Shown here: positions 1 through 64,000 of the stretch, piece by piece | Numbering within the stretch: the stretch's first letter is position 1 | Layout: each line of letters opens with the position of its first letter | DNA from: Mollicutes bacterium | GTDB lineage: Bacteria > Bacillota_I > Bacilli_A > Mycoplasmatales > MT37 | NCBI GenBank assembly: GCA_029976705.1 | Contig: JARVCM010000013.1 | Coordinates: 5,612-69,611, forward strand | DNA: 64,000 nucleotides | Direction: 5' to 3' | Notes under the pieces: model-generated | What the model was told of the DNA's origin: nothing | The model's input: the letters and a program-made list of their open reading frames with translations, nothing else | The model's database searches: none | Made by a program: the position numbers and the translations under genes

Positions 1-327
1 AATACGACGAAATAAAATAGTTCGACGAAATTCTGAAAACTTAACAGCAATATAAAAAATTCCAGCAACACCAGTAATAAAAATAGTAAATTCATATCAT
101 TTAGCTACAGAACCATTAAAAGTAGGACCGTCAGGAATTGCCGGAAAAACATCTTGAGAAATCAAAATAATCCAAATTAATGAAATTGTTAATGGAAAAA
201 CAAACAACAACAAAATAGCTAATTTATCAATAACAAAAATAGAAAACAAAAGTTTAACAATTGATAACAACTGACGTCTAGAACTAAATTTATAATTTTT
301 TTTTGAATTTACAGAAATCATAGTCAA
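1..327 (-). CDS. hypothetical membrane protein, N-terminal part (3' end lies beyond window start)
   Basis: Track ORF 97..327 continues through TGA(Trp) at 94-96 to position 1 with no TAA/TAG. Hydrophobic segments LAILLLFVFPLTISLIWIILI and FTIFITGVAGIFYIAV. No family recognised. Confidence 0.45.
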
Positions 328-434
328 AATTTAAAAATAGTCAATATTTTCATTTCATTATAAACTAATTTGAAAAAAAATATTGAATTATAAAAGATAA
401 GTTAAAAAATTCTTAAAAAAGCAAACTATTTACT

Positions 435-2096
435 TTACGTTTTTTGTTTGATTTTGCTTTTTTGTTTAATTTGTTTGCTTGAATACAAATAATATCCTAA
501 TCCACCAAAAAGAAACAAAACACCCAAACTAGTACCGACACCAATTCCAATTTTTGTTCCTATTGATAAACCAGTATTATTTTTGGTTGATATCTTTAAT
601 TTATTTAAAGAATTTTCAATTTTTTTGACCTGATCTTTTTCGTTAACAAGAACATAAAGTTTGTTCAGTTCTATTCTAGCTTTAGAAGACAATTTATTCA
701 CATCAAAATCTTTGGCTTTTCAGTCAATTTTTAATAATTCTTTAAAAGAAAAAACTTCGTCATCAATTTTTAATTCATCTTTATTCAAACTTTTTAATGT
801 GTTTAAAATGCTGTTTTTAGTTTTGAAATTAGTAAGTATCATTTTTTGTTTCATTTGTGTTGTCTTTATTGAAGTGTTTAAACGTGATTTTAAATTATCA
901 ATTTTACTTAATTTTACAAGAATTTTTTCAACATCATCTGGTAAATTTTTATGAAGTTTATTTGCAAATGATTTATCTAAAAGAAGAGAAAAATCAACAC
1001 CTTCAATTTTACTTAATCCTATATTTTTTAAAATTAAAGAAAGCTTTTTAATGTTCTCTCAAACGAAAGTTATCAGTTTTGTTTCTAATTTAGTTTTTAA
1101 ATTATCAATTTTACTTAATCTTATAAGAACTTTTTTATCATCATCTTTTAAATCTTTTCATTGAAAAGAAGAAGGATTTTTTTTTAACAAAACAGAAAAA
1201 TTTATACCAACTATTTCATCAACTCCGTATTTATTTAAGACATTAAAGTTTGTAATTAATGACATAGTTTGAATCAAACTTGTCAATTCTGATTTATATT
1301 TTTCTATGGTTGATAAATCAAAAAATGATAATCCTAAATCTTCTATAATTGCGTTTTTTTCTGTTGGTTTTAATGGGTTGGAAATGGAAGTTGCTTCTTT
1401 TTGTTTTTCATAAATTCTTTTTTCTGTATCTTCTTGTTTTTCTCCCTCTTTAGGAAATAAAAAAGAAATATCCCACCCTTCTTTTGTTAGATCATGGGGA
1501 TAGTGTCATTTAAAATACTTAATTAATTTTGTTGCTGCCACAGCTCTTGATAGCGCTGGAAGAATTTGAAAACCATATTTATTCAAAGAAGGCAACAATT
1601 TTTTGATAACCTTTTCATAAAAAACTAAACCCCTAAGACAAGAACCCTTATTTGATTCAAACTTCATATCGTCTATATAGATATCTTTAAAACTTTTTTT
1701 AGTATCACTGACAACTTGATCATAATTGTCATATTTATCGGCTCCGAAATAATCACGGAAAGAAATTCTAGTCCTTGACTGATTACACCTAATTCAAATC
1801 ATTTTATATTTTTTCAATTTAGGAACAAGCGGTTTCAAAAAATGTGTTCAAAAATATCTGAGTGTTTGTGACCCTTCGGTTCATTTGTCAGGTTCATCTA
1901 ATTTTCGACCGGGAAATTTGACGGCTCCATACTTTTTTATATTTGCCCCAATAACAGGATGGATAATTTTTGCTCTTTGATGTTTATGATGAATAAAAAA
2001 ATTCACTTGCAAAATATTTGTAATAAATAATAAAAATAAAAGCAGAAAGAACAATAATTTTTGCCAAACACTAAACAAATATTTTACAATAAACAT
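435..2096 (-). CDS. membrane-anchored repeat protein with N-terminal and C-terminal TM segments (putative surface protein), about 553 aa
   Basis: I checked every codon by hand. Track ORFs 1881..2111 and 435..701 are in the same frame and joined only by 7 TGA codons, with no TAA/TAG. ATG at 2096. N-terminal TM LFFLLLFLLFITNIL and C-terminal TM IGIGVGTSLGVLFLFGGLGYYLY followed by a Lys-rich tail. Internal 69-aa repeat (..FS(V/L)LL..K(V/I)L(I/V)(R/K)LSKIDNLK..). A 25-nt exact DNA repeat lies at 888-912 and 1095-1119. Confidence 0.7.
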
Positions 2097-2120
2097 TAAA
2101 AAACCTACCAATTTAAGAAA

Positions 2121-2150
2121 TCCTATTCTATCTTATTCTATCTTATTCTT
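2121..2150. repeat. 3 x 10-bp tandem repeat tc(c/t)tattct(a/t), 25-55 nt upstream of the 435..2096 gene start
   Basis: Read directly: tcctattcta tcttattcta tcttattctt. On the coding (minus) strand each unit carries a -10-like hexamer (tagaat). Confidence 0.85.
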
Positions 2151-2295
2151 GTCACAATATCAAATAATAAATAAATAATTACAAAATGCAAAAAATAAAA
2201 TCTTATCATTATTTTAAACTTTATTTAATAACTAAAATAAACTGAATTTAAACTAAATCAGTCAATAGAAAAAACTAATTATTTTAAATAGATTT

Positions 2296-2412
2296 TTAAC
2301 ATGAAAAAATGAATAATATACTGTTATCTAAAAAAAAGCAACACCAATTCCAATCGCTAATGATAGAACAAGGTAAAAATTATTAGATTCTTTTGGATTT
2401 AAATTATTTTAA
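2296..2412 (-). pseudogene. decayed C-terminal anchor fragment, paralogous to the 435..2096 protein
   Basis: Minus-strand frame reads ..LSLAIGIGVAFFLDNSILFIFSC* with no start codon. The DNA acaccaattccaat (2341-2354) is identical to the anchor-coding segment of the intact gene at about 536-549. Confidence 0.3.
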
Positions 2413-2741
2413 TTTTACTTTTTGCATTGCTTTTTGAAGGGCAAAATGTATATTCGGTTATTAAATATTTAATATTTTTTTAATTTATCAAAAATTAATA
2501 ATGTTGTTAATTATTTTTTTTAGCTTTTAATTCTGATTTGTTACAGTTGGAAGATCATTTCTTAGTATTAAATTCTTTATGAAATAAGTATTTTTTCAAT
2601 TTTTGTAAATTTAACCTAATTGTTTATACTAAAGAATTATAATATTTTAAATTTAAAATAAACTTTAATTGGGTGTGTAACAAACAGAAATAAATGAAAT
2701 TTTCAATTTAATATTAATTTCAAGGCCGAAAAGAAAATAAG

Positions 2742-3095
2742 TTATTTAACTGAAAAAAATGTTAATTCCAACACAATAAAAATATAATTAATAAATGAGA
2801 ACATGGTAACACCAATTTCAATCACTGATCATAAATCAAAATCAGAAGCATTTCGTATTTTAGGTTTTAATAATTTTAATTTTTCTTGTCACAATTCAAA
2901 ATCTTTATATTTCGTGGATGATTTTGTTTTAATTCTCACATCTTTGAAGTCATTATTCATAAAGGTTAAAATTTGAAAACAACAATTGATTTTATAATCT
3001 TTGTTTAACAATGTAAAAGAATTTACATCTAAATTTAATTCAGCAATTAATTTAAAATCTTTATTTAATCTAAATTGTACAGAATATTTTTTGTA
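2742..3095 (-). pseudogene. paralogue fragment (repeat unit plus C-terminal anchor) of the 435..2096 family, possibly still a 72-aa ORF from ATG 2960
   Basis: Code-4 open frame ..NKDFKLIAELNLDVNSFTLLNKDYK..MNNDFKDVRIKTK..DFDLWSVIEIGVTMFSFINYIFIVL..*. It resembles the GLSKIEGVDFSLLLDKSF repeat and the IGIGV anchor of the intact gene. Positions 2806-2833 are 22/27 identical to 2338-2365. Confidence 0.35.
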
Positions 3096-4065
3096 TTAAA
3101 AAAGAATTATAAAAGCTATTAATTCGGAAAATTTACTCGCATGATTAAAAATTAATTGCGGGTTTTATCTTTTTTACCAAATAGAGGATTACCTAGTGTG
3201 ATAATTTCTTTTTTAGAACTTATATTAAGCGAAAAATTCTTTTTTTTGAATCAGATAAAGTTCTGGTTTTAAATTAATTTCAATTTTTTTGTTTAAGGAA
3301 AAAGTAAAAAAATGTACCATTACCAGTCAAAAATTCTAAAAATAAAATTTGTTTTGATAAATAGTTTGTAGTTTTTTTAAAGAAATTAAAATATTTTTTT
3401 GCTGTTTAAACTTTAGTATAAAAATTGTTCAAATGAAATAGTATTTGTTTTTTAAAATTTCTTTAATTTCATATTTGAAATAAAAATTAATATGTAAAAT
3501 TATAATAAAATTAGTTAAATTAATAAGTAAAAATCAAAAAACTTCAAAATAAATTATCACCAAATAAAAATCTAAATATTATTTTCACATAAGTTAAATG
3601 TAAATTTTTTTTAAAACAAATTAAAACTCTACTGGCATCTTACTATATCCACAAAAATCAAGTATTTTCTTCGTAAAAATTGTTTAACCACTTTGTTTAG
3701 AAAAGAAAAAATAGATTCAACTTAGCAACAATGCCAAGAAAAACAAAAAAGAAAATGAACAATAAAAAATAAAGACCGAAATTAGAAATACAGATTCAAA
3801 AACGATTAATTGTCATGGTAAAAAATAAAAAATTATCAACGATTAATATTGCTTAGTTAAAAACATCACTGCGCTTACAAATTAATTTAAAAAAATAAAA
3901 ATTTTTTTTAAAAGTAACTAATCTATTTCTAAATATGAACTTAGTTGATTAAATAACCAACATTGAATCTAACAAATTATTGCACAATTACAATTTTTAA
4001 AAAATATTTTCTTAACCAAATAAAGAAAAATGTTTATTTTTTCTTTCTAATTTCTAGTAAAAAAA

Positions 4066-5268
4066 TTATACTAAACGTAAAGCAAACTTTATTTCCTTAT
4101 GGCGTTGATGTTTTTGATCAAAAAATAAAGAAACTTCGCTCAATTTTTTTCTTTGATTATTTTTATTCAAAATTCAAATTTCATCATCAGGAAAAATTTG
4201 ATAAATAATAAGTTTTAATTTTTTTGAATAAACAAAATATTTTTGATCTCAACCTTGTTGGCCCAAATATTTAATTTGTTTGTCAATTTCGTTTTTTGTT
4301 TTACAAAAAGGCCAATGATATTTGGGATTTAAAAACGTATTAACTAATTTTAACAAAATTACATCACACCCCTTTTGTTGAATCAATTTCAAAAAAGTAA
4401 ATAAATTATAATCATTTAATTCTAAAAAAGTTGTTAAGGAAATCATTTTGTTTTGAATAAGTTCAAAAAAATAATCCAAAGAAAAAGCAAAAATATGTTT
4501 TTGTTGTTGTAAATCTTTTAAACGTTGAAAAATAGCAATAAATAAATTATCAAAAAAAACATTATCGTCATTTCAAAAACAATTTTTGTAGACATAAAAA
4601 CGAAAAAGCAAGAAATTTTCTAAATCTAAAAGTGCTTTTTCGTGAAAAAGCAAACGATCTCTTTCAATAATAATATTGTCAAATAAAGCATCAATGTTAA
4701 TAGGAATATTTTCTAACCCCAAAAAATAACGATCACGCATTAAATAATCCAAACGATCAAAATCAAATTGATGGGAAATTAAAAATTGTCCTCAATCATT
4801 AACAGTTTTTTTTAAAATTAAATTTGCAATTCTTTCAATATTTAATTTATATTTTTTTAAAATAGGGTAAATTTCCCCTTTTTTGTTTTTTAAAATTTTC
4901 ACACTGTAATTTTCATGGACAAAATTTTTTGCAATTCTTTCAAAAATATGAGAAAAAGGACCATGACCTAAATCATGAAGTAAACCGGCGACTTCAACTT
5001 CTTTTTGTGCTTGAATGTTTAAATGTTGAAAACGTTTTTTACTTAGTAATTTATTAATTAAATAGTATGTTCCAATACTATGAGAAAAACGCGTATGGCA
5101 ACTACTGTTTAAAAGTAAAAAAAAAGTTCCTAATTGTTTAATATGCTTCAAACGCTGAAATTCTTTGGTAAAAATTAACTCTTTAATTACTGAATCAGAA
5201 ATAACTATTTTTTTATGTACCGCGTCATAAAAAAGAATTGACTCATCATTATATTTTTCTGTTTTCAT
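4066..5268 (-). CDS. HD-domain phosphohydrolase (dNTP triphosphohydrolase-like), 400 aa
   Basis: HTRFSHSIGT and LLHDLGHGPFSH motifs. Track ORFs 4792..5268 and 4249..4479 are in frame. The TGA at 4249-4251 reads through to TAA at 4066-4068. Confidence 0.8.
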
Positions 5269-5285
5269 TTTTTAATTCTTAATTT

Positions 5286-6809
5286 TTAGTTGTTTTTTTG
5301 TGTTTTGTGCAATTCAAAATATTTTTTTAAACGTTGCTTTATTTCATCTTTGCCAAACAAAAACAAAAGCGTGGACATTGCCGGTCCTTCTTTAAGTTTA
5401 TTTATTAAATAGTAAATAGGAGCAAAAAAATTTCTGCCTTTCAAATTAGTATCTTTTTGCACTTGCTTTAACATAGATTGAATCCCATTTTCATCTCAAA
5501 TTGTTTCATCTATATGTTTGTCTAATGATTGAAAGAGAAAATGATTTAGTAGTAAATATTCCGGATCCAAAAGAGAATCAATACAACCAATATATTTCAC
5601 CAAAATTAAAAATAAATCTTCTAAACTATTAATTTCTTTTCTAAAAAAAAGAATCATTAGTACAATTCGCGGATGATCTAAAATTTGTAATTGATAATTA
5701 TTTTTTTTAAAATATTCAAAATTATCATCTTTATTTCAATTTTTTAATATTTTTTGTTTTTTCAAAAAAGCAAAAATAAATCATTGTTTTTGAAATTCTT
5801 CATCACTAAGTTGTAAAAGTTTTTTGTTATTAATTCAATTTAATTTGCTCAAACTAAAAATACTTTGTGTTTTGTTTAAATTATTGCCATCAAAAAGTTT
5901 AATTAATTCTTCTTGAGTAAATAATTCTTGAAATTTATCTGGCGTTCATCCTAAAAGTGATAAATAATTAAAAAAAGTTTCGGGTAAATAACCTTGAACA
6001 CGATAATAATCAATATGTTGCTCAGGAATTTCAAAACGCTTGGACATTTTGGTTTCACTAGAAAATTGAATCAAACTCAAATGTCCAAACATCGGGACTT
6101 GTCAACCAAAAGTTTGATAAAGTAAAATTTGTTTAGGTGTATTACTTAAATGATCGCTACCACGTCAAACGTGACTAATTTGCATCAAATAATCATCAAT
6201 CACCACGGCAAAATTATAAGTTGGATAATTATTTGTTTTTATAATCACAAAATCTTCAATATTTTCTGAAATAAATTCCATTTTGCCATAAACTAAATCA
6301 GTAAAAATAATTTTTTGCTTCGGTGCAACAAAAAAACGAAGACAAAAAGATGTCTTTGCTTTCTGTAATTCAATAATTTTTTGAGAAGATAAAGATCAAC
6401 ATTTGCGATTATATTTTGGTGCCGTTTGACCTTTTTTAATTTGTTTTTCGCGGACTTTTTTTAATTCTAAAGGAGTGCAAAAACAAGGATATACTTTTTT
6501 AGTCAACAAAAGTTCTTGGGCGTATTTTGCATAAATATTCAAACGCTGTGACTGGCGATAAGGACTATATTGGTCATCAGTACCGATAGTGGCACATGGT
6601 TTAATACCTAATCATTTTAAATCAGATAATAATTGATCAATAGAAGAAAAATCATTGCGTTTAAGATCTGTATCTTCAAAACGAACAATAAAATCACCTT
6701 TAAAATGTTTCGCAAATAAATAATTAAATAAGGCGGTTCGAGCACCACCCAGATGCATCATTCCCGTCGGTGATGGAGCAAAACGTGTGCGAACTTTTTT
6801 AAACAACAT
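5286..6809 (-). CDS. gltX: glutamyl-tRNA synthetase
   Basis: N-terminus [22 protein letters not shown] (HIGH-type motif). The pieces join in frame through TGA and end at a true TAA stop at 5286-5288. Confidence 0.9.
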
Positions 6810-6819
6810 TTAAATTAAC

Positions 6820-7086
6820 TTATTTAATTTCGTCAGGATGCTGTGTATAACTTAATAATCCTAAAAAACGCGCTCTTTTGATTGCTTTAGCAAGATGTTT
6901 TTGATATTTACATTTTGTTCCAGTAAAAAAACGTGGCAAAATTTGTCCTGAATTTGAAATAAATCTTTTTAACAAATTGATGTCTTTATAATCAATATAG
7001 GTAATATTATTTCTAGTGAAATAACATTCACGTTTAAATCTGAAAAATTTTTTTTTAGGCTTTGCTTTGGCGCTTTTCGTTAACAT
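6820..7086 (-). CDS. rpsR: 30S ribosomal protein S18
   Basis: [42 protein letters not shown]. Sits in the usual ssb-rpsR arrangement. Confidence 0.9.
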
Positions 7087-7095
7087 TTCCTTTAA

Positions 7096-7623
7096 TTAAA
7101 TTGCATCTCAATCAATTCCTTCATCATTACTAGAATTTGATGAAGTTTTTTCTTGAGTGTCTTTCTTATTTAATTTTTTAGGATTGGTATCATCAATTGA
7201 TTCAGAAGTTTTCGAAACAGTTGTTTGCAAATTATTTTTAGCAACAGTAGCGTTAGATTCTTTTTCTCAATTAAGTTTAGAAATACTTTCAACAGTCGTT
7301 GAAGGTTTTTTTTGATCTTCAAAAGCGTTTGTTGACTTTTTAGACTCCATAAAATAAACCGAATTAACCGATACTTCCAAGCCAGAATTACCAATATTCT
7401 GTAGTTTGCCATCAATAAGTACTAAACTACCACGTTTGAGAAATTTAACCATATTAACTGCATTGCTTCTTCAAGCAATCGCTTCAACAAAAACAGTTGA
7501 TGTGACTTTTGAATACGGATTGTTAACTGCGATAGTGAAACGTAAATATGGAATTTGATTTTTAGAGTCGCGTAACTGGGGATCTTGAGTTAAACGCCCA
7601 CAAATAGTGACATGGTTATACAT
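7096..7623 (-). CDS. ssb: single-stranded DNA-binding protein
   Basis: MYNHVTICGRLTQDPQLR..YLRFTIAVNN..FVEAIAWRSNA..LVLIDGKLQN OB-fold pattern. Two internal TGA codons. TAA at 7096-7098. Confidence 0.88.
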
Positions 7624-7630
7624 AGTAATT

Positions 7631-7906
7631 TTATTCTCCTTTAATTAAGTAATTTTTTTTATTTTCTGTTTTTTGTTTCTGTTTTGCTAATAATAAATTT
7701 TGTGTCTTTTTTTCCAATTGACGAAATCTTTCCATTCTTCCTGCTTTAGATTCAAATTTTTGGGTTCCTAAATAAAAAGGATGACAATGCGAACAAACAT
7801 CAATTTTAAAGTCTTTTTTTAAAACAGTTTGAATGATAAAAATAGTATCACAAGTAATACAAGTAGTTTTAATTTTATTTAAAATAATTTTTGTTTGTTT
7901 TTTCAT
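7631..7906 (-). CDS. rpmE: 50S ribosomal protein L31
   Basis: CxxC..CSHCHPFYLG motif. ATG at 7906. Confidence 0.88.
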   Translation of the reverse strand: MKKQTKIILNKIKTTCITCDTIFIIQTVLKKDFKIDVCSHCHPFYLGTQKFESKAGRMERFRQLEKKTQNLLLAKQKQKTENKKNYLIKGE

Positions 7907-7913
7907 CAACAAA

Positions 7914-8336
7914 TTATTTTATTTCTACCGTAGCACCAGCGACTATTAAATCTGCTTTGAGTTTTTTTGCTGCTTCTTCTGTTTGTTTTTCAGCAATAGT
8001 AAAAGGAACATTATCTAACATTTTTTTTGCCTCCAATAAACCTTTACCAGTAATTTTTCCAACAACTTTAATTACAGCAATTTTACTTTGCCCTACTTCT
8101 TCCACGATAACATTAACTAAACTACTTTTTTTTTCTTCAGAAGCCTTTCCACTAGAAACAGAAACCAATTGATTAGGGTCAATATTGAAATATTTTTGTA
8201 ACTCTTGTACGAAATCTTTTAATTCCAACAAACTAAGTTGATTAATTTTTTCAATTAAAGAATTATACTTACTATCTTTAACACTTGCTGTATTGTTTTT
8301 TAGTACATCCTTTTTTGTTTTTGTTTCGTTGCTCAT
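7914..8336 (-). CDS. rplL: 50S ribosomal protein L7/L12
   Basis: C-terminus GLLEAKKMLDNVPFTIAEK..EAAKKLKADLIVAGATVEIK. Confidence 0.92.
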   Translation of the reverse strand: MSNETKTKKDVLKNNTASVKDSKYNSLIEKINQLSLLELKDFVQELQKYFNIDPNQLVSVSSGKASEEKKSSLVNVIVEEVGQSKIAVIKVVGKITGKGLLEAKKMLDNVPFTIAEKQTEEAAKKLKADLIVAGATVEIK

Positions 8337-8385
8337 TTTTCTGCTCGTTATCTTCTAATTACAAATTTCTATTCTAAATATTTTA

Positions 8386-8928
8386 TTATGTTTTTTTAGA
8401 CATTGTGGAATTTTTCAGTTTATTTTTATTTTTAATAATATTTTCTAGGGTTAATATTAAGTTTAATGGGGCAAATTTCAATGAAAAAATCAATTGAGTT
8501 AAAAGTTCTTCACGTGTTGGTAATAATGATAATTCTATAATTTCTTTTTTAGAAACCACTTCTTGGTTATAAATACCACCAATAAAATTAACATTTTTTT
8601 TTGCTTCAATAAATTTTGCTAAAAGTTTAATTGAAGACAAAGAACTACTTCCAGTTGACACAAAAAACAACATCCCTTTAATAAAGGTATTTATCGTTTC
8701 ATACTTAGTATTAGCAAAAGCGCGTTTTAATAAAGTGTTTTTATAAACGCGTAAAATTATTTTTTCGGAAAGACTATCTTTTAACTTTTTTTTTCAATCT
8801 TGAAAATTCACTACTTTCAAACCTTGATAATTAATTAATAAAACTACATTCGCTTCACTAATAATTTTTTTAATTTCTGCAACTTCTTTTTGTTTAATAA
8901 GTTGATTTTTGCGTAAAGTAATCATCAT
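8386..8928 (-). CDS. rplJ: 50S ribosomal protein L10
   Basis: Located upstream of rplL. MMITLRKNQLIKQKEVAEIKKIISEANVVLLINYQGLKVVNFQDW.. joins track ORF 8386..8673 in frame. Confidence 0.85.
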
Positions 8929-9164
8929 TAGTTTAATATTTCAAAATCTTTAAAAATAAACAAAATTCCAAGTAAAAATTTATTTTATCTGTTTATTTAG
9001 ATTTTGACAAACAAATATTTAATAATCTCTTGCAAAAAAGGGTTAAATTTTTGACTATATTAATCAAAGATATTTTAAATTTATTTATTTTGGATTTGAT
9101 GTTTGTGACTAAATAATGCTAAAATTAATTATGAATTATTAAGTTGAAAAAATGGAGAAAATAA

Positions 9165-10241
9165 ATGAAAACTTGAAAACAAATTACAAAAGAAACAGAA
9201 AACAAAAGTAAAACTCTATTACAAGAATGTAAAACATTACATCAACTAATAGTAAAAAAAAATGAATTAATTGGTAAAAACTCTTCCTTAATGCAAGTTT
9301 TTAAAAACTTAAATATTGCGGAAAAAAAAATCTTCAACAAACAATTACAAAAAATCAAACAAAAAGTAGAAAAAATATTTTTTAAACAAGAAAAACAACT
9401 TGAAACAAAACAACCCAAAAACAAAATTACAATTACAGAAACTTTTTTTAATACTCAAAATCTCAAACTCAAAAACAACCAAACATTAATCAAAATTAAT
9501 CAAAATACTTTGCCGATTAATTTAAATAACGAACAAGATCATCCGTTAAACATGGTTGTGGAGCAAATTCATAATTTTTGTAATCAAATGAATTGAAAAT
9601 TTATGCCATCTGAAGTTTTAACAAGTGTTGAGAGCAACTTTATGCTTTTAAATATTGAAAAAAATCATCCCGCTCGAAATAAAACAGATTGTTTTTACAT
9701 TAATGATCAAACCATTTTACGAACACATGCAACAAACACTACATCTAAAATTCTTTCTGAATATCAAGAAAAAACAGATAATTTCTTTACTTATACAATT
9801 GGAAATGTTTATCGCAATGATACCGATGATTCAACACATTTACCTCAATTTACTCAATTTGACGCTTGTTTAATGGATAGCAATTTATCAATGACAAATT
9901 TTAAAGGTATTTTAATTAATTTTTGTCAATTTATTTTTGGTAAAACGATGCAATATCGTTTTCGCTCTAGTTATTTTCCGTTCACAGAACCTTCACTAGA
10001 AATGGATATTTATTGTACTTTTTGTAGTACCACAGGTTGTAATGTTTGTAATAATAGTGGTTGAATTGAATTGTTAGGCGCTGGAATAATAAACCCTGAA
10101 GTTTTAAAAAAATGTAATATTTCCAAAAACAAAATCATTTTTGCATTTGGTATCGGAATTGAAAGAATTGCTATGTTAAAGTACAAAATTAAAGATATTC
10201 GTCTTTTGTATAAAAACAATTTAAAAAAAGATTACAAATAA
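9165..10241 (+). CDS. pheS: phenylalanyl-tRNA synthetase alpha subunit
   Basis: HPLN.., [45 protein letters not shown] motifs. ggag SD 7 nt before ATG 9165. Three in-frame TGA codons. Confidence 0.9.
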
Positions 10242-10245
10242 TATT

Positions 10246-12516
10246 ATGCTCATTAGTCGTCGTTTAATTACAAATTTTATTAATCTTGATTCCATCAGCA
10301 ATGTTGAAATTATAGAAGCGCTTAATAATTGCGGATTTGAAACATCCATCATTCACAATTATCAAGAATTAAATCAAAAATTAAAAGTAGTTAAAATATT
10401 AAGTAAAAATAAACATTCTGTTTTAAATAGACTTAACATTTGTCAAGTTCACAACGGTGATAAAACACTTTCTATTGTTTGTGGTGCTGATAATTTTCAG
10501 ATAGGAGATAAAGTAATTTTGGCCCCAGTCGGCATTACTTTAAACAATAATATTATGATTAAAAAACGAAAATTTATTGATGTTTATTCCGAAGGAATGT
10601 TGTGTTCGTGACCAGAATTAGGATTTAACAATCAAAATAAAAACCAAAAAGAAATTGCGATTTTACCAAATAAAGCTAAAGAAGGAACTAAACCATTAAA
10701 CTATGTTTTTTTAAACGACTGTCTTTTTGATGTCAAACATCCATTAAACCAAAAAAAAAGTGGAACCGTTTTTATTATTGCGCAATATCTTGCCAAATAT
10801 TTTAATATTCCTTTTTTAAAGCAAAAAACAATAAATTATCATTCAATTATCACTTCAAAAAAAACTCAAAATAATTTTATTGGTTTCGCGTCAGTTACTT
10901 TTCAAAATAAAAAAAACAGTCCTCAATGATTAAAAAGTCAATTATCACTTCATCAAAAAAATATCACTGATAATATTTTTTTTGATTTAGCAACTTATGT
11001 TGCTTTAGAAACAGGGGTTAAAAACGAAATTGTTTTAAATACTTCGCCATTAACAATTAAGGAAAAAAAAGAAATTAATTCTCCCTTTATTACAAAAAGA
11101 AAATTATTGAAACATTCCAAAACAACTAACTGTTTAGATATTTATAGCATTTCTGGTGAGCAAAATAATCAAAAATTAATGCCTTTTTTTACTCATTTAG
11201 CGCATCAACGTTATTTATCTTTATTAAAAAAAGAAATGGATCTTTCAGTGATTAATATTGATAATTGAGAAAGCAAATTGAGTGAATTAACACAACAAAC
11301 TCAAAAAATAGAAATTGATTATATCAATCGCATTTTAGGAACAAATTTTACTTTTTTGGAATTAAAAAAAATATTTCAAAATACTGAATTTGAATTGATA
11401 TTGCAAAAACCAAAGACAATTAAATTTATCTTGCCTAAATATCATTATTGAAAAAATGACAACGAAATTATTAGCGAAATTATTAAATTTTACAATATTA
11501 ACAAAATTCCGGAAAAATTTTTTGCAATTCAAGAAAATAATTACAACATTAATCCTACAACTAATTTTTTAAGCAAAATAAACAAATACTTATTAAATTT
11601 AGGTCTGCAAAGAGTTAAAACTTTTTCTTTGCAAAAAAGACAAATTTCACCAGATCCAACAATTATTTATCTGGAAACAAAAAAAGAACATCAGCAATTA
11701 TCAAAATCATTAATTGATAATCTTAATGATGTAAATTTAACAAACAGCAACAACATTTTCACTATTGATAAAACTTTCTTTCAACAACAAAAAAAATTCA
11801 TTGAAGAATTAAAATTAGGCATTATTTGAAAAAATTGTTGAATTAATAATTCTCTAGCTCAAGAAAAAATAAAAATAAATGAAAATTTTTTAATTCTTAT
11901 TGTTCAAAATATTCTCAATATTTTAACTTTAGATAGTCAAAAGTTATTCAAAACAGTTCCTAATATTGTCAAAAACAACAGTGAAATTCCTGTTTATAGT
12001 TCTAATAATTTTTTTAACAGTCAAAGTTTTGAGGACCTTTATTATCACAATACAAATATTGGTCAAATTGGAATGCTAAATGCTAAATTATCTCAAAAAA
12101 TAAACAATGGTTTTTATCTAGAACTGAATTTATCTCAACTTTTTCAACTTATTCCAAATCCTGTGCAAAAACTTGTCTTTAAAGAAACAAATATAGATAA
12201 ACGTTTAATTTATCAAGATTTTTCTTTTGAAATAGAAGGGGTTTGAACTCCTAAAGTTTATTTACCATTAAAAAATAAAAAAATATTAGAATTAAATTTT
12301 TTTGAATACATTATTGAGCAAATTCAAAGTTGTGATGACAAAATTATTAAAATGGAATTAATTGACTTTTATCAAAAACAAAAATTTACTTTTCGTATTT
12401 GAAAAAACAAAGATTTGCAAAACAAGGAAAAAGAAAGTTATCTTTTCCATAAATTAGAAAAGAAATTAAAAAGTCTAAAAAATGTTAAAATATTTGAAAA
12501 AGAGAAAAAAAAGTAA
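10246..12516 (+). CDS. pheT: phenylalanyl-tRNA synthetase beta subunit
   Basis: Immediately follows pheS. The N-terminal tRNA-binding-like region LSIVCGADNFQIGDKVILAPVG..SEGMLCSW is typical of PheT. 756 codons are open in code 4. Confidence 0.85.
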
Positions 12517-12708
12517 ATGGCAGTTCCTAAGCATCGCACCTCCAAACAAAAAAAACGCCAAAGACGTTCTCATTGACATTTATCGCCGTTGGAATTAATT
12601 GGTTGTTCTAATTGTGGAATCAAAAAAAAACCTCATATTGTTTGCTCTAATTGTGGTTTTTATAAAAACGAACAAATAATCAAGATCAAGGAAAAGATAA
12701 AAAAATAA
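12517..12708 (+). CDS. rpmF: 50S ribosomal protein L32
   Basis: MAVPKHRTSKQKKRQRRSHW.. plus CxxC..CxxC zinc ribbon. Confidence 0.88.
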
Positions 12709-12751
12709 TCCTTTTTTTAACTTCATAATCCTAAAAAAGCATAAGTAAAAT

Positions 12752-13924
12752 ATGGAAGCAATTAATAAAAAAGAAACTTATGCAATTGTAGATATTCAAG
12801 ATCAATATTTAAGTTTAATTGTTACCTTTTATCAAAATTCACAATTTTATATTCTTTTTAATGAGCGTATTTATCACAATCATAACCAAGGAAGTAAAAG
12901 TTTTTCTAAAATTTTTAAACAAGGTAAAATTTTTAATAATTTAATTAAGCAAGCAGAAAAAGAACTGAAAATATCACTAAAAAATATTAGTTATAACTTG
13001 CCAATAAAAAATATCAAGATTATTCCCCATGAATATTTTTATAAATTTAGTGAACCAACACTTTTTAACGAAAGAATTTTAAACAACATTAACGAAGAAT
13101 TTTTAAAAAGTTATCAAAGAAAAAAACAATATCAAAATTTTTTATTCAAAATCAATAAATATATTTTATTAGATCAAAAAGAATCTTTCTCCAAACCCCC
13201 ATTTCAAAGAATACTTAGTTCAATTAAAATTTCTGGTTTTCTTTATCAAGCAGAATGAAAACAAATTTATAAATATTCAGAAATTTTCAAAATTACCAAA
13301 AAACAACCATTTCGTCCGATTTTATTGCCTTATGCTATTTATATCAACATTTTGTTTTCAGAACGCACCAAAAAAACTGTTTTAGTAATGTGAAACGAAG
13401 ATAAAATCCAAGTTTTTATTTTTGAAAAGAAAATTTTTACACATGTTTTTGAAATAAAAAAAGAACTTAATCTACTTTTGAATCAAATTATCAACAAATT
13501 AAATGTTGATAAAGAAGATATTAAAAAATATCTTTATAATCTGTTTAATTTAAATGAAATTAATCAAAATGATCAAAAATTGAAATTTTTAAATGATTTA
13601 CAAGGCAAACAATTAAAAAATATTCGCCAAACAATTACCGAAAAAATTATTAATTATTTAGATAAAGTGGTTGATGAGATTCAATTCATTATTGAAGAAA
13701 AATTAATTTTAAACACCAAAGATACAACAATTTTTGTTTTTGGTGATGTTACAAAAATTAGTGGTTTTAATGATTATATTCAAACAATTCAAAAAAAATG
13801 AAAATGAAAAGTGCAAATTAATCATTTTACAGGATTAAAAAGTTCTGAAGATGCATATTTAATTGGCAATGCTTATTATCATCATTTACAAAATAAACTG
13901 TCATTGATTAAACAATCAAAGTAA
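12752..13924 (+). CDS. ftsA: divergent FtsA-like cell-division protein
   Basis: Position directly upstream of ftsZ and a length of 390 aa. The N-terminus YAIVDIQDQYLSLIV resembles the actin-fold phosphate-1 strand but is degenerate. Three track pieces join in frame. Confidence 0.5.
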
Positions 13925-13971
13925 AATTAGTGTAAAAAAGGATTAAAATATATAAAAAAGAATTAAATTCA

Positions 13972-15111
13972 ATGCAAAACGAAGAAACATATCGTACAGT
14001 TAAAATTAAAGTTATCGGTGTTGGTGGCGCAGGATGTAATGCGGTCAATCACATGATTGATTACGGAATTGAAGGAGTAAAATTCATCTCAGCAAATACA
14101 GATGCGCAAGCATTGTTAAACTCAATCTCAAATGAAAAAATCAATTTAGGAAAAAAAAAATTAAAAGGTTTAGGCGCCGGTGGTATTCCGGATATTGGTT
14201 CAAAAGCTGCACTTGAAAGCGAAGCAGAAATTAGAAATTTACTTGAAGATATTGATATGTTATTTGTCATTTCCGGGATGGGTGGAGGCACAGGCACAGG
14301 AGCGGCGCCAATCATTTGTAAAATCGCTAAAGAAATGAAAATTTTAGTAATCGCTGTAGTAACTAGACCATTTAATTTTGAAGGGCGTTTACGTGTCACT
14401 AACGCTAATAAAGGTATTGAAAATTTAAAAAAAAACGTTGACTCTATGATTATTATTTCAAACGATAAACTTTTAGAAATTTATGGAAATAATCCTTTGT
14501 ACGATTCATTTAATAACGCTGACGAAACACTTCGTCAAGCTGTACAAAGTATTACTGATTTAGTTGTTTTACCTGCAAAAATAAATCTTGATTTTGCCGA
14601 TATTCGTACGGTATTTTTAGACAAAAAAAACGCATTGTTTGGTATTGGTATTGGTATTGGTAAACGTAAAGCAATTGACGCAACAAGGGAAGCGGTAAAT
14701 TGTAAATTATTAGAAGCTTCTATCAAAGGTATTAAAAACGCAATTGTTAATTTCACCGGGGGAACAACAACAACTTTATTTGACATTAACGATAGTATTG
14801 ATTACATTAAAAAAGAAGCAGGGAATGAAATTAATGTTATTTTTGGTCTAAAAATTAACAAAGAAATGGGCGATAAAATGATAGTAGCGATTATTGGAAC
14901 TGAATTCAACGAAGAAGAAGTTCGTTATGCTAATCCTGATTATATTAAAAAAATTCGTAATAGAGGTCGCGAAGAAGAGATTAATTCATCAAAAACAAAT
15001 AGCGAAAAAGATTATTCTAGTATCAAAGAAACAAATATTGAAAACAATAAAGCGAAAAAAAATACAAATGAAAGTGATGATGATGATTTACCTTCATTTA
15101 TGAAATGATAA
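13972..15111 (+). CDS. ftsZ: cell-division GTPase FtsZ
   Basis: GVGGAGCNAVNHM, the tubulin signature GGGTGTGAAP and NADE. TGA at 15106 is followed by TAA at 15109. Confidence 0.95.
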
Positions 15112-15138
15112 AAAAGCAACTAGGAGAAAGAGATAAAA

Positions 15139-15444
15139 ATGAGTTTTTTAAAAAAATGATGAAAAAATAAATTAAATAAAAGCAGCAACGACGTAAACAC
15201 TAGTCAAGAAGTAGACAGCGACAGCAATCTTTATAAATTTAAATTAAGTTCTTTTAGTGAAGTGGTTTATGTTTCTAAAATTTTATTAAAAAAAGAAAAA
15301 GTTTTAATTAATCTCAACGAAATAGAAAAAGCAGAAAGAAGAAGAATTTTAGATTTTTTAAGTGGTGTGATTTTTTTTAAAAACGGTAAAGCAAAAAAAC
15401 TCAAAGATCATATTTATTATTTTTCTTTAAAATCAACATTTTAA
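15139..15444 (+). CDS. sepF: SepF-like cell-division protein
   Basis: Immediately downstream of ftsZ, about 100 aa. C-terminal core ..VLINLNEIEKAERRRILDFLSGVIFF.. matches the SepF/DUF552 pattern. Confidence 0.7.
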
Positions 15445-15463
15445 TTCGTAATTAATTAAACAA

Positions 15464-18280
15464 ATGAAAACTAAGGATCTTAATATTTTTAACAGTTCCT
15501 TTGGAATTAGAGCAAATTTAAAAAATAAAGAAATAGAAATTCAAAATTTTTGAAAAAAAATAAATTTATTGCAAGAAATCACAAAAAAGAAGCAGAAATT
15601 TTTTTGCCTTCATATTGGTCCGCCATATGCTAACGGCAATGTTCATATCGGACATGCATTAAATTTTATTTTAAAAGACTTTGCTTTACGCTTTCATTCT
15701 TTAAATAATTACCAAATTCTTGCTATTCCTGGATGAGATACACACGGATTACCAATTGCTTTGTCAGTAACCAAACAAAATAATTTGAAAACCCCTGTTA
15801 ACAAAAACACAAGTATTGATTTTCGACAAAAATGTGCTCAATTTGCCCAAAAACAAGTGCAAAAACAAACTCAACAACTTGAAAGATTAGGAACACAAAT
15901 TAATTTTCAAGAAAAATATCTAACCCTTACTTCTGATTATGTTGCTCAACAATTACGTATTTTTGCGAAAATGGTAGCAAAAAAATTAATTTTTCGTAGC
16001 ATTAAACCTGTCTATTGATCATGATCTTCACAAACCGCGCTCGCTGATACAGAAGTAAAATATCTGGCAAAAAAAAGCACATCTATTTTTATCTTATTCT
16101 CTGTAGAAAAAAACAAAAATATTCCTATAAATAGCGCTTTTTTAGTTTGAACAACCACACCATGAACAATTCCAGCTAATCAATTTTTAGCAATTAATAT
16201 TGAAATTGAATATGTTTTAATTCAAATTTCTCAAATTAAAAAAAATATTATTGTTGCTAAAAAACTATTTCATCGTTTGCAAAAAGAATTATCACCATTA
16301 ACTGAAGCTAAAATTATAAAATCGTGAAAGGGTAAAACATTAATTGGTTCTAAATATTTTCATCCTTATCTAAATCTTGCGTCAACCGTGTTACATTCAG
16401 AACACGTCAATTTAAACGAAGGAACTGGTGTTGTTCATGTTGCGCCTGCTCATGGATTGGAAGATTTTTATTTAGTAAAACAAATGGTAGATGTTGTTTG
16501 TACTGTTGATCACAAGGGTTTTTTTAATGAAAAAACATTGGATAGAGATCTTAAGGGGAAGTTTTACATTGAAGCAGAAAAAATTATTATGAAAAAATTA
16601 CAACAAACAAACAGTCTTTTGGGTGAAAAAGAAATTATTCATCAATATCCACACGATTGAAGAACAAAAAAACCAGTAATTTATCGAACAACTGATCAGT
16701 GATATTTAAACCTGTTACCTTTAAAAACAAAAATTAAAAAATTAATTCAACAAATGGAATGAATTCCATCTTGAGGCAAAAAAAGAATGACAAAAATATT
16801 AAAAGCGCGAAATGATTGATGTTTGTCAAGACAAAGAAAATGGGGTGTTCCTATCCCTGTTTTTATAAACAAAAATCAAAAACCGGTTTTAAATGTTGAA
16901 ATTGTTCAACACATTGCTGATTTAATTGAAAAAAACAATGATAATTTATGATGGAAACAAGAAATATCACAACTTTTGACACCTCAACAAATTACTAAAT
17001 ATCAAATTGTTGACAAAACTGACGATACTTTTGATGTGTGATTTGATTCTGGTTGTTCCGCACAAATTGTACATCCTGAAAATTCTATTTCACTAATTTG
17101 AGAAGGCAACGATCAATATCGTGGTTGATTTAATTCTTTAATTATTGTTGCTGCTTTAGAAAATAAACAGCAAATTAAAAAAGTTCTTACTCACGGCTTT
17201 GTCAATGATGTCTCAGGAAGAAAAATGTCTAAATCAGAAGGAAATGTAGTTGATCCTCTTGAAATATGTCAAACATACGGCGCCGATGTCTTACGATTAT
17301 GAGTAGGATCTAGCAATTATTTTGAAGATTTAAGTTTAGATAAAAATGTAATTGAAAGCACTGCAAAAAATTATGTTAAAATCCGCAATACAATTCGTTT
17401 TCTTATTAATAATTTAGTTGATTTTGATATCAAAACAAATTATTGTGAAATTTTAACAGAAATTGATTATTTAATTTTAATAAAAACAAACATTTTAATT
17501 GAAAAAGTAACTAAATATTTTCAAAAATTTCAATTTCATTTAGCATATCAATTATTAAATAATTTTGCCATTAATGATTTATCTAGTTCTTATTTTGATT
17601 ATGCTAAAAAAATTCTTTATCCTAGTTCAAAAAACACTTTAGAAAGAAGGCAAATTCAAACTACTTTTTTTTTTATTTTAGAAAAATTAATTGTTCTTTG
17701 AGCGCCGTTCATTCCGCACACAATTGAAGAAGCATATCAAACAATTAATTGAAAAAATAAACAAAAATCAGTTCATTTACTTCATTGACCAAAAAAAATT
17801 AATTTAAATTTGAATCCAAAAACAGAAAACAAAATTTTATTAAAATGAAAATTTATTAAAGAAATGAAAAAAAATATTCACAAAATTTTAGAAGTTGCAG
17901 TTAAAGCAAAAAAAATTACACTTTTTAAAGAAGCGATCGTTTTTATTAATTATGATAAAAAATACAAATTATTCAAAAATAAATTAGATTATCAATCTTT
18001 TTGTCAGCAATTTGCATTAAAAAACAAAGATAATTATCAAAATATTAATGATTTATTTAACAACTTTATTCAAGAAATTGAAAAAATACAAAATATTCAT
18101 TTCTTTTGAAAAACACAAAAAGTTATTTTCAAAAATATTAAAAAAGGTACAAAAACAGATTGTGGTTATATTTGATTTGAAAAAATTAATAATCCTTTAT
18201 GCCAACGTTGTAATTTAAACGAGAGCTTAAAAAAACAAGTTAATTGTAACTCATGTCAAACAACTTCAAAACTTCAATAA
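15464..18280 (+). CDS. ileS: isoleucyl-tRNA synthetase
   Basis: [16 protein letters not shown] (HIGH) and KMSKSEGN (KMSKS). C-terminal Cys cluster. 938 codons are open in code 4. Confidence 0.92.
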
Positions 18281-18795
18281 AAAAAAAATCTAATCAATGA
18301 TGAAAAAGAATTTTATTATTTACACTATTTAGTGCTATTTTATTGATTATCGGACAATTAATAAAATATTATCTTGTTGCTAATCATGCAATAGATAATA
18401 AATGAATTTATCAATCTGCTTGATTAGGAATAAAAATTAAGTTAAATAAATCTATTCTTTGAAAAAACATACAAATCAATAGTTTTACAACTATTATTAT
18501 CTTACAATCTTTGGTCATAATTTCTTTGGGGATTATTATTTTTTGATGAAGAAAAAAATGAATCAGCTTAATTTTAATTCTGATTTTTTTTGGTGGGTTA
18601 GGAAATTTTATTAATCGTTTATGATATTCACCGTGAGTAATTGATTATTTATCCTTAAAAATTAATGAAATAATTTATTTTAATTTGGAAGACTTAATGA
18701 TTCTTGTTGGAATAATTATTTTAAATTTATTTATAATTACTAAAATTATTATTTGAATAAAAACTGAAACAAATAATTACAAAAACAAAAAATAA
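18253..18795 (+). CDS. lspA: lipoprotein signal peptidase II
   Basis: GGLGNFINRLW..VIDYL motif in a polytopic protein. The only in-frame ATG is at 18253, 28 nt inside the ileS 3' end. Confidence 0.7.
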
Positions 18796-18807
18796 ATTAA
18801 TTTAAAT

Positions 18808-19473
18808 ATGAATACAAAGATATCATTTATACCAAAAATTATTTATGAAGATAAAGATTTTCTCATTGTAAACAAACCTCCTGGAATGGTAGTGCATCAT
18901 GATTTACATCATCATCATGATACGCTTTGAGATTTTGTAAAAAATAAATTGCAATTTGAAAATAACATCAAAAAAACTGGAATCGTTCATCGTTTAGATA
19001 AACCTACAAGCGGTTTGTTGGTAATTGCGCGCAACTTGTCCACTTGATTATTTTTTAAAAAAAAAATGCAAAAACGTAAAATAAAACGTAAATATTTTGC
19101 TTTAGTTCAAGGTATTGTTAAAGAAAAAAAATTCACAGTGGACGTTTCTCTTACAAAACCAGGAAAATATAAACGCGTTCACACCAAACCTACAGGCGCC
19201 AAAGCAATTACTCATTTTCAAATAATTCAAATTTTTGCCAAACGTAAACAAACACTTTTAGAATGCGAATTAGAAACGGGGCGAACACATCAAATTCGTG
19301 GACATTTAAAATTTCTTAATTTTCCAATCATCAACGATCCTCTTTATCAAGGGGGCAAAAACAATTACATTTATTTACATGCTTATTATTTATCTCTTCC
19401 TCACCCTTTGACAAAAAAAGAAATGGAATTTAAAATTGATTTACCATTATATTTTCAAAAAAAATTATCTTAA
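18808..19473 (+). CDS. rluD: RluA-family pseudouridine synthase (no S4 domain)
   Basis: NKPPGMVVHH, HRLDKPTSGLLV (catalytic Asp) and GRTHQIRGHL motifs. Confidence 0.8.
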
Positions 19474-19537
19474 AAACAAATTATCTTTAACATGTTAATG
19501 TATAATTTCATTAGTTAAATAAAATAAAATAAATCAA

Positions 19538-20497
19538 ATGTTTATAAACAAAATTTTAAGTAAATTCTCTTTAAAAAGGTTTTCAAATGGTAGAACAAAC
19601 GAAAAATCATTAAAAGATTCTTTTTTGGCCAAAATAAGAAAAAAAGAAGCGGCAAAAAAACTTTTCAAAGACATCAAATATCGTGATTTAAGTAAAACTC
19701 CGGTATTTTTAACTTTAATTACAATTATTTTTATTACTAACTGTCTTGTTTACTTTCTTGTGTTGATTAAAAACAAAATTGGTTTAGAAGGTTTAGATTC
19801 TTCTTTATACCCTCTTTTTTTTGGCGCCAATCATTTTTCATCAATCATTGAAGGAAAGCAAGTTTGACGTTTATTTACTTTTGTTTTCATTGAAAATAAT
19901 TCTAGTTTTTTTCAATTCATTATTTCTTTAGTTTTTGTTTGATTTACTTTCAGTAAAATTGGTTTTTTTCAAGAATTATTTTTAGGAACAAAAAAAAGTT
20001 TAATTATTTGGGGTTTTGGGGTTTTGGTTTTAAGTCTCACGCAGTTCGTTTTAACTAAAAATGAAGCTGTATATTATTATGGAACTGAATATTTGTCTTG
20101 AATATCAATTGGTGCTTTAACTTATTTAATTGTCAGCGACTCTATCAAAAACGATCAAGCGCGTGCTTTAATCACTTCTACATTAATAAAAGGTTTGCTT
20201 TTATTGATTATTTTTGCAATTATTAAGTACACCAACATTGAAAAAAGTATTGAACAAGATAATGAACTTTTAAGAATTACTGGTTTTTACATTGCTTTCC
20301 CGGTTTTAGCATTTTTTATCGGTTTTTCAATTACTTTAATACTTAATTATAAAAAAGTAAATAGCAATATTGCCCTTTACGGTGTTGGTATTTTTTTTAT
20401 TTTGTTATTAATAATTCTTGGTTCTATCGGAATTTGAAGTTTAAGAAAAATCAATTTAGGTACAAATACTTGAGACAAAATTAAAAATTTTTATTAA
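19538..20497 (+). CDS. polytopic membrane protein (weakly rhomboid-like)
   Basis: 319 codons are open in code 4 with several TM segments. The GKQVWRLFTFVF segment recalls the rhomboid WR motif, but I did not see a catalytic GxSG. Confidence 0.45.
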
Positions 20498-20509
20498 TTA
20501 CATCTTTTT

Positions 20510-21409
20510 TTAATTTTTTACACCTTTATAATTAAGTTTTACAAATCTTTGTAGAATATCTCATCCATATTGATGAGAAAGTTCTTGAACCAAAATCTTT
20601 ACTTTAGGATTTGCACCAAGCAGAATTGGTCTTTGAAAATATTGAGAAATTTTATCCATTTCTTGTAAAAATAAAAAACGACTAATAATTGAAGCCGCTC
20701 CAACTGCTAAATGTTTGTTTTCTGCTTTTTCTACAAAATTAACAGAAAAAGCAGAGCCTAAATTTAAACGCAAACAATATTTAGTAAATAATCGAGAAGT
20801 GGTATAACCATCAATAATAATTTGTTTTGAATCTTTTAAATGAACAGTTCGTTGTAAAATTTTCACATAATAAAAAGTAATCAACTCTTTTAAATTCATA
20901 GAATTACCAAATTGTAAATTAAATTTATTATTGTCAACAATTTCAAAAAAAAAATTAGATTTATATTCCATTAATTTAGGCGCTAACAACTTTACTTCAG
21001 CATCAGTTAATTGTTTTGAATCTTGAATGGGCAAATTTTGAATAACTTTTAAAAAAGCTAAATCTAAATAAACAACAGTAAGAACTATTGGGCCAAAAAG
21101 GTCTCCTACCCCTGATTCATCACCGCCAAAATAGGGAATTTTATCTTTTTCTTCAAGGGTGTTATTTGACATTTCTAAATTTAAGGTTTGTTCGTTTGGA
21201 AAAAGCAAATAATTATTTTTAAAAAAAATAGTTAAATTTTTTTCTGAACCTTGAATCAAAAGTTTATAACTAGTAAAATAAAAATGCATTGTAATCCCCC
21301 ATTCTGAACCATGTCAATAAAAAGTATTGTGTTGTTTTAATTGTTTTTGAAATGGAAATTTAACAAATAAATTTTGCCTTTGTTTTTCGGTAATTTTAAA
21401 AATTTTCAT
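20510..21409 (-). CDS. rnhC: ribonuclease HIII
   Basis: GGDESGVGDLFGPIV catalytic motif and the N-terminal YFTSYKLLIQG domain. The TGA at 20561 reads through to TAA at 20510-20512. Confidence 0.78.
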
Positions 21410-21445
21410 AATAGTTTAATAATTTATGGTATAAATACTTTCATA

Positions 21446-22432
21446 GTGAACGTTTATTTAAAAACTTTACCTTCTTTAGTTAGCAAAAATTTCATTACTT
21501 CAGAACAAATTTTTTGAATTGATATTGCGATCTTTTCTATTTTAATTGTTTTGCTTGTGATATTGTTTTTTACAAACAACATCTTTTTACAATTCATCAC
21601 TTCATCAATGATGATTATAATGGGAATTGCCTTATTAACATTTGATTTTATTGAACCATATTATAAAGATGCGCAAAATTGATTGATAAAAGAATGAGTC
21701 AATCAAGAAAAAATAGAAGAAGGAATTATCTTATTATTTGAGGAAACAGTCATAAGCAGATTAATTTATTTTTCAGGAATTTTCTTAATTTTTTTCTGAA
21801 TCAGTGTTATTTTATACTTTGCAATAATTAAAAGAAAATATATCACAACTTTTTCATGTTTTATCTTAAAACAAAATTGGTGAAAAATTATTTATGTTCC
21901 TGCGCTCTTAATTCTTTTTGGTTATTATACGTCATTTTTAGTCCCTTTAATCGGCAAAGAAAGAAAAAACAAAAGTTATTTTTTACAATTTACCAAAGCA
22001 GTTAAAATTGACAAAATTACTGATCGTTTTAACAAATTTACATTTTTAGACGAAACAGAAGCAAGTTTAAATAAAATTAAAAAAACAAATAAAAAAGATG
22101 ATGATGTTAAAAAAGCTACTATTCGATTTTTTCTAATAATCAAAAATGATCTCAAACCAATTTACAAAGAATTAGAAAAAAATAAAGATTTTAATAAAAC
22201 AATAAAAATTTGGGAAAAAGAAAGTGATTTTAAAAAATTAAACCAAAAAAAAGCAGATGGAAAAAAAATTACTGATCAAGAAATTGAAAAATTATTGGAA
22301 AATACTAATATCAATTCTGGGATTGAAGATATTTTAGAAAACAAAAATTTTTGAGAAAAAAAAGACAACCTTTCCGATATACTGAAAGACATTAGAAAAA
22401 AAGGATTTTTAAATCTGTTAAAAACTCTATAG
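21446..22432 (+). CDS. hypothetical membrane protein with Lys-rich C-terminal half
   Basis: 328-codon open frame in code 4. Four predicted TM segments, then a charged tail. The GTG start at 21446 is uncertain. Confidence 0.4.
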
Positions 22433-22499
22433 ATAATAAGTTTTTGAAATTAGTAGAAAAATTATATCTATAAATAATTTTGTTTTTTTATAACTTGAT

Positions 22500-23354
22500 A
22501 TGAGCATTAAGCAAAAATTAATGCAATTAAAAATTACACCACAAAAAAAATTAGGACAAAATTTCCTTAATAATGAAGTCATTGCAAAAAAAATAATTCA
22601 AACCTTTAATGTAAAAAAAGATCATAATATTATTGAAATTGGTTCTGGATTAGGAATTTTAACTAAATTTTTAATGATAAAGATTAAGGAAAATAACGAT
22701 CAAAAATTGATTTTAATTGAAAAAGATCAAAAACTCTTTAATTTTCTGAAAAACGAATTTCAAAAAGAAATGAATATTGAATTTTATAATGATGATATTT
22801 TAGAATTTAATTTACAAAAATTAGCAACTACAAAAAAATATCAAGTTATTAGTAATTTACCTTATTCCATTGCCACAGCTATTTTATTTCTTTTTCTCCA
22901 ACAAAGACAAATGTTTTCATCATTATTTTTTTCATTTCCTGAAGAAATTGCTGATAAAATTCTTGCATCAAAAGGAACAAAAAAATATGGTTTTTTAACA
23001 ATAATGACACAATTATTCAGTTTAGTAGAAAAAAAAATCATTTTAAACAAAGAATATTTTTACCCTCTGCCAAAAATAAACAGCGTGTTTTTAGAATTTA
23101 TACCTAAAAAAAAAATAATTGTTAGAAATGCTAGATTATTTTTGGAATTTATCAAAAATTGTTTTAAATATAAAAGAAAAACGCTATTAAATAATTGAAA
23201 AATTTCATATAAATTAGATACAAACACAATTAAAAGGATAATTCCATTTTTATTAAAAAATAATTTTACAAAAAAAACACGACCCGAAACGTGTACATTG
23301 AATGATTTTAAATTATTTTTTAATTATTGAGAAAAAATAGAGAAAGAAAAATAG
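22500..23354 (+). CDS. rsmA: 16S rRNA (adenine1518/1519-N6)-dimethyltransferase
   Basis: LGQNFLNN, EIGSGLGILT and NLPYSI motifs. Confidence 0.9.
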
Positions 23355-23397
23355 TAATTTTTGATAAAATTATCCTGTGTGAGATTTTTTTTTATAT

Positions 23398-24042
23398 TTG
23401 ATTAAAGTATTTATTACTTGACCTGTTTTTTTCTGATTTTCAATAAAATTATGAAGTAAAACAAGAAAAAAACAAAAGAAAAAAACAAAAAAAGAAGAAT
23501 CATTATATCGTTGAACAAAAAGATATTCTAATTATCTTTTATGACTAGAAGGTTGAAAAATTAACATAAAAAACAAGGATATATGAAACGAAAAAGCTAA
23601 TTTCATTGTTTGTGACAAAATCAATCCTTTCTTACTGTTAGCTTTAATGAAAATTAACAAATTTGAAGAAAACGCTCCTTTATCATTTCTAATAAACGAA
23701 GAAGAATGAAAAAAACTTGGAACTAAATTGAATAAATTTTATTCTTTAATAAATAATTTCATTATCAAAAAAAATCAAATTAAACAAAATATCAATTTAT
23801 GTATTGAAAACATTAAAATACCAAGAAATTTTTTTGTATTTTCTAAAGTAAAAAAAGAAAATTGAGAAGAAATAATCAACATTCCTTATGGTGGTTTTTC
23901 ACAAATTTTATTCATCTCTACATCCATTAATCAAAAAAAAATGGAAATTCAATTCCAAGAATTAATCACACCAATGCAAATTCTCAAATTAAACAAAAAA
24001 TTCCTTATTCAAAAAATACAAAAATGAAGTTCGCTGATTTAA
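23398..24042 (+). CDS. hypothetical protein, possibly a degenerate PlsC-type acyltransferase
   Basis: Open in code 4 with an N-terminal TM. FIVCDKINPFLLLAL sits where the NHxSxxD block would be, with no His. The start (TTG 23398 or GTG 23377) is uncertain. It ends at TAA 24040-24042, overlapping pdp. Confidence 0.3.
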
Positions 24043-25319
24043 TTACCAAAAAAATAAAAAATGAAGAATTAAACTTCAATGAAGTGAAATATATTGTAGA
24101 AAATTACTCCAACAACCAAATTAATGACAAAGAAATGACCAAATTAATTGATGCTTTTTTGATCAACCCAATGACAGAACAAGAAACAATTGATTTTTTT
24201 GATGTTACTTATCAAAAATCACAAAAAGTTGATTTGAGGCAAATTAAAAACTTTAAAATTGACAAACACTCCACTGGAGGAGTGGGTGATAAAGTAACTC
24301 TACTTTTGCTTCCTATTTTAGATGCGTTAGGATTAAAAAGTTATAAATTTTCAGCAGGTAGATTAGGTTTTACCGGAGGAACAATTGAAAAATTAAAAAG
24401 TTTTCCCAATATTGAACTAGAAATATCTGCTGAAAATTATATGCAAAAAGCAAAAGAAAACAACATTCTTCTTACTTCAGGCATTGAAGAAATGTCTTAT
24501 TTTGAAAAAAAATTATATCATTTAAGAAATGTTACACAAAAAAACAACGTTTTAGGAATGGTTGTCAATAGCGTAATGATTAAGAAAATGATTTTAAACA
24601 ATGATGGATTAATCATTGATGTAAAGGTCGGTAGCGGCGCTTTTTTTAAAACCTTTAAGGAAGGATTACAATTTGCCGAATTAGCAGCTAAAATTGCAAA
24701 CAAATATGATCGTAAATTTTCTTTCATCATCACAGATATGAATGAACCTTTGGGGGAAAATATCGGCAATAAATTAGAAATTATTGAAGTAATTAATTTT
24801 TTCAAAAATAAACAAACAAAAGATTTAAAAGAAATAGTAATTGCTCATGTTCATGAAGCATTATTAATGAGTAAAAAAACAAAAAGTTTAAAAGAAACAA
24901 AAAGCCAAGTAGAAAAAATAATTAAAAATGGAAAAGCTTTAGAAAAATTTCGACAATTTGTTGAAAAACAAAATGGTGATTTTGATTTTATTTACAAAAA
25001 TCAAGAAATTAAAACAAAAAATAAAATTGAAATAAAAAGTTGACAAAATGGTTATATTAATATCATCGATACAAGTAAAATAGGTTCGTTTGTAAATCAA
25101 ATAAACGTTCTCAACAATAATAAAATTGATTATGAATCTGGAGTTCAATTGTTTAAAAAAAATGGTGATTTTGTAGGTAAAAACGAGTTAATTGCAATAA
25201 TATGAACCAATCAAAAAAACACAAATTTGCTTGAAAGTCAATTTAAAAAATTAATCAATATTGATCAAAAACAAAAAATTCAAGTAAGCAAAATAAAGAA
25301 AATAATTAAAAATTTTTAG
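24024..25319 (+). CDS. pdp: pyrimidine-nucleoside (thymidine) phosphorylase
   Basis: DKHSTGGVGDKVTL and SGRLGFTGGTIEKL-like motifs. 431 codons. Confidence 0.87.
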
Positions 25320-26823
25320 AAACTTTAAATTCTCTAATTACTTCAATCAAAATATCTCCAGGAATCTTTAATTCTGTTTTAACTCTTAATTTAATTTGTT
25401 CTGCAATTTTTTCAGCCTCAAAATCATTCACTTTATTTGCATCTACAATCACTCTTATCACTCTTCCTGACTTAATTACATGACTGTCATTAACTCCTTC
25501 AATTTCACGACAAATTTTCTCAATTGCTTCTAATCTTTTGAAATAATCTTGTTCTACATTGTCACGAGCACCAGGGCGCGCCGCTGAAAGTGTATCTGCT
25601 GCCGCAACTAAAATTGAATATACATTGTCTTTAGGGACATCGTCATGATGAGAATGAATGGCGTTAATAACAATATCATCTTCTTGAAATTCACGTGCTA
25701 ATTCAACACCTACCTTAACGTGAGACTCTCCTACTTCATAATCTTTTGATTTTCCAATATCATGTAGTAGACCTGCCCGAATTGCAATTTCATCATTTAA
25801 ATTTAATTCAGAAGCCATTGAACCTGCTAATTTGGCAACTTCAATAGAATGTTGTAAAACATTTTGACCATAACTAGTTCTAAATTTTAATAATCCAAGT
25901 TGATGAATCAATTTAGGATGTAAATTAATAATTTTTAACTCATCAACAACCGCTTGACCTGCTTTTTTAGTTAAAACATCAATATTTTTTTTTTCATATT
26001 CAATTGTTTCTTTAATTCTTTGTGGTTGAATACGACCATCTTCAATTAATTTTTTTAAAGCTTGAAGAGCAATTGTTCTTCTTATTGGGTTATGACTAGA
26101 AAGTTTAATGATAGGACTGTTTGGTTCAATAATAACATCAACGCCCGATAATTCTTCAAAACTTTTGATATTTCTTCCTTGTTTACCAATAATTCTACCT
26201 TTTGTTTCTTCATCTTTTAATTCAATTTTGTAAACTGTTGCTTCATTAATATATTCACTAGCATATCTTTCAATAGCGGTTGCTAAAATATTATTAACTT
26301 TAACTTTAATGTTTTTTTCAACTTCATCAATTCGATCTTTGGTCATTTTATTCAAGCGATTAATTTGAACTTTTTCTAAATTTTTAAAAAGCTCATCTAA
26401 CGCCTCTTTTTTAGACATTTCAGCAACTTTTTCTAATTTTGTTGAAATTTCTTCGCGTTTTTTAAGTAATTGATCGCGAATATTATCTTGTTCTTTTTCT
26501 TTTTGTTTTAATGCTTGAATCTGTTTTTCTAAATTTGTTTTTTTTGTTTCTATTTTATTTTCTTCTTCTTTCAATAAAATTAATCTGTCTTGGATTATTT
26601 TTTTTTCTGAAGAATTACTTTCAAGAAACTTAGAATTAGCTTGTTGTTGTTTTACTTTTAAAAGAACGTTGCTTTCATTAACAATTAAATCCGCCTTTAA
26701 ACGCGCTTGTTCAAGAATTTTTTTACCTTTCTTTTGTTTCAAAAAATAAAAACAAAAATCCAACAGCAAAACTGATATTATTCCAGTAAAAAAACAAATA
26801 AGTATTAATAAATAAGTTGGCAT
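25306..26823 (-). CDS. rny: ribonuclease Y
   Basis: N-terminal TM, coiled coil, KH (GRIIGKQGRNI) and HD (LLHDIGK..HH) domains. ATG at 26823. Confidence 0.92.
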   Translation of the reverse strand: MPTYLLILICFFTGIISVLLLDFCFYFLKQKKGKKILEQARLKADLIVNESNVLLKVKQQQANSKFLESNSSEKKIIQDRLILLKEEENKIETKKTNLEKQIQALKQKEKEQDNIRDQLLKKREEISTKLEKVAEMSKKEALDELFKNLEKVQINRLNKMTKDRIDEVEKNIKVKVNNILATAIERYASEYINEATVYKIELKDEETKGRIIGKQGRNIKSFEELSGVDVIIEPNSPIIKLSSHNPIRRTIALQALKKLIEDGRIQPQRIKETIEYEKKNIDVLTKKAGQAVVDELKIINLHPKLIHQLGLLKFRTSYGQNVLQHSIEVAKLAGSMASELNLNDEIAIRAGLLHDIGKSKDYEVGESHVKVGVELAREFQEDDIVINAIHSHHDDVPKDNVYSILVAAADTLSAARPGARDNVEQDYFKRLEAIEKICREIEGVNDSHVIKSGRVIRVIVDANKVNDFEAEKIAEQIKLRVKTELKIPGDILIEVIREFKVSKNF

Positions 26824-26835
26824 AAACAAACACCC

Positions 26836-26861
26836 AAAAAACAATCCTTAACTAAGGATTG
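26836..26861 (-). terminator. hairpin plus T-run, 12 nt upstream of the rny ATG (recA terminator or rny leader attenuator)
   Basis: On the minus strand: caatcctta gt taaggattg followed by tttttt. Confidence 0.5.
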
Positions 26862-26995
26862 TCAAAAAAGTTTGAAAATAATCAAAATTCTAAGAAATGA
26901 AACAATTAATCACAAAAATTAAAAAAACATCCAGAAATTATTATAATACCAAAAAGATATCAAAAAATATTTATTTTCAAGTTAGATACTTTAAC

Positions 26996-27955
26996 TTATT
27001 TAATAGTGGTTTTAATCTTTTCCAAAATTTTTGGATTTTGCAATAAAAATTCTAAAGCTTTTTCTCTACCAATGCCTAATTTTACATCTTTAAAAAAATA
27101 TCACGCACCTTTTTGAAGGACAATTTTTTGAAAAACTGCTAATTCTAATATTTCTTGCATTTTATTAATACCTTTATTAAAAAAAATGGAAATTATTCCC
27201 TGTTCAAATGGTTTTGCGCGTTTATTTTTAATAATTTTCACACCAACATTAATGCCTTTATTTTCATTTTTGATCACAATTTTACCTTTATGTCTGAGTT
27301 GTATTCTTAATGAAGAATAAAATTTCAAAGCATTTCCGCCTGTTGTTATTTCAGGATTTGAAAAAAAAGTGTTTATTTTTTCACGAATTTGATTAATAAA
27401 AATAATTGAAGAATTTGTTTCACTTAACAAATAATTTATTTTACGTAAAGCTTTAGACATAATTCTTGCTTGCAAACCAATTGTATTATCACTCATACTA
27501 TTATTTTCTTCTGTTTCTGGTAAAAGCGCCGCAACAGAATCTAAAACAATCAAACAAACCTCTTTCGTTTTCAAAAAATCAATTATTAAGTCAAAAGTTT
27601 CTTCAGCGTTTTTGGGATTTAAAATAATTAAATTATCAATATTAACACCAATTTTTTGTGCATATTCAAAATTTAGTGTTCTTTCTAAATCAAAAAAAAT
27701 TGTTTTTTTTTGATTTAATTTTTGAAATTCACTTATTGCATGAAGAGCTAAAGTTGTTTTCCCAGTGGATGGCTGACCAAAAATTTCAATTATGCCTTTG
27801 ATAGGATAACCGTTTATTCCTGTTAAACGATCAATAATTAAACTACCTGAAGAAAAAAAAGAATTTTTAATAACTTTTTTTTGATCAAAAATTATTGAAT
27901 AACCAGAAGTATTTTTTAATAATTTTAATTTTTCCGTTAAAGATAAATTAGACAT
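26996..27955 (-). CDS. recA: recombinase RecA
   Basis: Walker A GQPSTGKTT, VLDSVAALLPE, and FINQIREKI..GGNALKFYSSLR. Confidence 0.92.
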
Positions 27956-28052
27956 TCGAATTCTCAACTCTATAATCTCAGTTTAACAAGAAAGAATAAA
28001 ATATCTTATCTAAATTCAATTAAATTATTAATTATTTATTTTTGAATAATAA

Positions 28053-28408
28053 GCAACAGTATGGTTTCTATAAGCCGCCTTCTGTAATGGTAATCATTTA
28101 TCTGTTTAGAACAAATTCTAAACCCGAAAGTTATTATGACCTTTTAACTTTCGATGCCCCTACCAAAATTTGGGTTACTTGCTTGTGGAAGTTTACCGCG
28201 TTTCACATTACTCGTCTCTGTGGCACTAGTCATCAATTTTTTTCCAAAATGTTTAAAAATTTTTATCAAAAAATTTTTAAAAACCTTTTTAAAAATCGTT
28301 TTGAATTTCTTCAAACACAAACACTACAGCGTATTAAGGTCAACTGTGCAAGGACGGACTTTCCTCTAATGAAGTAAATCATCAGCGATTACCCGAAACC
28401 ATACTGCC
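28053..28408 (-). ncRNA. rnpB: RNase P RNA (type B, Firmicute-like)
   Basis: The minus strand starts ggcaguaugguuuc.., which pairs with ..gaaaccauacuguugc at the 3' end (P1). It contains the conserved gaggaaaguccg (P4 5' strand) and acagaaggcggcuuaua (P4 3' strand). This is a local GC island with only spurious ORFs. Confidence 0.87.
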
Positions 28409-28438
28409 TAATACTTTTATATCACTTTGTAAAGAAAA

Positions 28439-28765
28439 TTACTTCTTATTCTTTTCTTCTAGAGTATTAATTCTTTGAATGATATCAACATTACTTAAAC
28501 CTTTATTTTCTAATTCTTTTAATTGTGTTTGTAAATTTTTAACGTGATTTTCTAAAATGCGTTTATCTTTTTTTACATTTTCAATATTTATTTTTGCTAA
28601 ATCTAGTTGTTCTTTGTAAAAAACAACAAGTATCTGTCAAGCCTCATAATCTTTCTTGATCAAATCAAAAAAATAATCAACCTCTTTAGCATCATAACCT
28701 CTGAGTTCAACGCTAAAACGTTTTTGTAAAATATCTTCAATCGTCAAATTAAATTTTATTTTCAT
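28439..28765 (-). CDS. gpsB: DivIVA-domain protein (GpsB-like)
   Basis: MKIKFNLTIEDILQKRFSVELRGYDAKEVDYFFDLIKKDYEAW.. matches the DivIVA N-terminal signature, followed by a coiled coil. 108 aa. Confidence 0.7.
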
Positions 28766-28780
28766 TTGATTCAAAAAAGC

Positions 28781-28814
28781 AAAAAAGTCACACAACTAAA
28801 ACAGTATGTGTGAC
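28781..28814 (-). terminator. rho-independent terminator downstream of hup
   Basis: On the minus strand: gtcacaca / 12-nt loop / tgtgtgac followed by tttttt. Confidence 0.6.
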
Positions 28815-28838
28815 CTTTAAACTTGTTGAAAAAATTGC

Positions 28839-29135
28839 TTATGAATTAGCGATTTTTTCAACAAGAGCGCTACTGGCTTTGAATTTCAAAACCTTTTTGG
28901 CAGGAATTAACACGGACTTCCCAGTACGTGGATTAACTCCCTTTCTTTCTGGTCGATGTACGACAGTAAAAGTACCAAAGTTTAGAAATCTAAACTTTCC
29001 CCCTTTTATCACAACATCTACCAACGTGTCGGTAATAACTGAACAAAAACGTTCAGCTTCCTTTTTACTGACACTTAATTTATCTGAACTTAATTCTTCT
29101 GAAATTAGTTCAATAAATTCTTTCTTATTTACCAT
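28839..29135 (-). CDS. hup: DNA-binding protein HU
   Basis: FGTFTVVHRPERKGVNPRTGKSVLIPAKKVLKFK. Strong ggagg SD. Confidence 0.92.
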   Translation of the reverse strand: MVNKKEFIELISEELSSDKLSVSKKEAERFCSVITDTLVDVVIKGGKFRFLNFGTFTVVHRPERKGVNPRTGKSVLIPAKKVLKFKASSALVEKIANS

Positions 29136-29279
29136 AACTATACCTCCAATAAATAATTGCCCTAAAATATATCATAGAAAAAGCAAAAACAAAAAAAAAT
29201 TAAAATGTTTTTGAATTTAAAAAAATTAAATATTGTTTTTTACCTTGTATTTACTTATGTTTTATAAATATAAAAAAAA

Positions 29280-31100
29280 TTATTTTAATTCTAAAATTTG
29301 TAATATTTTTTCTAATAAATTAGTAAAAACACCATAACTCTTCAAAGAAGAAACTAAAAAAATAGAAATATTTTGTTTTTTAATGAATGGGAAAAACGCT
29401 TTAATACTTTGTTCTATTTTGTTCTTATTTTCTTTAATTAGATCTGATTTATTACCTACAATAATAAATTTTTTATCAAATTGTAAAATTAAATCAATCA
29501 TTTTTTTATCTTGAACTGTTAATTCTTGTGAAGCATCACAAACAAACAAAACTAAATCAATTCATTTAAGATATTTTAAAATTTGAATTTTCGCTTTTTT
29601 TTCAATCGTTTGTGCTTTTGTGCGTTTTTTTCTAATACCTGCTGAATCAATAAAACTTAAATGATGATTTTGATATAGAATTTTTTCTTCCACTACATTT
29701 GTTGTCGTATGACGTTGGTTAGAGACAATAACTCTTTTTTTTCGACAAAGAGCATTAAATAAAGATGATTTTCCAACATTAGTTTTACCGAATAAAAGAA
29801 TTTGATTTGTCTTTTCACTTTCTTCTTCTTTTTCTTGTCCTGATATATTTTTTTCTATTCAATTTAATAGTTCGCTAAAATTTAATTTAGTTTTAGTTGA
29901 AAGGGGGATTTGGGTTTTTATTCCTAATTGATTGAAATTTTTAATTTGATCTTTATTAGTAAACTTTTCCGCTTTATTAATAATCAAAACAGTTTTATTT
30001 TTATGATATTTAATCAGTTTGTTAATTCTTAAATCAATCAAATTTAATGGTTGATTAAAATCAACAACTCAAAACAATCAATCACTTTGATTAATAACTG
30101 CCTCGGTTCTTTCGGCGATTTCTTTTTCTAAAAAATTACTTGTTTCTGTTAATCCACCTGTATCAACAAGAATAAAATTACGATTTTTAACAGTAATTCT
30201 TTTAGAATAAAAATCACGAGTGGTATTAGCAATTTGGGAAATTAAAACAGTATTTTTGCCAGCCAATCTATTAAAAAGTGTTGATTTACCAACATTACTT
30301 TGACCAATAATAGTTACTTTAGGAAGTGTAAAATTTTGTTGTTCAATAAGTTGCAACATTAATTTTAACGTTTGAGTAAAATCTAAAAAAGTATTATTAA
30401 TTTCAAAAGCATCAAGCGCTATTTTTAAAGAACCTATTTTTCTGTTGCGATCATTTTCATCTCTTTTCTTCATTTCTGTTTTAATTTTTTGATAAAAAGG
30501 ATCGTTTTTAAATGGATAATTGGGTTTACTAACATTTAATTTATTTATTAAAGTTTTAAAAGAGTTCTCTTTTTTTTTAAAATTTAATCATCGACGTTTT
30601 ACTCTTGCATCAAAAGCGGCGTTAATAAAAAATTTTACTTCAGCATCAGGAGCAATAACTGTGGTTGCGTCTCTTCCAACAAGAACAAAACATTTTTCTT
30701 TAATTCAATTTTGACAAAGAGAAGTAACTTGATTCCTAATTCATTTGTTATTGACAAAATAAGGCACTAAACTACTAATTGTTAAATTAAAAATTTGATC
30801 ATTTGGAATCAAATTGCCTTCAAAATAAAATTCATCTTTTTTAAATTGCAAATTTTGTTTAAAAAAAAGAAAATCTTTTTTTAATTGAAGTGTTGTATAA
30901 TTGTTAAAATCAAGATTTTTGCTTTGATAATATCAAATTAATAAGCGATAAATCTTACCACTATCTAAAAAAGCAAAATTTAATTCACGTGCTATTGATA
31001 ATCCTAAAGTAGTTTTACCACTTGCTGCTGGACCGTCAATAGCAATAATTATCGGCTTTATTTTTAATTTGTTAAAATGATTATTAGGCATGTAAACAAA
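29280..31100 (-). CDS. fused cytidylate kinase / GTPase Der (Der part lacks the KH domain)
   Basis: One continuous frame, checked codon by codon. Cmk part: [13 protein letters not shown] .. [10 protein letters not shown] .. [23 protein letters not shown]. It runs directly into Der G-domain 1 ([20 protein letters not shown]) and G-domain 2 ([24 protein letters not shown]). No stop of any kind at the junction. The start is uncertain (TTG 31100); the nearby ATG 31092 is out of frame. Confidence 0.75.
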
Positions 31101-31171
31101 ACACAAAAAAAGAATAAATTAATTCAAAAAATTCATTTGGTTCGACGTTTTTTTGATTTAATTAGAAAATC

Positions 31172-31747
31172 TATTTTTTGATCATAATTTTGAATCTTAT
31201 TATTAACCTTACTCACAACATCTAAAAGTTCAAAATGATTAATATTTTTTACTTTTGATTTTGCAACACTTTTTGTAATGTTTTCTTTTGATTGAATCAT
31301 TTGAACAAAAATGTTTTTATTTTCATTTTTTTTCTTTTTTCAATGTGATAATTTTTTAAAAACAAACGCCTCACTAGAAGATTGGGGAGAATATTCATCT
31401 AAAGTTTTGGGGTTTCTTTTTTCTTCGTTTCAAACTTCATTGATAACTTCTAATCATTTATTAATTTCGTTTTTATCTTTTAATCAATCACGATTTTTAC
31501 TAATTTTTTTAACTTGTAATAAAGAAGTAAAATTAGGAAAATAACTTTCGGATTTTTGCATTACTTTATCAAAAATTGAAGAATCAATTTTTGCTAATTT
31601 TTTTTGATAAAAAAGTACTTTTTGGTTATTTTCGTTTTTGAGTTTAATCATTTGAATTTCTTGATTGATTTGCTCGCGTAATTTAGCGTACCTTTTAATT
31701 CTAGTATTCATAATTTTTTTCCGTTTGTAATTTAATATTTTATCCAT
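31172..31747 (-). CDS. hypothetical charged/coiled-coil protein
   Basis: Track ORF 31484..31747 continues through 4 TGA codons to TAG at 31172-31174. No family recognised. Confidence 0.4.
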
Positions 31748-31764
31748 TGATACCCTTCGTGTGT

Positions 31765-32379
31765 TTATTTATTAATAATGGCACTAATACTCAAAATAAT
31801 GAAAAAACGAATAAAACTAAAAATAAGGGGAATTAAAAGGAAAGATGTTCCAAGTAAATTTTGTGGATTTTGATTTCAATCAAAATTAAAAAAGTTTATT
31901 TGTGGAACAAATAAAGATAAAACTAAAATGAAATATAAAATTTTTAATACTAGAAAAAAAAGTAAAGAAAAAAATATAAAAATAATTCTGCTAAAAAATC
32001 CTTTTTTTTTGGAAAATAAGTTTCAAAGTAAATAAACAAATGAAAATGCCAATGAATTAAAAATCGCTTCAAAAGGAACAAGTAAAATATTATGACCATG
32101 AAAAAGCTGATCTAAAAAAGGCAAAAAAAAAACAGAAACTAATAACAATTTAAAATTAACAATATTGATCAAAACAAAAGCAACAATCAAACCAAATTCA
32201 AAACGTTCAATTTCAATTCCATAGAGATGAATTGGTAAATGAAAAAAATTAATTACTAAAGAAAGCGCAATAATTCATGTACATAGCACTATGCTGTAAA
32301 TATAATTTGTATTTATTTGATGATAACAAATAAGATTCAAATCCTTTCTGTTTCTTCATTCTTTAAAAAATTTAAGCAT
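31765..32379 (-). CDS. small polytopic membrane protein (ECF S-component-like)
   Basis: 204-aa open frame in code 4 from ATG 32379, with about 5-6 TM segments. The family assignment rests on size and topology only. Confidence 0.4.
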
Positions 32380-32546
32380 TTAGTTTAAATTATTTTTCCA
32401 AAAATTAAAATTTTTAAGAGATTAATGTTATGTTAAAAAAACCTATCTTACATTTTAACAAAATTTTTTAGATAATTAACATTGTTAAAATTAAAAATTA
32501 AAAACAACGACATTTCTGGTTTACAATAAATTTATGATAGGTTATT

Positions 32547-33191
32547 ATGATTACATTCAACGTCTTGATAGAAACCAATAAAGGTTCTAATATGAAATAC
32601 GAATATGATACTAAGAGCGACGATTCGTTAAAGCAAGATAGTGGAAAAAAATTTCGTTTAGATCGTATTTTACACGGAAGCAACGTATATCCTGGCGACT
32701 ATGGTTTTATTGAAAAAACATTAGCTTTGGATAATGACCCGATTGATGTTTTAGTTTGAATTAGTCAACCTACTTTCCCAGGTTGTATTGTAAAAGTTAA
32801 AATCATTGGTGGTTTAGAAATGATTGATGGTGGTGAAATAGATAACAAATTATTAGGTGTTTGTGTTAACGATCCTGAATTTCAACATTTCAATTCTCTT
32901 GAAGAAATTCCGACAAAATGAAAAGAAAAGGTTCATGATTTTTTTCAAAATTATAAAAATTTAGAAAAAAAGGTAATAATTTTAAAAAATTGAATAAATC
33001 AAAAAAAAGCAATTCAATTTATTTGAGATTCGCAAAAGCATTGAATAAATTATAGAATTGAAAATAACATCGGCGACATTGAGTCTTGATATCAAAAACT
33101 TAAATATTTAAAAGAAAATATTAAAAAACAAAAAAAAGAATTAGAAAATATTAGTAAAAAAGGAAATTCAAAAAAAGGGAGGCAGAAATAA
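32547..33191 (+). CDS. ppa: inorganic pyrophosphatase (family I) with about 45-aa C-terminal extension
   Basis: YPGDYGFIEKTLALDNDPIDVLV and EIDNKLLGV motifs. The conserved core ends near ..AIQFIWDSQKHWINY. The Lys/Glu-rich tail continues to TAA at 33189-33191. Confidence 0.9.
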
Positions 33192-33313
33192 TAATGTTTT
33201 TTTTAGGAATTATGCTATTCATTATGCAAATGTCTTTTTTCACGCCATATTATTTGGTGATGTATTTCGTTAATTTATTTTAGTTTAAAAATAAATTTTT
33301 GATATCAAGACTC
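33081..33313. repeat. 18-bp perfect inverted repeat pair (33081-33098 and 33296-33313) enclosing about 197 bp
   Basis: gagtcttgatatcaaaaa versus tttttgatatcaagactc, an exact reverse complement read directly from the sequence. Confidence 0.9.
33194..33283 (+). CDS. 29-aa hydrophobic micro-ORF (candidate small membrane peptide)
   Basis: MFFLGIMLFIMQMSFFTPYYLVMYFVNLF*. gggagg at 33177-33182 lies 11 nt upstream of the ATG. The ORF sits inside the inverted-repeat-bounded segment. Confidence 0.35.
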   Translation: MFFLGIMLFIMQMSFFTPYYLVMYFVNLF

Positions 33314-33319
33314 AGCAAA

Positions 33320-35023
33320 TTAATTATTTTTTGTCAAAATGATTGGATGAACAAGAGGATGAATTTTTTTTTCTTGATAAATTAAATTCATTGCTAAATT
33401 ACGAATTTTTTCGCTTAATTTTTCTAAAGAAAACAAATATTTATCTAAATTTTCATTAATTTCTAAAATTACTGCTTCAGATAATTTTTGAGCAAAAAAA
33501 CTTTCGTTTTTTAAATAAAAACTACCACGCACAATAAATTTAGGCGATTGTCACAATTTCTTATTTTTTAAATCCACAAAAATAACAATAGCAATAATCC
33601 CGTTTTGTAACATTAGTTGACGCTCACTTAAAGTTTGCATTGATTCTTCAATTTGATAATCTTTACCAATATAAACTGGTTGTACTGGAAAATAATTACC
33701 CTTTCATGCTTGATGATTTTTTAAATAAATTTGATCACCATTACGACAAATAAAAACATTTTTGCGATCTATTCCTGTTTCAACAGCAGTTTGTCCATGA
33801 ATTTTTAACATGCGATATTCACCATGAATTGGCATAAAATAAGTTGGTTTTAATAGCGATAACATAATTTTTTGTTCTTCTTGACAAGCGTGACCTGAAG
33901 TGTGCAAACAATTAAATTCCGAACTAACTTGCACTTCTACACCTTTTTTTTTCAGTTTATTAATGATATTTTCTAAAGCAAAAGCGTTACCAGGAATAGG
34001 GCGCGAAGAAAAAATAATTAAATCTTGTTCATTACCTTCAATTAAAGCATGATTAGAACAAGCAATTTTACTTACTACAGAAGTAGGTTCTCCTTGTGAA
34101 CCAGTACAAATAACAACTACTTTTTCTGGAGGATACTTTTTCACTTCCTCTTCTTTAAGAAAAAGATTTTTATTTAAGTCAAAATATTTTTTTTTACAAA
34201 CAATATCAACAATATTTTTAATCGCTTTACCTAAAATTAAAACTTTTTTTTGCAATTTTTGACTGAGCATAATAATTCAAAAAATACGATTAAAATTAGA
34301 AGCAAAAGTAGTAATTAAAATTCTTTTTTTGGTATTTTTAATTAAAAATTCAATGTTTTTCAAAACTTCTTTTTCACTAACTGTATAACCACTTACTTCT
34401 GAATTGGTTGAATCAGAAAGAAGTAGGTCCACTCCTTGATTGCCCATTTGACTAATTTTATGCAACGAAGTTTTCTTATTTAACGGTGTTCAATCTAATT
34501 TAAAATCACCAGTTGTAGCAATGATGCCATCCGGTGTTTGAATAAAAATACCAAAAGAATTCGGCACAGAATGAGTTACAGCAAAAAAAGTAACCACAAA
34601 ATGACCAATTTTTACTTTTGTGTCTTCATTAAATTCAATGATTGCTGGTGATGAAAGATGTTTTTTTAATTTTAATTTAATTAAATCGCTCGCTAAAAGC
34701 GGACTATAAATTTTAGGAATTGAGACTTTTTTTAACAAAAAAGGAATACCACCAATATGATCTTCGTGTCCGTGAGTGATAAAAAGTGCTTTAATTTTGT
34801 GTTGATTAATAATTAAATATTGGTAATCAGGAATAATTATTTCCACTCCTAATAAAGATTTTTCCGGAAATTTCAATCCAGCATCAATAATTATTATTTC
34901 ATCTCCGTATTCAATGCAATAGGTATTTTTACCAATTTCTTCTAGTCCGCCCAAAGCAAAAACTTTTGTAAAAATGTTTGAATTAGAAAAAGTTTTTTTT
35001 TCTTGTGAATTATTTATCATCAA
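33320..35023 (-). CDS. rnj: ribonuclease J
   Basis: Metallo-beta-lactamase HGHEDHIGG motif and beta-CASP region. Four track pieces join in frame through TGA. 567 aa. Confidence 0.92.
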
Positions 35024-35233
35024 AAAATTAAAAAAGAAAATTTATTAAAGCACAAAATATTGTTTAAAAATTAAATAAATGGAAGCATTGCTGGCAAAAT
35101 AAAGAAAATAAAGAAGTTAAATTGTTCACATAATTATAGCATTAATAACAATCACAGAAAAAATAAAATAGTTTAAAATAGTATTAATCATTTAAAAAGA
35201 TTAATAAAAACAGTTTATTTTTAATAAAAAATT

Positions 35234-36403
35234 ATGCGAATAATTCATGGTAAATATAAATACCGTAAAATTGACTTCATCAAACATTTGAAGTTTAGTC
35301 CAATCAATAGCGCGATTCGCGAAAGTATTTTTAATGTTTTAAAAAATTATTTAAATTGAGAAAAAACTAAAATATGTGATTTATTCGCTGGTTCAGGCAT
35401 TTTAGGATTAGAAGCACTTTCATGAGGAGGAAATTTTTGTTTTTTTAATGACATTGATCAAAAAAGTTGTGATATTCTAAAAAAAAATCTACAAAAAATG
35501 AAAATTAATAGCAATTTAAGCAAAATTTTTACAACTTCTTATTCCCAATTTATTGCTCAATTAAAAAAAAATAAAGAACTTTTAGATTTGATTTTTATTG
35601 ATCCACCTTATCAAAAAAAGCACCTTGTAAGGGAAAGCGTCCAGGAGGTAATCAAACAATCTGTTTTAAACAATAACGCTATTTTAGTTGCTAAAACTAA
35701 ACAAGAAAAAATTGACATTTCAACTCAAAAAGAAATATACCTTTTAAAAACAAAAAAATATGGTGATCATTATGTTCACTTTTGACAATTTAATTCTGAC
35801 AAAAAACAACCAGAAATAATAATAAAAAATAATAAATTAATTATTATATCTGGCCCTAGCGGAGTAGGCAAAAAAACAGTTATTACACGCCTATTAAATG
35901 AAGCCAAATTAAATTTGACATATTCCGTTTCGTTAACAACACGCGCTCCACGAAAAAACGAAAAAGATGGTCTTGATTATTACTTTATTAACAACGAAGA
36001 ATTTGAAAAAGAAATTGCTGATAACAATTTCATTGAATACGCTAAATATATTGATAAATATTACGGAACGTCAAAAACATACGTACAAAGATTACTTAAT
36101 CAAGAAAAAAATGTTATTTTAGAAATTGAAATCATCGGGGCAATCAAAGTCAAAAAAAAATTCCCCAAAGCGATTTGAATTTTTCTATTACCACCTACTT
36201 TTGATGATTTAAAAAAAAGAATTGAAAAAAGAAACACAGAAAATCCGGTGGAAATTGAAAAAAGATTTCAAAAAGCTAAAGAAGAGATTAATTGAGTAAC
36301 CGGGGATAATTTATGTGATCATTTTGTGATTAACGATAAAATTGAAGAAACAATCACAGAAATAAAAAAAATTCTAGAAAAACAGGTAAAAATTCATGAC
36401 TAA
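35234..36403 (+). CDS. fused 16S rRNA m2G966 methyltransferase RsmD / guanylate kinase
   Basis: RsmD part: [25 protein letters not shown] single TGA (35783-35785) falls exactly where RsmD normally ends, then 24 codons lead into Gmk ([35 protein letters not shown]). There is no ATG/GTG/TTG for an independent gmk start. Confidence 0.7.
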
Positions 36404-37109
36404 AATTCAAATTTATTTCAAAAGCATTGCTGGTAAAGAAAAAAAACAAAATCAAGATTTTTATTTTTGAAAAAAAAATGTTCATCAACAAATTCTTTTA
36501 GGAATTGCTGACGGTGTTGGTTCATATGAAAATTCCTATTCGCTAGGAAAAATTGTATCTCAAATTCTTCAAAAAAATTTTATTGAACAAAATTTTGAAA
36601 ACCTTACTAAAGAACAAGTAAAAAACTGATTAAAAAATATTATTGAAATCAAAATTCATAAAGAAATCAAAAAAATTTCGGAAAAAGCGGCAACCACCCT
36701 AAGTATTGTTATTTTGGATGAAAACAAAAGCTATTTGTGTCATATTGGCAATACCCGTATTTATCAATTTGATAAAGCGCGAAACAAAACTTTTTGTTTA
36801 ACTCAAGACCATGAATTTCACAAACAATCTGAAGATACTTTTTCATGAATGAAGGGAGAGAAATTTTTAACCAATTCTATTTCTAACACTAGTAATTGTT
36901 ACATTGATGTGGAAGAAATACAATTGAAGCCAGGATATTTAATTTTAACCACTGATGGCATGCATGATTTTATTGATCAACATTTTATTTATCAAACATT
37001 AAGCAATAAAGAATATACAGAAAAAGAAAAAATTGAATTATTATTTGAAAAAAGTCGTTTTGCTGGTTCTTTGGACGACATAACTTGTCTGTTAGCAAAA
37101 ATTAACTAA
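36396..37109 (+). CDS. prpC: PP2C-family Ser/Thr phosphatase
   Basis: GIADGVGS, TTLSIVILDE, HIGNTRIY, and LTTDGMHD .. DDITCLL motifs. Located upstream of the kinase as in prpC-prkC operons. Confidence 0.82.
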
Positions 37110-37114
37110 TCATA

Positions 37115-38143
37115 ATGGATACTAATTTAGGAAAAATTCTCAAAGAACGTTATAAAATTAAAGAAAAAAAATCTACGGGCGGGATGTCCAATATTTATCT
37201 TGCTGAAGATTTGGTTTTAAATCGACATGTTATTTTAAAAATTCTTTATAAAAATCTTTTTAACAATAAAAAAAACGAAGACATTTTTATTAATGAAATT
37301 AAAATTACTGCCAAATTAAAACACAAAAACATCGTCAAGTTATTTGATTATTTTATTTTTGATGGACATTTGTGTTTAGTTTTAGAGCAAATTGAAGGAA
37401 AAAACTTAAGAATTTTGTTAAATACTAAAAAAACATTAGGCGAAAATCAAACCATCAATATTGTTTTACAAATTTTAGACGCTTTGGTTTTGGCAGAAAG
37501 AAATAAAATTGTTCATCGCGATATTAAACCTGAAAATATTTTAATTATTCAAAATAAAAAAGTTAAAATTCTTGATTTTGGTGTCTCAGTAGATAAGCAC
37601 TTTCCTAGTGATATTTTTAAATCAAAAATTATTGGTAGTATCAAATATATTAGTCCGGAAATTATTGCTAATCAAGAAGTTAATGCTCAAAGTGATTTAT
37701 ATTCTTTAGGAATTATGATGTTTGAAATGTTAGTTGGACAATCGCCATTTATTGCTAAAAATTATGTACTATTAATTAAAAAACACCTTTATGAAGAAGT
37801 TCCGCGTATTAAAAATTACGAACCTAAAATTAGTCAACAAATGGAAAATATTATTATTAAAGCAACGGCAAAAAACCTTGATGAACGCTATAACAAAGCA
37901 GAAACTATGATTCAAGATTTAAAAAAATGTTTAGAAGAAGAAACAAAAAATTTAAAACCATTATTTTTAAAAGAAAAAGTATTTAAGAAAGAAATTATTA
38001 ATCCTGTCTTTAAACAACAATTTAAAAAAGAAACAAATTTTTTCTGATTAAATAAAAAAAAATTAATCGCTTTTATTTTTGTAGAATGAATTATTTTTAT
38101 TATTTTAATTATTAAATTAATCATTAATTGATGAAAAAATTAG
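37115..38143 (+). CDS. prkC: Hanks-type Ser/Thr protein kinase with C-terminal TM and no PASTA domains
   Basis: GGMSNIYLA, HRDIKPENIL, DFG and SPE motifs. After TGA 38048 the frame continues through the TM LIAFIFVEWIIFIILIIKLII to TAG at 38141-38143. Confidence 0.87.
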
Positions 38144-39012
38144 TTAAAGGGCAAGTTATTCAGTGTACAAGAGATCTTTGTACTGTTCAAATTTTTGAAA
38201 CAAAAAAATTAATTCTTGCCAAAAGTACAGGCAATCTCAAATATCAAAAAGTTTCAATTATTATCGGCGATATAGTGGAAGTTATTTGGCAAGAAGATAA
38301 TAATGTAAATGTAATAAGCAAAAGATTTAAAAGAAAAAATAAATTGGAAAGACCTAAAATTGCCAATGTTGAAGCAAGCTTTATTGTTACTAGTGTAAAA
38401 GAACCAAAATTAGATTTTATTTTCTTAATTAAAGTAATTATTTGAATTCAAATTCAAACTGATATCAAACCTATTTTAATTTTTACCAAAACAGACCTCA
38501 TTCAAGACAAAGACAAAGAAATATTAAAACAAATTCAGTTATATACAAAAAATTATCAAACGATTTTGATCAATTATTTCCAACAAACAAAAATTAACAA
38601 ATTACAGCAATTAATTCAAAAAACAAGTGTTTTTTTAGGTCGCTCTGGCGTTGGTAAAAGCACTTTGTTGAATCTTTTAAATCCCAAATTAAATTTAAAA
38701 ACTAAGGCGGTTTCGTTTAAATCTAAACTCGGAACCCACCAAACTAGTCTAAGCCAATATCTTTACATCAACAACCAATTAGTAGCTGATACACCAGGAT
38801 TTAACAAAATAACTTTATCAGGTATTAGCAAATTGGAATTATTAAATAATTTCCCTTTTTTTTCTAATCAAAAAAAGGAGAAATGCCATTTTCAACCTTG
38901 TTTTCACGATCACGAACCTAAATGTGCTATTAAAAAACAATGAATAAATGAAATTAATAAAAAACCTTTTTTAGATCTATGACAAAAACTAATTAAAGAA
39001 GTAGAAGAATAA
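38131..39012 (+). CDS. rsgA: ribosome small-subunit biogenesis GTPase RsgA
   Basis: Circularly permuted GTPase: FTKTDL .. GRSGVGKSTLLN .. DTPGF, plus a C-terminal Cys/His zinc motif CHFQPCFHDHEPKC. Confidence 0.87.
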
Positions 39013-39067
39013 ATAATTTTGTTTCTGAAAAGAAAAATATTTTATTAACATTTATTCTAAAAAAATA

Positions 39068-40087
39068 TTAATTAGTTAGAATTTCATATCCAGTTTTAGT
39101 AACTAAAATAACATCTTCAATTCTAATTCCGCCTAAATTAGATAAATAAATACCAGGTTCAATTGTAAAAACCATTCCTGGTTGCAAAACTAAATCGTTT
39201 TGTTGAGAAATAATGAGTTTTTCATGAACCTCCAAGCCAATTCCGTGTCCTAAGGCATGTTTTAATTCTAAATTATTTTCAAGATAAATTTCATCAGCAA
39301 TCAATGCTAATTCACTCACTTTAACTCCTGGTTTGATGTGTGAAATTACTTTTTTATGCACTTTTTCTACAATTTGGAAATAAGAATTTAACTTACTTTG
39401 TGGATTTAAAATTAAAGTACGAGTAAAATCTGAACAATATCCGTTTCATTTACCGCCAAAATCACAAAGTAAATTTTCTTTAATTAATTCTTTAGTGGCA
39501 CTAGTATGAATAAAGGCGGATCTTTTATCACTACTAACAATTGGCAAAAAAGATAGTTCATTTACTTCATTTTGTAAAAATTGATTAATAATAAATCTTT
39601 CAACTTCTTTTTCAGTTTTAGGTTCCTGCACAAAAAGCACAACTTTTTGTCAAATTTGTTTTGTTAAATGACAAATTTTACGAAGATGAGAAATTTCTGA
39701 AGCGCTTTTAATCATTCGTAAATTTGCTAAAGAAAAAGGAGTCAAGTCAATATTTTTATTTATTTTGGCAAGTTTTTGAAAAAATAAATGAGTAACAGCG
39801 TCTTCAAATCCAACTTTACCATTTAATTTTCGTAAAAAAACAGTAAAATTTTCCAATTTTTCAAGATCACAATTTTTCACTTTAACTTGCGCTTCGGTAA
39901 AATAACGTGCATCAAGAAAAAGTTTAGGTTTCATTCAATGTTTAGATAACAAAATAAAACCTGAACTGGTTTGAAAATTTGTTAATCATTGTCGCGAAAC
40001 ATTTTCTGTAAGTAAAATATAATCTAAATTATTATTCTTTCAAAAATTAGAAGTAAAAAGTTTACTTTTATTTTCTGGTATATTCAT
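39068..40087 (-). CDS. pepP: Xaa-Pro aminopeptidase (M24B)
   Basis: GHGIGLEVHE, FTIEPGIY and IRIEDVILVT motifs. Pieces join in frame from ATG 40087. Confidence 0.85.
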
Positions 40088-40988
40088 AATTATCTCAATT
40101 AATTCCTAATTTTTGTAATATTTTCACATCTTGAAATCATTTTTCAGAAACTTTAATTTGTAAAAAAATAGAAACCTTTTTTTTTCAAATTTTTATTAAT
40201 AATTCCTGACTTTTTAAACGAATTTGTCTTACTCTTTCTCCGTTTTTACCAATAACAATTGCTTTTTGAGAACTACTTCCAACCAATAATGTAAAAAAAA
40301 GACTTGTATTTTGTTTGTTTTGAAAAAAGCGTTCTTTTAACAATGCTGTTTGATGGGGAATTTCATCTTTTATTTGAAGTAAAATTTGTTCACGAATAAT
40401 TTCGCTAGCAATTTCAGACAAAGTGTTTAAAGAGAAGTTAGGAATGTTTTTTTGAACCGAAAATGAGGGAAGATATTTTTCAGTTGCTTTTATTAAGTTG
40501 TGAAAATTAATCTTTTTTTTTGCCGAAAGAGGAACAACTTCATTAAATGGAAATTTTGAAGAAAAATTTTGAATATGTTTTAATAAAATGTTTTTTTCAA
40601 TTAGATCAACTTTATTCAATAAAAGTAAAACTGGTTTTTTGGTATTTTCTAAAACTTTAGCTAAAATTTGATTATCTTTTTTTCATTGATCTTCACAACT
40701 AATCATTCATCAAATAACATCACTAATTTCCACAATTTTCAAAATATTTTGAAAAATTAAACGGTCTAAAACCGTTTTGACTTGACAAACACCCGGAGCA
40801 TCTAAAATTAAAAAAGAATTAGTATCAGTTTTATAAATACCGTTTAAGGGTGTTCGGGTGGTATTCACTCTATTTGAAACAGCAGCAATCTTTTTACCAA
40901 TAAAGTTATTTAAAAGTGTTGACTTACCCGAATTAGTACGACCGATCAAACCAATCAAAGTAAACTTATTCAATAATACAACCCTCAA
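40068..40988 (-). CDS. era: GTPase Era
   Basis: GRTNSGKSTLLN, DAPG, NKVD and a KH domain (VIGKNGERVRQI). TTG start. The TGA at 40185 reads through to TAA at 40068-40070, overlapping pepP by 20 nt. Confidence 0.85.
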
Positions 40989-41163
40989 TTATTTTATAAT
41001 TTAAATGTTTGATAACAATTTACAAAAAAAATGTCAACTAAATATAAAGTCTATCACATTTATTTATCAACAAAAAACCAACAAGTTAAACTATAATAAA
41101 TAAAAAATAATATTCAAATAGAAATAGAAAAAATTACTTGTCAATGTTAAAATAAAAGAAATT

Positions 41164-41583
41164 GTGAAAAATAAATTAAATTGTTCTAAATACGAATTGA
41201 TGTATATTGTTGACGAAAGTATCGTTGATTTAAAAAGTATTGAAAAAAAAATTATTGATATTTTAGAACTAGAAAAATGTGAAAGTAAAGATTTAGGCAA
41301 AAAAAAATTTTCCTATCCTATTTTAAAAAAAACAGTTGGAAATTATGTTTTATTAAATTTTGAAGTAGAAAGAATAAAAATACCATTACTGAAAGAAAAA
41401 ATGAAATGATTTAAAGAAATATTGCGTTTTTTAATCGTTAACCTGGATAATGAAAAACATTTTCGACATCCTAAAAGAAAAAAAACATTTTCTCATGATT
41501 TTAAAAGTTCCAAAGATTTTAAAACCGGTGACAAAAAAGTTAAGAATAATATTTCATTTAAAATTAAAACAACAAATAGTTAA
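41164..41583 (+). CDS. rpsF: 30S ribosomal protein S6
   Basis: KYELMYIVDES .. KDLGKKKFSYPI .. GNYVLLNFE pattern. The GTG start is uncertain. Confidence 0.75.
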
Positions 41584-41684
41584 ACAAATCAAAAAAATAA
41601 TAATAAGTTATTGATAAAAAGTAAAACAATAAAATAAAATGTATTATAGTAAAATCTATAAACAAGAAACAAAGCAAAAAATTG

Positions 41685-42695
41685 ATGAAAATTAATTGAA
41701 CAAATAAAAATAAGCCGTTGCTTTTAGGTCTTTCTACAGCTACTCAATGAATAGAAAAGATAGCTCAAGAATTAAGTTTATCATTCCATTATTTGCCTAA
41801 GAAAATTTTTGCTGACCAAGAAATTTTAGTAGAAATCCCCGTTTCTGTTCGTAATCAAAATGTTTTTCTTTGTCAATCTATTTCTCGCCCTGCTAACGAT
41901 ACACTGATGGAACTTTTAATCGCTATTGATGCTTTAAATCGTGCTTCTGCAAAATCTATTACTTTAATTATTCCTTATTTTGGCTATGCTCGACAAGATC
42001 GTAAAGCTCAAGGTAGAGAACCAATTACAGCAAAATTAATTGCCAATATGTTAACTTTTTTGAAAGTGGCAAGAATTGTAACTTTTGATTTACACTCATC
42101 ACAAATTCAAGGTTTTTTCGATATTCCTGTTGATCATTTAAGTGTTTTACCGCAATTAATTTTACGTTTATTAACAAAAAATCAAATTAAAAACTATGTT
42201 TTAGTCGCTCCTGATAGCGGAGGTTATCAAAGAGTCAAAAAAATTAGCGAATATTTACAAAGTGATGTTGCTGTTATGAATAAAAAACGCCCAAATAAAA
42301 ATCAAACACAAGTTAATTTTATTCTTGGCAATGTTTTTAATAAAAATTTAATTTTTGTTGATGACATGATTGATACTAGTGATACTTTAATCAATTCGTT
42401 GGAATATTTACAAAAAAAGGGAGCAAAAAAAATGTATGTTGTTGCTACACATGCTGTTTTTAGTAACGGCGCTTTAGATAAATTAAACACTTTATATCAA
42501 AAAGGTTGATTAAAAAAAGTAATAGTTAGTAATTCAATTTTAATAAAAGAACAAAAAAAATATTCTTTTTTAGAAATTTATTCTCTTTCACATGATATTA
42601 GTAATATCGTTAAAGCAATTATTGAAGGTGGATCTATTTCAGAATACGGCAAAAAACAATTTAAAATGCTTGAAAATTATAAAACAAATGAATAA
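41685..42695 (+). CDS. prs: ribose-phosphate pyrophosphokinase
   Basis: IPYFGYARQDRK, DLHSSQIQGFF and VDDMIDTSDTL motifs. Confidence 0.92.
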
Positions 42696-44550
42696 ATTAA
42701 TACTGGTTGGTTTAGGAAATGATGATTCAAGTTATCAAAAAACAAGACATAATGTTGGCGTTATGTTTTTAGATTTTTTAGCAATAAAAAATGATTCTAA
42801 ATGAATAAACAGCGCTAATTGTTGATGAACAACAATTATTATTGATGACAAAAAATTAACTTTAATTAAACTTCATGCATGAATGAACGTTTCAGGGGTA
42901 GTGTTAAAGAAAGTCTTAACTAAATTAAACTTAGAATTATCAGAAACTTTTATTTGCGTTGATAACATTGATTTATCATTTGGAAAAATCAAACTAGGTA
43001 GTTATTTACCAAATAATGGTCACAAGGGTATTAAAAATATTCGTGATATTTTTCGTACCAAAAACATTGCTACCTTACATATTGGTGTAGATAAAAATAT
43101 TCCTGTAGATAGTTGAGTGCTAAGTGAATTTTCCATAACAGAACAAGAAAAACTACAAGAACAGACTTTTCCTCAATTAACAAAAAGACTGTTAAAAAGT
43201 TATCAAAACAGTACCGACAAGGAAATTTTAATAAATAACTTTCATAAACAAGGAAAAACACAAAAATCAAAACATCGCCATCTAGCAATTGTAGGCGGAC
43301 AATGAGGTGATGAAGGGAAAGGTAAAATTGTTGATTATTTTGCCACACAAAATTATCCAATTGTTGCCCGTTTTTCTGGCGGTGATAATGCCGGCCATAC
43401 AATTAAAATTCAAAAAAAAACATATCAATTTTCTATTTTGCCAGTATCTATAATTCAACCCGAGGTTGTTTCTATTATTGGGCGTGGATGTTTAATCAAT
43501 CTGAAAAAATTAGTAGAAGAATTAGAAAATTTACAAAAAAATCAAAATAAAATTAATTTACAAATTTCACCATTTGCTCATGTCGTTTTGCCTTATCATT
43601 TATTAATGGACGAATTGCAAGAACAAAAACGCCAAAAAAATAAAATTGGCACAACTAAACGTGGAATTGGTCCTTGTTTGGAAGATAAAGCGGGAAGATT
43701 TGGCATCCAAATACTGGATTTGTTTGATGTGAATAATTTCACAAAAAAATTACAAGAAATTTTAGAAACCAAAAATGCTATTTTTACCAAAATTTACCAA
43801 CACACAGCATTAAAATGAAAAGATATCTTAAACGAACAACTAATGTTATTTACAAAAATTAAAAAGTATGTCACAAATGTTTGAGAATTTTGTCAAACCA
43901 ATCAAAAACAAGCTATTTTATTCGAAGGCGCTCAGGGAACATTATTAGATATTAATTTTGGAACATATCCTTTTGTCACTAGTTCATCAACAATTACTTG
44001 ACAAATCGGTAATAGTTTTGGTAATCTTTGTCATCAAACCAAATTTATGGGAGTTTTTAAAGCTTACTCTACTCGTGTAGGAGCAGGGCCAATATGAACT
44101 GAATTTTTAAATGAAAAAGAAATTGGTGAACAAATTGCCATAAAAGGTAATGAATTTGGCGTTGTAACCAAACGTAAACGACGTATTGGATGATTTGATG
44201 CTATATTTGCTCGTTATGCTTGTCAAGTAAATGGTTTTCATCAAATCGCTTTAACTATGTTAGATGTTTTGGGAGGTTTTGATAAAATTAAAATCTGTGT
44301 TGCGTATAAAAACAATGATCAAACAATGATCAGTTTTCCCTTTCAACAAAATTATGAAAAGTTAGATTGTGAATATATTGTTTTAAATGGATGAAAAGAA
44401 GATATTTCTCATATGACAAATTATCAAGAATTACCAATAAACGCCAAAAAATATGTTGAAAAAATTGAAGAACTTCTTAAAACTTCTATCACTTTAATTT
44501 CAGTTGGACCAGAAAGGAATCAGGTAATTTGAAAAAATCAAACAAAATAA
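42688..44550 (+). CDS. fused peptidyl-tRNA hydrolase / adenylosuccinate synthetase (620 aa)
   Basis: Pth part: [33 protein letters not shown] and DSWVLSEF. A roughly 35-aa linker follows, then PurA: [37 protein letters not shown] and KRKRRIGW. I read every codon across 43111-43440 and found no TAA/TAG and no plausible internal start. Confidence 0.8.
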
Positions 44551-44572
44551 ATATTTCAAATAAAAAATTAAA

Positions 44573-45874
44573 ATGATAAGAAGATACCAAAACAATAAGA
44601 TTAATAAAATTTGAAATCAAACAAACAAATTAAATACTTGGCTAAAAATAGAAATTTTAGTTTTACAATATTGACATCAATCTGCTTTATTTAATCATCA
44701 AACAATGTCAGCAATAAACAAATTAACTTGTAATTCAAAACGTTTAGAAGAAATCGAAAAAAACACAAATCATGAAATTTTTGCATTTGTGAATATGTTA
44801 ACAGAACAACTACCGTCAGAGCAAGGAAAATGAATTCATTATGGCCTTACTTCTAATGATATTTTAGATACAACGCAAAACTATTTATTAAAACAAAGTT
44901 GTGAAATAATTGTGCAAAAAATTGAAAATATCTTAGTAATTTTAAAAAAAACAGCTTACCAAGAAAAAAACACCATTAGCATTGGTAGAACTCACGGAAT
45001 GTTTGCTGAACCAATCACAATCGGATTTAAATTTGCCTTATGATTTTACGAATTACGCAATCATTTACGTAGAATTAATGAAGCAAAAAAAGAAATTAAT
45101 TATGTTAAAATTTTAGGACCAACAGGAATTAGTGCTCATTCTTCTTTAGAGTTAAATAAATTTGTTGGTAAAAAACTTGATATGAAGGCAACAAAAATTG
45201 CCAATCAAGTCATTTCTCGCGATCATTTAATTGCTGTTTTTAACACTTTGATAAATCTTGTTACTTCTATAGAAAAATCAGCAATTGAAATTCGTAATTT
45301 AAGTCGTAGTGAACTGAATGAAATCAGTGAAGGTTTCGGCAAAAAGCAAAAAGGTTCATCAGCAATGCCACATAAAAAAAATCCAATTTGAAGTGAAAAT
45401 ATTTGTGGTTTAGTTCGTTATTTACGCAATATGACGCAAAGTTTTTATCATACCAATTTACTTTGACATGAACGTGATTTATCTAATTCTTCCATTGAAA
45501 GAATAGCGATTCCTGATACTTTACATTTAACAATGACAATCTTGACCAGATGAGAAAAAGTTTTAACTAATTTACAAATTAATCATTCACAAATTAAAAT
45601 CAATTTAAAAAAAGAACCTGTTGCAGTTTTTAGTCATCGTATATTACTAACTTTAATTGCCAAGAGTAAATTAAATCGTCAAGAAGCTTATCAATTAGTT
45701 CAAAAAGCAAGTTTTGAAACCTTAAAAAACCAAACCAATTTTCAAGAAAATTTAAAAACATTAGGAATTTTGAATTATTTAACACCAAAACAGTTGCAAG
45801 ATTGTTTTAATTACGATAGTTTCATGAAAAATATTGACAACATTTTTCATGAAGTTTTCAACGAAAATGAATAA
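44573..45874 (+). CDS. purB: adenylosuccinate lyase
   Basis: HYGLTSNDILDT, GRTHGMFAEP and the signature GSSAMPHKKNP. Confidence 0.92.
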
Positions 45875-46439
45875 AGTAGCTATATTAAAAGAAATTATTT
45901 TTTCCAATAAATTAATTTTGGAAAAAATTAGTGAATATGCTAAAAAACTTAATAAAATTTATGCAAAAGAAAAATTAGTAATCATTAGTGTTTTAAATGG
46001 ATCGGTTTTCTTTACAACGCGATTGGCGTCGCTTTTAAAAATAGATTTAGAAATTGATTTTATTGCTGTTTCTTCATATAACGACAATAAAAAAAAAAGT
46101 AAAACCCATTTTTATAAAGAATTAAAAATTAACATCGCCAACAAAAACGTTTTGATCATAGAAGATATTATTGATTCAGGAAAAACAATTGGTTTGGTTT
46201 ATGAATTTTTAAAAAAATTAAATCCAAAACATATTCGTCTTTGTTCATTAATTATGAGTGGAAAAAATCGTAAAACAAATAATAATAATTTTACTTTTTC
46301 AATTGATCGCTTATTAACTTTAAATAATGACTCTTGAATTGTGGGGTTTGGAATTGATTTTCAAGAAAAATTTCGTAATTTAACAGATATTTATTCAATT
46401 CAATGATCAAAATCCAAAGAACTTATCAAAATCAAGTAG
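45867..46439 (+). CDS. hpt: hypoxanthine(-guanine) phosphoribosyltransferase, paralogue 1
   Basis: DFIAVSSY, the PRPP loop VLIIEDIIDSGKT, and IVGFGIDFQEKFRNL. Its start overlaps the purB stop (atgaataa). Confidence 0.82.
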
Positions 46440-47242
46440 CAACACTTTTTCTTGTTGCTACACCAATTGGTGCTTTAAAAGCAATCAGTTTAAACGCAAT
46501 TGAAACTTTACAAACAGTTAAAGTTGTTTTTTGCGAAGATACTAGAATTAGTAAAAAATTATTTGAAAAATTTGATATTGAAACAAAAAAACACAGTTTT
46601 CACAAATTTAACGAAAAAAATAATTGAATAAAAGTAATAAATTATTTACAAAACGGTGATGATGTCGCTTTAATTTCTTGTGCCGGAATTCCTTTAATTG
46701 CCGATCCAGGATTTGATTTGGTCAAAAAAGTCTTGGATCATGAATTTAATGTAAGTGCTATAGGAGTAAATAGTGCTTTTTTATCGGCCTTAATTTGTTC
46801 TGGTATTACTGTGGAAAAATTTACTTTTCATAATTTTTTAATTGCTAAAAAATCCAATAAAGAAAAACAAATTTTCAAAATATTAAAACAAAAAGAAACA
46901 ATTGTTTGCTATGAGTCAGTTCATAAAATGAAAGACACTTTAATGATTTTAAAAAAATTAGCACCACAACGAAATTTTTGTTTAGGTAGAGAAATTAGTA
47001 AAAAATACGAAACATTTTATCGTGGTAACTTAGAATCTTTAGATTTATCAACTTTTAGATTTCAAGGAGAATTTGTTTTGGTAATTGCTGGTAATACCGA
47101 TAAAAACCTTATTAATCTACAAGATTTTTTAAATAAAATTAAAACAATTGATTTGAAAAATAAACAAATTATGCAATTGGGAAAAATTTTTTTTGGTTTA
47201 AAACATAAAGATTTATACAAAATTATTCATAACAAAAAATAG
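46403..47242 (+). CDS. rsmI: 16S rRNA 2'-O-methyltransferase RsmI
   Basis: LFLVATPIGAL..ISLNAIETL..VFCEDTR and CAGIPLIADPGF motifs. Confidence 0.85.
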
Positions 47243-47303
47243 AAAAATAAATAGTTTAATTGTTAAAATAAATAATTGTATAAAATTATTATTGAAGTAA
47301 AAA

Positions 47304-48836
47304 GTGAATAAAAAAAAAATATTTTATATTAGTACGCCTATTTATTACGCTAATGCGAAGCCGCATTTAGGGCATTTATATTCAACTCTTTATGCCGATT
47401 TTGTAGCAAGATTTCAACGCACACAAAGCAAAGAAGTTTTTTTTATAACCGGTTGTGATCAGCATGGTAGCAAAATTGCTAAAGCAGCAAAAAAAAATAA
47501 AACAAACACAGAAACATTCATCAAAACAAATACACAACATTTTTTAAATTTATGAAAATTAACTGATATCAGTTATACTCATTTTGTTGAAACCCATAAC
47601 TTGAAACACCAAGTTTTTGTGGTTAATGTTTTTAATAATTTTTTAAAGAAAAAATATCTTTATTTGAATTATTATCAAGGTTTATATTGTTCTGGTTGCG
47701 AAAGTTTCTTAAGTGATGAGCAATTATTAAAAGATCAAAAAGAAGAAAAATGTCTTGTTTGTCAAAAAAAACCGATTTTTTTAAAAGAAAAAAATTTTTT
47801 TCTCAAAATAAACGATCAAGATCGTAATTTTTTGCAAAAATTATTTCAACAATGAAAGAAAAAAAAAGAAATAGGTCATAATTGAACCAATTCATTAAAT
47901 GAACTTTTAAAAATACCCAAATTAGATCTTTCTATCACTCGTTGTCGGGTGGAATGAGCAATTAAATTAAGTAAACAATTTCCCAAACACACAGCGTATG
48001 TATGATTTGATGCCTTATGAAGTTATATCTCCGTTTTAACTACAGAAGAACGAGAACTAATTTGAAAAAACAATGACAGTCAAATTGTTCATGTTTTAGG
48101 CAAAGAAATTACTAAATTTCATTTAGTATATTGACCTTTGTTTTTAGAAAAAGATGAATGAAAAAAACCCGATAATTTTCTTATTCACGGTTGAATTTTA
48201 AACGATGAACAAAAAATGTCTAAATCAATCGGTAATGTCGTTTCACCAGAAGAAATTATTAAGAAATATGGAGTAAATGTATTACGTATTTTTATTGCTT
48301 CTTTAATTAAACCGCACTTAGATATCAAATATAGCGAGGAATTAATAGAAAATTTTTATCGGACAAATTTAGTTAATAATTTTAGCAATTACATTCATCG
48401 CTTGTTAATAATGATAGAAAAATATCAACCTGATTTTACACAAATTAATAAATTAAAAAAACAATTTCAAGTCAAAGATTTAATCTGAAAAAAACAGTTA
48501 CAAACTTTTATTGATCAATATCACGATTTATTTAACAAATTTGAAATTAGTCAGGCATTACAAATTATTTTTGATCTCTTAAATTTTGGTAATCAAATGA
48601 TTGAAAAAGAAAAGCCCTGAAATTTAGCAAAAGAAAAAAATATTTATTTAAACTTTTTTCTTTTTAACAGTTTATTGAATTTAAAAATTGTTGCATTGCT
48701 TTTGAAACCTTTTGCAATATCATTAAGCAAACAAATTTTGAAAACACTTAATTTAAATAACGACGAAAGTTTTAATTTGGACTTAAATTGAGAAACATCA
48801 TTTAAACTTGAAAAAGTGGTAAAATTTTTTGAATAG
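47304..48836 (+). CDS. metG: methionyl-tRNA synthetase (no C-terminal tRNA-binding domain)
   Basis: [16 protein letters not shown] (HIGH), KMSKSIGN and a CxxC..CxxC knuckle. GTG start. Confidence 0.9.
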
Positions 48837-49409
48837 ATGAAAAACACAAAATCTTCAAAAAATTCCACACACAATTTAATAGAAAGCGTTCTTTTTGATC
48901 ACAAAGTTATTTTACAAGGCATTAAAATTTTAGCAGAAAAGTTAAATAAAAAATATAAAAACAAAAAGCATCCTATCATTTTTTTAGGAGTTTTAAAGGG
49001 TTGTTTGCCTTTTATGATGGAATTAATTAAACATTTAAAATTTGATCTTAAAATTGATTTTATGGTAGTGAGCTCTTATTTTGGTGGCGTGGAAAAACGC
49101 TTTCAAAAACCTAAGTTAATCTTAGATGTGGGCAATGATTTAAGTGATCATCATATTGTAATAATTGAAGACATTATTGAAACAGGAATTACAATTCAAA
49201 CAATCAAAAAACATCTCAAATTAAAAGAACCGAAATCAATTAAAGTGGCAAGTTTAATTTATAAAAAAGAAATGAATATTGATAATTTAGAAATTGTTCC
49301 TGATTGATATGTTTTTGAAGCTCCGATGAGATTTTTAGTTGGTTTTGGATTAGATTTTGAAGAAAAATTACGAAATCTTGATTACATTGGAATTTTAAAG
49401 GGAAATTAA
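48837..49409 (+). CDS. hpt: hypoxanthine(-guanine) phosphoribosyltransferase, paralogue 2
   Basis: DFMVVSSY, IVIIEDIIETGIT and LVGFGLDFEEKLRNL. 190 aa, the same length as paralogue 1 but strongly diverged from it. Confidence 0.85.
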
Positions 49410-49429
49410 TACTTAAAAATTTACGTTTA

Positions 49430-50719
49430 ATGGCAATTGGCAAAAATAAAACATTTCAAAAAAACGATCATCGCGAGATCAATAAAAAATTAAAATTTTT
49501 TCATTTTTCTGAAAATGTTGGTTCTAGTTTACCAATTTGATTGCCTAATGGTGAATTAGTAAAACATTTAATCAAACAATATTTAAAAAAATTGGAAACA
49601 GAATACAATTTTAATTTTGTTACTACTCCTGTTTTAGGAAAAATTGAAATGTATAAAACAAGCGGTCATTTAGAGCATTATCAGGAATATATGTTTCCGG
49701 CAATAAAAGTAAATGAGCAAAAATTAATGTTAAGGCCGATGGCTTGTCCTCATCATTGTAAGGTTTTTTGTCATCAAAATTATTCTTATCAAGATTTACC
49801 TGTTCGTATGTCTGAAAACGTTTTGTTGTTTCGTTATGAAAAAAGTGGTGCTATTCATGGTTTAGAAAGAGTTCGCCAAATGGAATTAAAAGACGCTCAT
49901 ATTTTTCTCCCTAAAAATAAGTCAATTATCAAAAAAGAAATTACTAATTGTTTTTTTATGATTAAAACAGCATTAAGAAAATTAGGTTTAAAAATAGATA
50001 AAATTTATCTTTCTTTGCATGATTCAGAAAATATGAAAAAATATTATCATGATATTAATCTCTGAAAAAAAACTGAAAATATTCTGGAAGAAGTTTTAAC
50101 TGAATTAAAAGTAACGTTTGAAAAAGTAAAGGGCGAAGCGGCTTTTTATGGTCCTAAAATTGATTTCCAAGTCAATACTGTTTTACAACATGATGTAACT
50201 ATTTCCACAATACAACTAGATTTTTTATTAGGGGAAAAATTTAAATTAAAATATCGCACCAAAAAACAAAACAAGGGGGAAATATTTGCAACCCCTATTG
50301 TTGTTCACCTCGGAACTATTGGAACTTATGAACGGTTATTATCATTATTATTAGAACAAAAAAACGGTTGATTACCTTTTTGGTTGTCTCCTGCACAAAT
50401 TATGATTTTTTCTATGAATAACGATGAAACAACTAAAAAATACGCACAGAAAGTTTTTGAATTTTTGAAAAGTCATGATTTACGTGTAGAAATGATGGAT
50501 GTGAATAAAAAAATCAGCGAAAATATTAAACTAGCTTGAGAAAGAAAAGTTCCTGTACACATTTTTCTCGGCAAACAAGAAACGGAAAGCAAAACAATTA
50601 CTTATATTCATCACAACCATCCTCAAACAAAACATAATAAAGATATTTTTCAATTAATTGATCAATGTCAAAAATGAATGAACAATATTGAATCAGAAAA
50701 AAATAAAAAACAAAAATAA
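49430..50719 (+). CDS. thrS: threonyl-tRNA synthetase, catalytic plus anticodon-binding domains only (429 aa)
   Basis: The protein starts 12 residues before the DHRE motif that opens the class II core. Contains TSGHLEHYQEYMF, RPMACPHH, LERVRQMELKDAHIF and GEAAFYGPKIDF. Confidence 0.87.
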
Positions 50720-50804
50720 ATAAATTGACTAAAAACGGTAAAACTGTAAAGAAAAAAATAATTAATCATTTGTGAAATAAAAAATAATGCACAAGATATA
50801 AAAT

Positions 50805-51389
50805 ATGAAAAATAGCAGACCGTTCTTCAAGAAAAAAAGAGATTTATTAAATGACTTTATCCCTTTTTCTAAATTTGTTGTCATTGACGAAAATAAGCAA
50901 AATTTAGGCATTTTAGAAAAAGAAGTTGCTTTAAAATTAGCAAAAGAAAAACAATTAGATATCATTTGTGTTGTGACCAATACAAAAACGCCTATTTGTA
51001 AAATTGTGAATTACGATAATTATCGTTTTCAAAGACAAAAAAGTATTAAAAAACAACGACAAAACAAATCTGAATCGGAAGAAAAAGAAATTCGCTTTTC
51101 TGCTTCAATTGATGTAAATGATTTAAAAATTAAAGCAATGCGTTGTCAAAAATTTTTAGAAAAGCGTAAAAAAGTTAAAGTCACGATGCGTTTGCGCGGA
51201 AGAGAAAAATACATTCCTAAATACGGAATTGATAAAATTAATTCTTTTATAGAAATGATTAAAGACGTTGCAATAATAACTAAACCACCTAAATTACAAA
51301 ATAATGCATATAATATGCTGTTAGAGTGTGCAAAAAATAAATCAACCAAAATAAAAATAAAAAATGAAAAACAAAATGAAAACCCATAA
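50805..51389 (+). CDS. infC: translation initiation factor IF-3
   Basis: VIDENKQNLGILEKEVALKLAKEKQLDIICV and the C-terminal domain. First gene of the infC-rpmI-rplT operon order. Confidence 0.9.
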   Translation: MKNSRPFFKKKRDLLNDFIPFSKFVVIDENKQNLGILEKEVALKLAKEKQLDIICVVTNTKTPICKIVNYDNYRFQRQKSIKKQRQNKSESEEKEIRFSASIDVNDLKIKAMRCQKFLEKRKKVKVTMRLRGREKYIPKYGIDKINSFIEMIKDVAIITKPPKLQNNAYNMLLECAKNKSTKIKIKNEKQNENP

Positions 51390-51561
51390 GGGGTTAAAAA
51401 AAAGAATTAAAATTACTGGTACAGGAAAATGAATGCACAAATCTGCCAACACTTCTCATCTTGCTGGAAGCAAAACTAAACGTCAAAAAAAACGACTTGA
51501 TCAGTCAAATATAGTAAGTAAATGTGATTTTAAAAGATTAAGATCTAAATTAGGATTATAA
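51364..51561 (+). CDS. rpmI: 50S ribosomal protein L35
   Basis: [19 protein letters not shown].. Confidence 0.87.
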
Positions 51562-51568
51562 AGAGATA

Positions 51569-51925
51569 ATGAGAGTCAAAGGTAGCGTCGCGACAAGAAA
51601 AAGAAGAAAAAAGATTTTAACTCTAGCAAAAGGGTATGTTGGTTCTAAACACGCTTTGTTTCGTGTCGCCAACGAACAGATGTTACACTCTTTGAGTTAT
51701 GCATATCGTGACCGTCGTAATCGTAAACGTGATTTTCGCGTTCTTTGAATCAAAAGGTTGAACGCAATGGTGCGTACTTACGGAATAAATTATTCACAAT
51801 TTATTTTTGCTATGCATAAGGCTAATTTACAAATTAATCGTAAAATTCTTGCCAGCATTGCGGTAGAAAATCCACAAAGTTTTGATCTGGTAATGGAAGT
51901 TGTAAAAAAACATTTAAAAACTTAA
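51569..51925 (+). CDS. rplT: 50S ribosomal protein L20
   Basis: [38 protein letters not shown]. Confidence 0.92.
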
Positions 51926-51927
51926 CA

Positions 51928-53055
51928 ATGGATGCAATAGTAATCGTTGGTTTAATTCTCATTTTTGTTGTTCTTGTTGCATTGTTTGTTTATTTAGTGT
52001 GAAGTCGTTTTCAGGAACTTCACACTTTACCTAAAATTAATCCAGAAATTCAAAATCAAGGAGCAAAAATTGTTGAACAAATTCTCCAATTAGATAAAAA
52101 TGTGCATGAATTAAAAATCAAAAACGAAGGAAATAGTGAAATTTTAAGTAAATCTTTAGAAAATTTAAAAACATCAACAAAACAAATTGATTGAGGACAA
52201 AAAGAAAACAAAAGCAAAATGGAAAGAATGATCAACAGCATTCAAGAATTAACAAACAACGTGGAAAAAACTAAAACCGGCAATGAAGTTTTGACAAATA
52301 AAATGGAAACTTTAAACAATATTTTTATAAGTAATTATCAAAGAGGAAAATTAGGAGAAGTTTCATTGTATTTTATTTTGGAAAGCATTTTAACCAAAGA
52401 TAGCGAAGTTGTTCATCGTCAATACTTGATGAAAAACGGAAAACGTCCTGATGCTTTTATCAAAATTGAAAACAATAATATTCCTATTGATAGTAAATTT
52501 CCTTTTGATAATTTTTTAAAAATTTTAGAATTAAAAAGCAATACTCCAGAATATGACAAAAGTTTATCTTCTTTTAAAAAAAACATTGAAGTTCACATCA
52601 AAAAAATTGCTGAAAGTTATATTTCAGAAATAGATGATGCCGCTTATGCTGTCATGTATTTGCCTTCACAACCTATTTTTGACCTTATTTTTAGTCAAAA
52701 AAAAATGGAATCCATCGTAAAACTAGCAAACGAAAAAAAAATTGTAATTTTAGGACCTAACACTTTGCCGATTTTGTTACGTTTAGTTTCAGAATTTTTA
52801 TGAAAAATGCGTTTATTAGGTAAAACTACAGAAACAATTGGTTTTTTAAAAGACATGACTAAAGAATTCGTTCGTCATAGTGAACGTTGAAATAAATTAG
52901 AAAATCGTATTGATGGTTTAAGTAAAGATGCTAAAAATTTCAGCATTACAACAAATAAAATTAACAAAAAATTTGAAGAAATCGAACGAGGAAAATTTGA
53001 TGCTGCACTTTCTGCTTCTGAGCAAAAAAAAAATAAATTTACTGAATTAAAATAA
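51928..53055 (+). CDS. rmuC: DNA recombination protein RmuC
   Basis: N-terminal TM, coiled coil, and KRPDAFIKIENNNIPIDSKFP .. AVMYLPS nuclease-like core. Confidence 0.8.
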
Positions 53056-53261
53056 ATTTAACATAGTTTTCTATATCAAATTTTTTTATTCGGAAAAAAT
53101 AAAAAAAGAAATTTAAATTTTATCTTGATTATTTTTATTCATAATTAGTCAATGCATATTCATTAAAAGCAAATTAAAAAACTCCGTTTTATTTTTTTAA
53201 AAAAAGATGTTTTTTTCTTTGCAAAAATTAAGGTAGAATTGTAAAAAGTTTTAATAAAAAA

Positions 53262-54326
53262 ATGAAAAATATTTTTATGAATTTCAAAAAAAACAAACAA
53301 TTTTTTGCACAAGTTACAACAAAAAACAACAACGAAAACACAAATAAAGAATTAAAAAAATTATCTTCAAAAATTGCAGCAATTATTTTTGTTAATTTGA
53401 TTTCTGTAATTGTAATAAGTCAGTTATTGCTCGCTAGTAAAATTTATATTCCTGGCTTTTACTGAATTTCACAAACAGTTGTTTATCAAAACGAAAAACA
53501 GCTAGAAAGTTGAAGTAAAGAGTTTATTTTTAATTTTAAAAATTTATTCTTTTTCGGAATCACTTTTTTTATTAACATTAGCATGTCAATCTTTGCTTAT
53601 TTTTGAATTGGTAAAATTTATGCGAAATTTTCCGCTCTTTATATGACAATATGATTTGTTTTTGGAGTAATTGTGTCTTTAAACGACGTTCAAAATTTAT
53701 TAGGAAAAACAAAAATATTTGATTTTGGATTTAAAGACGTTTCTCAACGAACAAAACAAATTAGTTTTTATATCATTGCTTTTATTTCTGGTTTTTCTTC
53801 TGGATTATTAAACAGTATTATTTGAAAATATAATTTTTCAGGTGATGGTTTAGACATTATTTACACATATTTAGCAATTCAAAAAAAGAAAGAAATACAT
53901 AAAATCTCTTTACCAATTAGTTTAGTCACGCTTTGTATTAATATTATTATCAACGAAGTAGGCGGTTCACACTTTAATCTTTTAATCTTTACTTCGTTGT
54001 TAATCGCTTCATTAACTTTTAGTTATACGCGCGCAACTGTTATCAACCATTTATATCCCAAATATAAAATTACAACCGTAATGATTATTACTACCAAAGG
54101 CCCTGAAGTTACCAAAGAATTATGTAAATTTTATGGTCACGGCGGAAACATTATCCAAACACAAGGTTTATACAAAAAAGAACCAAAAGAGATAATTATC
54201 ACGTCCATGACTTATTTAGAAAAAAACAAAGTCATAAAAACCATTAATAAAATTGATAAAAAAGCTTTTTTTGTGGGATTACCAACTGATTTTGTGGAAG
54301 GTAAATTTAATTTTTTCAATAATTAA
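53262..54326 (+). CDS. YitT-family membrane protein (DUF2179 C-terminal domain)
   Basis: Polytopic N-terminal part plus the soluble C-terminal ..VMIITTKGPEVTKELCKFYGHGGNIIQTQGLYKKEPKEIIITSMT.. pattern. Confidence 0.68.
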
Positions 54327-54372
54327 ATATTCGCATTTCACAGCAAAATTGTTATAATCTTTAGTTATCATT

Positions 54373-55716
54373 ATGTCGTCTATTGCTCGTATTAAATTAC
54401 ATCCAAAACATTTTTTGGAACAAGAAATAACAATAAAATGTTGAATTAAAAATAATCGCGATGGTAAAAAAATTGGTTTTTTAGCAGTATCTGATGGTTT
54501 ATCATTTGACACTCTACAAATTGTATATCATCATTATTTAACAAATTTTGATCAAATTAAAAAACTTTCTCCTGGCAGCGCTATTGTTGTTTTTGGAAAA
54601 TTCAAAACAGCAAATGAAAAAGAAATTATTGAATTACAAGCTATTAAAATTGAAATTATTAATGCTACTCAAACAGATTATTTTTTACAAAAAAAAGCAC
54701 ACAGTCCCGAATTTTTACGTCAAAAAGCAGAATTAAGAGCACGGAGCAATCTTTTTCAAATAATTTTTCGTATACGTCACAGCATTAGCTTGGCAATTCA
54801 TAATTTTTTTGCTAATGAAGGTTTTCTTTATTTACATTCCCCTATTTTAACCAGTAACGACTGTGAAGGAGGAGGTGAAAATTTTCAAGTCAGTAATTCT
54901 CTAGACAAAGAGCAATTATTTTTTAAAAAAAATGCTAATTTAACCGTTAGTGGTCAATTGCACGCTGAATCTTTTGCACAAAGTTATCAAAAAGTTTATA
55001 CTTTTGGACCTACTTTTCGCGCTGAAAAATCAAACACTCTTTCTCATAGTTCAGAATTTTGAATGATTGAACCAGAAATAGCTTTCGGCAATAAGGCACA
55101 AGGCATTCTTTTGGCAACTAAATTAGTAAAACATGTTATTCAAAAAATCTACATTAATCATCAAAAAGAATTACAATTTCTAGAAAAAAAACATGCAATT
55201 AATTTGACAAATAAATTAAAAAATATTTTTCAAAATGATTTTATTCAAATTACATATACAAAGTCTTTAGAAATTATTAATAATTTTGATAAAAATGTCA
55301 CTTCATTGATTTGAGGAGATGATTTAAAAAAAGAGCATGAATTATTTTTATGTCAACATTTTGATAACAAACCGGTTTTTGTTACTGATTATCCTAAAAA
55401 AATAAAAGCTTTTTACATGAAACAAAACAGCGATCAAAAAACTGTCAGTTGCTTTGATTTATTATTTCCCAAAGTAGGAGAAGTTTTAGGAGGCAGCGAA
55501 CGTGAAAATGATTATCAAAAAATTATCAGCGCCTTAAAAGAAAAAAAAATATCTTCAAAGGGCTTGGAGTGATATCTCAATTTACGCTTACAAGGTTATG
55601 GTGGTTCTACAGGATTTGGATTAGGTCTAGATCGCTTGCTAATGTTTATAACAGAAGTGAATAATATTCGTGATGTTATCCCGTTTTATCGTGGATATAA
55701 ATCTTTAGAATATTAA
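54373..55716 (+). CDS. asnS: asparaginyl-tRNA synthetase
   Basis: FRAEKSNTLSHSSEFWMIEPE (motif 2) and GGSTGFGLGLDRL (motif 3), with an OB-fold N-terminus. Confidence 0.9.
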
Positions 55717-55821
55717 CTTTTAAGATTAAAATAAACGATTTTTATTTATTTAATTGTTTAAAAATTATTTATCTCTCTCCTTGCTATATAATTTTATTGA
55801 AGAGAAATATTTAGCAATTTG

Positions 55822-56445
55822 ATGAATAATTCAGAGTGATTAAAAAGCGGAATTATTTCAGTAATTACTGGTTGTATGTTTGCTGGTAAAACGTATGAAT
55901 TAATTCGACGATTACATGTTTTGAAACATGCACAAAAAGAAATTATTGTCTTTAATCCAAAAATAGATGAACGTTATATTCCTGGTAAAATTGTTTCTCA
56001 TAATTTTAAACTTTCGCGAATTTTTGGCATTTTAAAATCTTTTGGCGTTAAAAATAGGAATGAAGTGATTGACTTAATTACCAAATATGAAAAAATCAAC
56101 AACAAAAAAATAGACGTTATTGCCTTTGATGAAGTACAATTTTTACCAGTAGATCTTTTTGAATATATTGAAAAATGAGCACAAGCAGGAAAAATTATTA
56201 TTTGTGCTGGTTTGGATAAAGATTATGCAGATGAATATAATAGTTTAATGAGCAGACTTTTAGTGCGCGCTGATAACGTTACAAAACTTTCAGCAATTTG
56301 TGAGGTTTGCAAAGGCTTAGCACACCGCACTCAACGAATGAAAAATAATAAACCTGTTGATTATCATAATCCTAAAATTTGAATTGGTGGAAAAGAAAAT
56401 TATCAAGCCAGATGTAATTCTTGTTATAAAGAATTTTCTAAATAA
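55822..56445 (+). CDS. tdk: thymidine kinase
   Basis: GCMFAGKT P-loop, DEVQF, and the C-terminal zinc ribbon CxxC..CxxC. Confidence 0.9.
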
Positions 56446-56509
56446 ATTTAGCAAAAAAATATTTGAAAAAACAATCAATTATTAACCTATTTTTTCATTT
56501 TGTTTGCCT

Positions 56510-56538
56510 TTGTTTTGGATTAAAAATAATGATATAAT
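56510..56538 (+). promoter_or_regulatory. sigma-A-type promoter for the Cys-rich micro-ORF
   Basis: ttgttt (56510-15), a 17-bp spacer, then extended -10 tga-tataat (56530-38). Confidence 0.5.
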
Positions 56539-56563
56539 TTTCTTAGTTTTAGGAGGAAAATGT

Positions 56564-56656
56564 ATGAAAAAACAATGTTGTATAGAATGTTGTAAAAAAT
56601 GCACAAAATGCACTTGCGCAGAAGACAAATGTACTTGTTGCAAATGCAATAAATAA
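56564..56656 (+). CDS. 30-aa cysteine-rich (11 Cys), lysine-rich peptide, metallothionein-like composition
   Basis: MKKQCCIECCKKCTKCTCAEDKCTCCKCNK*. A perfect aggagg SD (56551-56) lies 7 nt upstream. It has its own promoter-like element and a terminator hairpin downstream. Confidence 0.55.
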   Translation: MKKQCCIECCKKCTKCTCAEDKCTCCKCNK

Positions 56657-56690
56657 TTTTTATTAATTTAAAAATTTATTTAGATAAATT

Positions 56691-56725
56691 CTTAATCCTC
56701 AAATTTGAGGATAAGATATTTTTTT
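56691..56725 (+). terminator. rho-independent terminator after the Cys-rich ORF
   Basis: ctta-atcctc aaattt gaggat-aag stem-loop followed by atattttttt (T7). Confidence 0.65.
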
Positions 56726-56760
56726 AACAAAAAGTTAACTTTTTGTTAAAATTTCTTCTA

Positions 56761-57825
56761 ATGTTTGATAAAAAAAAATCTGATCGTTTACTTGAAATTT
56801 TAAGTAAATATAATAAATTAGATGCTAAAGTTAAAAAATCAGCAGTAATTGCTGATTTAGACCTTTACACACAAACGAAGCGTGAAATAAAAAAAATTGA
56901 AAAAATTTCATTACTAATTGATAAGTGGAAAAAATGTCAAAAACACTTAGAAGAATGAATTCACATCAATCAAGAAGAAGTCAATTTAAAAACTTTGGCA
57001 ACAAAAGAAATCAACAATTTAAAAAAATGAATTATTAATTTAGAAAACAATATTGAAAAAACCGAAGAACAAGAAACACTAGAAAAAATCAAACACAACA
57101 CAATTATTGAAATCAGAAAGGCTGTTGGCGGAAGAGAAGCGGGTATTTTTGCTGAAGAACTTTCAAATATGTATTTTAATTTGTGCAAGCGTAAAAAATG
57201 AAAATACGAAGTTTGAGAAAAAAACTTCAATGAAGGTGAAGGTTTGAATTTAATCATTTTTTATATCAAAAACAAAGACGCTTATCCTTTATTACAACAC
57301 GAAGGTGGAGTACATCGTGTCCAAAGGATTCCAAAAACAGAAACTAATGGCAGAACACACACTTCAACAGTAACTGTGGCAATTTTAGAAGAAATTAATG
57401 AAAAAGATATGCCACTCAACGATAAAGACTTAAGAATTGACACTTTTCGTAGTAGTGGAGCGGGCGGGCAACACGTCAACACAACTGATTCAGGAGTCAG
57501 AGTTACGCATTTACCTAGTGGTTTATCAGTTGCTTGTCAAGAAGGTCGATCACAACACGATAACAAAGATAAAGCTAAAAAACTTTTAAGATCACGTTTG
57601 TCACAAATTCAAGAAAAAACAAATAATCAAAAAATTATTTCTAAACGTAATCAACAAATTGGCGAAGGAGATCGAAGTGAAAAAATTCGTACTTATAACT
57701 TTTTGCAAAATCGTGTAACTGATCATCGAATTAATTTTAGTGAAAAAAATATTAACGAAATTATGAACGGTAAATTAGATAAAATTCTCAATCAATTAAT
57801 GGTTTTAAATGATACAAAAAAATAA
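56761..57825 (+). CDS. prfA: peptide chain release factor 1
   Basis: MFDK.. N-terminus, RVQRIPKTETNGRTHTS and the SGAGGQHVNTTDS (GGQ) motif. An RF1-only set fits a code-4 organism. Confidence 0.92.
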
Positions 57826-58498
57826 AATTATCATAACAAATAAAAATGCTAAAAAAGTTATCAAATTTGAAACTGAGCAAAAAAAATTCTTTTATCAAGA
57901 TTTTTTTTATATCAAAAAAGGTGTTTTTCTTCCGCGTTTTGAAAGTGAACAGTTATTAGATATAACAATTTCCTATATAAAAACACTTTTTCCCAAAAAA
58001 ATCAATATTTTAGAAGTTGGTTGTGGAAGCGGAGTTATAGCAATTAATTTAGCATTAACAAATCCGCTGTGAAAAGTGGATGGAGTAGATATTTCTCTTA
58101 AAGCGCTTAATTTATCTAAAAAAAATTTAAACTTACATCCTTTGCTAAAAGTTAATTTTAAAAAAAGTGATTTATTTCAAAACATCACAAAAAAATATCA
58201 TGTAATCATTGCCAATTTACCTTATGTAGAAAACACATTTCCTATTAAGCCTCAAATTTTAAAATGAGATCCTGTTTGCGCATTGTTTGCTGGTGTTGAT
58301 GGATTAAAATTACTAGATAAATTATTGCAACAAATCAATAAATATATTTATAAAAAATATTTAATTGCTTTAGAAATAGGCTATAAACAAAAAGAAGGAA
58401 TGATTAAATTAATTAAAAAACATTTACCCAAAAGTCATTTTATTTTTAAAAAAGATTATGCTCAAAAAATACGTTTTGTCTTTATTTACTTCCTATAA
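57809..58498 (+). CDS. prmC: release-factor glutamine N5-methyltransferase
   Basis: LEVGCGSGVIAINLA and IANLPY (NPPY-type) motifs. Overlaps the prfA end by 17 nt. Confidence 0.85.
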
Positions 58499-58603
58499 AT
58501 TGAAATAAAAATTTGCTTCGGTTAATTATTTTATTTTTTGTTGTTTTTGAGAGAAAAAGATAAAGAATATATAATATTTTATTAATAAACAAGTTAAATA
58601 ATC

Positions 58604-59473
58604 ATGAAAAAAAAAAAAATTTATCTTGGAAGTTTTGTAAGATTAAAACAACCCAGTTACTTAAGAGGAGTTGTTGAAGAGACTATTTCATATAATGGTA
58701 ATAGTTTTATGTTTTTTTTAGGCTCTCCACAACGTTTTCAAGTTGTAGATAAAAACAAATTAGACATCAAAATATTTGAAACATTATTAAAAAAATATCA
58801 AATTAATCGCAATAATGTTTTCGTTCATTTGCCGTATTTAATTAATTTAGCAAACTACAATAATCCCAGAGTTCTTCATAATTCCAAACAATTAATGAAA
58901 GCTAATTTAAAATTATGTGAATATTTACAAATCAAACGAGTTATTCTTCATCCAGGTTGTGCTTTGAAAAATAATCGTCGATTTTGTTTACAAAAAATTA
59001 CTGAACACTTAGATGAAATTTTAGAAGAATTTCCAAGCATTATTGTATGTTTAGAAACAATGTCAGGAAAAGGCAGTGAATTAGGCAGAAATTTTGATGA
59101 ATTAAAAATTATTATTGAAAAAAGCAAACACCCAAAACAAATCGCAGTTTGTTTTGATTTGTGTCATCTTTATTCTGCTGGATATGATTTAATTAAAAAT
59201 TGAGAAGGAATATTAAAAGAATTTGACGAAAAAATTGGTTTAGATAAACTGTTGGTGTGTCATATTAATGATTCCAAAACACCCTTTTATAGTCAAAAAG
59301 ATCGTCACGCCAATATTGGAAAAGGTCAAATTGGATTACAACCGATTCAAAAAATTATTCACGATTCAAAAATGGAAGGAAAAACAATGATTTTAGAAAC
59401 ACCTTATATTGATGAACAACCACCATATAAAGAAGAAATATCACTTTTGCTTAATTTAGATAATGAAAAATAA
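58604..59473 (+). CDS. nfo: endonuclease IV
   Basis: ILHPG, CLETMSGKGSELG, VCFDLCHLYSAGYD and HINDSK motifs. Confidence 0.9.
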
Positions 59474-59888
59474 ATTTCAACAGCGTTTAGAAATGATTAA
59501 TTTTTTTTATCATCATTTTGTGATGAATTTTCATGTAAAACAAACCTATAAATTTTTTGTTACTAAAAAAGACTTTAATGAATATCAAAAAAAAACAATT
59601 GTTTTTGCTTTTGTTAATTTTGCAGAAATTGTTGCTTTGATTGAAAAAAATTTAACTAGTAAATGAAGTTTTAACGAAATCGCTCATTTAGAAAAAAGTT
59701 TATTAATTATTGCTATTAGTGAATTTTATGAACAAAATTTACCTAAAAACATCATTATTAGTGAAGCAATTAAAATAATTCAAAAATTTAGTAACGGAAA
59801 TAGTTATGCTTATATTAACAAAATATTAGACAATACTCTCAATATTCAAAACAAAAAAAAATTATTTAATAAAAAATCTCCAATTTAA
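59463..59888 (+). CDS. nusB: NusB-like transcription antitermination factor
   Basis: 141 aa, helical. RLEMINFFYHH.. and ..IIISEAIKIIQKFSNGNSYAYINKILD resemble the NusB core. Confidence 0.6.
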
Positions 59889-59930
59889 AAGAAAAAAGAA
59901 TAAAATATTTTTTTGTAAAAAAATATAAAA

Positions 59931-61118
59931 ATGGAAAAAAATAACGATCAAGAAAAATTAACAACTGAAGCCGTTAGCGCAGGACATCCCGATAAAATTG
60001 CAGACCAAATTTCAGAAAAAATGTTGGATTTTTTTCTGGAAAAAGATGAAAACGCTCATGTTGCTTGTGAAGTTTTTGTCACTAAAAAATCAATTATTCT
60101 AGGTGGTGAAATTAAAACTAATTTTAAGATTGATGATCAAATTAAAGCAGAAATAAAACAACTTATTCAAGATTTACTGAAAAAAGAAATTGGATATAAC
60201 GAAACTAGTTGAAAGGAATTAAATAAATTAGAAATCAAATTTTTTTGAAATCAACAATCTGAAGAAATTGATCAAATGGTAAGCAAAAAAAATCATCAAG
60301 TTGGAGCTGGTGATAATTGTACTACGTTTGGTTATGCCAATAATGATAAAAATTATTTTCCTATTTTTCAAAATATTGCTAATAATATTTTACAAAAAAT
60401 TCATCTTTGAAGAAAAAAAGAATTGAAATGACAAAGATTATTGCAATTTGCTCCAGATGGCAAAATACAAATTATTTATCAAGAAGACAAAATCATAGAA
60501 ATAGTTCTTTGTCAACAAGTGCTAAAAAATTGAACTCCAAAACAAAAAGAAGAAAATAAAAAAATTATTCGTGAAAAAATCATAAAACCTATTTTGATTC
60601 TTTTTGAATTTAAAGAATTTAATTTTGATTTAAAAATTATTGATTTTCAATTGGGTGGTCCAGCATCAGATACTGGTTTGACAGGAAGAAAAATCATTGT
60701 TGATAGTTATGGAACCGGAATCCCTCATGGTGGAGGTTGCTTAGCAGGCAAAGATCCAAGCAAAACTGATAAAAGTTTAAGTTTATTTGCTCGTTATGTC
60801 GCCAAACACATTGTTGCTTTAGGTTTGGCAGAAGAAATTACAATTCAAATTAGTTCAATAATTGGTAAACCCGAATTAGTAAACATTACATGTTTAAAAA
60901 ATGATGCATTTACACACAACAAAAAATTAATTAAAAGGATTATTCGTAAATTTTTTTGATGAGATTTAGAAAAAATCATCAACAAACTAGACCTCAAACA
61001 ACAAAAATATTTTCCTTTTTCTAAATATGGTTATTTTGGTAGTTTACACAAAGAACCTTCTTGAGAAAAATTAGATTTGTTAAAAAAAATTAAAACAGAA
61101 TTGAATAAATTTACCTAA
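59931..61118 (+). CDS. metK: S-adenosylmethionine synthetase
   Basis: [24 protein letters not shown], and [38 protein letters not shown]. Confidence 0.92.
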
Positions 61119-61213
61119 ATTTATTTTACTTTTGCTTTTTTAAATTATTAAAAATATGATAAAATTACTACTTTTCTCGTTTATATAAAAAGCAGAAAAT
61201 TAAAAATTATAAA

Positions 61214-61510
61214 ATGGAATTAAGAATAATATTAACAATTGCTGTTATTTATGGGGGCGTTTTTTTAGTCATTCTGGCTTGTGCTGTCTACGCTATTTGT
61301 AATTTAAAAATGATCAATAAAAATCAACGTGACCGAGAACAATTAACGAAAGAAATTTTAAAAAACAGCAACAAAATAACTAAAAATAAAATAGATGATG
61401 ATAAAAAAGTAATAAAAAATAAAATAAAAGATGGAATAAATATGACAAAAAGTAAGATAAAAATTGCAATAAAAACGACTAAAAATAAGATAAAAAATAT
61501 AAATGAATAA
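61214..61510 (+). CDS. small N-terminally anchored Lys/Asn-rich protein with TKNKI repeats
   Basis: TM IILTIAVIYGGVFLVILACAVYAI, then KITKNKI..VIKNKIK..TKSKIK..TTKNKIKN. The stop overlaps the start of the next gene (atgaataa). Confidence 0.5.
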   Translation: MELRIILTIAVIYGGVFLVILACAVYAICNLKMINKNQRDREQLTKEILKNSNKITKNKIDDDKKVIKNKIKDGINMTKSKIKIAIKTTKNKIKNINE

Positions 61511-63176
61511 AAAAGAAACAAAATTTTCAGCAATTGGGTTCATTTTTGCCAGCATTGGAGCAGCCGTTGGATTAGGAAATATTTGAAGATTTCCAGAAAA
61601 AATGGTTAATGGTGGCGGATCGTCATTTATCATCATTTATTTTTTAATATTGTTGATGGTATGTCTACCTATTTTTATTTTAGAGTTAAATTATGGTGTG
61701 TTTTTTGGCAAGGGGGTTGTTAAATGTTTTGCTAAAAACAATCGTTTTATTGGTAGCGCTGCAGGATGAAAGCAAACAATGTTAATTACATTTCTTTCTT
61801 TCTTTTATTTAGTAGTTATTGCTTGAATTGGAATTGGTTTTGTTTTAAGTTTTATTCCTATGTTTTTCAAAGATTGATCTGGTGATGGTCTTTGGTTTGA
61901 TAACACTATTTTAAAAAGTGCCAGCACTAAAGAACAAGAGATAAGTAATATTAGTAGTTTAAAATTCTCACCTTGAGTGTTTCTTTCAATTGTGATTATT
62001 TTACTTATTGTCTTGACAATAATGTCAGCAGGATTAAAAAACGGATTAGAAAAAGCAAATTATATTTTTGTTCCAGGGTTGTTTGTAATATTAGTTGGTT
62101 TAACGGTTTATAGTCTCTTTTTTCTTAAAGACGGAAAAGTAGGGGCTGAAGTATTGTTTGATTTTGATTTTAAAAAAATGAATAACGGAAAAATTTGATT
62201 TGAAGCAACAAAACAAGGTATTTTTTCTACAGGAATTCTTATTGGTATTTTAATTGTTTTTTCCAAAAAAGCCGATGTAAGAATGGACAAAAATAATGAA
62301 GCGATTTTAGTAGTTTTGTTTGATACTTTTATTGCTTTAATTGCTGGTTTATTAGTTGTTAGTCTAATTAGTCATGACGTTGGAAGTGAAATTGATAAAG
62401 AAAAACAATTAGTCGGAAATGAGAGAACGCAAGAAATAATTAAACAAGTTAAAAATAAATTTGGCAAAGACAGCAGTTTGGGGGGATCACAATTATTATT
62501 TGTTTATTTGCCAAAACTATTTGGATCAATGAACAGCAAAGGCATTAGTTTCGGAGCTGGTAATTTATTAATGATGAGCTTTACAATCACACTATTATTT
62601 GCAGCACTATCTTCAATTATTGCCATGGCGGAAGTTTCTGTAGACGGTTTACAAGAAAACTTTCAAATCAAAAAACGCAACAGTATTATAATATTTGGAG
62701 TTTTTGCTTTGATTTTTATTAGTTTTTACTCAACATCCATCGGTCCGGCGTTAGTTGGTAAACAAGACGGCATTGTTTTATTGTTTATTACAATTGTTGG
62801 TGTTGTTCAATTACTAATTTTTATTACTAGTCCTAAATATTTTGAAGTAATACAAACCAACAGCAAGTACACTTTTTTAAAATTAAATCGTTTTAATTGA
62901 TTAAGAGTTCTTACTTGCACCATTACGATTCCTTTCTTAATCATTTTAAGTATTTTTGGAATATTAGATATTTCTGGTGTCAACCATATCTTGGCACGCG
63001 ATCATTCAGAATATGTTGATTGATTAGGATTAAATACAAAAAACACCAGCAAATTTACCTTTAACTTACCACAATTGATTTCTTTCATTATGTTTGGAGT
63101 GTCCACTCTCTTGACTGGTTTATTTGTCATTTTAGGTTCATTAAAAATGTTTAACAAAAAAACAATTACAAAATAA
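61503..63176 (+). CDS. sodium-dependent transporter, NSS/SNF family
   Basis: AAVGLGNIWRFP signature. Polytopic, 557 codons open in code 4. Confidence 0.87.
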
Positions 63177-63188
63177 AATTTATCAGCA

Positions 63189-64000
63189 ATGGTAAAAACA
63201 CTTATTAAAAATTGATTAAAAAATAAGTATATATCTTTAAAAGACAAAGATACTGTTAACAATTGAAATACAACGCAACAAAAGCAATATTTTAGTTCAT
63301 TACTTCAAATCAAAAACGGATTTCGCGCACCAATGGAATTGGGAACCAACGCTTTTAACAAATATACAATTAAAATTATTATTATTGCTTTTTGAAAAAA
63401 ACTTAATTCACCCATTGGAGAAAAAGTAGTAATTTGTCACGATCAAAGAAAATGATCAAAAACAATTAGTCAAGAAATCGGACAAACACTGCAAAATTTA
63501 GGCATGCAAGTTTCTTTTTTTGCTAATAATTCTCCTGTTCCGGTACCATTTTTAAGTTATTTATTAAAAAACAATGATAGTTATCATCACGGAATTATGA
63601 TTACCGCTAGTCATAATCAAAAAAACATTAATGGTATTAAATTAATGAACAAAAACGGCTTTCAATGAACTCAAAAACAATGAAAGGAACTTGCCACATT
63701 AATTGAAAAACATTATTGAACATTTCTTAGTTATGAAATTACTGCTCAAAAAACAAATTTTTCTAGAATCAACTCTTTAGAAAAAACAAAATATTTAAAA
63801 AAAATTAAAACAAATTATCCTAACAATTTCCTTCCTAAAATTACTGTTTTGTTTTCTTCTTTACATGGAACAACATATGGTTGAACCAATCAACTTTTGC
63901 AAGAAGCTGGTTATAAAGTTTATTCAGTTGCCAAACAATGTCAAAAAAATGCTAATTTTCCTACACTTGATGATCCTAATCCAGAAAATGATAAAACTTT
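63189..64000 (+). CDS. phosphohexomutase (phosphomannomutase/phosphoglucomutase family), 5' part
   Basis: GIMITASHNQKNINGIKL active-site serine loop. The gene runs off the window end. Confidence 0.8.

Follow-up and report, generated by a model that had tools for sequence, protein, structure and literature searches.

The 64,000-nucleotide stretch of mollicute DNA analysed here (the window) carries one open reading frame that, read with genetic code 4 (TGA = Trp), encodes a complete peptidyl-tRNA hydrolase (Pth), which recycles stalled peptidyl-tRNAs, followed by a complete adenylosuccinate synthetase (PurA), an enzyme of AMP synthesis, in 620 codons. The genome matches that of Ca. Thalassoplasma callogorgiae, a member of the family Ca. 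Oceanoplasmataceae, which groups code-4 mollicutes of marine (deep-sea) invertebrates with genomes of 0.4-0.65 Mb. The fused gene is probably translated into a single bifunctional polypeptide and would be a product of deletion-driven reduction in an ancestor of this family, in which neighbouring genes were merged. The predicted protein, of about 72 kDa, would be composed of an N-terminal Pth (about 187 residues), a connector of about 10 residues and a full PurA (about 423 residues).

The fused frame and its junction

Both enzymes are recognized in the same frame (Table 1). The Pfam profile Pept_tRNA_hydro (PF01195) matches with an E-value of 2.6e-33 and 115.8 bits (cut-off 27), and Adenylsucc_synt (PF00709) matches over its full length (profile positions 1-416 of 416; E-value 1.1e-150, 502 bits). 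The curated NCBIfam equivalogs are also passed, both by the Pth half (TIGR00447, 112.8 bits, cut-off 100) and by the PurA half (TIGR00184, 455 bits, cut-off 396; NF002223, 497 bits, cut-off 402). The PurZ variant is excluded for the latter (NF038379, 121 bits, cut-off 300), and no curated bifunctional family of NCBIfam matched the whole frame. These profiles, under translation table 4, bear out the earlier note, which had proposed a complete Pth followed by a complete PurA in a single 620-codon frame.

Table 1. Features of the window, with positions counted from its first nucleotide
Feature	Positions	Strand	Description	Basis
Cmk + Der	29280..31106	-	608 aa	Pfam Cytidylate_kin 21-190 plus two MMR_HSR1 domains
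RsmD + Gmk	35234..36403	+	389 aa	Pfam Cons_hypoth95 1-185 plus Guanylate_kin 200-383
prs	41682..42695	+	Ribose-phosphate pyrophosphokinase	Code-4 ORF; Pfam Pribosyltran_N/Pribosyl_synth on identical L013 gene
Fused pth::purA ORF	42688..44550	+	620 codons plus TAA; 13 TGA = Trp, 0 TGG	Code-4 ORF list, Pfam, NCBIfam
Pth domain	42688..43248	+	Residues 1-187	PF01195, TIGR00447, PDB alignments, invariant alignment columns, AF2
Trp143 codon (TGA)	43114..43116	+	Pth WVLSEF motif	W143 invariant in orthologue alignment
Inter-domain connector	43249..43278	+	About 10 residues; predicted coil, low confidence	AF2, end of 4yly alignment, codon scan
PurA domain	43279..44550	+	Residues 198-620 plus TAA	PF00709, TIGR00184, NF002223, PDB alignment (4m0g, 1ade, others)
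Trp206 codon (TGA)	43303..43305	+	PurA QWGDEGKGK	Aligned with W of PDB PurA sequences
purB	44573..45874	+	Adenylosuccinate lyase	Code-4 ORF; Pfam Lyase_1/ADSL_C on identical gene
hpt	45834..46439	+	Purine phosphoribosyltransferase; completes salvage block	Code-4 ORF; Pfam Pribosyltran

Under table 4 the frame is open from 42592 to 44550, the sensible start being the ATG at 42688, which overlaps the stop codon of prs (42693-42695) by 8 nt (ATGAATAA) and gives 620 residues. The gene purB, which catalyses the next step of the conversion of IMP into AMP, lies 22 nt downstream. With table 11 the fused frame breaks into pieces. Code 4 is the right reading because the two TGA codons that flank the junction fall at conserved Trp positions, one in the WVLSEF motif of Pth and the other in the QWGDEGKGK motif of PurA.

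The Pth domain contains the motifs GLGN (N11), RHN (H21), MNVSG (N67), VDNIDL (D92), GHKG (K113) and WVLSEF, followed by two C-terminal helices, and the AlphaFold model has a pLDDT of 83-94 over its core. The PurA domain begins with its first β-strand (HLAIVGG), after which the P-loop is found. Between the two domains, a Lys/Gln-rich linker of some 35 residues had been proposed. Most of that segment corresponds instead to the C-terminal helices of Pth: the PDB chain 4yly aligns with the window protein through these helices, and the model places helices at residues 150-174 and 178-187, coil at 188-197 and the first PurA strand at 198-203. The distance from WVL to GDEGKGK is 61-68 residues in all the fused orthologues, against 54 for the termini of the unfused proteins added together.

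The codon scan found no stop codon of any kind between the TGAs at 43114 and 43303, and neither a stop nor a canonical start codon within the connector (43249-43278). The wider statement that there is no stop in any genetic code across 43111-43440 does not hold, since this interval contains those two in-frame TGAs and the whole frame contains 13. The claim that no ATG, GTG or TTG could start PurA separately was almost correct: from Trp143 to Trp206 the frame has a single canonical start, a GTG at 43117, which belongs to the WVLSEF motif of Pth, and several minor starts of table 4 occur near the junction (ATT 43225, TTA 43228, ATA 43231 and ATT 43288).

These minor starts bear on whether the frame could yield two proteins, either by internal initiation (at ATA 43231, 6 nt after the sequence AAGGAA, or at ATT 43288) or by proteolysis of the connector, which is predicted to be disordered and is rich in Lys and Arg. 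Some relatives even present a canonical start just before the first β-strand of PurA, as in P0008 (RKMVVVGG), L005 (ATG..TTG) and L002 (GTG). However, the orthologues share no start codon at the junction, and both the window and L003 lack a canonical one. Although AAGGAA (43219-43224) directly precedes the ATT, TTA and ATA codons at 43225-43231, it is probably nothing else than Lys-Glu codons, because no Shine-Dalgarno sequence was found at the neighbouring genes of this genome. The internal promoter signal does not exceed chance either (29 found, 34.8 expected from shuffled sequences), and the search for internal promoters and terminators gave counts at or below the shuffled expectation. Two separate products are thus rather unlikely, and translation would proceed from the ATG at 42688 through both domains.

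Gene order in relatives and origin of the fusion

In Mycoplasmatales relatives with larger genomes, prs, pth, purA and purB are separate genes in this same order, so that the fusion would have arisen by loss of a stop codon and a spacer between neighbours. For instance, in the family f10 (L006 and L009) prs is followed by pth (185 aa), a TAA, a 51-nt spacer with AAAGGAAG, and the ATG of purA (428-429 aa). According to the reading that we prefer, the ancestor of Ca. Oceanoplasmataceae had such an operon and lost from it the stop codon of pth, the start codon of purA and the short spacer in between. The most plausible cause is the deletional bias that accompanies extreme genome reduction, because nothing evident requires the two activities to cooperate; indeed, we know of no biochemical link between the Pth and PurA reactions. 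The fusion therefore seems to be a side effect of a shrinking genome rather than a new function.

One relative, L097 (source run SRR8377268), carries pth and purA as separate genes 23 nt apart. The free-standing enzymes of f10 and L097 share gene order, enzymes and catalytic motifs with the window, where stop, spacer and start are missing and a single chain with its short connector is encoded. L097 is nested within the fused clade in the trees of PurA, of Pth, of Prs plus PurB and of the four genes together, with AU tests giving p values of 0.014, 0.03 and 0.0005. A composition bias as the origin of this position was considered and rejected, as Dayhoff-6 recoding returned the same topology. 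The fusion state has therefore changed at least twice, either through a single fusion followed by a fission or through three separate fusions. The L097 Pth measures 193 residues from GLGN to its end, against 193-195 in its fused sisters, and this tail could be a scar of a former fusion; the hint in favour of fission is weak, because 8.7% of free-standing Pth proteins are equally long. In any case the fusion is not obligatory: L097 has the genes separate again, or the fusion was formed several times.

The earlier note had counted three fusions of adjacent genes in the window and suggested a lineage-wide tendency to fuse neighbours. Both points receive support from the other two fusions, Cmk-Der and RsmD-Gmk, which are confirmed by Pfam, lie within the same 64 kb and are conserved throughout the family. 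Cmk-Der is matched in the five family genomes searched (G000-G004), as a single open frame of 573-620 aa in G001, G003 and G004 and with one in-frame TAA in G002, and in each of the five RsmD-Gmk is one open frame, 387-397 aa long. A curated fusion of two unrelated housekeeping neighbours is already known in NCBIfam NF007071 (PRK09518, bifunctional cytidylate kinase/GTPase Der), which has the same architecture as the Cmk-Der gene of the window and differs from Pth-PurA in the enzymes joined. The window Cmk-Der probably represents an independent fusion, because its score (264 bits) is far below the cut-off of that family (953).

Each of the three fusions of the window pairs an enzyme of nucleotide metabolism with a translation or ribosome factor, which could indicate that the tethering of Pth to PurA was selected, be it for 1:1 expression, for stabilization of a marginal Pth by the PurA dimer or for the coupling of translation rescue to adenylate supply. 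The retention of the fusion over deep divergence (42-58% protein identity, with a reported ANI of about 63-65% within the family; PMC11535214) and the narrow range of connector lengths across hosts point in the same direction. However, in all three cases the fused genes had been adjacent beforehand, which speaks for mechanism over function, and the nested relative L097 works with separate genes. An adaptive origin is therefore improbable. The same low probability is given to the broader proposal that Pth-PurA, Cmk-Der and RsmD-Gmk were all selected in Oceanoplasmataceae as nucleotide-supply enzymes welded to enzymes that maintain translation and the ribosome. If this were true, the stoichiometry between the nucleotide pool and the translation apparatus would be hard-wired in cells devoid of almost all regulators, and the unfused L097 lineage, as a rare case of reversal in nature, would offer a control.

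Expected activities and conservation within the family

Pth is generally essential in bacteria, and in each of the genomes G000-G004 there is a single match to Pth-PurA, with no second pth or purA. The Pth residues N11, H21 and D92, which align with PDB Pth chains and correspond to the catalytic residues of the E. coli enzyme (Asn10, His20 and Asp93), are invariant in 11 orthologues, and so is N67, at the position of the substrate-clamp Asn68. The second clamp position (113) is less constant. It corresponds to E. coli N114, a substrate-binding residue according to Pth mutagenesis, and is normally occupied by Asn; the window protein has Lys there (GHKG) and P0004 has Gln, whereas the nine remaining orthologues keep Asn. 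The Lys at this position may alter the activity of the window Pth. In the PurA half, the GTP P-loop GDEGKGK and the motifs NAGHT, GTT..GIGP, FEGAQG and R..R..GWFD are invariant in the orthologue alignment, and the set aligns with the PDB sequences 4m0g and 1ade.

The fused protein is expected to have both activities, because the catalytic residues are kept and the genome has only this copy of each gene. PurA presumably still dimerises, in which case the dimer would bear two Pth domains. The GHKG of the window and the Gln of P0004, in place of GHNG, could be taken as signs that one half is a relic, with Pth surviving as an inactive extension at the N-terminus of PurA or, conversely, with PurA as the inactive part. 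This is very unlikely, as N11, H21, D92 and the whole active-site set of PurA do not vary across the family, both halves score above curated equivalog cut-offs, and none of the five genomes has another copy to replace either of them.

The fusion is genuine and is also present in sister genomes. The junction DNA is identical across five assemblies (several Callogorgia delta samples), and the same 620-aa product is encoded in three other metagenome assemblies. The fused frame is kept in about 12 orthologues across Ca. Oceanoplasmataceae, both Pfam domains being found in 11 fused protein clusters (42-58% identity in both sets). It occurs in 5/5 family genomes searched, with 609-647 aa in G001-G004, and in closed genomes of about 0.4-0.6 Mb. 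A 314-aa cluster member (P0123) was considered as a naturally split gene and discarded, since its apparent split comes from a scaffold gap of 10 N within purA. In the Nature Communications genome paper PMC11535214, a supplementary table lists the orthologue as one 1863-nt gene with both Pfam domains, annotated simply as "adenylosuccinate synthase", and Supplementary Data 1 gives 33 and 37 estimated counts for the Ca. Oceanoplasma orthologue (1863 nt) in two metatranscriptomes. An assembly or sequencing artefact, in which a small indel would mask the true pth stop and purA start of this AT-rich region with homopolymer runs, is effectively refuted by the identical junction in five assemblies, by the continuous frame in divergent orthologues found in other hosts and assembled by other programs, closed genomes included, and by that supplementary annotation.

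Novelty and comparison with known systems

The Pth-PurA architecture had been regarded as undescribed, and this holds true after our searches. No such fusion turned up outside the clade when 1.84 billion proteins were searched exhaustively with HMMER, the literature searches found no paper linking Pth with PurA as a fusion, and the text of PMC11535214 never mentions it. A search of genome contigs for related loci with the single fused protein gave no match, and with the alignment it returned only unrelated PurA genes of other phyla. With the Pth part as sole query, a word-indexed search recovered nothing but that query, since the divergence of this domain defeats seeding by 5-mers.

Recognizing the fusion corrects the minimal-gene-set inventories of Oceanoplasmataceae symbionts, since under an annotation as "adenylosuccinate synthase" alone, reconstructions of minimal symbionts could score the essential pth as missing. 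The relatives also form a natural series in which pth and purA lie 51 nt apart, lie 23 nt apart or are fused, with an unfused lineage nested among the fused ones. This makes the family useful for studying the formation of multi-domain proteins through genome reduction and their possible return to separate genes. As far as can be judged from the sequences, Pth appears to tolerate a large C-terminal partner and PurA a 20-kDa N-terminal one.

Other fusions of Pth were found in the 1.84-billion-protein library: P0260 (590 aa), which joins it to a class-I aminoacyl-tRNA synthetase, and P0137 (566 aa), with a Mur-ligase C domain and two Pth stretches. In both proteins Pth is C-terminal and PurA is absent, and their predicted architectures show that Pth can be joined to other domains. 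Gene fusions and overlaps have reportedly been described in Carsonella ruddii and other extremely reduced symbiont genomes. The Oceanoplasmataceae case would be similar in that loss of intergenic DNA merges adjacent cistrons in tiny genomes, but it differs in the phylum and the genes involved, and the Pth-PurA fusion is old, family-wide and apparently reversible.

Structure of the fused gene

The window has a G+C content of about 25%. Under genetic code table 11 the region splits into short ORFs terminating at TGA; under table 4, in which TGA encodes Trp, a single reading frame runs uninterrupted over 42592-44550. The start that makes sense is ATG 42688, which shares 8 nt with the end of prs, stop codon included, on its upstream side. 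A codon scan found 13 TGA and no TGG among its Trp codons. The earlier note's proposal that a complete peptidyl-tRNA hydrolase (Pth) and a complete adenylosuccinate synthetase (PurA) share one frame is borne out by this ORF and by database matches. The frame matches Pept_tRNA_hydro and, over the whole profile (1-416/416), Adenylsucc_synt in Pfam, the protein passes the NCBIfam equivalogs pth and purA and does not pass the PurZ model, and PDB searches retrieve PurA structures at E ~1e-103 and Pth structures at E ~1e-18.

In the orthologue alignment, the catalytic residues of Pth and PurA are invariant across the family, with one exception: the GHNG motif of Pth reads GHKG in the window (Lys113, 43024-43026) and GHQG in the orthologue P0004, the Asn being kept in nine other orthologues; in the alignment and PDB chains, nearly all Pth have Asn at the position of Lys113. 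The replaced residue is the substrate-binding Asn, which contacts the CCA end of the substrate in E. coli Pth.

The range read in the earlier note had been described as free of stops in any genetic code and of any ATG, GTG or TTG able to start PurA on its own. It contains two in-frame TGAs (43114 and 43303), stops in the standard code, but these are the conserved Trp of WVLSEF and QWGDEGKGK, respectively; one canonical start codon, GTG 43117, is also in frame, but the codon scan places it within a Pth motif. The 35-residue linker formerly proposed is mostly Pth itself. The PDB chain 4yly (S. aureus-type) aligns into this C-terminal stretch, and in an AlphaFold model (mean pLDDT 72.9) residues 150-174 and 178-187 form Pth helices, 188-197 a coil of low confidence and 198-203 the first strand of PurA. 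This leaves a connector of ~10 residues (Table). All fused orthologues have a WVL-to-GDEGKGK distance of 61-68 residues, versus a summed 54 for the separate Pth tail and PurA head of f10, a larger-genome family (1.2-2 Mb) of the same order, which agrees with a connector of this length.

Coordinates of the fused genes and of related features (window positions unless a locus is named)
Feature	Position	Strand	Size	Remarks
pth::purA ORF	42688-44550	+	620 codons + TAA	ATG start, table 4
Pth-PurA connector	43249-43278		~10 residues	end of 4yly alignment, AlphaFold coil
Cmk + Der (EngA)	29280-31106	-	608 aa	single ORF under code 4
RsmD + Gmk (guanylate kinase)	35234-36403	+	389 aa	joined across a TGA (Trp) codon
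hpt-like gene, first	45834-46439	+
hpt-like gene, second	48837-49409	+
ThrRS ORF	49304-50719	+
pth/purA pair, L097	1732-3650			unfused, 23-nt A/T-only spacer
Region with unrelated ORF, L002	3408-3966		297+ aa	size is that of the ORF; purB does not come next here

Authenticity and distribution

The fusion is genuine, as had been claimed. A search of 5.8 billion proteins yielded 11 clusters with both Pfam domains (609-652 aa; source contigs of 0.3-0.68 Mb), sharing 42-58% identity with the window's protein along the full length and 36-51% over the query region, the cluster representative being excluded. All five genomes of the family Ca. Oceanoplasmataceae (three genera) carry a single fused ORF and no second copy of pth or purA. 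An indel artefact cannot explain it. In addition, contigs of three other metagenome samples encode the identical 620-aa product, one such contig (BioSample SAMN12856805) falling within the metagenome range of PMC11535214, and five assemblies agree at every position of the 241 nt spanning the junction; the divergent sequences are stronger evidence against an artefact than these independent assemblies. An apparently split gene in one assembly reflects a 10-N scaffold gap inside the purA part.

An exhaustive HMMER search of 1.84 billion representatives with the whole Pth plus the first 70 PurA residues found five proteins matching both parts, all of this clade, and none outside it. Other long Pth proteins in this search carry different partners. 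For instance, two stretches of Pth come after a Mur-ligase C domain in P0137 (566 aa), and Pth follows a class-I Trp/Tyr-type aaRS in P0260 (590 aa); both proteins are from unrelated organisms. No bifunctional NCBIfam model matches the ORF and literature searches found nothing, so that the architecture is, as supposed, undescribed.

The window's assembly (445,436 bases in 21 contigs) matches the genome of Ca. Thalassoplasma callogorgiae (445,436 bp, 21 contigs, 24.9% GC; Table 1 of Vohsen et al. 2024, PMC11535214). The text of that paper mentions neither the fusion nor Pth or PurA. In its Supplementary Data 1, a gene of 1863 nt from Ca. Oceanoplasma callogorgiae, the sister symbiont, is entered as 'adenylosuccinate synthase' with both Pfam domains recorded, so the architecture was already present, unremarked, in a public table. 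This orthologue is transcribed, since estimated counts of 33 and 37 are given for two metatranscriptomes.

Origin of the fusion and an unfused relative

The gene order in f10 is prs, pth, purA, a DJ-1-like gene and purB; pth (185 aa) ends in TAA and is separated from the ATG of purA (428-429 aa) by a 51-nt spacer carrying a AAAGGAAG ribosome-binding site. Because pth adjoins purA there, and in other families too (for instance, genome G036), the fusion amounts to two long-standing neighbours having lost the stop, the spacer and the start that separated them.

The HMMER search also surfaced a Pth-only protein, P0136 (41% identity), from L097, a Logan contig (SRR8377268; 20.7% G+C, code 4) with the order rpsF, prs, pth, purA, purB, hpt. 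Its pth (201 aa) ends in TAA, and its purA (429 aa) starts with ATG ATG in a different frame. In every tree this single contig from one run lies within the fused clade, sister to Ca. Oceanoplasma plus genome G002: in the PurA tree (support 94/90), in a 98/96 subclade of the Pth tree, in the tree of the flanking Prs and PurB (97/98) and in the four-gene tree (1355 columns, all branches starred). AU tests against a single clade of fused genes, a natural prior hypothesis although chosen after the first tree was seen, gave p = 0.014 (Pth), 0.03 (Prs+PurB) and 0.0005 (four genes). The topology is unchanged under Dayhoff-6 recoding (97.8/97), so the odd composition of L097 is not the cause of its nesting.

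A basal fusion followed by one fission requires two events and independent fusions require three. We lean slightly towards fusion followed by fission. The near-constant connector length in three subclades fits a single origin, and the L097 Pth, counted from GLGN, is 193 aa long, ending at the position at which its fused sisters pass into PurA (193-195). The latter points weakly to fission, because 8.7% of free-standing Pth proteins have a tail as long. Repeated fusion is a less probable but plausible account, and residual tree error an improbable one.

Expression, companion fusions and known parallels

The simplest reading of the gene is that its product would be a bifunctional chain of ~72 kDa. 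Translation would begin at 42688, coupled to prs, in a putative purine-salvage operon (prs, pth::purA, purB, hpt). No terminator was found between the two domains, the 29 promoter-like sites do not exceed expectation (34.8) and the neighbouring genes have no Shine-Dalgarno sequence. Conceivably, PurA might be made separately, by cleavage in the basic connector or by initiation at minor table-4 starts, candidates being ATA 43231 (after AAGGAA) and ATT 43288. No start codon at the junction is conserved among the window, the relatives' loci L002, L003 and L005, and the protein P0008: near the PurA N-terminus there is no canonical in-frame start in the window (CTA, ATT) or L003 (TTA), GTG in L002, ATG and TTG in L005, and Met in P0008.

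In L002 (genome G001, of the window's genus) purB is absent 3' of the fused gene and an unrelated ORF lies there; the salvage block is therefore rearranged. Two diverged hpt-like phosphoribosyltransferase genes of the window lie in one operon-like block, flanking rsmI and metG. The Pfam matches of the ThrRS ORF are confined to the class-II core and the anticodon-binding domain, with no TGS or editing domain.

Three adjacent-gene fusions had been counted in the window, and the other two are also real under code 4. RsmD-Gmk is a single open frame (387-397 aa) in all five family genomes and matches no curated bifunctional family. Cmk-Der is matched in all five, on one open frame (573-620 aa) in G001, G003 and G004 and with one in-frame TAA in G002. 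All three join a nucleotide enzyme to a translation factor, which might suggest selection for coupling these functions. We give this adaptive reading a low probability and ascribe the pairing to inherited operon structure. That 64 kb hold three fusions between genes that used to be adjacent, and that a nested relative manages with the genes split, favours deletion-driven merging over selection for physical coupling.

The NCBIfam family 'bifunctional cytidylate kinase/GTPase Der' has the same architecture as the window's Cmk-Der, which scores 264 bits against a cut-off of 953; as this curated family shows, the architecture has arisen before, and with a score so far below the cut-off the window's protein probably represents a separate origin. 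The Pth-PurA architecture, genuine, ancient, restricted to its clade and previously undiscussed, belongs with an already known phenomenon, the fusion of neighbouring genes in reduced genomes.

What the first reader, a model, noticed from the sequence alone, without database searches (positions are those of the whole stretch)
56510..56725. Self-contained expression unit for a 30-aa peptide with 11 cysteines
The 315-bp gap between tdk and prfA holds a complete, well-formed transcription unit.
- It has a -35 ttgttt, a 17-bp spacer and an extended -10 tgatataat.
- A perfect aggagg SD lies 7 nt before the ATG, far stronger than the SDs of most neighbouring genes.
- The ORF reads MKKQCCIECCKKCTKCTCAEDKCTCCKCNK, with spacing CC-x2-CC-x2-C-x2-C-x-C-x4-C-x-CC-x-C. 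It has 8 Lys and no hydrophobic core.
- TAA is followed by a hairpin plus T7 terminator.

In a genome this AT-rich, 11 TGT/TGC codons in 90 nt is very unlikely to be noise. The composition resembles metallothionein-type thiolate-cluster peptides, and no modification or export genes lie next to it. I know of no described Mollicute metallothionein or comparable Cys-rich micro-protein. It would be missed by standard ORF length cut-offs; the supplied track lists nothing below 60 aa.
Basis: partly seen in the sequence, partly recalled or inferred. Interest (0 to 1): 0.7.

Follow-up and report, generated by a model that had tools for sequence, protein, structure and literature searches.

The report
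Unannotated 11-cysteine micro-protein gene
A tiny, never-annotated gene for a 30-residue peptide that is one-third cysteine sits, with its own promoter, ribosome-binding site and terminator, between two housekeeping genes of a severely genome-reduced deep-sea-coral mollicute; a similar gene lies nearby in a related coral bacterium, and it most likely makes a metallothionein-like metal- or thiol-buffering peptide, which is untested.

Summary
Window 56564-56656 (+) encodes MKKQCCIECCKKCTKCTCAEDKCTCCKCNK (11 Cys, 8 Lys). It has an extended -10 (TGATATAAT), a perfect AGGAGG 7 nt before the ATG, and a hairpin plus T7 terminator.

- **Setting.** GC is 25% and TGA codes for Trp. Only 3 of 62 genes have an SD core of 5 nt or more. 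Cysteine is 0.9% of codons, so the ORF is an extreme outlier.
- **Organism.** It is a Callogorgia delta coral mollicute, probably Ca. Thalassoplasma callogorgiae.
- **Databases.** Nothing matches in Pfam, NCBIfam, PDB or two billion-scale protein sets. No gene caller has ever called it.
- **Relatives.** In all 8 available relatives tdk abuts or overlaps prfA, so the 315-bp unit is lineage-specific at this position.
- **Second example.** The most syntenic relative, a coral-metagenome contig, carries an uncalled sORF about 2 kb upstream, between DHH and asnS. It has the same composition (37 aa, 11 Cys, 8 Lys), the strongest SD of its locus, a TATAAT box, and the same 6 TGT : 5 TGC codon skew.

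I conclude this is a real, translated Cys/Lys-rich micro-protein gene (about 0.8). It is most likely a stand-alone metallothionein-like peptide. Its Cys pattern aligns with the 11-Cys vertebrate MT alpha-domain (z 4.1). Function is inferred, not shown.

The parts
56447..56475 (+). Copy 1 of a 29-nt direct repeat, starting 2 nt after the tdk stop. It is a decayed twin of the sORF translation-start region (AGGAGG becomes AGCAAA, ATG becomes TTG). It heads a TTG ORF, MKKQSIINLFFHFVCLCFGLKIMI, that is probably not expressed.
   Evidence: 24 of 29 nt identical to 56548-56576, z 7.5 against shuffles.
56510..56515 (+). Weak -35-like hexamer TTGTTT (3 of 6 matches to TTGACA), 17 bp upstream of the -10.
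   Evidence: sequence. Not listed by the consensus scan.
56530..56538 (+). Extended -10 promoter element TGATATAAT. The predicted transcription start is near 56545.
   Evidence: one of only 5 perfect TGNTATAAT sites in the window. Other intergenic TGNTA[TA]AAT sites lie 7-56 nt before gene starts.
56551..56556 (+). Shine-Dalgarno sequence AGGAGG, 7 nt before the ATG.
   Evidence: one of the four strongest SDs among the 62 gene starts surveyed plus this sORF (6-nt core, equalled only by two annotated genes). 26 genes have no SD at all.
56564..56656 (+). sORF, ATG to TAA, encoding MKKQCCIECCKKCTKCTCAEDKCTCCKCNK (30 aa, 11 Cys, 8 Lys, no aromatic residue or His).
   Evidence: TGC makes up 5 of 11 Cys codons against an 11% genome background (p 0.005).
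56690..56725 (+). Intrinsic terminator: an 11-bp bulged hairpin (56690-56716) followed by T7 (56719-56725). It probably also ends tdk read-through transcripts.
   Evidence: The one strain SNP in the spacer (56694 A>T in L006) only shifts the bulge.
56722..56752 (+). Adjacent and not part of the unit: a perfect 30-nt palindrome (56722-56751) overlapping the predicted prfA promoter TTAACA-17-TAAAAT (TG-extended; the -10 ends at 56752). The -10 ends 8-9 nt before the prfA ATG at 56761, so prfA has its own, nearly leaderless, start.

Best explanation
The unit is a real, independently transcribed and efficiently translated gene for a 30-residue Cys/Lys-rich micro-protein. It belongs to a small lineage-restricted group of such peptides in marine-invertebrate mollicutes.

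Most likely mechanism (inferred):
- The apo-peptide is unstructured.
- Its 11 thiolates (CC, CxC and CxxC motifs) wrap metal ions into a metal-thiolate cluster. The cluster would be of the M(II)4Cys11 type, as in the vertebrate metallothionein alpha-domain, or a Cu(I) cluster.
- The 8 lysines neutralise the negative cluster charge.
- In the cell it would buffer or sequester Zn/Cu/Cd and scavenge oxidants.
- This would be useful to a wall-less symbiont in coral mesoglea, which is patrolled by phagocytic amoebocytes.

Shown by sequence: the promoter, SD, ORF and terminator; the outlier composition; the codon skew; and the second example in a relative. Inferred: transcription, translation, metal binding and physiological role.
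For: **(1) Expression signals.**
- They fit the genome's own usage and are exceptionally strong.

**(2) Cys density.**
- It is far outside the chance distribution of the window.

**(3) Second instance.** L301:3408-3521 lies on a collinear coral-metagenome contig whose PrfA is 53% identical.
- It is intergenic, in the same orientation as its neighbours, and 37 aa long.
- It also has exactly 11 Cys and 8 Lys.
- It has the best SD of its locus (GGGGGGTGA) and a perfect TATAAT 28 nt before the ATG.
- It is the only Cys-rich sORF in about 103 kb of relatives' DNA.

**(4) Codon skew.**
- Both sORFs use TGC for 5 of 11 Cys, against 11% and 10% in their genomes (p 0.005 and 0.003).
- This fits selection on decoding.

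**(5) Metallothionein sequence criteria.**
- 37% Cys; no Phe, Tyr, Trp or His.
- Three CC, three CxC and three CxxC motifs, with Lys next to Cys.

**(6) Alignment to the human MT2A alpha-domain (11 Cys, PDB 1MHU).**
- A global alignment pairs 10 of 11 Cys.
- z is 4.1 against composition-preserving shuffles (3 of 3000 reach it).
- BLASTP finds AEDKCTCC against ASDKCSCC.

**(7) Genome context.**
- The host genome is among the most reduced mollicute genomes: 445 kb, 385 genes, 87.6% coding (PMC11535214).
- A 315-bp insertion that splits the otherwise tightly coupled tdk-prfA pair is unlikely to persist as junk.

**(8) Neighbours.**
- There are no modification or export genes nearby.
Against: - There is no transcript, ribosome or peptide evidence.
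- No homologue was found in 1.84 billion representatives (phmmer) or in 5.8 billion proteins (word search). Pfam, NCBIfam and PDB sequences also gave nothing.
- The unit is absent from the tdk-prfA junction of all 8 relatives.
- The two peptides align no better than shuffled sequences (z 0.16). Homology between them is therefore unproven, and they could be independent K-C repeat expansions.
- Same-species assemblies are 99.1-99.9% identical, so there is no power for dN/dS.
- The alpha-domain resemblance was noticed post hoc and is not shared by the L301 peptide (z 0.67).
- Cys-rich frames also arise as off-frame artefacts of low-complexity DNA.
Confidence: 0.45

Rival explanations
1. A young, lineage-specific (de novo or repeat-expanded) sORF. 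It is transcribed and perhaps translated but has no settled function. It would have arisen from slippage of AAA-TGY (Lys-Cys) and AATGTTGTA units inside a duplicated piece of the tdk 3' flank.
For: - The unit is absent at this position in 8 relatives.
- There are no homologues anywhere.
- The ORF contains internal short repeats: AATGTTGTA twice and AAAATGCAC twice.
- The 29-nt duplication of the start region lies right after tdk.
- The two peptides share composition but not positions.
Against: - A second sORF with the same 11 Cys, 8 Lys and 6:5 codon split, and equally strong signals, exists in a relative.
- The genome is severely reduced and 88-90% coding.
- A perfect SD in a genome that hardly uses SDs argues for selection on expression.
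Confidence: 0.2
2. A cysteine-sensing regulatory leader. Ribosomes would stall on the 11 Cys codons when Cys-tRNA is scarce, changing termination at the downstream hairpin or the stability of the asnS-tdk message. That would tune expression of neighbouring translation genes (prfA-prmC here, asnS in L301).
For: - There is precedent: polycysteine leaderless sORFs act as Cys-responsive attenuators in mycobacteria (bioRxiv 10.1101/834739).
- Both sORFs sit directly upstream of a translation-factor or synthetase gene.
- A terminator lies between the sORF and prfA.
Against: - The downstream genes are not cysteine-related.
- The minimum-energy and centroid folds show the terminator forming independently, with no antiterminator pairing to the ORF.
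- prfA has its own extended -10 promoter after the terminator and no SD to sequester.
- L301 has no G+C-rich terminator after its sORF.
- A leader needs only a few Cys codons, not 11 with MT-like spacing and 8 Lys.
Confidence: 0.08
3. A different cysteine-based chemistry: a mini iron-sulfur or zinc-knuckle basic peptide that binds nucleic acid or the ribosome, or a cationic disulfide-rich (defensin-like or RiPP-like) released peptide.
For: - The CKKCTKC stretch is a CxxCxxC motif.
- Net charge is +5.
- AlphaFold2 on the single sequence gives a helix plus beta-hairpin with mean pLDDT 81.
Against: - There is no signal peptide, leader peptide or neighbouring maturase or exporter.
- No structural match was found in the PDB.
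- No family match was found.
- 11 Cys in 30 residues far exceeds what one Fe-S or Zn site needs.
Confidence: 0.07
4. Not a gene. The Cys-rich frame would be a by-product of AT-rich low-complexity spacer DNA, and the hairpin would simply be the tdk terminator.
For: - Cys-rich reading frames are common artefacts of repetitive DNA in large collections.
- No gene caller has ever reported it.
Against: - The ATG, a perfect SD at ideal spacing, an extended -10 and a terminator all coincide.
- It is an extreme outlier within its own genome.
- There is a second example in a relative.
- The spacer is 315 bp where relatives need 0-21 bp.
Confidence: 0.1

Closest known systems
Vertebrate metallothionein alpha-domain (e.g. 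human MT2A residues 31-61, PDB 1MHU; M(II)4Cys11 cluster)
   Same: - Size: about 30 residues with exactly 11 Cys.
- Cys layout: an N-terminal CC..CC, central CxxC and CxC, a short acidic/Lys linker (AEDK against ASDK), then CxCC.
- Lys flanks the Cys residues, and there are no aromatic residues.
- 10 of 11 Cys can be aligned (z 4.1).
   Different: - Here it is a stand-alone bacterial peptide, not half of a two-domain protein.
- There is no detectable homology: Pfam and phmmer give nothing.
- The second family member (L301) does not share the pattern.
- The resemblance is probably convergent.
Fungal single-domain copper metallothioneins (Neurospora crassa type, about 25 aa with 7 Cys; PDB 1M0G appears)
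   Same: A very small, single-domain, Cys-rich peptide without aromatic residues that forms one metal-thiolate cluster.
   Different: Fewer Cys, Gly/Ser-rich rather than Lys-rich, and eukaryotic. No sequence relationship was tested beyond PDB phmmer, which found no hit.
Bacterial metallothioneins: SmtA/BmtA family (cyanobacteria, Pseudomonas) and mycobacterial MymT
   Same: Small bacterial Cys-rich metal-sequestering proteins. MymT protects an intracellular bacterium from host copper (reviews PMC7558416 and PMC7387436).
   Different: They are 50-80 aa and 10-20% Cys. SmtA uses His and has a zinc-finger-like fold. No Pfam or NCBIfam match was found here. None is described in Mollicutes.
Mycobacterial polycysteine leaderless sORF attenuators (Canestrari et al., bioRxiv 10.1101/834739)
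   Same: Unannotated, very short, Cys-codon-rich ORFs at the head of transcription units.
   Different: Those sORFs precede cysteine-metabolism operons and act through ribosome stalling that unmasks a downstream RBS. Here the neighbours are tdk/prfA or asnS, a terminator and a separate promoter intervene, and the peptide has MT-like spacing and 8 Lys.

Membership tests
Metallothionein (operational class: low mass, Cys-rich, metal-thiolate clusters) | Low molecular mass and high Cys content (roughly 15-35%) in CC, CxC and CxxC motifs. | tested here: met
   30 aa and 37% Cys, with three CC, three CxC and three CxxC motifs.
Metallothionein (operational class: low mass, Cys-rich, metal-thiolate clusters) | Few or no aromatic residues or His; basic residues next to Cys. 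| tested here: met
   No F, Y, W or H, and 8 Lys, most of them adjacent to Cys (composition).
Metallothionein (operational class: low mass, Cys-rich, metal-thiolate clusters) | Binds several metal ions in thiolate clusters with defined stoichiometry. | not testable with these tools
   Needs a metal titration of the peptide with ESI-MS or ICP-MS.
Curated metallothionein sequence families (Pfam Metallothio families, Metallothio_Pro/SmtA, NCBIfam) | A significant match to the family profile. | tested here: not met
   No families at E up to 10 for either peptide. No PDB sequence hit for the window peptide.
Vertebrate MT alpha-domain | 11 Cys in about 31 residues with the pattern CCxCCx3Cx2Cx3CxCx6CxCC. 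| tested here: inconclusive
   The Cys number is the same. 10 of 11 Cys align if three gaps are allowed (z 4.1, 3 of 3000 shuffles). The spacing is not identical, the comparison was post hoc, and the L301 peptide gives z 0.67.
Polycysteine / amino-acid-sensing leader peptide attenuator | Located at the 5' end of an operon for metabolism of the sensed amino acid. | tested here: not met
   The downstream genes are prfA, prmC, nfo, nusB and metK (window) and asnS (L301).
Polycysteine / amino-acid-sensing leader peptide attenuator | Alternative RNA pairing that links ribosome position in the sORF to a terminator or to the downstream RBS. | tested here: not met
   The terminator folds on its own and no antiterminator appears in the MFE or centroid fold. 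prfA has no SD and has its own promoter.
RiPP precursor (lanthipeptide, sactipeptide, ranthipeptide, SCIFF) | A neighbouring maturase or radical-SAM enzyme or transporter, and a leader peptide. | tested here: not met
   The neighbours are asnS, tdk, prfA and prmC. No NCBIfam precursor-family hit was found.

The most novel reading that the evidence does not exclude
The marine-invertebrate mollicutes with the smallest genomes carry an unrecognised family of stand-alone metallothioneins of about 30-37 residues, each with 11 Cys and 8 Lys.

- The members would mimic, or possibly derive from, the animal MT alpha-domain.
- They would be expressed from their own strong signals.
- They would evolve by Lys-Cys codon-repeat slippage so fast that only composition and Cys number are conserved.

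This would be the first metallothionein in Mollicutes and the smallest bacterial one. It would also show that a Cys count, rather than a sequence, can be the conserved trait.
Probability: 0.3. Interest if true: 0.7.

Novelty: new variant of a known kind. Interest (0 to 1): 0.55.

Why it matters
- **Gene inventory.** Genomes of 445 kb with about 385 genes are used to reason about minimal gene sets and symbiont dependence. A strongly signalled gene that every annotation pipeline misses shows that the inventory is incomplete exactly where small proteins are concerned.
- **New to Mollicutes.** If the peptide binds metals, it would be the first metallothionein-type protein in Mollicutes. It would also be a very compact natural 11-Cys module.
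- **Host biology.** It would point to metal or oxidant stress as a selective force on bacteria living in coral mesoglea.
- **Search method.** The pair of peptides shares Cys and Lys counts but not an alignable sequence. That makes a useful test case for finding families by composition rather than by homology.

Tried and rejected
**Searches that found no homologue**
- Exact-product look-ups for the peptide and its start-codon variants found nothing on record.
- phmmer of the 30-mer against 1.84 billion representatives gave 0 hits.
- The word-indexed search needs at least 40 aa. A tandem-doubled query found no candidate sharing three 5-mers.
- Pfam, NCBIfam and PDB sequence searches gave nothing for the window peptide. 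For the L301 peptide, PDB gave only two non-significant hits.
- Rfam gave no family in the spacer.
- blastn of the 315-bp spacer against plasmids and phages gave only short AT-rich matches.
- AlphaFold2 on the single sequence followed by Foldseek against the PDB gave no match.

**Pattern scans**
- A first scan of GTDB genomes with Tdk 8-mers found no relative.
- An exact Cys-spacing DNA pattern with 7 Cys returned mostly off-frame low-complexity artefacts in viral contigs.
- An 8-Cys pattern gave 0 viral hits, 31 GTDB hits and 91 metagenome hits. None was a mollicute-like small ORF.
- These scans could not have seen the L301 peptide, because its Cys spacing differs.

**Tests that lacked power or were blocked**
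- A dN/dS or population test is impossible. The other assemblies of the species are 99.1-99.9% identical, with a single spacer SNP.
I worked around this with ids from the homologue searches.

**Ideas rejected**
- Attenuator: there is no antiterminator, and prfA has its own promoter.
- RiPP: there is no maturase.
- Lipoprotein or secreted peptide: there is no signal sequence.
- Antisense or other-frame coding: the 55-aa minus-strand ORF would span the SD and the promoter.

Full report
**1. What is in the sequence**

The window is 25.1% G+C and reads TGA as Trp. One example is the AsnRS motif SEFWMIEPE. It carries a class-B RNase P RNA.

tdk (Pfam TK) ends at 56445. prfA (PCRF and RF-1 domains) starts at 56761. 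The gap between them is 315 bp. Inside it, on the + strand, lie the following features.
- A weak -35-like TTGTTT at 56510-56515.
- After 17 bp, an extended -10 TGATATAAT at 56530-56538.
- AGGAGG at 56551-56556.
- After 7 nt, an ATG at 56564.
- A 30-codon ORF ending in TAA at 56654-56656: MKKQCCIECCKKCTKCTCAEDKCTCCKCNK.
- An 11-bp bulged hairpin at 56690-56716, followed by T7 at 56719-56725.

The only caveat is that the -35 matches the consensus at just 3 of 6 positions, so the consensus scan did not report this promoter.

**2. Is it more than chance?**

- All 11 TGY triplets of the 93 nt are in one frame.
- Across all six frames of the 64 kb, no other 30-codon window has more than 8 Cys.
- No other start-to-stop ORF of 25 aa or more exceeds 17% Cys, against 37% here.
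- The 59 window genes in the codon count use only 176 Cys codons in 18,989 (0.93%). A binomial estimate gives about 1.5e-6 expected windows of this density per 64 kb.

The expression signals are unusual for this genome.
- Of 62 gene starts, 26 have no SD-like core and only 3 have 5 nt or more.
- AGGAGG occurs six times on both strands, and only this copy precedes an intergenic ATG.
- Promoters here are of the extended -10 type. TGNTA[TA]AAT boxes lie 7-56 nt before several gene starts, so many mRNAs are leaderless or nearly so. The sORF's box is one of five perfect TGNTATAAT sites.
- The predicted transcript (about 56545-56725) folds with the terminator as an independent element.

**3. Which organism?**

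- Contigs 99.6-99.9% identical to the window come from samples named VOHS20-1, including SAMN12856805.
- BioSamples SAMN12856800-807 are the Callogorgia delta (deep-sea octocoral) metagenomes of Vohsen et al. 2024 (PMC11535214).
- That paper describes two mollicutes: Ca. Oceanoplasma callogorgiae (31.0% GC) and Ca. Thalassoplasma callogorgiae (24.9% GC, 445 kb, 385 protein genes, 87.6% coding).
- The 25% GC of the window fits the latter. This is an inference.
- The bacteria probably live in the mesoglea, a site of coral immune defence.

**4. Relatives and conservation**

- The other assemblies of the species carry the same spacer. The single substitution (56694 A>T, in L006) only moves the bulge of the terminator stem.
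- Divergence is far too low for any test of selection.
- The next relatives are distant: Tdk 55-58% and PrfA 50-61% identical.
- In all eight relatives (L002-L005, L298, L300, L301, L302), tdk and prfA are 9-21 bp apart or overlap.
- The 315-bp unit is therefore an insertion specific to this lineage.

Scanning those loci for Cys-rich small ORFs nevertheless gave one striking hit. L301 is a coral-metagenome contig collinear with the window (DUF2179-DHH-asnS-tdk-prfA-prmC-...-nfo-nusB-metK-SNF). In the 333-bp DHH/asnS gap it has an uncalled ORF at 3408-3521: MVFFSCCKKKDSCCNDSKANGKCKCEGKCQCTDCKCC.
- It is 37 aa long, with 11 Cys and 8 Lys.
- GGGGGGTGA lies just upstream, the best SD of that locus.
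- A perfect TATAAT lies 28 nt before the ATG.
- Nothing comparable occurs in the other roughly 86 kb of relatives' DNA.

The two peptides have identical Cys and Lys counts and the same 6 TGT: 5 TGC split. Their genomes use TGC for only 11% and 10% of Cys codons (p 0.005 and 0.003). Yet they align no better than shuffled sequences (z 0.16). They are compositional equivalents. Common descent with rapid repeat slippage is plausible but not shown.

**5. Database status**

- Neither peptide is on record in any start-codon variant.
- phmmer against 1.84 billion representatives and a word-indexed search of 5.8 billion proteins found nothing.
- Pfam, NCBIfam and PDB sequence searches also found nothing significant.
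- Exact Cys-spacing DNA patterns were scanned over IMG/VR, GTDB genomes and JGI metagenomes. They returned off-frame artefacts of repetitive DNA and unrelated Cys-rich tails, and no mollicute sORF.
- Those scans demand identical spacing and would have missed L301, so they are weak negatives.
- A literature search found no mollicute metallothionein.

**6. How it most likely works**

The peptide meets every sequence criterion of the metallothionein class.
- It is tiny and 37% Cys.
- The Cys residues lie in CC, CxC and CxxC motifs.
- It has no aromatic residue or His.
- Lys residues flank the Cys residues.

Its Cys layout, CC-x2-CC-x2-C-x2-C-x-C-x4-C-x-CC-x-C, parallels the vertebrate alpha-domain. 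That domain is an independently folding 31-residue unit with 11 Cys that holds four divalent ions (established knowledge). I verified the recalled sequence against PDB 1MHU and 4MT2.
- A global alignment pairs 10 of 11 Cys, with z 4.1 against composition-preserving shuffles.
- BLASTP aligns AEDKCTCC with ASDKCSCC.
- I treat this as convergent resemblance. The comparison was post hoc, and the L301 peptide does not share it.

The inferred mechanism has three parts.
- A strongly expressed apo-peptide folds around Zn, Cd or Cu ions as a thiolate cluster.
- The lysines balance the cluster charge.
- The peptide buffers metals and oxidants for a wall-less symbiont exposed to host phagocytes.

Transcription, translation and metal binding are all inferred.

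**7. Rivals**

- **Young repeat-born sORF with no settled function (0.2).** In favour: it is lineage-restricted at this position, it has internal repeats, and the start region is a 29-nt duplicate of the DNA right after tdk. Against: the second example, and the economy of a 445-kb genome.
- **Cys-sensing leader, as in mycobacteria (0.08; bioRxiv 10.1101/834739).** Against: the neighbours are not Cys genes, no antiterminator is predicted, and prfA has its own promoter and no SD.
- **Other Cys chemistry or a released peptide (0.07).** There is no maturase, exporter or signal sequence nearby.
- **Not a gene (0.1).** This is contradicted by the coincidence of signals and by L301.

**8. Verdict**

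This is a real and well-observed feature. It is very probably an unannotated micro-protein gene. Its function is plausibly metallothionein-like but untested. It is not a member of any known family by sequence. I class it as a new variant of a known kind and score interest at 0.55.

Noticed in passing
L301:3374-3521 (coral-metagenome contig ERZ922781 k127_750389): An uncalled sORF, MVFFSCCKKKDSCCNDSKANGKCKCEGKCQCTDCKCC (11 Cys, 8 Lys), with a TATAAT box and a G-rich SD. It lies in the DHH/asnS gap of a relative collinear with the window. An upstream in-frame ATG at 3387 could make it a 44-aa leaderless product instead.
   Followed up: yes
window 57028-57371 (prfA): Differences between strains of the same species cluster in prfA. 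10 of the 12 substitutions against L006, and all 6 against L007 and L008, fall in this 344-bp stretch. The other roughly 8 kb are almost identical. This could be a recombination patch or selection on RF1.
   Followed up: partly
window 56722-56751: A perfect 30-nt palindrome (TTTTAACAAAAAGTT/AACTTTTTGTTAAAA) overlaps the predicted prfA promoter. The -10 ends 8-9 nt before the prfA ATG at 56761, so prfA looks leaderless. The palindrome might be an operator or a second, AT-only hairpin.
   Followed up: partly
window 56447-56475 and 56548-56576: A 29-nt direct repeat (83% identical, z 7.5). The sORF's SD, ATG and first codons are duplicated right after the tdk stop. There the copy has lost the SD and the ATG, and it heads a TTG ORF, MKKQSIINLFFHFVCLCFGLKIMI.
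   Followed up: partly
window 2097-4065: About 2 kb without any long ORF in code 4. G+C is 18.6%, with only short AT-rich tandem repeats and no Rfam hit. This is an odd stretch for a genome that is about 88-90% coding.
   Followed up: partly
window 61119-61502 (20-bp indel at 61326-61345 in L006): A 384-bp gap between metK and the SNF-family transporter. It has an extended -10 at 61157 and a strain-variable 20-bp indel. Relatives have a small gene (66-82 aa) at this position.
   Followed up: no
L214, L220, L226, L227, L231, L244, L249, L268, L273, L284, L288, L296 (gut metagenome contigs): A recurrent frame of about 40 codons, ...DTCCLSCCVSCEPCKCC(SSE/CTK)CEHCHEEHCYGRD, is conserved with a few substitutions across at least 12 contigs of about 40% GC. 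It may be another unannotated Cys-rich small protein or an off-frame of a conserved gene.
   Followed up: no
L162:1851-1892 (IMG/VR contig 3300012973_000014): A small viral-contig ORF, MLTMENHDCCCEHCCGGCPGCACENKEKEDSK, with charged ends. Among the pattern hits it is the only one that looks like a genuine Cys-rich micro-protein.
   Followed up: no
L176, L187, L189, L191, L196, L201, L202, L206 (Streptomyces/Kitasatospora): Proteins of about 380-480 aa end in a conserved tail, ...EDPW(T/S)RER...CCDGC(E/D)CCG(E/D/N)CC.GCDGCDCC..., that is extremely rich in Cys and Asp.
   Followed up: no
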